Source: Eubacteriales bacterium (lineage in GTDB: Bacteria > Bacillota > Clostridia > Oscillospirales > CAG-272). Taken from it: a DNA stretch of 26,502 bases. How positions within the stretch are numbered: the stretch's first letter is position 1; each line of letters begins with the position of its first letter. This document shows positions 1-26,502 of the stretch, in pieces. A program made the translations under genes and the position numbers. The stretch lies in the NCBI GenBank assembly GCA_045546635.1, contig JAZQDF010000034.1, forward strand, positions 1 to 26,502, written 5' to 3'. Below the pieces are notes generated by a model that was not told where the DNA came from, ran no database searches, and worked only from the letters and a program-made list of their open reading frames with translations.

Positions 1-1
1 C

Positions 2-1393
2 GCTTGGCCTCCGACTTGCAAAAGATTCTTCCCCAAGGATATAGGCAAGGAGCGTCCCTGTATATACAAGGAAATGAAGAGATGCATCGCCCCCTGCGAC
101 GGAAGCGTGGATTCAGAGAGATATCGCCAGCTTATCCGCGGTGCCGAGCGTGTTCTCGACGGCAATACCGCCGAGATGAAGCGAATGCTTACCGAGGAGA
201 TGGAGCGTGCCTCGGATATGCTGGAATTTGAGCGTGCGGGCGAGATCCTGTCTCAGCTTCAGGCACTTGACAAGCTGTCCGAGAAGCAGAAGGTCGTTGC
301 CGACGTTAAGGTGAACCGCGACGTTTTCGCCATCAGCGTAAGCGACGGAGTCGGCGTTATGTCTATGCTGTCGATCCGCGGCGGTGCTCTGGTAAACAAG
401 AGCGTGTTTATGCTGTCGGCGGCAGAGCCCATAACGGCAGAGGAGGCAGTCTCGCTTATCGCATCATATTACGACGGTGCGGGAAGCATACCGAAGGAGC
501 TTATGCTGGCGTTCCCCGTAGACGAAGATGATATTTCGCTGCTGGCGGAGTATCTGTCACTCAATGCCGGACATAAAATCACCGTCCGAGTGCCCGAGCG
601 TGGCGACGGACGTGCTCTCTGCGATATGGCGATTGAAAACGCAAGAGAATCCGCACGCCAATTCCGCCTTGAAGGCGAGCGTGAGGACAAGATCATCGGC
701 CGTCTTACCTCCCTTCTTGGCCTTAGCAGGCCTCCCCAACGTATCGAGGCATACGACATCTCAAATATAGGAAACGAAAATATCGTCGCATCAATGGTTG
801 TGTGGTCGGATGGCAGGCTGAAGAAGAAGGACTACAGACTTTTCAACATAAAAACCACCGACGGTGCCGACGATTACGGCTCGATGCGAGAGGCACTAAG
901 CCGCCGTCTGTCACATATCGGTGACGGCAGTCTGTCACTCAGCGAGTGTCCCGATCTTATTTTGGTTGACGGCGGCGACGCTCACGTCGGCGTGGCAAAG
1001 GGCGTGCTTTCCTCCCTGTCGCTTGATATTCCCGTATTCGGTATGGTGAAGGATGATTATCATAAAACCAGGGCTCTTACCGACGGTGAGCACGAGATTT
1101 CTATCGCAAAAGAGTTCGATATGTACGCTTTTATTTACAATTTGCAGGAAGAGGCACATAGATTTGCAATAAAATCCTCCCAGAGAGGAAAAATAAAAGC
1201 AATGACGCACTCCTCTCTTGAAAAAATTGAGGGCATCGGGCCGAAAAAGGCAAGACTGCTGCTTTCGGCAATGCCGCTGAGCAAAATCCGTCAGGCGAGC
1301 ATAGAGGAGCTTGTCTCCGTGAAGGGTATCGGACGGGCAGACGCCGAGAGGATAGTAAAATATTTTGAAGAAAAACGAGGAAAAAAGAAATGA
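2..1393 (+). CDS. uvrC: Excinuclease ABC subunit C (5'-partial; the frame is open upstream of the track's Met at 74)
   Basis: Cys cluster TCKRFFPKDIGKERPC..KRCIAPC, UVR domain (FERAGEILSQL), RNase H-like domain (RIEAYDISN, DDYGSMREALSRR, PDLILVDGG), C-terminal HhH pair (LEKIEGIGPKK, VKGIGR). Confidence 0.96.
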   Translation, partial: AWPPTCKRFFPKDIGKERPCIYKEMKRCIAPCDGSVDSERYRQLIRGAERVLDGNTAEMKRMLTEEMERASDMLEFERAGEILSQLQALDKLSEKQKVVADVKVNRDVFAISVSDGVGVMSMLSIRGGALVNKSVFMLSAAEPITAEEAVSLIASYYDGAGSIPKELMLAFPVDEDDISLLAEYLSLNAGHKITVRVPERGDGRALCDMAIENARESARQFRLEGEREDKIIGRLTSLLGLSRPPQRIEAYDISNIGNENIVASMVVWSDGRLKKKDYRLFNIKTTDGADDYGSMREALSRRLSHIGDGSLSLSECPDLILVDGGDAHVGVAKGVLSSLSLDIPVFGMVKDDYHKTRALTDGEHEISIAKEFDMYAFIYNLQEEAHRFAIKSSQRGKIKAMTHSSLEKIEGIGPKKARLLLSAMPLSKIRQASIEELVSVKGIGRADAERIVKYFEEKRGKKK

Positions 1394-1968
1394 TGAGAAT
1401 AATTACGGGTAGTGCTAAGGGCAAAAAGCTTGTAAGCCTCGAGGGTGAGGCAACCAGGCCTACCTCCGAAAGAATAAAGGAGGCAATCTTCTCCTCTATC
1501 CAGTTTGACGTCGAGGACAGGCGGGTTCTTGATCTGTTCGCAGGCTCGGGACAGATGGGCCTTGAGGCTCTGTCAAGGGGTGCGGCGAAGGCTACCTTCA
1601 TCGACCTCTCCCGCGAGGCAATGGAGATCGTTAAGCAGAATGCAAGAATAACCGGCTTCTTCGAGATGAGCCACTTCCTCGTCAGCGACTGGCGTAACTA
1701 TATAAGGAAGGCGTCGGGCAGAGAGCAGTACGATCTTGTTTTCATCGATCCCCCCTACGCTATGGAATGCTGTGCCGACGCGGCAAATTACCTTGCCGAA
1801 AAGGAGCTTATCATTCCCGGTGCCATAGTCGTGCTCGAATCGGGCGAGGAGGAAATTCTGCCCGAGGACGACAGGCTTTCGGGCTACAGGGTAATAAAAT
1901 CCACCCATTACGGCAAGAAAACCTTCGTCAACATTCTCTTCTACGAGGGACGGGAGGCAGATAAATGA
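1390..1968 (+). CDS. rsmD: 16S rRNA (guanine966-N2) methyltransferase
   Basis: MRIITGSAKGKKL, RPTSERIKEAIFS, VLDLFAGSGQMGLEALSRGA, FIDPPY. ATGA overlap with the uvrC stop. Confidence 0.96.
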   Translation: MMRIITGSAKGKKLVSLEGEATRPTSERIKEAIFSSIQFDVEDRRVLDLFAGSGQMGLEALSRGAAKATFIDLSREAMEIVKQNARITGFFEMSHFLVSDWRNYIRKASGREQYDLVFIDPPYAMECCADAANYLAEKELIIPGAIVVLESGEEEILPEDDRLSGYRVIKSTHYGKKTFVNILFYEGREADK

Positions 1969-2429
1969 GTGTGATTTTACCCGGCAGCTACGATCCCGTC
2001 ACGCTGGGACATCTTGACATTATCCGCCGTGCCGCCGAGAAGTACGACGAGGTTTACGTAGTCGTTTTCACCAATCCGAAGAAGGAATATATGTTCTCTG
2101 TTGAGGACAGAGTTCGTATGCTTATGCTGGCAACCGACGACCTTGACAACGTGATGGTAAGCTATTCCAACGGCCTGGTTATCGACTATATGACTGACCA
2201 CGAGATCGAAAGGATAATCAAGGGCTATCGTACCGAGGAGGATCTCGAATGGGAGCGAGAGCAGGCGGAATGGAACTATGAGCACGGCAGATACGAGACC
2301 GAGCTCTGGAAATGCCGCGAAGGCCTTGAGGGCGTCAGCTCCACCGCCGCAAGAGAGGCGATTATGGAAAACGAGCCACTTGATATGCTTCCCGAAAAGG
2401 TGGCAAAATATATAAGCGAAAGAGTGTAG
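1965..2429 (+). CDS. coaD: Phosphopantetheine adenylyltransferase
   Basis: PGSYDPVTLGHLDII (HxGH motif), NPKK, VSSTAAR. Usual rsmD-coaD linkage, ATGA overlap. Confidence 0.93.
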   Translation: MSVILPGSYDPVTLGHLDIIRRAAEKYDEVYVVVFTNPKKEYMFSVEDRVRMLMLATDDLDNVMVSYSNGLVIDYMTDHEIERIIKGYRTEEDLEWEREQAEWNYEHGRYETELWKCREGLEGVSSTAAREAIMENEPLDMLPEKVAKYISERV

Positions 2430-2471
2430 CGGCTCTCCCCCACCTTCAGACCAATGATAAATAACACCTAA

Positions 2472-2503
2472 GAGCCGTTTTGGACTCCTATCCGAAGCGG
2501 CTC
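2472..2503. terminator. Stem-loop after coaD, possible terminator
   Basis: gagccgttttgga / tccgaagcggctc pair with G-U wobbles. No U-tract on the + strand. Confidence 0.35.
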
Positions 2504-2546
2504 ACGGCGAAGGGGTGTCCCGCATAAAAAAACTTTTAAAAACCTA

Positions 2547-2575
2547 TTGACTTTTATAAATTGTTATGATATAAT
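2547..2575 (+). promoter_or_regulatory. Sigma-A promoter of the tRNA pair
   Basis: TTGACT(2547-2552)-17 nt-TATAAT(2570-2575) with extended TGn, AT-rich upstream. Confidence 0.85.
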
Positions 2576-2604
2576 AGCAAAGCGAGGTTTGACATTAAGT
2601 CTAT

Positions 2605-2681
2605 GGCGGATTAGCTCAGTTGGCTAGAGCGTCCGGTTCATACCCGGCAGGTCGTTGGTTCAAATCCGACATCCGCTACCA
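2605..2681 (+). tRNA. tRNA-Met (CAT), elongator type
   Basis: 77 nt cloverleaf, GGCGGAT/ATCCGCT acceptor stem, anticodon loop TTCATAC, GTTCAAAT T-loop, encoded CCA. Paired G1 argues against the initiator tRNA. Confidence 0.95.
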
Positions 2682-2687
2682 CACCTC

Positions 2688-2762
2688 GGCCCGTTGGTCA
2701 AGCGGTTAAGACACGGCCCTTTCACGGCTGTAACATGGGTTCGATTCCCGTACGGGTCACCA
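2688..2762 (+). tRNA. tRNA-Glu (TTC)
   Basis: 75 nt, GGCCCGT/ACGGGTC acceptor stem, anticodon loop CTTTCAC, GTTCGATT T-loop, encoded CCA. Confidence 0.96.
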
Positions 2763-2806
2763 TGAAAAAAGACAGCCATCCTATTCGCACGCCTGTCTTT
2801 TTTTCA
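2763..2806. terminator. Intrinsic terminator after the tRNAs
   Basis: tgaaaaaagacag ... ctgtctttttttca inverted repeat ending in a T run. Confidence 0.65.
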
Positions 2807-2811
2807 TTGTG

Positions 2812-3320
2812 CTCCGCACAAAACCGAACCCACTTGCACGTAAAGATACGTGCAGATTTGCAGGAGTATTATTCGTGCAAGGGGTTCGTATACCTCGTGT
2901 GCAAGGCACAACGAGGTATTGCGGTAGTGCGGAGATATACCAAGAGATCAGTACAGACCTTGAAATTGTCACTTCATTATTAACCCGCACACCGCATTCC
3001 CGTCGGGTTTGCCGCTCGGGATATAATCTCTACTGATTACACTTTCTGTACTAACTGCAAGTTTCATCTCCTCGCCAGGCAATATTCCGCATTCGCGGAA
3101 TGCACCAAATAAAGTTAGATAACTATACCACCAAGAGTGGTGCTTTTTTATGCTGCGACTCCGTCGGGATCGACCCACCCTGAAAATCTGCGATTTTCAG
3201 GATATGGGTTCGCATACCAAACGAAGCCATCGGAGAGCTTGTTCTCCAGTGGCGAGTGCAGGTATATTCAGCTCTGCTGAAATTCACGTATTCAACAACC
3301 ACCAAAAGCGGTGCTTTTTC
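2812..3320. repeat. Hairpin-rich non-coding region with two related structured units and a 22-nt imperfect direct repeat
   Basis: Many short inverted repeats. Both units contain cga(a)ccc(a)...gggttcg[t/c]atacc. accaccaagagtggtgcttttt (3127-3148) vs accaccaaaagcggtgcttttt (3298-3319). Confidence 0.6.
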
Positions 3321-3422
3321 TTTTTTCGGGCTTTGGGACGGTAGTCTATAACCCACTAACACCGATAACAAAATTTCATTTTCGGTAAAGCCGCTTTTTC
3401 ATTCATCATTTTACAAACGATC

Positions 3423-3460
3423 TAAAAATGGCACAGTGAAACTTCACTGTGCCATTTTTA
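3423..3460 (-). terminator. Intrinsic terminator downstream of the lipoprotein gene (symmetric)
   Basis: Perfect inverted repeat taaaaatggcacagtgaa-ac-ttcactgtgccattttta. Confidence 0.9.
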
Positions 3461-3494
3461 TGTGTTTGCTTATTTAATTGTAAGCGTGTAAGCG

Positions 3495-5159
3495 TTATTT
3501 TTTGTATCCGGAGCATTCAATCTCCTCGTATGTTGTACCGCTGCCGGAGGCAGATGCAGAAATATAGAATCTAACCTTCTCTGCTACCACACCATCAAGA
3601 TCAAATTCGAGATAGTCGTTATATGTGCCCTCGTTAACAACGAGATGGCTCATTATACTTGCGTTATCAGAGCAGGTAACAACGTCGATCCATTCGCCGT
3701 TAGAATATACCTGGATCAGAAGGGTAGCTCCGACACTGCCCGCACCGGTTCCTGCCGCAGGATCGTATGTATACATCTTAAAGGAATGAAGCTCGTAAGA
3801 GCCACCGAGGTCGATGGTGGAATCCATCATACCCGTCAAGGCCATCGCGGTAGAGAATCTACCGGGAGAGTTGTCAGCATTCTTGATGCCGTCTGTAAGG
3901 GTTTCATATCCGCCGCCTTTCCACCAGCCTGCATTCAAAACCGATGCAAGAGCATCCTCTGTAGGCGTAAACTGCTTGCCTGCGAAAACGTTTTCAACCA
4001 AAACGGGTACTTCGGGCTCGGGCTCAACCGCACTTGATGCCTTTGCACTGCATTCGATCTCCCAGAAGGTGCTCCAGCCTGTAGAGCCGTGCTCGGGAAT
4101 AATAAACTTAACCTGTCTTGCGTTTGCACCGCCAAGATCAAAGGTGAGCCAGTTTTGGTCGCCTGTAACGACAACGTTGAAATTATCGGCAGTTGCGTTA
4201 ACAACGGTCGTCCATTCGCCTCCGAACAGAACCTGAATTTCCATTCCCGTACCAAACTGACTGAATGCGGATTGATTATAATCATAAAGGAGTACCTTGA
4301 ACTCGTAAAGATCGTACACCGCACCGAGATCAATAACTGCTTCTACCTTGCCGCCATTCTTCTTGCTGGAATATCTGGATGCAAGATCTCCATCGTTGAT
4401 CTTGCCGTATCCATAGGAGGCACTGTAGATATTGGAAGCAGCATCACCTGCGGGAACAAGGCTCTTTCCAACAAGCAGGTTAGAAATAAGTCCACATTCC
4501 GTGCAGACACCGTCAACCATATTGTGTCCTGCGGGAATTTCTTCCTGTGCTACAAGCGTTTCGCCACATACCGAGCACTTCTTACCCTCTGTAAGACCTG
4601 TTTCGGTACAGGTTGCTGCCTTGCCTTCCAATACTTCCTCTGTATGAGGAAGCTTTTCAATGGATTTTGCTTCTCTGCTAAGCTCTTCTCCGCAATTAGA
4701 GCATTTTACCACAGACTCATAGGAGCCTTCCTTTTCGCAGGTAGGAGCTGTTTCATTCTCTCTTACTGCTTCTGCGGGAGTGTGCTCTGTGCAGAGGCCC
4801 GCCTTACAAGCGTCACATACGAAATCGCCGTTTCCATCCTTGTGTCCGAGAGGATCGATCGTCTCCTGCTCTACAAGTATTGCTTCGCATACCGAGCACT
4901 TTTTGCCCTCGGTAAGTCCCGACTCGGTGCAAGTAGCATCTTTTCCTGCCAGGACCTCCTCCTTGTGTCCAAGTGCCTCGCCATAGCTTTCGCCGCAAAG
5001 CTCACATACAGCCGCTGCCGTACAGGTTGCTTTACCTCCCGTATGCTCACATTCGGTCGGTCCGCCTGGAAGAAGTGCAATCAAATCGCAAGCATTGAGT
5101 GTTACCGCAACCAAAGTGATAATTAATACGGCGAGAAGTGCTTTCATATTGGTTTTCAT
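3495..5159 (-). CDS. Lipoprotein with Cys/His-rich repeats and two discoidin (F5/8 type C, CBM32-like) domains; no catalytic domain recognised
   Basis: RBS AAGGAG, signal peptide with lipobox LNAC (Cys24), repeats such as ATCTESGLTEGKKCSVC, then two domains with LTDG..RFST..DLG..EIECS patterns. Confidence 0.8.
   Translation of the reverse strand: MKTNMKALLAVLIITLVAVTLNACDLIALLPGGPTECEHTGGKATCTAAAVCELCGESYGEALGHKEEVLAGKDATCTESGLTEGKKCSVCEAILVEQETIDPLGHKDGNGDFVCDACKAGLCTEHTPAEAVRENETAPTCEKEGSYESVVKCSNCGEELSREAKSIEKLPHTEEVLEGKAATCTETGLTEGKKCSVCGETLVAQEEIPAGHNMVDGVCTECGLISNLLVGKSLVPAGDAASNIYSASYGYGKINDGDLASRYSSKKNGGKVEAVIDLGAVYDLYEFKVLLYDYNQSAFSQFGTGMEIQVLFGGEWTTVVNATADNFNVVVTGDQNWLTFDLGGANARQVKFIIPEHGSTGWSTFWEIECSAKASSAVEPEPEVPVLVENVFAGKQFTPTEDALASVLNAGWWKGGGYETLTDGIKNADNSPGRFSTAMALTGMMDSTIDLGGSYELHSFKMYTYDPAAGTGAGSVGATLLIQVYSNGEWIDVVTCSDNASIMSHLVVNEGTYNDYLEFDLDGVVAEKVRFYISASASGSGTTYEEIECSGYKK
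4494..5051 (-). repeat. Intragenic Cys/His-rich peptide repeats (aa ~37-222)
   Basis: H...ATCT..G....C..C......H units. Two near-identical copies: ATCTESGLTEGKKCSVC and ATCTETGLTEGKKCSVC. Confidence 0.85.
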
Positions 5160-5242
5160 AGTTTTTCTCCTTTTTAAATTTTATAATTTGCAAGAAATGA
5201 TAAAATAATTTACCCTTTCCTGAATTATCATTTTTGTGCTGC

Positions 5243-8200
5243 TTATTTAGCAGCCTTTCCGCTACATTCTATCTCCTGGAACGTGATTCCCGAGCTTGAT
5301 AATGAGCCCGAAATATAGAATCTGATCCTTTCTGCCTTGATTCCTCCAAGGTCAAATTCAAGATAGTCGTTGTTAAGTCCTTCGTTTATCACAAGATACT
5401 CGCAAAGTGCCGTATTATCAAGGCAGCTCACAACGTCGGTCCATTTGCCGTCGGCATATACCTGAATAAGAATATCCCTGCCTATGCTTCCCTTTTTGCT
5501 TTCCTCGGTAATGCTTGTTTTGGTATCGTACAGATAAAATCTCAAAGCACCGAGCTCGTATGAACCGCCGAGATCAAGAGTTGCATCCATAAAGGCCGTG
5601 GTATTATTCATAAGCGTTGAGAATCTTCCGACCTGCTCCTCAAATCTGTTTCCATCGGTGAGGGTTTCGTATCCGCCACCCTGGAACCAGGATGCAGTCA
5701 GCACCTGTGCCTTTGCTTCTGCGGTAGGTACAAATTCTTTTCCTGCAAAAATATTTTCGATACGATCGGGATCAGCATCGGGATCAGGCTCTGCCTCTGG
5801 CTCTGTTACGGTCGACGTAGTACCGAGACACTCGATCTCGTAAAAAGTAGTCCAGCCGCTATTGGTCTGTCCGGGGATGGTAAATTTCACCTTGCTTGCA
5901 TAGGAGTCACCAAGGTCAAATATCAACCAGTCGCCAACGCCTCCTGCGTTATCAACCAGGTATTTCTCCAATTCAGCATTAGACGAGCATTCAACAAGAG
6001 TTGTCCATTTGCCGCCAAAATATGCCTGTATCTCAAGTCCCGTTCCAAACTTGCTAAGACCGTCCTTGTAGAGATAAATCTTCAATTCGGAGAGATTGTA
6101 TGCATCGCCGAGCTCCAGCGTAGCCTCTATCCTTCCGCCGTTTTGCTTGCTCGAATATCTTCCCGAATACTCCTCATAAATCACACCGTCGGTCAGCGTC
6201 TGGTAGCCATAGCTTGCGGAATAAATATTGCCTGCCGTTGCACTTGTAGCAGAAAATTGCTTTCCTGCAAATACGTTGTCGTATTCAACAGCCTCACCGT
6301 AAACTACACTTCCTGAAAGCGTAATTGCCTCAAAATCAACAGGCACATCGAGTGTAACTCTGATCTTATGAGCCCTTCCGCCTTCAAGATCAAATACCAG
6401 GCATCCGTCTGACAAATATGAATTGACCTCAGATGCGGTCTTGCAATCGGCAACAGACTGCCATTCGCCCTTATACAGTCTTTCAACCTTCAGGCTGTTT
6501 CCTTCAAAGGAGGAGGTGTTGATGTAAAATCTTAATTCGTTAAGAGAATAAACCTTACCAAGATCTACGTTTGCTCTGTTATTCTCGAAGGTAATATCCT
6601 TTCCGTTCAGAATATTATCTGCATTGTTTTCAAGAGTCAGAGGGATGATTTTGCTTTCCGCAGAGGTATATTTTGAAACGACGCTTAATGCATAGGACTT
6701 GCTTGCATCATAGCTCAGGCTTATGCTCAGTCCCTTCTCCTCGGCAAGTAAAGCAAATCCCTTCGCACTTCTTTCATACAAACGAACAGAGCCTGCAGAA
6801 TCGCTCGCGTCCGCACTCGCTACGAGCTTACCTCCCTCTACCTTCCATAATACCGAGTAAACCTCAAGGTCTAATGAAACGGGATTTGAATAGCAAATCG
6901 CTCTCTTGCTTTCCACTCCGTTCTTACCGACTGCGGTAACGGCAAAGGTCTTTCTTACGTTTTGCTTGCCATCTGCAACCGTGAGGACGTAAGAATTATT
7001 AGCCGTAGTGCCTACAAGCGTATAGGACGGATCGTTTTCGTATGCAACGTAAACGTTGTATTTCTCTGCACCGTCAACCTTATTCCATCTGAGGCTGAAG
7101 TCGCTGTAATTAATTCTATCGAAGTCAAGCGTTGCGGGCTTTTCAAGTCTTTCAACCTTCTTGAAGCCACCGATATAATACTTATCTCCCACCGCGGTAT
7201 CGAAGGTAAGAATTCCGTCGTTCGAGAGGGTATAACCGATCTTTTCGCCCTTTGAGTTATAGACCTCTACGTTGCTAAAGCCATTATATTTGATGGAAAC
7301 CTCTCCGCCGAGCTTAGCATAAAGATTGATCCTTGTAGCAACGCCGTCCTCCCAGGCTACACTTACCTCGTAATTGCCTCTTGCAACGAGTCCCGTATAT
7401 GCACCCTTATCCCAATTTGTAGGAATGGCCGGAAGAATTTCGATAAACTCTTCATCGCTCTGAAGAAGCATTTCTGCAATAGCCGCGGTAGTTCCGCTGC
7501 TCGCTTCGATCTGGAATATCTTTCCGCATACCATCAAAAGATTCTCAAGAGTCGAATTTCTGAGGTTGCCGGCAAGCATCTGCTGAGCAAGATCACCCTC
7601 GCCCGCTCTTGCGTACATCGCCTGCTTGTGTGCCCAGGCCCAGGCTACTATGCTCGCCTCATTCGTTGCCGTAGTACCGCTCGGCCAATCTGTAAGGCCG
7701 TCGTTTCTGCCTGCAAGGGAAACGAGAGCCGCATCCATCCAGGCATCCGTACCGGAATTGATTATGTTACCGGGGAAGAGTCCTACAAGCTGGGAAATAT
7801 GTCTGTGATTAGGATTTCCGAGAGAGCCGTAGTAATCCTCCTCGCGGAATTCCTTTATCTGTCCTGAGAGACCGACGTTAATAGGATCGTACTTGTCGAT
7901 CTGATCCATAATCGTGCCAAGGATAGAATACTCCTTTGGCAAATTGTCAAGGTCTATTCCGAGATCCTTTGCACACTGAAGAGCCGCGTAGTTGTTTATG
8001 TAAGCAAGCGTCTGTGCATAGGTCGTACCGGTTGTGTAATACCAGGCTCCGTCAACGTACATTTCGGGAGAATCACAGTACTCAACAAGATACTTACCAT
8101 CGTAATTCTTAACGCATTTCGTTACGAATCGTGCCGCATTTGCCAATATCTCATATACCGTCTTCAGTACCTCCTCGTCATTCGTGTACTGGTAGTACTC

Positions 8201-9808
8201 ATAGAAGAGCTGTGTCAGAAGACCGAGGTTACCGCAGGAGCGGTCACCGTTGAAGAAGAACGGATTGCCCGAAACACCCATAGTCCAGCCGTTTCCGCCA
8301 TCCTTGTTATACACATCGGGGTTGTGCGTTCTTATCAGGTCGTCGGCGTGCTGCTCGGCCACGGGCATATATGCCTGCGTATAATCAACGTACGGTATAA
8401 AGGTCTCGGCAAGGTTCGTGCTGAAAACGTGCCAATAGTTCATCTGAATATTGATATTGCTCCAATATCCGCTTGACCAGGCGGGAGTATTATAGCAGTT
8501 CCACGCTCCCTGAAGGTTTGCGGGCAGTGCACCCTCTCTTGAGGATGCGATTATAAGATATCTGCCGTATTGGAACAAAAGTGCCTCGAGATAGGAGCTG
8601 TGTATTCCCGAATTGTATTTCTGCAGTAGCTTATCGGTTGTAAGCTCAAGGTCTGCAGGATTACAGTCAAGATCAAGATCCACTCTGTCAAAGAGATTCT
8701 GATAATCATCAAGGTGTCTTTCCTTCAGATAGGCATACGCCTCATCTATAGACATATCCGAGATCTCGTCGGTTGTATAGTAAAGCTGATCAAGCACCTT
8801 GTCACGGGCAAATTCAAGTCCTATTTTTGCCGTCTGCTTATTGTGGCTGTACTGTCCGTTTTCAAAGTTCTCGCTGCACAGCTCATAGTCCGTGCCAAAG
8901 GTGGCAACGATAATAGCCTTCCGTGCACCCTCAACCCTGATAACGCCGTCCTTGTCCACCTTGACCGTTCCGTCGGAATCGGTGTATCTGTTGTCAACGG
9001 TATCGGCAGTAATCCTTCCGCCATCGGTATAAACGCGGTAGAATCCTGCAAAATCAACGCCGTAATATCCGAGAGTACCGCTAAGCTCTATACAGCCAAC
9101 GCCGTATTCCACGCTCGAGGTCACCGTTCCCGTCTTCGACAGACCGTCACCGGGATCATTCATATAGCTTTGCTCGAAAGGTATTGTCGGACGGAGAGTA
9201 AAGGAAAGAGGTCCGTTTTCAGCATCAAGATAGATAACGAGTGCGTTATCGGGATACGAAACGAAGTACTCTCTGTTGTAGGTCGCTCCGTTATAATCAT
9301 ATCTTGTAGATGCTATAGCGGTTCTCAGATCGAGCTCTCTTCTGTAGCTGCTGACACCCGATGATTTATGATCGAAATCAATATAGGTTTCGGAGAAGTT
9401 GTTAAGTCCTGCCACCTGTGGCCAGCTTGTTACACCGTTTACGGTTTTTACTATCTGCCAGGGATTGGACAAGGTCTTCTCGGTGATCTGAACTCTTTCG
9501 GTTTCAACCCTGCCGAAAACGTTAGCACCGACAAATCCGTTTCCGAGAGGAATAGACCAGTTCTGCCAGCCGATATCCTGTCCTGCCATCATCGAAGCCT
9601 CGGGCGAGCACTCGTTTATGAAGGGTGCTTGCTCATCATACCAAAGCTTTAACGGCATTTTGCCGGTATTTACCGTTAAATCAGACACTTTACTCATATC
9701 GCTGCTTCCTCCCGGGTTCTTATCAGGCTTTGGCCGCACGCAGGCGGTCATTGAAATCAGCAATAACAGGCTTATGATCCTTATTAAAGCTCGATTACGT
9801 TTTTTCAT
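5243..9808 (-). CDS. Glycoside hydrolase family 95 (alpha-L-fucosidase-like) lipoprotein with an FN3-like domain and C-terminal discoidin-like domains
   Basis: Start reassigned to ATG 9808 (RBS AAGGAG; MKKRNR...SMTAC lipobox-like). GH95 motifs: LKLWYD, PLGNGFVGANVFG, LLFQYGRYLIIASSR, PANLQGAWN, NINIQMNYW, SPE, HRHISQL, AEMLLQS. Confidence 0.9.
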   Translation of the reverse strand: MKKRNRALIRIISLLLLISMTACVRPKPDKNPGGSSDMSKVSDLTVNTGKMPLKLWYDEQAPFINECSPEASMMAGQDIGWQNWSIPLGNGFVGANVFGRVETERVQITEKTLSNPWQIVKTVNGVTSWPQVAGLNNFSETYIDFDHKSSGVSSYRRELDLRTAIASTRYDYNGATYNREYFVSYPDNALVIYLDAENGPLSFTLRPTIPFEQSYMNDPGDGLSKTGTVTSSVEYGVGCIELSGTLGYYGVDFAGFYRVYTDGGRITADTVDNRYTDSDGTVKVDKDGVIRVEGARKAIIVATFGTDYELCSENFENGQYSHNKQTAKIGLEFARDKVLDQLYYTTDEISDMSIDEAYAYLKERHLDDYQNLFDRVDLDLDCNPADLELTTDKLLQKYNSGIHSSYLEALLFQYGRYLIIASSREGALPANLQGAWNCYNTPAWSSGYWSNINIQMNYWHVFSTNLAETFIPYVDYTQAYMPVAEQHADDLIRTHNPDVYNKDGGNGWTMGVSGNPFFFNGDRSCGNLGLLTQLFYEYYQYTNDEEVLKTVYEILANAARFVTKCVKNYDGKYLVEYCDSPEMYVDGAWYYTTGTTYAQTLAYINNYAALQCAKDLGIDLDNLPKEYSILGTIMDQIDKYDPINVGLSGQIKEFREEDYYGSLGNPNHRHISQLVGLFPGNIINSGTDAWMDAALVSLAGRNDGLTDWPSGTTATNEASIVAWAWAHKQAMYARAGEGDLAQQMLAGNLRNSTLENLLMVCGKIFQIEASSGTTAAIAEMLLQSDEEFIEILPAIPTNWDKGAYTGLVARGNYEVSVAWEDGVATRINLYAKLGGEVSIKYNGFSNVEVYNSKGEKIGYTLSNDGILTFDTAVGDKYYIGGFKKVERLEKPATLDFDRINYSDFSLRWNKVDGAEKYNVYVAYENDPSYTLVGTTANNSYVLTVADGKQNVRKTFAVTAVGKNGVESKRAICYSNPVSLDLEVYSVLWKVEGGKLVASADASDSAGSVRLYERSAKGFALLAEEKGLSISLSYDASKSYALSVVSKYTSAESKIIPLTLENNADNILNGKDITFENNRANVDLGKVYSLNELRFYINTSSFEGNSLKVERLYKGEWQSVADCKTASEVNSYLSDGCLVFDLEGGRAHKIRVTLDVPVDFEAITLSGSVVYGEAVEYDNVFAGKQFSATSATAGNIYSASYGYQTLTDGVIYEEYSGRYSSKQNGGRIEATLELGDAYNLSELKIYLYKDGLSKFGTGLEIQAYFGGKWTTLVECSSNAELEKYLVDNAGGVGDWLIFDLGDSYASKVKFTIPGQTNSGWTTFYEIECLGTTSTVTEPEAEPDPDADPDRIENIFAGKEFVPTAEAKAQVLTASWFQGGGYETLTDGNRFEEQVGRFSTLMNNTTAFMDATLDLGGSYELGALRFYLYDTKTSITEESKKGSIGRDILIQVYADGKWTDVVSCLDNTALCEYLVINEGLNNDYLEFDLGGIKAERIRFYISGSLSSSGITFQEIECSGKAAK

Positions 9809-9883
9809 AATCCATACTCCTTTTCGGTTTTGTTCATAGCGAACTATTATCATAAAAAATAATCAATATATTTAGATTACATC

Positions 9884-9915
9884 TTGATTATAAATAAGCT
9901 TTGTGATATAATCAA
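9884..9915. promoter_or_regulatory. Fully overlapping divergent sigma-A promoters (araC and GH95)
   Basis: + strand: TTGATT(9884-9889)-17-TATAAT(9907-9912). - strand: TTGATT(9915-9910)-17-TATAAT(9892-9887). Confidence 0.7.
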
Positions 9916-9980
9916 GGTAAAATATACATAGTTTATTGTAAAATCGTTTATTTGTTAGATATTTTCACAACAAATAAGCA

Positions 9981-10014
9981 TTTTGACCAAAACAATTTGG
10001 GTATTTTTGACCAA
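9981..10014. promoter_or_regulatory. Direct repeat TTTTGACCAA x2, candidate AraC-family binding site
   Basis: Exact 10-mers at 9981-9990 and 10005-10014 (24-bp period) between the divergent genes. Confidence 0.4.
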
Positions 10015-10035
10015 TATTTACAAAGGAGAAAGGGT

Positions 10036-10941
10036 ATGAAAATTCAAAGATTATCTAACCACGATCATTATTATTATACTCACTCCGACTTTTTTATGTA
10101 TCCTCAGGATCTGGTCCACGCATTTATTATGAAGGACTACGATATCGGTATGCACGAGCAGGAGTTCTACGAGATAAACGTCGTTATCAACGGAAGCGGC
10201 CTGCATTACATAAACGATAATCGCGTAAGTGCGAGCAGCGGCGACGTTTTCATCATCCCGCCAAACGTAAGCCACGGATACGTGGGTGGCGTAGGATTTG
10301 ACGTTTTTCACGTTATTCTCAGCGACAGCTTTATGAAAAAAAACATAGCCGACCTTCAGCAGCTTCCCTCCTTCTTCACCCTTTTCGGTGCAGAACCGCT
10401 TATGCGTGGACAAACCAAGGATCCGCTTCACCTCACCCTCTCCTCTGATGAGCTTGGAGAATGTATTAGTACCCTGAAGCAGATAGAGCATTATTCCGGA
10501 GACAACGATCCCTTTGAATCCTTGATGAGAAGCAGCCTGGCTATCGTTTCTATAGGCCTGCTGTGTAATTCCTATACCAATACTTATAAGCAAAGCGACC
10601 TGCCCCTTTGCGAAGACAGGGCACTGATGGAGTCTATATCATATATTCACGAAAGATATTTTGAAAAAATCACGGTTGAGGATCTGTCGAGATTGGCACA
10701 TATGTCACGCTCCTCCTTTATAAAAAAATTCAAGGACATTTGTAAAATGTCCCCTGCGGCCTACCTTATGAAAATACGAATCAATTCTGCAGCCACAATG
10801 CTGGCAAGCACTACCCTTCCCGTATCAGAAATTGCATACCGCACGGGCTTTTATGATGCCTCTCACTTAACCAAGGCCTTTGAAAATGCCCTTGGAATAT
10901 CTCCCATTACTTACAGAAACAAAACCAATAAAGGTCAGTAA
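10036..10941 (+). CDS. AraC family transcriptional regulator (cupin sensor plus double HTH)
   Basis: Start reassigned to ATG 10036 (GGAG RBS). Cupin MHEQEFYEI...GDVFIIPPNVSHGY; HTH region LSRLAHMSRSSFIKKFK...IAYRTGFYDASHLTKAF. Confidence 0.95.
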   Translation: MKIQRLSNHDHYYYTHSDFFMYPQDLVHAFIMKDYDIGMHEQEFYEINVVINGSGLHYINDNRVSASSGDVFIIPPNVSHGYVGGVGFDVFHVILSDSFMKKNIADLQQLPSFFTLFGAEPLMRGQTKDPLHLTLSSDELGECISTLKQIEHYSGDNDPFESLMRSSLAIVSIGLLCNSYTNTYKQSDLPLCEDRALMESISYIHERYFEKITVEDLSRLAHMSRSSFIKKFKDICKMSPAAYLMKIRINSAATMLASTTLPVSEIAYRTGFYDASHLTKAFENALGISPITYRNKTNKGQ

Positions 10942-10951
10942 GCAGTAAAAC

Positions 10952-10991
10952 AAAAGCAGGGAAAGCACCGATACGGTGTCCCTGCTTTTTT
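10952..10991. terminator. Bidirectional terminator between araC and the GNAT gene
   Basis: aaaagcaggga-a-agcaccgatacggtg-tccctgctttttt, between convergent genes. Confidence 0.85.
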
Positions 10992-11013
10992 AATAAAGCT
11001 ATAAAGAGTGATT

Positions 11014-11562
11014 TTACCTTAACGACTTGTAGAAGCTGTAATTGAGGCGGCCCTTGATATTCTTCAACGCCCCCGGTACAAGCTCCTGCACCATAAGGCA
11101 GTCGGGATGTGGCAGACCAACGCTCTCATCGGCGAAAATGCCGTAATCAGCTGACGTCCTGAAGCCGCGTGGACGGTAGTTTTGCGGATTGCCCTCCACG
11201 ATGCAGGCGGTAAATCCAAGCTCGCTGGCACGGTTCAGACCAAATTCAATAAGCTCCTTTGAGATATGCTGACGCTGTAGCTCGGTTTTCACCGCCACAG
11301 GCGTAAGGATAAGCAGCTCATCCTCATACCTGCCCTCAAGATGAAAGCGTGAAAACAGCGTCTGTCCGATTATTTCTCCCTCTCCGTTCAGCATAACGAG
11401 ATCAAGCTCGGGGACGTAATACCTATTGGAACGGATCTCGGTCATCAGATTACGAACGAGGCGGCCACTATCGGCATCCTCTGAGTCGGTAAACACACGC
11501 TCTACAAAATCGAGGCAGGTCTCCCACTCCTCTTTTTTTATTGCTCTGATAATTCTTTCCAT
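11014..11562 (-). CDS. GNAT family N-acetyltransferase (YhbS-like)
   Basis: GEIIGQTLFS, LLILTPVAVKTELQRQHISKELI (acetyl-CoA motif A), IVEGNPQNYRPRGF. Confidence 0.9.
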   Translation of the reverse strand: MERIIRAIKKEEWETCLDFVERVFTDSEDADSGRLVRNLMTEIRSNRYYVPELDLVMLNGEGEIIGQTLFSRFHLEGRYEDELLILTPVAVKTELQRQHISKELIEFGLNRASELGFTACIVEGNPQNYRPRGFRTSADYGIFADESVGLPHPDCLMVQELVPGALKNIKGRLNYSFYKSLR

Positions 11563-11570
11563 AGCTCCGC

Positions 11571-12617
11571 CTACCTTCTGTGCTTGGGATTATTTTTCTT
11601 AAGCTGCCTTGTCCCCTTGGAAAGTGACTTGTGCCACTCTCTCTTATTGCGAAGGAATTTCTCCTTGTCCTCCGAAAATTTCGCCTCCCGCTTCAGTGCA
11701 AGGTAGCTTTCCCATCTTGCGAGGGGAAGCTCGCCCGATGCTATGGCATCCTTTATGGCACAGCCGGGCTCACTCTCGTGACGGCAGTCCTTATATTTAC
11801 ATCGTCCAAGGAAGCTCTCCACGTCAGAGAAGGCAGAGCTGATTCCCTCGCCCACGTCCCACATTCCAAGCGAACGCATACCGGGGGTGTCGATTATCAT
11901 CGCACCGTTCTTTAGCATTATAAGCTGGCGGTGGGTGGTGGTGTGCCGTCCCCTGCTGCCGGCCTCCCGAGTCTCGTTGGTTGCCATAATCTCCTCGCCG
12001 AAGAGCCTGTTGACAAGGCTGGATTTACCCACGCCCGACGAGCCGAGAAATACAACCGTCCTACCGGGTGTGAAATACTCCTCCAGCTCCCATAGACCGT
12101 AGCCCGTCCTGGAGCTTACGGCGTGGACGGGGACCTCCGCCGCATACTGCCTCACGCTTGCGATCCTCTCGTTAAGGTCAACGGGCAGGTCCGCCTTCGT
12201 CAGCACCACGACCGGACTTGCCCCCGACTGCCAGGCGAGAGTCAGGTATCTCTCAAGCCGCTTCAGGTTAAAGTCGTGGTTTAAGGACTGCATAATAAAG
12301 ACAAAATCAAAGTTTGCCGCCACCGCCTGCTCGCCCTTATTCGGGTCAGGATCCTTTCGCATAAAGACGGTACGGCGTGGCAGAGTTTTTACTATCATAC
12401 TGTCGCCCGCGGGATTATAATTTATAAGAACGAAATCGCCCGCGGTAGGAAAATCCTGGACGTCAACGAAATACTCCTTGGTTTTCAGCCTGCCGTAGCA
12501 CTCGCCGACGTCGGTGACTAATTTATATCTCTCCTTATGCACCGCAACAACCCTCGCAGGCGTGCCGTCGGAATATGGATATGCTTCTTTATCAAAGCCA
12601 AATGCTTCTAAATTCAT
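11571..12617 (-). CDS. rsgA: Ribosome small subunit-dependent GTPase A (long-type RsgA, possibly a paralog)
   Basis: Start reassigned to ATG 12617 (GGAGG RBS). OB fold, circularly permuted GTPase (LTKAD, GSSGVGKSSL, GRHTTT, DTPG), Zn finger CKYKDCRHESEPGC. Confidence 0.93.
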   Translation of the reverse strand: MNLEAFGFDKEAYPYSDGTPARVVAVHKERYKLVTDVGECYGRLKTKEYFVDVQDFPTAGDFVLINYNPAGDSMIVKTLPRRTVFMRKDPDPNKGEQAVAANFDFVFIMQSLNHDFNLKRLERYLTLAWQSGASPVVVLTKADLPVDLNERIASVRQYAAEVPVHAVSSRTGYGLWELEEYFTPGRTVVFLGSSGVGKSSLVNRLFGEEIMATNETREAGSRGRHTTTHRQLIMLKNGAMIIDTPGMRSLGMWDVGEGISSAFSDVESFLGRCKYKDCRHESEPGCAIKDAIASGELPLARWESYLALKREAKFSEDKEKFLRNKREWHKSLSKGTRQLKKNNPKHRR

Positions 12618-12662
12618 TTTTGTCCTCCAATGGTGTAGTTTTTCACAAAAAATATCTGCTAC

Positions 12663-12830
12663 AACCGAAAAAGGGCATAAAAATAACACACCTGAGTGTG
12701 TTCCACAATATCAGGCTTCAAAATGGCAGAGCAACAGAGAGGTATCTCTACCCCTTCGTTTTTGCTATGCCCTATTCGGTTTAGCTAACGGTTACCTCGC
12801 TGTAAACAATCATCCCAAATTTCTCCTTTC
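12663..12830 (-). promoter_or_regulatory. Structured leader / putative translation-coupled attenuator upstream of rsgA
   Basis: uORF with RBS, long stem (12766-12781 pairs with 12663-12679), internal aacacac/gtgtgtt hairpin followed by a U-rich run on the - strand. Confidence 0.6.
12781..12813 (-). CDS. Putative leader peptide MIVYSEVTVS (10 aa)
   Basis: GAAAGGAGAA-ATTTGGG-ATG ATT GTT TAC AGC GAG GTA ACC GTT AGC TAA on the - strand. Confidence 0.55.
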   Translation of the reverse strand: MIVYSEVTVS

Positions 12831-12860
12831 TCATCTGCATCTGCAGGTTAATTTGATATC

Positions 12861-12889
12861 AGTATATCATAATGCGAGGATATTTTCAA
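12861..12889 (-). promoter_or_regulatory. Sigma-A promoter of the leader-rsgA-GNAT unit
   Basis: TTGAAA(12889-12884)-17-TATACT(12866-12861) with TGn extension. Confidence 0.7.
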
Positions 12890-12982
12890 GGTCAGCAGGA
12901 GATTTTTTAAATATTTTATTGCAAACAGCCTTGAAATGTGTTAATATAAAAGCAGAGACTTACTTCTTAATAAGGAGAAAAT

Positions 12983-13564
12983 ATGGAAAAAATAAAGAGC
13001 CTGTGGCTTTCCTTCGCAAAAAAATATCCGAGGGCGGCCGAATGGGTGAGAGAGGGCGGTCTGTTCCTGCTGGTCAGCACGGCAATAACGGTGTTCAAGT
13101 ACCTCATACTTACCTTCCTGCCCTATGCCTTTGCCTTTATGGGAGACAGCTACGTGGGATTTCCCGGCATTGACATTACGCTGCTTGGCTACACCTTCAA
13201 GTGGTATATCATCGGCGGCAAGGCAGACTACTTCACCGCATATATGATCGCAATGATAATCGGCGAGGTGATAAACTTCCTTATACAGAGAAAATGGGTA
13301 TTTCGCTCAAACGGAAATATACTTTATCAGGGCGGCTGGTATGCTCTTGCCTTCTGCATCGTAACCTGTATTACCCTGTCCATCGACTCGATATGGAAGG
13401 GCGTTATCGTTAATTTCATCCCGGAGTGGTTTGCCAACGTGGGAACCATTATGATGAACGGCGGTATATCTATGGTTATCATCTTCTTCGTAAACAAGAT
13501 AGTGTTCAACGATAACAAAAGCAAAAAGCCCGAAAAGGAGCTTTCTGAAATATCTGATAATTAA
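12983..13564 (+). CDS. GtrA-like multi-pass membrane protein
   Basis: About four hydrophobic helices, INFLIQRKWVFRS and FFVNKIVF motifs typical of GtrA, AAGGAG RBS. Confidence 0.7.
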   Translation: MEKIKSLWLSFAKKYPRAAEWVREGGLFLLVSTAITVFKYLILTFLPYAFAFMGDSYVGFPGIDITLLGYTFKWYIIGGKADYFTAYMIAMIIGEVINFLIQRKWVFRSNGNILYQGGWYALAFCIVTCITLSIDSIWKGVIVNFIPEWFANVGTIMMNGGISMVIIFFVNKIVFNDNKSKKPEKELSEISDN

Positions 13565-13579
13565 TTTTGGGAGGGAAAT

Positions 13580-15049
13580 ATGAAAAAGCTTTTAGTTGGT
13601 TTGGTAATTTTTCTGGCGGCACTTCTCGTCCTTGCGGGCGTGGCATTCGTGGCAGGCAACGTCTACGTGTCAAGTAAGAGTGCAGAGGATATTCCGAGTC
13701 ACGTGGATATCACGCCCAACGAATACGGAACAGTCACCGCAGTGGGCCGCGGCCTTTACGACGAGAGGGGCGACCGCTTTGAGATCAAGGGTATAAACTT
13801 CGGCAACCTCTTTATTGCAGAGGGCTGGATGACGGTAAATTCGGTCGGTGCGTTATATAACGAGGACGGCAGCTTCAAGAAGGTCAACCCCGAGGGAGTT
13901 GTTGAGGAATACGAGGAGATATACCAGGAGGAGATGGATCAGATCCTTGCCGACAGGGTTAAGAGGGGAGACTTTACCGAGGAGCAGCTTCAGGATCTGC
14001 TTGACGCCTTCTTCTATGCATACTGCACCGAGGCGGATTTTAAGCTTATCAAGGACACCGGTCTTAACACCATCCGTCTGCCTATGTACTACCGCAACTT
14101 TATGGAGGGGCCCGACGAAGCACTCACGATGCGTGAGGATGCATTCGAGAAGCTTGACTGGTTCCTCGAGCTGGCGAGAAAATACGAGCTTAAGGTTATA
14201 ATAGATATGCACGGTGTTGTCGGTGGTCAGTCGGGCTACGAGCACTGCGGCACGAGGGATATGGATTTCTGGGAGAACGAGACCTATATCGATTCTATGT
14301 GTCAGCTCTGGCGTAATATCGCCCTTCACTACGTAAACGACCGCCCCGATCTTGCCTCCACCATTCTGGCATACGATCTGGTAAACGAGCCCACCAAGAG
14401 AACGGCGATCGGCTCCGGCCCCCTGCAGTGGCAGGTTATGGACAGAATGTACGACGCCATCCGTGAGGTTGACGGCCACCACGTTATCTCCATTGAGGGC
14501 GTGTGGTATCCCGTATCGCTCCCCAGCCCCGAAAAATACGGATGGGAAAACGTGCTTTACCAGTACCACTTCTACAACTGGAATCACAACTCGGGCATCA
14601 CCAACGAGATGTTCTACGGTCTTATGTTCGCACTTTACGCACCCACCGACTTTGACGTACCGAAGCTTATCGGTGAGTTCAGCTTCTTTGATAACCAGGA
14701 GGCCTGGGCGAAGTATCTTGACAAATACGACCAGCTCGGCTGGGGCTGGACTATCTGGAGCTATAAGATAGTTTCGGTAGGCTGGTGGGACAGCTCCTGG
14801 GGTATAGCGGTAAACAAGCTTAACCTTCGCAACGATGCAGGCACTCCCACCACGGAGTATAATCTGAAGCTTGACCTTCGCACCGCCTCCTACGATGAGA
14901 TTATGGAGGTCTGGTCGGGCGAGACGACCGAGTACGGCGGCCAGGAGGGCTCTTATAAGCTTTACAGCGACGGTACGCTTTACAATGTGCTGAAGAGCTA
15001 CTTCGGTGAGGATTTCAGGATCGACGAAAATTACGTTATTAAGAAATAA
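13580..15049 (+). CDS. Glycoside hydrolase family 5, secreted or membrane-anchored
   Basis: N-terminal hydrophobic segment, KGINFG, GLNTIRLP, IIDMHG, YDLVNEP (acid/base), YHFY, LIGEFS (nucleophile). Confidence 0.92.
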   Translation: MKKLLVGLVIFLAALLVLAGVAFVAGNVYVSSKSAEDIPSHVDITPNEYGTVTAVGRGLYDERGDRFEIKGINFGNLFIAEGWMTVNSVGALYNEDGSFKKVNPEGVVEEYEEIYQEEMDQILADRVKRGDFTEEQLQDLLDAFFYAYCTEADFKLIKDTGLNTIRLPMYYRNFMEGPDEALTMREDAFEKLDWFLELARKYELKVIIDMHGVVGGQSGYEHCGTRDMDFWENETYIDSMCQLWRNIALHYVNDRPDLASTILAYDLVNEPTKRTAIGSGPLQWQVMDRMYDAIREVDGHHVISIEGVWYPVSLPSPEKYGWENVLYQYHFYNWNHNSGITNEMFYGLMFALYAPTDFDVPKLIGEFSFFDNQEAWAKYLDKYDQLGWGWTIWSYKIVSVGWWDSSWGIAVNKLNLRNDAGTPTTEYNLKLDLRTASYDEIMEVWSGETTEYGGQEGSYKLYSDGTLYNVLKSYFGEDFRIDENYVIKK

Positions 15050-15057
15050 CAAAACAC

Positions 15058-15087
15058 AAAGCCGACTCAAAACGAGTCGGCTTTTTT
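15058..15087. terminator. Bidirectional intrinsic terminator
   Basis: aaagccgactc-aaaac-gagtcggctttttt between convergent genes. Confidence 0.9.
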
Positions 15088-15102
15088 ACGCAAATGACAG
15101 AA

Positions 15103-16359
15103 TTAACCGATTACAGCGGGTGTGATTGTGCAGGTGGCACGAATTCTCGCCACGTCGGAATTGAGGAGGGTGCCCTTCTCGTAAAGCTCGGCGGCGAGCT
15201 TGTCAAGAAATTCGCGGTTTTCGGCGAGGATCTCCTTCGCCTTGAAGATAAATCTCTCAAGCTCGGCGGCAACAACGATTTCGCTCCTGCTGTCAAGCAG
15301 CTCGGACTCTGAGCCGAAGCCGAGATTAGACACGCCGTATGTACCGATTCGTTTCGTGGACTTATCAATATGGCTAAGGGCAGAAACCAGGTCGGAGGAG
15401 GTTCCCGAGGCTACCTTACCGTACTTAAGCTCGGACGCCGCCTTGCCACCCAGGGCAATAAGAATCACATGTGGCCTTCTGTCAAAATCAAGGCAACGGA
15501 GCATAAATCCGCCACGCTCGGTGCGGGGAGAGGAGCAGACGCTGACGATACCCACGCTGCCCTCCTTGATAACGTCGCTGATTACGGCGTGTCCCGCCTC
15601 GTGATAGGCAATCTCCTCACGCTCCTTGGGCGAGCGTTTCTCACAGTTGACCGTCACGCCGTAGGCCTCGCGGAGAGTGGCGTCCACAAGATGCCTCATC
15701 TCGATCCTTTCACAGCGGTCGTGTGCGGCGGAGATTGCCGCAAGGTTGATAACGCTGTCAAGCTCGGCACAGCTTTTACCTGCGAGCATCTTAGAGGTGT
15801 CATCCATATCGACGTCCTCCGAAATAGGCTTCTGACCTACGTAATACCTTACGATTTGCTCACCGTCCTCGCGGGTGGGGTGGTTAACCACAATATAGCG
15901 GTCAAATCTGCCCGCACGTACAAGGCTATCGGGCAGGTGAAAGCTCTCGTTTACCGTTGCGATAAGGAATACGCTCTTGCCCTTCACCGAGTCGATAAGC
16001 GACTGAAGGACGACGAACTCCTCCTGACTGTTGTCCGAGGGGGCAAACTTGTCCATATCGTCAAGCAGGATAATGGACGGAGCATTTTCTGCCGCCTGCT
16101 CAAAGGCACGTGTCATATCATCAATAAACTCCTTGGTCTCCTTGCTTCTGCGGACGGTGTAGGAGGGCACGCCGCACTCCTCCATAAACGAGGTGGCAAT
16201 CAGCGTCTTGCCGAGGCCGGGCTCACCCTGAAGGACGATACCGCTGGGCAGGCTTGCTCCCAGGGCCCTGTAGATTTCGGGATTCTTGAGAATATCCATA
16301 ATCTCAAGCATCTCGTTTTTAATGTGGTCGTAGCCGATGATTCTGTCAAAAGCACTCAT
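15103..16359 (-). CDS. Soluble FtsH-like protein: AAA+ ATPase plus peptidase M41 domain, no membrane anchor
   Basis: Walker A GEPGLGKT, Walker B LLDDMD, SRH LVRAGRFDR, Zn motif AYHEAGH, GTSSDL. AAGGAG RBS; the N-terminus starts directly at the AAA domain. Confidence 0.85.
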   Translation of the reverse strand: MSAFDRIIGYDHIKNEMLEIMDILKNPEIYRALGASLPSGIVLQGEPGLGKTLIATSFMEECGVPSYTVRRSKETKEFIDDMTRAFEQAAENAPSIILLDDMDKFAPSDNSQEEFVVLQSLIDSVKGKSVFLIATVNESFHLPDSLVRAGRFDRYIVVNHPTREDGEQIVRYYVGQKPISEDVDMDDTSKMLAGKSCAELDSVINLAAISAAHDRCERIEMRHLVDATLREAYGVTVNCEKRSPKEREEIAYHEAGHAVISDVIKEGSVGIVSVCSSPRTERGGFMLRCLDFDRRPHVILIALGGKAASELKYGKVASGTSSDLVSALSHIDKSTKRIGTYGVSNLGFGSESELLDSRSEIVVAAELERFIFKAKEILAENREFLDKLAAELYEKGTLLNSDVARIRATCTITPAVIG

Positions 16360-16427
16360 TTGTTTATCTCCTTTTAATTAAATTGTCATAGGCGTATAGC
16401 TTGGGCGGGATTTTTTCTTACGTGACT

Positions 16428-16461
16428 ATTATAGCAATTCTTCCGTCCGCTTTTCGGGACA
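16428..16461 (-). promoter_or_regulatory. Operator copy 1 plus -10 box for the FtsH-like gene
   Basis: - strand: TGTCCCGAAAAGCGGACG (16461-16444)-10 nt-TATAAT (16433-16428). No -35 consensus. Confidence 0.75.
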
Positions 16462-16516
16462 TTAATAAACGCGGCGGCGAAAAAAGAGAAATTTTCTTAT
16501 ATTTTCACAAAAATAA

Positions 16517-16568
16517 TGTCCCAAATTTGTCGCATAACCGTTGAAAAGGGCGAAAAAAGTGGTATAAT
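16517..16568 (+). promoter_or_regulatory. Operator copy 2 (degenerate) just upstream of a full promoter for the hypothetical-WYL operon
   Basis: TGTCCC-AAATTT-GTCGCA (16517-16534), then TTGAAA(16541-16546)-16-TATAAT(16563-16568). Confidence 0.55.
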
Positions 16569-16626
16569 GTATTTAGCAGCAAAAAATAACGATGCTATTA
16601 CGAACAAAAAATGACGGAGGTTATTT

Positions 16627-17733
16627 ATGAATATCAATGAATTTATAGATAAAATCAGGGAATTAAACAACAAATCCTATTCATACGGAAATGAAATTTT
16701 TTATCTTATGGGAAGATCATCTGACATCCTGACAGACCGAATCAAGCTTGAGGGTGCTATGTGGATTATCGGAAGATCCTACGCGGCTTCTCCACAAAGA
16801 AGGAGCTATGGCACAACCGAAAACAGCTTTACACAAACGAACGATAAATACCACGACAGAGACGGGAGGGAAGGTGCGAATCGTCCCATCTGGCCGGTGA
16901 AAACTCAAAATGACGGTAGAGAAGGATTTTTTGACGAGGTTGCAAGGAGCCTCTCTCTCTCCTGCCTTAACGGAATACTACCGCACAGGGCTACAAAATA
17001 TAATTTTAAGCAAGTTATTATAAGAAAAAAGAAAAACAATAAAATAGAGTCGGTAAAAATTGACGAGAACGATCTTAACCTTCTGATAAAGTCTATTACC
17101 GCCGTTTTATCATTTAATAAGAGTCTTAGTAAAGCCATAGAAGAATTTGACGATGTGCCTGTTGGAAACATTTTTGACGGGAAGGCCGTCAATTGCAACA
17201 ATCACATCTCCTTTTCAAGCAAATTTCTGCACTTTATCTTCCCTGATATTGTTTTTATAATTGACTCCTATGCCTTTGATGGCGGCTGTGCTTTGTTTAA
17301 CGGTAAAGAAGATGAAAAAAACAGAAGATTTATCGTCACGCCTCCCAACGAGAACGACTTTTTTGATAATAGCGTATACGAGCAATTTGATAAGAACGTT
17401 GTAAAAGAAATAATAAATCAGATAAACGATAAAATAAAGGATGGCTCTGCCGGCGAGGGCGAGAGCAATATCTCGTCGACCGACGATGACGGTCTTGATG
17501 GAAAGAAATATATCGCTCACTGCGTTCGTTCCTATCTGATGGGTGTATTTCTGAAAAATCAAGGTATATCTCCTATTAATCATATTAAGAACGATCAGAC
17601 GTTTCAGCCTATGCCCCGACTTGTAGATTTGGTTTATCTGAATATTAAAAAACCCATATCCGAAAAGGAAGAAAAGTATCAGGAAATGCTGTCACTACTG
17701 TATTACACACCAGGTCATAACAACGGAACATAA
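16627..17733 (+). CDS. Hypothetical protein, AT-rich; weak resemblance to a helix-hairpin-helix glycosylase segment
   Basis: 368-aa ORF with GGAGG RBS. Motifs MWIIGRSYAASPQRR and SFSSKFLHFIFPDIVFIIDS. Visibly more AT-rich than flanking genes. Confidence 0.75.
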   Translation: MNINEFIDKIRELNNKSYSYGNEIFYLMGRSSDILTDRIKLEGAMWIIGRSYAASPQRRSYGTTENSFTQTNDKYHDRDGREGANRPIWPVKTQNDGREGFFDEVARSLSLSCLNGILPHRATKYNFKQVIIRKKKNNKIESVKIDENDLNLLIKSITAVLSFNKSLSKAIEEFDDVPVGNIFDGKAVNCNNHISFSSKFLHFIFPDIVFIIDSYAFDGGCALFNGKEDEKNRRFIVTPPNENDFFDNSVYEQFDKNVVKEIINQINDKIKDGSAGEGESNISSTDDDGLDGKKYIAHCVRSYLMGVFLKNQGISPINHIKNDQTFQPMPRLVDLVYLNIKKPISEKEEKYQEMLSLLYYTPGHNNGT

Positions 17734-17751
17734 GAATAGGAGAAAAAATAT

Positions 17752-18726
17752 ATGGAACCCAAAAAGCTCGCCCTGCTTCGCATCTGGCAGATACTGCTGA
17801 AGCACAGCGATTACGATCATCCTCTGACGCAGGAGGATATTATCAGATACCTTAACGACGATTACGGAATAGAGATAGAGAGAAAGGCGGTAGGAAAAAA
17901 TATCGCCGACCTTCGCGATGCGGGAATTGACATCGGCTCTCGCCGTGCGGGAAGCTATATCAACAGCCGCGAGTTTGAGGACTCGGAGCTGAGGCTGCTG
18001 ATAGACGGCGTGCTTCAGAGCAAGCATATTACCGCCCATCACTCAAAGGATCTTATCGACAGGCTTTGCGGTCTGTCAAACAAATACTTCCGCTCCCACG
18101 TGAAGAACGTGTACTCGGTAAACGATTGGAGCAAGACCGACAACCAGGCCCTCTTCTACAACATAGACGTTATTGACGAGGCAATTGCCGAGGGCAAGCA
18201 GGTGCAGTACGACTACAACAAGTACGGCATTGATGCAAAGCTGCACCGCTCCTCCTTCCAGCGTGTAAGCCCCTATCAGCTTATACTGCACAACCAGCGG
18301 TACTATCTTATGGGATACAGCGGATATTGGGGACACATTACCTTCCACCGCCTTGACCGTATCACGAATATGCGGATATACGACTATCCCATTACACCCG
18401 TAACGAAGGTCAAGGGCTACGAGAACGGAATAGATTTCAAGAAGATCGCCTCTACAATGCCCTATATGTATACCGACACGCCCGAGCGAATCGAGTTTAT
18501 TGCAGACAAATTCATCGTGGATCAAATAGTAGATTGGTTCGGCAGGGATATAAAAATGACCGCCGTTGCCGAAGATCCGAAGAAGGTCAGGGTGGAGCTT
18601 ATGTCAAGCCCGCTGGCTATGGAGCATTGGGCGTTGCAGTATCTTGACCACGTAGAGATCCTTAAGCCACAGAGCCTGCGTGACAAAATAAGAGAAAGTC
18701 TCCTCAAGGGCCTTGAAAAGTACTGA
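17752..18726 (+). CDS. WYL-domain transcriptional regulator (wHTH-WYL-WCX)
   Basis: wHTH LLRIWQIL...HPLTQEDII...IERKAVGKNIADLR, WYL RVSPYQLILHNQRYYLMGY...FHRLDRI, WCX IVDQIVDWFG...WALQYLDHVEILKPQSLR. Confidence 0.93.
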   Translation: MEPKKLALLRIWQILLKHSDYDHPLTQEDIIRYLNDDYGIEIERKAVGKNIADLRDAGIDIGSRRAGSYINSREFEDSELRLLIDGVLQSKHITAHHSKDLIDRLCGLSNKYFRSHVKNVYSVNDWSKTDNQALFYNIDVIDEAIAEGKQVQYDYNKYGIDAKLHRSSFQRVSPYQLILHNQRYYLMGYSGYWGHITFHRLDRITNMRIYDYPITPVTKVKGYENGIDFKKIASTMPYMYTDTPERIEFIADKFIVDQIVDWFGRDIKMTAVAEDPKKVRVELMSSPLAMEHWALQYLDHVEILKPQSLRDKIRESLLKGLEKY

Positions 18727-18748
18727 TTGGACTGATTTTTTCCCATTG

Positions 18749-18782
18749 TGTCCCAAAAAATGGACACGCCCTTTGATATATT
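18749..18782 (+). promoter_or_regulatory. Operator copy 3 plus -10 box for the 271-aa gene
   Basis: TGTCCC-AAAAAA-TGGACA (18749-18766)-10 nt-TATATT (18777-18782) with TGn. Confidence 0.7.
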
Positions 18783-18816
18783 TATATTGAAAGGATAATT
18801 GGGAAGGATAAATGCT

Positions 18817-19632
18817 ATGATTTTGAAAAACATTACTATTCAAAATCTCGGATCTATCGATTACTTATCACAGGATTTTTCAGACCGACTTAATATAATT
18901 CACACCCACCGGCCCGACGAGCTGTTTTATGCAATAAGGCTGACGCTGAACCATAAGATACCCACGCAGAAAATTATAGCCGATCAAAGCACGAGGATCG
19001 AGGCGAAGGTAAGGCTCGACGGCAGGGATTACAGCGTAACCGTTGCCCCCGACAGATCGGGCATACTGCGGCTTATCTGCTACGGCGAGGGCGGACTTAT
19101 GGATACCGATCAATACCTGTATCTGTCATCGCATTGCTACGAGCAGGATAACGCCGACACCTACGACGGAGACGATCGGGACTCGGTGCCGAAATTTTTG
19201 AAATATTTAAACGAGGATTGCTATTTTGAACCGCGTGAGCTGTCAGAGAGGACGGATGGACTGTCTGATATAAAGGCCTTCCGCAGACAGCTGCGGCTGT
19301 TTGCCGATAAATTTGAGCCGCGTCTTTTACGCGATGGAAAGCAATACGAGATAACGGTAGACGAAAATGGCAGGTATGACCTACGAGGACGAAGCTCACC
19401 AGACGAGGCTGTGCATCTCAGCGAGAGCGAGGACGTGCTGTTTAGTTATCTATGCTTTTTATATACGGCAAAATTCTGGAGCGATTTTGACGAGATTCGT
19501 GATTTTAACCGGATAAAAAAGCCGATTATCGTAAAATCCTTTTTTGAGAGATTAGACGAGGGGATCGACACGTCGGAAATTTTAGATGAGACAGAAAAGG
19601 CAGAAAGACAGGTAATTATACTGAAAAGATAG
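18817..19632 (+). CDS. Hypothetical protein resembling a degenerate SMC/Rad50-type ABC ATPase head
   Basis: Start reassigned to ATG 18817. MILKNITIQNLGSI...LNII start typical of SMC-like ATPases but no GxxGxGKS/T; LSESE and PIIVKSFFERLD where the signature, Walker B and D-loop would be. Confidence 0.55.
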   Translation: MILKNITIQNLGSIDYLSQDFSDRLNIIHTHRPDELFYAIRLTLNHKIPTQKIIADQSTRIEAKVRLDGRDYSVTVAPDRSGILRLICYGEGGLMDTDQYLYLSSHCYEQDNADTYDGDDRDSVPKFLKYLNEDCYFEPRELSERTDGLSDIKAFRRQLRLFADKFEPRLLRDGKQYEITVDENGRYDLRGRSSPDEAVHLSESEDVLFSYLCFLYTAKFWSDFDEIRDFNRIKKPIIVKSFFERLDEGIDTSEILDETEKAERQVIILKR

Positions 19633-19653
19633 TTTTTCTTGAAAACACAAAAA

Positions 19654-19692
19654 CCGGGCCGAAGGCATTTTGCCTTCGGCTCGGCTTTCTTT
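19654..19692. terminator. Bidirectional intrinsic terminator
   Basis: ccgggccgaaggca-ttt-tgccttcggctcgg followed by ctttcttt and preceded by an A run. Confidence 0.85.
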
Positions 19693-19813
19693 AACCGTCC
19701 GTTCCTACGGGATCTATCCTTGCTGCCTTTACTCTTACCGACCGAGTGAAAATCGGCAACGGAGGACAGAAGCGAGTTAAGCTCGGGCAGGTTATGGAGC
19801 TTGTTTACACCCC

Positions 19814-20260
19814 TCATTTATATTTTTCAAGAGCTGAAAACAGCTTGTTATAAACCAGCTGATTAGGATAATATCTGTAATCCGCGAAAATCTCTATACC
19901 GCACCCGAAGAAATGCTGCATTATTGCGGCGGCAGCGGCGGCACTTCGGCTCTGACCGAAATCGCACTGGCAGATAATATCAAGACCGTCCTCTCTCGCC
20001 TTATAGATAAACTCTGCGAGGCTGTCTGCCTCTGTAAAATAGCTGTCAAGGGTATAGCCGAAATCGGGCAGTATCTCAATATCGATATCGGGTATTCCGA
20101 CGAAGAACACACGCTCGGCACAGCCGTGAAAATCCACACGGCGTCCCTCTCCCCCGCCGTTCATATTCGGGGTAAAAAAGCTTATTACCGCACATTTTTT
20201 AGGGAACCCCTTCCCTATAAGCTCGGTGATGGCTGCTCTTGATAGGATCTCGATCTTCAT
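19814..20260 (-). CDS. Cys-based (PTP/dual-specificity-like) phosphatase
   Basis: CX5R loop IICQCDFGQSRSAAAA, downstream YPNQLVY, AAGGAG RBS. Confidence 0.8.
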   Translation of the reverse strand: MKIEILSRAAITELIGKGFPKKCAVISFFTPNMNGGGEGRRVDFHGCAERVFFVGIPDIDIEILPDFGYTLDSYFTEADSLAEFIYKAREDGLDIICQCDFGQSRSAAAAAAIMQHFFGCGIEIFADYRYYPNQLVYNKLFSALEKYK

Positions 20261-20352
20261 ATTTTCTCTCCTTTAATAATATTAACAACAGAACGGGGCC
20301 GGCTGCCGTCAGAGTACGACGGTAGGTGTCGCGAATGAAGAATTCCTGACTG

Positions 20353-20381
20353 TTGCATTTGCCGATGTTTTATGGTATAAT
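20353..20381 (+). promoter_or_regulatory. Additional full sigma-A promoter upstream of the 337-aa gene
   Basis: TTGCAT(20353-20358)-17-TATAAT(20376-20381) with TGn. Confidence 0.55.
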
Positions 20382-20382
20382 T

Positions 20383-20432
20383 ATTATAATCAAGCTTATG
20401 TCCCGAAAAGAGGACGGTACAAGCAGTATAAT
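20383..20432. promoter_or_regulatory. Operator copy 4 flanked on both sides by -10 boxes (bidirectional)
   Basis: ATTATA(20383-20388)-10 nt-TGTCCCGAAAAGAGGACG(20399-20416)-10 nt-TATAAT(20427-20432). Confidence 0.8.
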
Positions 20433-20523
20433 AATTACGGAAACGGGGCGGCGACCACCTTTTCCTGCTTTCAGACCTATAATAAGGCTCGCAGAAAATT
20501 CTAATTTAGCATCGGAGGGTATT

Positions 20524-21537
20524 ATGATTAACAGAAAGGTAATTCACAAGACTTTTGGAGAAGGAGTCATTATCGGATTCGAGAATAATATTGCAACGGT
20601 ACGGTTTTCCGAGCGAGACGTCGATTTCCGTTATCCCGACGTATTCGCAAGATATCTTCGCTTTACCGACGAGGCTCTTCAGAGCGAGGCCGAGGAGATG
20701 GCGATAGAGTCTATAAAAATAAAGGAAGAGGAAAAAAAGAAAAAAGAGAGGGAGCGAGCAGAGGAGCTCTACCGCCACTATCAGCATCAGCTTGCCGAAA
20801 AGACGGGAAAACGCAAGCCCTCGGCGACACAGCTCAAATATGAGAAGGAGGGCAACCTTGCCTTCAAGTGTAATTTCTGTAACGGTGGCTGCTCATCCGA
20901 CTGCATCGGCTTCAAGGGAGTTTGCTCGCCGGAGACAATAAGGCATAATATCGAGAAGGAGAAGCGTACCTGGTGCTCTAACGAGGCCTCGGGCTGTGGC
21001 CGTTATTACCGCGGACTTATCGATTACGGTACGCTCTCTCAGATGCATAACGACTCCTTCGTTTGCTATGAATCAAGGATGCTCATAGACTGGACGGCCT
21101 TTGCCGGAGAGAATCTTGACAGCACGGGAGTACAGCGGGCGAGAAGAATAATGGGTGCAAAGCAAAACGGCCTTGCCGTTCTGACAACCGTGTTCCCGAA
21201 CGAGACCGACCGCGTTATTTTCGGCGTATTTATAACCGCCGAGACCGACGAGGGTGACGAGCGTTCTGCCGGCTATGTAAAGGCCGATCCCCAATATACC
21301 GTCGAGCTTACGCCAAGCGAGGCAAGAGGACTTAAGTTCTGGGATTATCACGAGAACTCCAACGGCAGCGTAGGACAGTGGAGCTCGGGACTTTACCGCT
21401 ATCTTAACAACGACGAGTGCGTCAGAATTCTGAAGCGGATAGTTGAGATCAAGACGGGTGCGGAAAAGACGAAGGCAGAAAAAGTGCTCCTCCGTTACGC
21501 CGCCCTCAAAGGCATCTCAAAGGAGGAGCTTGCATAA
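20524..21537 (+). CDS. Hypothetical protein: N-terminal Tudor/SH3-like domain, charged helix, Cys-rich domain
   Basis: Start reassigned to ATG 20524 (GGAGG RBS). KVIHKTFGEGVII pattern, KEEEKKKKERER coil, eight Cys from KCNFC to FVCYES. Confidence 0.75.
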   Translation: MINRKVIHKTFGEGVIIGFENNIATVRFSERDVDFRYPDVFARYLRFTDEALQSEAEEMAIESIKIKEEEKKKKERERAEELYRHYQHQLAEKTGKRKPSATQLKYEKEGNLAFKCNFCNGGCSSDCIGFKGVCSPETIRHNIEKEKRTWCSNEASGCGRYYRGLIDYGTLSQMHNDSFVCYESRMLIDWTAFAGENLDSTGVQRARRIMGAKQNGLAVLTTVFPNETDRVIFGVFITAETDEGDERSAGYVKADPQYTVELTPSEARGLKFWDYHENSNGSVGQWSSGLYRYLNNDECVRILKRIVEIKTGAEKTKAEKVLLRYAALKGISKEELA

Positions 21538-21572
21538 AAAAGCCCCATAAGCTGAGACCTTTTGATAAAAAT

Positions 21573-21618
21573 AAAAGTCGTGTGACGAGAAAACAATGCA
21601 CCGTCACACGACTTTTTT
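21573..21618. terminator. Bidirectional intrinsic terminator
   Basis: 15-bp perfect inverted repeat aaaagtcgtgtgacg / cgtcacacgactttt between convergent genes. Confidence 0.88.
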
Positions 21619-21634
21619 GTATTTTTTTGATTTA

Positions 21635-22837
21635 TCAGCCCTTCACGATCTCAATAACAAGATCAACGCATCTCTCCATCGCGTCCACCGAAACGTACTC
21701 AAAGCGTGAGTGATAGTTTCCGCCGCCCGTAGGAAGATTAGGACAGGGCAGGCCCATAAAGGACAATCTTGCACCGTCTGTGCCGCCGCGGATAGGAAGT
21801 GCGTGGGCGGTCATTCCCAGCCTCTCCATAGCCTGTGTAGCACGCTCTACGACGTACATCTTATCCTCCAGGATCTCCTTCATATTATAATAAGAGTCAC
21901 GGATAATAAGCTCTACCGTACCCTCGCCGTATTTTGCGTTAAGTGTAGCGGCCACCGACTCAAACTCTGCCTTGATGGCGGCGAATTTCTCCTTTGAGTG
22001 ATCGCGGATTATATATTTGGAAACAGAAAGCTCGGTCTCACCCTCGATAGAGAGAAGGTGGTGGAAGCCCTCGTAGCCCTCGGTTCTCTCGGGAACCTGA
22101 TCGGGTGTGAGAAGCGAATCAAATTCTGCCGAGATGCGAACGGCGTTGATCATCTTACCCTTCGCCGAGCCGGGATGAATTGCCCTGCCGTGTACCTTAA
22201 CCACTGCGGATGCGGCGTTAAAGTTCTCATACTCGATCTCACCGAGCGAGCCACCGTCAAGGGTGTATGCGTATTCCGCACCAAAGCCCTCTACGTCAAA
22301 GAGGTCGGCACCGCGACCGATCTCCTCGTCGGGAGTAAAGCCAATGCAGATCTTACCGTGGGGGAAGTCGGAATTTACGAGTCTTTCAGCCGCCGCCATA
22401 ATCTCGGCAACGCCCGCCTTATCATCCGCACCCAGCAGAGTCGTGCCGTCGGTAACAATAAGACGCTGGCCCTTAAGGTCGGCAACGTAGGGGTAATCCT
22501 TAAGCGAGAGAACTATTCCCTGCTCCTCATTCAGAAGAATATCGCCACCCTTATAGTCGATCATTTTCGCCCTGATATTCTCGCCGGGTGCATCCGACGC
22601 GGTGTCGAGATGTGCGATGAAGCCGATGGCAGGCATTCCCTCGCAATTTGCGGGAATAGAGGCGTAAACGTAGCCGTGCTCGTCAACTCTGGCATCCGAG
22701 ATGCCGATGTCAAGAAGCTCCTCGCAGATGGCCTCTGCCAGCACTCTCTGTCCCTCGGTAGATGGACAGCACTCGTTATTTTCATCCGACGTGGTCGGGA
22801 AGGATACGTATTTCAAAAATCTTTCGTATACAGTCAT
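21635..22837 (-). CDS. pepT: Peptidase T (M20B tripeptide aminopeptidase)
   Basis: Start reassigned to ATG 22837. ERFLKYVSFPTTS, GFIAHLDT, LLGADDKAG, FTPDEEIGRGAD, HGRAIHPG, PIRGGTDG, NYHSRFE. Confidence 0.97.
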   Translation of the reverse strand: MTVYERFLKYVSFPTTSDENNECCPSTEGQRVLAEAICEELLDIGISDARVDEHGYVYASIPANCEGMPAIGFIAHLDTASDAPGENIRAKMIDYKGGDILLNEEQGIVLSLKDYPYVADLKGQRLIVTDGTTLLGADDKAGVAEIMAAAERLVNSDFPHGKICIGFTPDEEIGRGADLFDVEGFGAEYAYTLDGGSLGEIEYENFNAASAVVKVHGRAIHPGSAKGKMINAVRISAEFDSLLTPDQVPERTEGYEGFHHLLSIEGETELSVSKYIIRDHSKEKFAAIKAEFESVAATLNAKYGEGTVELIIRDSYYNMKEILEDKMYVVERATQAMERLGMTAHALPIRGGTDGARLSFMGLPCPNLPTGGGNYHSRFEYVSVDAMERCVDLVIEIVKG

Positions 22838-22984
22838 TTTTATTTCCTCTTTTATATAAGCAAAAGGAGCCCTCGAATTGCCGTTTTCAGCTCTCAAGAA
22901 CTCCTTTCGCTTAGTATTTGTAAATATAAGTTGTCAAATATTAGATATTTGCAAGAATTTTATATATCTTTGGGGAAGGCTTGG

Positions 22985-25629
22985 TCAGATATTCGCAAGA
23001 ATTTCCTCTGCCTTAGCAAGTGCCTCGGATATCTTGTCGATATCACGGCCGCCGCCCATTGCAGAGTCGGGACGTCCGCCACCCTTACCGCCGCAGATAG
23101 CTCTACCTCGCGGAGAATATTGCCTGCGTGAGCACCTGCACGAACGGCGTCGGCACCTGCAGCAACCACGAAGCTGAGCTTACCGTCGGCAACCGCCGCG
23201 AATACCGCAACAGCATCAGAGTACTTATCCTTAACCGAGTCGGAAAGACCGCGTGCCTGGTCGGGACGCATATCAACGCGAGCAGCAAGGAGTCTGAATT
23301 TACCAACCGTCTTGATACCCGAGAGAAGAGCCTCTGCCTTCGCATTTGCGATCTGGGAGTTAGCAGAGTCAAGCTCACGCTTCAGCTCCTTGATCTCATT
23401 CTGAAGAGCCTCTGCCTTCTTTGCAATACCGCTGACGTTGGGAGACTTAAGCTCTCTTGCAGTATCGTGAATAAGTGCATCTCTCTCAGCAAGAAGCTCC
23501 AGCACGCCATAGCCTGTGGTACCCTCAATACGTCTTACGCCTGCTGCAACCGAGGACTCGGAAATAATCTTGAACAGACCGATATTACCCGTGTTGGAAA
23601 CGTGGGTACCTCCGCAAAGCTCGGTGGATGTGCGACCAATCTTTACAACCCTAACGCTGTCGCCGTACTTTTCACCAAAGAGAGCCATTGCACCCATCTT
23701 CTTCGCCTCGTCGGGTGTGGTCACGATGGTTTCGCAATCCTGGGCCTCGAGAATTGCAAAATTGACAGACATCTCTACAGCCTTAATTTCTTCGGGAGTC
23801 ATAGCAGCAAGGTGGGTGAAGTCAAAACGAACTCTATGCTCGTCAACGTAAGAGCCTGCCTGCTCAACGTGAGTACCGAGCACAGAACGGAGAGCCGCCT
23901 GAAGCAGGTGAGCCGCAGAGTGATTTCTTGCGATTGCATCTCGACGGCAAACGTCGAAGAGAAGGGTCACCTCGTCACCAACCTTAACAGAACCGTTGTC
24001 AACCTGGCACTGATGAAGGTAAATGCCGTTTGTCTTCTTTGTATCAAGAACTGTAAGCTTTGTATCGCCAAGAAGGATCAAGCCAGTGTCACCAACCTGA
24101 CCGCCGCCCTCGCCGTAGAATACGGTCTTATCGGTAACTACTGTACATTCGCCCTCGGAGACAGACTCTACAGCCTCGTTATCAACAAAGATAGAGAGGA
24201 TCTTGCCCTTACACTCACACTCGGTGTGGCTCCAAGGATTATGCTTTACGTAACCGAGGAACTCGGTTGCGGGAAGGTTTTCAAGCAGGGACTTGGAGGA
24301 GTCCGACCAGCCGGAGATATTACCTCTTGCTGCTCTTGCACGCTGCTTTTGCTCGTCCATCAGAGTCTTGAAGGCATCCTCGTCAATAGAGAGACCTGCC
24401 TCCTCCGCAATCTCGCGGGTGAGGTCAACGGGGAAGCCGAAGGTATCGTAAAGCTTGAATGCATCAGCACCCGAAAGCCTGCTCTCGCCCTTTGCCCTTG
24501 CATCGGCAATAATTCCGTTAAGAATACCAAGACCTGCGTCGATGGTAGCGTTAAATCTCTCCTCCTCAAGAGTCATAACTTTAAGGATATAGTCGTGCTT
24601 TGTCTTAAGCTCGGGATATGCACCCTCGTTCTGAGAGATAACGATCTCACAAAGGCCGCGAAGGAACATACCGTTTATGCCGAGAAGCTTACCGTGACGG
24701 CAGGCACGGCGGATAATTCTACGAAGAACGTAGCCGCGTCCCTCGTTGGAGGGGATAACGCCGTCAGAGATCATAAAGGTGGCCGATCTTACGTGGTCGG
24801 TGATAACACGGATAGAAACGTCGTTATTATGCTCGGCACCGTAGGTCTTGCCGGCGATCTCACAAACGCGGTCAAGAAGAGCACGAACGGTATCAACCTC
24901 AAAGAGGTTGCCAACGCCCTGCATTACGCAGGCAAGACGCTCGAGTCCCATACCCGTATCGATATTCTTCTGAGCAAGCTCTGTATAATTGCCCTTGCCG
25001 TCGTTGTTGAACTGGGAGAATACGTTATTCCAGATCTCCATAAATCTGTCACAGTCACAGCCGGGCTTACAGTCGGGGCTGCCGCAGCCGAACTTCTCGC
25101 CGCGGTCAAAGTAGATCTCAGAGCAGGGGCCGCAGGGACCTGAGCCGTGCTCCCAGAAGTTATCAGCCTTACCGAGTTTGACAATATGAGCCTCGGGCAC
25201 GCCGATCTTGTCACGCCAGATGGTATACGCCTCGTCATCCTGCTCGTAAACCGAGGGCCAGAGAAGATCTGCAGGGATCTCAAGAGTATCGGTAAGGAAC
25301 TCCCACGCCCAGGCAATAGCCTCCTCCTTGAAGTAATCTCCGAAGGAGAAGTTACCCAGCATCTCGAAATATGTGCCGTGGCGTGCGGTGTGGCCTACTC
25401 TCTCAAGGTCGGGAGTACGGATACATTTCTGGCAGGTGCAGACTCTGTTTCTGGGAGGCTGCTCCTCACCCGTGAAGAACTTCTTCATAGGTGCCATACC
25501 CGAGTTGATAAGAAGCAGGGATTTATCGTTATTGGGGATAAGCGAGAAGGAAGGGAGTCTGATGTGTCCCTTGCTCTCGAAGAATGAAAGATATTTTTCT
25601 CTTAAATCGTTAAGTGACGTCCATTTCAT
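22985..25629 (-). CDS. alaS: Alanine--tRNA ligase, with an apparent 1-nt deletion at ~23102-23103
   Basis: LLLINSGMAPMK, QKCIR, RHGTYFEMLGNFSFGDYFK, IDTGMGLER, editing motifs HSAAHLL and ELCGGTHV. The canonical GGKGGGRPD tail is in another frame ending at TGA 22985. Confidence 0.97.
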
Positions 25630-25662
25630 TGGAATTTTCTCCTAAAATTTATTAAACACTTA

Positions 25663-25692
25663 ATTATATCACATAAAAAACGCTAAAGTCAA
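25663..25692 (-). promoter_or_regulatory. Sigma-A promoter of alaS
   Basis: TTGACT(25692-25687)-18-TATAAT(25668-25663) with TGn. Confidence 0.7.
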
Positions 25693-25734
25693 TACTAAAT
25701 AAATAAAAAGAAGCCCAACCTTATAATCTTTTCC

Positions 25735-25763
25735 TTGACGGCAGGGTAAAAAGATGGTATAAT
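25735..25763 (+). promoter_or_regulatory. Sigma-A promoter of the THUMP methyltransferase gene
   Basis: TTGACG(25735-25740)-17-TATAAT(25758-25763) with TGn. Confidence 0.8.
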
Positions 25764-25795
25764 TAGCAAAGAAAACATTCTATGGGAGAAATAAA

Positions 25796-26502
25796 ATGAA
25801 ACTTGAGCTTGTTGCGACCTGCCTTTTCGGTCTGGAACGCCTGCTGGGTGAGGAGATAGACACCCTGGGATACGAGCGTATATCCACCATCGACGGCAGA
25901 GTCACCTTTGCAGGTGACGAAGAGGCCGTTGCCCTGTCAAACATATTCCTTCGCTACGCCGAGCGTGTGTTTATCAAGCTTGGCTCCTTCCGTGCAGAAA
26001 GCTTCGAGGAGCTGTTCGAGGGTGTAAGACGGCTTAACTGGTCGGACTATATCGGCAAGAACGACGCCTTCCCCGTCAAGGGACACGCTATAAAATCAAA
26101 GCTGCATTCTATACCGGACTGTCAGGCTATTATCAAAAAAGCAGTGGTTCGCTCTATGTCACAGGTCTACGGTATAGATCAGTTCCCCGAAACAGGAGTC
26201 AAATACCAGATAGAGTTCTTTATCCTGAACGATGTAGCCACTCTGATGATAGACACCTCGGGAGTCGCTCTGCACAAGAGAGGTTACCGTAAGGATTCGC
26301 TCGGTGCACCTATAAGAGAGACCCTTGCAGCAGCAATTGCAGCAACCTCCCGTCCGAGAGAAAACGTACTTTTGTGGGATCCCATGTGTGGCAGTGGAAC
26401 AATTGCAATAGAGGCAGCAATGATTATGAAAAACATTGCCCCGGGACGTAACAGAAGGTTCGCAGGAGAGGATTTCGCTTTTATTGACAAAAAAATATGG
26501 CG
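25796..26502 (+). CDS. THUMP-domain class I SAM RNA methyltransferase (RlmL/YpsC-like), 3'-partial, absent from the ORF track
   Basis: Hand translation: MKLELVATCLFGLERLLGEEI...IDTSGVALHKRGYR...APIRETLAAA...LWDPMCGSGTIAIEAA. Runs off the window end. Confidence 0.92.
   Translation, partial: MKLELVATCLFGLERLLGEEIDTLGYERISTIDGRVTFAGDEEAVALSNIFLRYAERVFIKLGSFRAESFEELFEGVRRLNWSDYIGKNDAFPVKGHAIKSKLHSIPDCQAIIKKAVVRSMSQVYGIDQFPETGVKYQIEFFILNDVATLMIDTSGVALHKRGYRKDSLGAPIRETLAAAIAATSRPRENVLLWDPMCGSGTIAIEAAMIMKNIAPGRNRRFAGEDFAFIDKKIW

What the first reader, a model, noticed from the sequence alone, without database searches (positions are those of the whole stretch)
16428..20432. Candidate WYL regulon: an 18-bp pseudo-palindrome sits exactly 10 nt upstream of the -10 box at four promoters
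Seen: four copies of TGTCCC-N6-(G/A/T)GGAC(A/G)-like sequence, all intergenic, at 16444-16461, 16517-16534 (degenerate), 18749-18766 and 20399-20416. Copy 1 (reverse strand) and copy 4 match at 17 of 18 positions. Copy 1 is followed after 10 nt by TATAAT, copy 3 after 10 nt by TATATT, and copy 4 has TATAAT 10 nt away on both strands. The motif covers the position where a -35 box should be. Known: WYL regulators sense nucleic-acid ligands; PafBC and DriD activate DNA-damage genes, BrxR and CapW repress defence genes, and the mycobacterial PafBC motif is likewise a hexamer 10 nt upstream of the -10 box. Inference: the local WYL protein (17752-18726) activates four genes that are otherwise unrelated, making a compact, probably undescribed stress or phage-response module.
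Basis: partly seen in the sequence, partly recalled or inferred. Interest (0 to 1): 0.88.

Follow-up and report, generated by a model that had tools for sequence, protein, structure and literature searches.

The report
WYL regulator docking sites at promoters
Three 18-bp palindromes, each exactly 10 nt from a -10 box, are most likely docking sites where the island's WYL sensor-regulator switches on four unrelated genes; the same site-plus-promoter code is used across a whole order of gut Clostridia, mostly in front of anti-phage genes.

Summary
TGTCC-N8-GGAC palindromes at 16444-61, 18749-66 and 20399-416 each lie exactly 10 nt from a TATAAT-like -10 box, giving four oriented promoters with no -35.

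- **Fixed spacing.** In 54 loci carrying orthologues of the local WYL gene, 48 such sites recur. Of these, 45 have a strong -10 at exactly 10 nt, and no other spacing exceeds 4. They precede at least 15 unrelated gene families.
- **Link to the regulator.** Across the order, a tight version of the pattern gives 159 matches against 18 for the reversed control. It occurs in 67 of 94 genomes with a WYL homologue and in 7 of 57 without.
- **Protein type.** The protein models as wHTH, three-helix bundle, WYL, WCX. It is nearest to the activators DriD and PafBC, not the repressors BrxR and CapW.
- **Site geometry.** The site position matches DriD and the PafBC -26 element.
- **Copy 2.** It is not a degenerate copy. 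It is a separate conserved element upstream of the WYL operon's own canonical promoter.

Best reading: a DriD-like activator regulon of defence and stress genes. Activation is inferred, not shown, and repression is not excluded. This is a new clostridial member of a known kind. The scan has already met the same system on other DNA (e1-3979812, e1-4396263).

The parts
15103..16359 (-). Target gene 1: membrane-less FtsH-like protein (AAA + peptidase M41), 418 aa
   Evidence: Pfam AAA 1.3e-20 and Peptidase_M41 1.3e-16. Homologues sit behind the same site type in 7 loci.
16428..16433 (-). -10 box TATAAT (preceded by TGc) of the FtsH-like gene promoter
   Evidence: Read. It lies 10 nt from the site. 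It is the low end of the genome-wide composite-pattern match C34:16428-16460.
16444..16461 (-). Palindromic site, copy 1 (TGTCCCGAAAAGCGGACG on the - strand)
16517..16534 (+).
   Evidence: The same element, followed by 6 nt, a TTGAAA-like -35 and a -10, is found in 15 orthologous loci.
16541..16568 (+). Canonical sigma-A-type promoter TTGAAA-N16-TGgTATAAT of the unk368-WYL operon
   Evidence: Promoter scan scores it 11 of 12 with TG.
16627..17733 (+). Unknown 368-aa gene, first gene of the WYL operon
   Evidence: ORF. No Pfam, NCBIfam or PADLOC hit. Homologues occupy the same position in L050 and L055.
17752..18726 (+). Regulator: wHTH, three-helix bundle, WYL, WCX; 324 aa
   Evidence: Pfam WYL 1.8e-9 and WCX 9e-6. 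AF2 model has pLDDT 79. DriD and PafBC are the best PDB matches.
18749..18766 (.). Palindromic site, copy 3 (TGTCCCAAAAAATGGACA)
18777..18788 (+). -10 box TATATT at 10 nt (18777-82, preceded by TGa), plus a second tandem TATATT (18783-88)
18817..19632 (+). Target gene 2: unknown protein of about 271 aa (ATG 18817; cluster 'u264'), followed by a terminator at 19654-19684
   Evidence: ORF. The cluster has 18 members in 17 loci, usually after an AAA+ gene. Terminator.
19814..20260 (-). Target gene 3: 148-aa protein with a weak dual-specificity-phosphatase match
   Evidence: Pfam DSPc 8.7e-4, below the cut-off. The homologue in L091 sits behind the same site.
20353..20381 (+). Additional sigma-A-like promoter TTGCAT-N17-TGgTATAAT pointing through copy 4
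   Evidence: Read. The -35 matches only 3 of 6, so the scan does not list it. It would place copy 4 at about +11 to +28 of its transcript.
20383..20388 (-). -10 box TATAAT of the 148-aa gene promoter
20399..20416 (.). Palindromic site, copy 4, shared by two divergent promoters
20427..20432 (+). -10 box TATAAT of the 337-aa gene promoter (no TGn, no -35)
20524..21537 (+). Target gene 4: unknown 337-aa protein
   Evidence: ORF. No family hit.

Best explanation
The 18-bp palindromes (consensus tGT[C/A]C-nn-WWWW-nn-G[G/T]ACA) are the DNA sites of the island's homodimeric wHTH-3HB-WYL-WCX regulator (17752-18726).

Each site is centred about 19 bp upstream of the -10 hexamer, roughly position -31.5. 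It therefore covers the place of the missing -35 and leaves the -10 free. Its promoter-proximal half-site sits at about -23 to -27.

By analogy with DriD and PafBC, the regulator is proposed to work as follows (inferred). It senses a nucleic-acid signal in its WYL domain, probably ssDNA made during DNA damage or phage attack. It then binds the site and recruits sigma-A RNA polymerase. That switches on the FtsH-like protease gene, the 271-aa gene, the phosphatase-like gene, the 337-aa gene, and at least one gene elsewhere in the genome.

The regulator's own operon is read from a normal -35/-10 promoter, which carries a variant half-palindromic element just upstream.

Shown here: the sites, the fixed spacing, the absence of a -35, the link to WYL genes, and the protein class. 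Inferred: binding, the ligand, and the direction of control.
For: 1. **Fixed geometry.** Loci with WYL orthologues (57-96% identity) contain 146 oriented GTMC-N8-GKAC cores. Of these, 48 have TAnnnT exactly 10 nt after the 18-mer, and 45 of those match TATAAT at 5 of 6 or better. Every other spacing from 0 to 30 has 4 or fewer strong hits.
2. **Unrelated targets.** The 48 sites precede at least 15 unrelated gene families. The spacers are not conserved, so the spacing is maintained by selection rather than inherited.
3. **No -35.** In 38 non-redundant promoters the best -35 match is 3 of 6 or less in 37, and 13 also lack TGn. The WYL operon promoters in the same organisms do have TTGAAA-type -35 boxes.
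4. **Link to WYL, family level.** 72 WYL+ genomes give 131 matches against 57 for the reversed control. 129 WYL- genomes give 88 against 97 (hand tally).
5. **Link to WYL, order level.** The tight pattern gives 159 matches against 18 control. At least one site is present in 67 of 94 WYL+ genomes and 7 of 57 WYL- genomes. Many sites abut the WYL gene.
6. **Protein class.** The profile search's best PDB hits are DriD (E 8e-9) and then PafC/PafBC; BrxR and CapW do not appear at E<=0.01. Foldseek ranks 1-15 are DriD/PafBC (E 4e-13 to 1.5e-9), with BrxR/CapW at ranks 16-32. The AF2 model has three helices (77-121) between wHTH and WYL. That is the DriD-type linker, not the helix-beta-hairpin of BrxR/CapW (PMC10853764).
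7. **Literature geometry.**
   - DriD sites overlap the -35 position at an identical distance from the -10, in promoters lacking a -35 (PMC13004042).
   - The PafBC motif is tGTCgg-N10-tAnnnT, with its element at -23 to -28 (PMC8635444).
   - Repressor sites instead overlap the -10 (CapW) or lie just downstream of it (BrxR).
Against: - No binding, expression or TSS data exist.
- 25 of 38 promoters carry an extended -10 (TGn) with a near-consensus TATAAT. In Firmicutes such promoters can be active without a -35, so a protein bound at -23 to -40 could equally act as a repressor.
- WYL regulators inside defence islands that have been tested (BrxR, CapW) are repressors.
- At copy 4, a sigma-A-like promoter (20353-20381) points through the site. 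This is a roadblock-type arrangement like BrxR's.
- The genome is an 80%-complete MAG, so the regulon is incompletely seen.
Confidence: 0.6

Rival explanations
1. The WYL protein is a BrxR/CapW-style repressor. In the resting cell it sits on the palindromes and blocks RNA polymerase at extended -10 promoters, and a ligand (ssDNA) releases it.
For: - 25 of 38 promoters have TGn plus a near-consensus -10 and could be self-sufficient.
- The neighbourhood is a defence island with GmrSD, dGTPase, Cas4/DUF2779 and SNF2 genes, like BrxR/CapW contexts (PMC9122601, PMC9122588).
- One site serves two divergent promoters.
- An upstream promoter reads through copy 4.
Against: - A repressor has no need for the invariant 10-nt spacing seen at 45 or more promoters of unrelated genes.
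- 13 of 38 promoters have neither a -35 nor TGn.
- Known WYL repressor sites overlap or follow the -10, whereas here the -10 is always left free.
- The protein has the DriD-type three-helix linker and matches DriD/PafBC about 5 orders of magnitude better than BrxR/CapW.
- In this clade the variant element at the regulator's own promoter lies upstream of the core promoter and does not overlap it.
Confidence: 0.22
2. Dual mode. The same protein activates the -35-less promoters downstream of each site. It also acts as a roadblock or competitor for neighbouring canonical promoters, such as 20353-20381, or modulates its own promoter through the variant element.
For: - A canonical-like promoter reads through copy 4.
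- A conserved variant element lies 6 nt upstream of the -35 of the WYL operon promoter in 15 loci. In a more distant subclade it lies 10 nt from the -10.
Against: The upstream promoter at copy 4 has a weak -35 (3 of 6), and I did not test whether it is conserved in relatives. There are no expression data.
Confidence: 0.1
3. The palindrome is bound by some other factor, or is a chance or RNA-level feature such as a hairpin, and the WYL gene is a bystander.
For: Binding was not measured. Copy 3 can form a 7-bp hairpin (-9.1 kcal/mol).
Against: - The motif is enriched only where WYL homologues are present and is often adjacent to them.
- The sites lie upstream of the -10, so they are not in the transcripts they precede.
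- Copies 1 and 4 fold weakly (-5.5 kcal/mol, z about -1.4).
- There is no Rfam match.
- A spacer of 10 nt is incompatible with an alternative sigma factor reading the half-site as a -35.
Confidence: 0.05

Closest known systems
DriD of Caulobacter crescentus (homodimeric WYL activator; PMC9186387, PMC10853764, PMC13004042)
   Same: - Domain order wHTH, three-helix bundle, WYL, WCX, and about 325 aa.
- Best sequence-profile and fold match.
- A pseudo-palindromic site laid over the -35 position, at one fixed distance from the -10, in promoters without a -35.
- From the published 'optimised -35' oligo, the DriD site centre lies about 18.5 bp from the -10. Here it is 19 bp.
   Different: - Only 16-20% identity.
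- The motif is TGTCC-N8-GGACA (18 bp), not ATACGAC-N7-GTCGTAT (21 bp).
- The host is Clostridia, not Alphaproteobacteria.
- Targets seen here are island or defence-type genes rather than didA, bapE, recJ and dnaG.
- A single site is used by two divergent promoters.
- ssDNA sensing and activation are untested.
PafBC of mycobacteria (sigma adaptation; PMC8635444)
   Same: - The GTC-containing element sits at -23 to -28, with N10 to a TAnnnT -10 and no -35.
- The promoter-proximal half-site here occupies the same place.
- It is the second-best structural match.
   Different: - PafBC is a heterodimer or fusion reading one asymmetric hexamer.
- Here there is one gene and a two-fold symmetric site, and the proximal half-site is in the opposite orientation.
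- There is no pup-proteasome context.
DdaA of Moraxellaceae (WYL activator of DNA-damage and anti-phage genes; PMC12392091)
   Same: One WYL regulator whose motif precedes scattered CRISPR-Cas, restriction-modification and other defence loci. Order-wide, I saw the motif before Cas3, Cas5d-Csd1, Cas9, HsdM and a Y-family polymerase.
   Different: - The DdaA motif is CGWCA-N5-TGWCG, about 50 bp upstream of the TSS.
- Here a different motif sits at a strict -31.5 position.
- A core DNA-repair regulon (recA, uvrA and so on) was not found; the one recA hit was a false positive.
BrxR / CapW WYL repressors of defence islands (PMC9122601, PMC9122588, PMC11662680)
   Same: A wHTH-WYL-WCX dimer encoded inside variable defence islands, with palindromic sites in the promoters of neighbouring genes.
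   Different: - Their linker is a helix-beta-hairpin, and they are about 285 aa.
- Their sites overlap or follow the -10.
- They are weaker fold matches and give no profile hit.

Membership tests
DriD-type homodimeric WYL activators | Domain order wHTH, linker, three-helix bundle, WYL, WCX | tested here: met
   Pfam finds WYL and WCX. The AF2 model has wHTH at 1-70, helices at 77-89, 95-106 and 111-121, WYL strands at 149-213, and WCX at 245-323. The criterion comes from PMC10853764.
DriD-type homodimeric WYL activators | Detectable homology to DriD, closer than to the WYL repressors | tested here: met
   In the profile search, DriD chains score E 8e-9 to 4e-8 and BrxR/CapW do not appear at E<=0.01. 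Foldseek gives DriD 4e-13 against BrxR/CapW about 1e-7.
DriD-type homodimeric WYL activators | Pseudo-palindromic site over the -35 position, at one fixed distance from the -10, in promoters lacking a -35 | tested here: met
   Spacing is exactly 10 nt at 48 sites, with 4 or fewer strong hits at any other spacing. The best -35 match is 3 of 6 or less in 37 of 38 promoters.
DriD-type homodimeric WYL activators | ssDNA bound by the WYL domain switches on DNA binding | not testable with these tools
   The only observation is that the RLDR-type WYL signature (R200, D202 invariant) aligns with DriD.
DriD-type homodimeric WYL activators | Activates transcription by contacting RNA polymerase | not testable with these tools
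PafBC (sigma adaptation) | Heterodimer (PafB+PafC) or fusion reading a single asymmetric -26 element | tested here: not met
   The regulator is a single 324-aa gene and the site is two-fold symmetric.
PafBC (sigma adaptation) | Element at -23 to -28, 10 nt upstream of TAnnnT, with no -35 | tested here: met
   The proximal half-site GKACA ends 10 nt before the -10. PafBC's position is taken from PMC8635444.
BrxR/CapW WYL repressors | Helix-beta-hairpin linker between wHTH and WYL; about 285 aa | tested here: not met
   The model's linker is all-helical, and the protein is 324 aa. The criterion comes from PMC10853764.
BrxR/CapW WYL repressors | Operator overlapping or just downstream of the -10 of the regulated promoter | tested here: not met
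   The sites end 10 nt upstream of the -10. The only exception is the possible read-through promoter at 20353-20381.
BrxR/CapW WYL repressors | Encoded in, and controlling, variable phage-defence islands | tested here: met
   Neighbours in orthologous loci include GmrSD pairs, dGTPase, Cas4/DUF2779 nuclease, REase-ARP, SNF2 helicase and AAA_15/21.
DdaA-type combined damage/defence regulon | Motif before both core DNA-repair genes and defence systems | tested here: inconclusive
   The defence targets are clear. Among repair-type genes, only a Y-family polymerase (L149, intergenic site) and UvrD-like helicases were found. The recA hit was false.

The most novel reading that the evidence does not exclude
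An order-wide (Oscillospirales) SOS-independent alarm regulon. DriD-like WYL activators read one shared promoter code (GTCC-N8-GGACA, then 10 nt, then the -10). Through it they switch on CRISPR-Cas, restriction, retron-like and helicase-nuclease defences, a translesion polymerase, and small single-pass membrane proteins that may be DidA-like division inhibitors. Mobile islands such as this one bring their own paralogous regulator and plug new cargo genes into the same code.
Probability: 0.4. Interest if true: 0.75.

Novelty: new member of a known kind. Interest (0 to 1): 0.6.

Why it matters
WYL activators with this promoter architecture have been worked out only in Actinobacteria (PafBC) and Proteobacteria (DriD, DdaA). 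I found no paper describing one in Clostridia.

Here a simple sequence rule predicts which genes a major order of gut and rumen bacteria switches on together. Many of those genes are uncharacterised cargo that sits beside known anti-phage systems.

That has two practical uses. It gives a cheap way to nominate new defence or stress genes. It also gives a clean natural experiment on why a fixed 10-nt geometry is needed.

The finding does not define a new kind of system.

Tried and rejected
- **RNA evidence for TSSs.** No expression data were obtained.
- **Complex prediction.** The job (WYL dimer plus 32-bp site) was not folded and gives no verdict. It is not evidence either way.
- **Mistyped pattern.** A class-level scan was run with a 9-nt inner spacer. 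It found 39 matches in 401 genomes, against about twice as many reversed controls by my count, and none in the own genome. It is useful only as an accidental negative control.
- **recA as a target.** The site 'upstream' of recA in L143 lies inside a PrmC-like coding region. I rejected it as a chance match. About 11% of order-level hits are expected to be of this kind (18 control against 159).
- **RNA element or terminator reading.** There is no Rfam hit, the hairpins are weak at two of three sites, and the sites lie upstream of the -10.
- **Alternative sigma factor reading GKACA as a -35.** I rejected this because the spacer is 10 nt and the site is two-fold symmetric.
- **A very loose genome scan** was uninformative.


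Full report
**What is in the window.**

The stretch 15103-21537 is a six-gene island lying between a GH5 cellulase gene and the M20 peptidase/AlaRS genes. Its genes are:
- a membrane-less FtsH-like AAA+/M41 gene (15103-16359, - strand);
- an unknown 368-aa gene and a wHTH-WYL-WCX regulator forming one operon (16627-18726, + strand);
- an unknown gene of about 271 aa (18817-19632, + strand);
- a 148-aa gene with a weak phosphatase-like match (19814-20260, - strand);
- an unknown 337-aa gene (20524-21537, + strand).

The genome is a 1.7-Mb, 80%-complete MAG. Records holding orthologues are titled Eubacteriales, Oscillospiraceae, Acutalibacteraceae or Faecousia MAGs and come from animal guts and rumen.

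Copy 1 on the - strand and copy 4 differ at one base.
- The core with up to one mismatch occurs 12 times in the window, against 3.95 +/- 2.3 in shuffles.
- The exact core occurs 4 times in the genome, 3 of them here.
- With the N10-TAnnnT extension, the genome has six matches. Four are the island promoters. One is a convincing fifth site on contig C221 (TGTCCCAAAATGCGTACA, 10 nt, TATAAT), in front of a 267-aa gene. One is a likely chance hit.
- Other spacings give 0-3 matches.

**The spacing is a rule, not a local accident.**

I collected 54 loci with orthologues of the WYL protein at 57-96% identity.
- They hold 146 oriented GTMC-N8-GKAC cores.
- A TAnnnT hexamer follows at exactly 10 nt in 48 of them, and 45 of those match TATAAT at 5 of 6 or better.
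- No other spacing from 0 to 30 has more than 4 strong hits.

The 48 sites precede at least 15 unrelated families:
- a 669-aa AAA+ protein, in 15 loci;
- FtsH-like proteins, in 7 loci;
- the 271-aa family;
- a metallophosphatase;
- the phosphatase-like 148-aa family;
- an SNF2 helicase;
- an AAA_15/21 ATPase;
- several unknown families.

After removing near-duplicates, 38 promoters remain:
- The consensus is tGT(C/A)Cc-n-WWWW-nn-G(G/T)ACA-Taa....TG.-TATAAT.
- The inner four positions are A or T only.
- The proximal half-site is better kept than the distal one (A18 in 31 of 38; T1 in 22 of 38).
- TGn is present in 25 of 38.
- The best -35 match is 3 of 6 or less in 37 of 38.
- The 10-nt spacers are otherwise unconserved, so the distance is kept by selection.

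In 201 genomes of the family, a loose pattern gave the following (my tally):
- 131 matches against 57 reversed controls in the 72 genomes with a WYL homologue (E<=1e-20);
- 88 matches against 97 controls in the 129 genomes without one.

In 151 genomes spread over 30 families of the order, a tighter pattern gave 159 matches against 18 controls. A profile of the WYL clade hits 94 of those genomes. At least one site is present in 67 of 94 WYL+ genomes (149 sites) and in 7 of 57 WYL- genomes (10 sites, about the control rate). Kinship inflates any formal test, but the split is seen across most families.

Many sites abut the WYL gene itself (G098, G104, G008, G107, G124, G105, G709, G615, G710).

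The order-wide sites belong mostly to a more distant paralogous 'core' WYL at about 30% identity. Its site variant is GTCCGTTTTAT(C/G)GGACA. The window's regulator is a patchily distributed island-borne paralogue that uses the same half-sites and spacing.

**What is controlled.**

Around the window's clade, the neighbourhood is a variable defence island. It contains:
- a dGTPase;
- a Cas4/DUF2779 nuclease;
- REase-ARP;
- paired GmrSD genes;
- an SNF2 helicase;
- MoxR-AAA with a VWA/DUF2201 partner;
- a ClpP-like protein.

Family- and order-wide, the first genes after the site include:
- Cas3, Cas5d-Csd1 and Cas9;
- HsdM;
- a retron-like reverse transcriptase;
- a PLD nuclease;
- UvrD/CoiA-type helicase-nucleases;
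- ADP-ribosylglycohydrolases;
- a Y-family polymerase, whose site is clearly intergenic.

A recA hit proved to be a chance match inside a coding region, so I do not claim a core repair regulon.

**Which way does it work.**

Four lines point to activation.
1. An invariant, helical-face-specific distance to the -10 at dozens of unrelated promoters is what RNAP-contacting activators need and repressors do not.
2. The targets lack a -35, while the WYL operon promoters in the same organisms have one. 13 of 38 targets also lack TGn.
3. The protein is of the activator type.
   - The profile search finds DriD and then PafBC, but not BrxR or CapW.
   - Foldseek ranks DriD/PafBC 1-15 and BrxR/CapW 16-32.
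   - The model has a three-helix linker. PMC10853764 gives this as the mark of DriD-like activators, against the helix-beta-hairpin of the repressors.
4. The geometry equals that of the two solved activators.
   - DriD's palindrome lies over the -35 position at one fixed distance. By my reading of their oligos, the centre is about 18.5 bp from the -10, against 19 bp here.
   - PafBC's element is tGTCgg-N10-tAnnnT at -23 to -28.
   - CapW sites instead overlap the -10, and BrxR's repeat lies just after it.

Three points count against.
- Two thirds of the promoters have an extended, near-consensus -10 that might fire alone.
- Tested defence-island WYL proteins are repressors.
- At copy 4, a sigma-A-like promoter (20353-20381) reads through the site.

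My odds are: activator about 0.6-0.7; repressor about 0.2; mixed about 0.1; WYL not the binder about 0.05.

**Copy 2.**

It is not a decayed copy. The element TGT(C/A)CC-N5-TGTC(G/A)CA, followed by 6 nt, a TTGAAA-like -35, 16-17 nt and TGnTATAAT, is conserved upstream of the WYL operon in 15 loci. In a more distant subclade the same element sits 10 nt from the -10. It probably mediates autoregulation. The direction of that control is unknown.

**Known or new.**

The kind is known (DriD, PafBC, DdaA). This lineage, its motif and its order-wide use in Clostridia were not found in the papers searched.

Earlier agents of this scan reached similar readings on other genomes (e1-3979812, e1-4396263, e1-5196275, e1-5272323). 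The present tests were made independently on this window and its relatives.

Noticed in passing
G000 contig C221:17220-17252 (- strand); locus L132:8221-8253: A fifth composite site in the same genome, outside the window: TGTCCCAAAATGCGTACA, 10 nt, TGaTATAAT. It lies before a 267-aa gene with only a weak DUF6939 match. The regulon is therefore not confined to the island.
   Followed up: partly
window 20353-20381 (+): TTGCAT-N17-TGgTATAAT points rightwards through copy 4. It could give basal transcription of the 337-aa gene, and a protein bound at the site would block it. I did not check whether it is conserved in relatives.
   Followed up: partly
window 18761-18788 (+): The proximal half-site TGGACA resembles a -35 (5 of 6). 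A second tandem TATATT lies 16 nt after it, so copy 3 could also work as an ordinary promoter. Such a second -10 is rare at the other sites.
   Followed up: partly
L035:8851-13665; also L048, L050, L054, L056 and others: A conserved downstream module recurs in this WYL clade: a 669-aa AAA+ protein (AAA plus AAA_lid_6), sometimes an FtsH-like protein, the 271-aa family, a ClpP-like protein and a 133-aa protein. It looks like a proteolysis-type module of unknown function. The window has only part of it.
   Followed up: partly
L153:159-311, L154:2334-2486, L156:2351-2503, L119:2803-2961, L128:2809-2964, L099:2833-3009 and others: Order-wide, the first ORF after many sites is a 50-70-aa protein with one N-terminal hydrophobic helix and a basic tail. 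This recalls the small division inhibitor DidA, which is controlled by DriD. The ORFs come from my own crude caller and were not validated.
   Followed up: no
L134:162-983, L139:1591-2415, L092:2177-2992, L098:2126-2938, L105:1282-2094: A 271-275-aa family beginning MAFKIGF is the most recurrent larger target of the order-wide site, found in 5 of 44 sampled. It has no Pfam match.
   Followed up: no
G169 contigs C55:576-608, C65:16626-16658, C130:512-544, C140:9744-9776: Four identical copies of one site-plus-promoter lie near contig ends in one genome. This suggests the cassette sits on a repeated or mobile element there.
   Followed up: no
L143:95-127 (G615:C11): A perfect composite match lies inside a PrmC-like methyltransferase coding region, upstream of recA. 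It is a chance hit and a warning that about one in nine pattern matches is noise.
   Followed up: yes
window 18817-18860: The 271-aa target starts MILKNITIQNLGSI, which resembles the N-terminus of RecF/SMC/OLD-type ABC ATPases. However, the protein is short and has no family hit.
   Followed up: no
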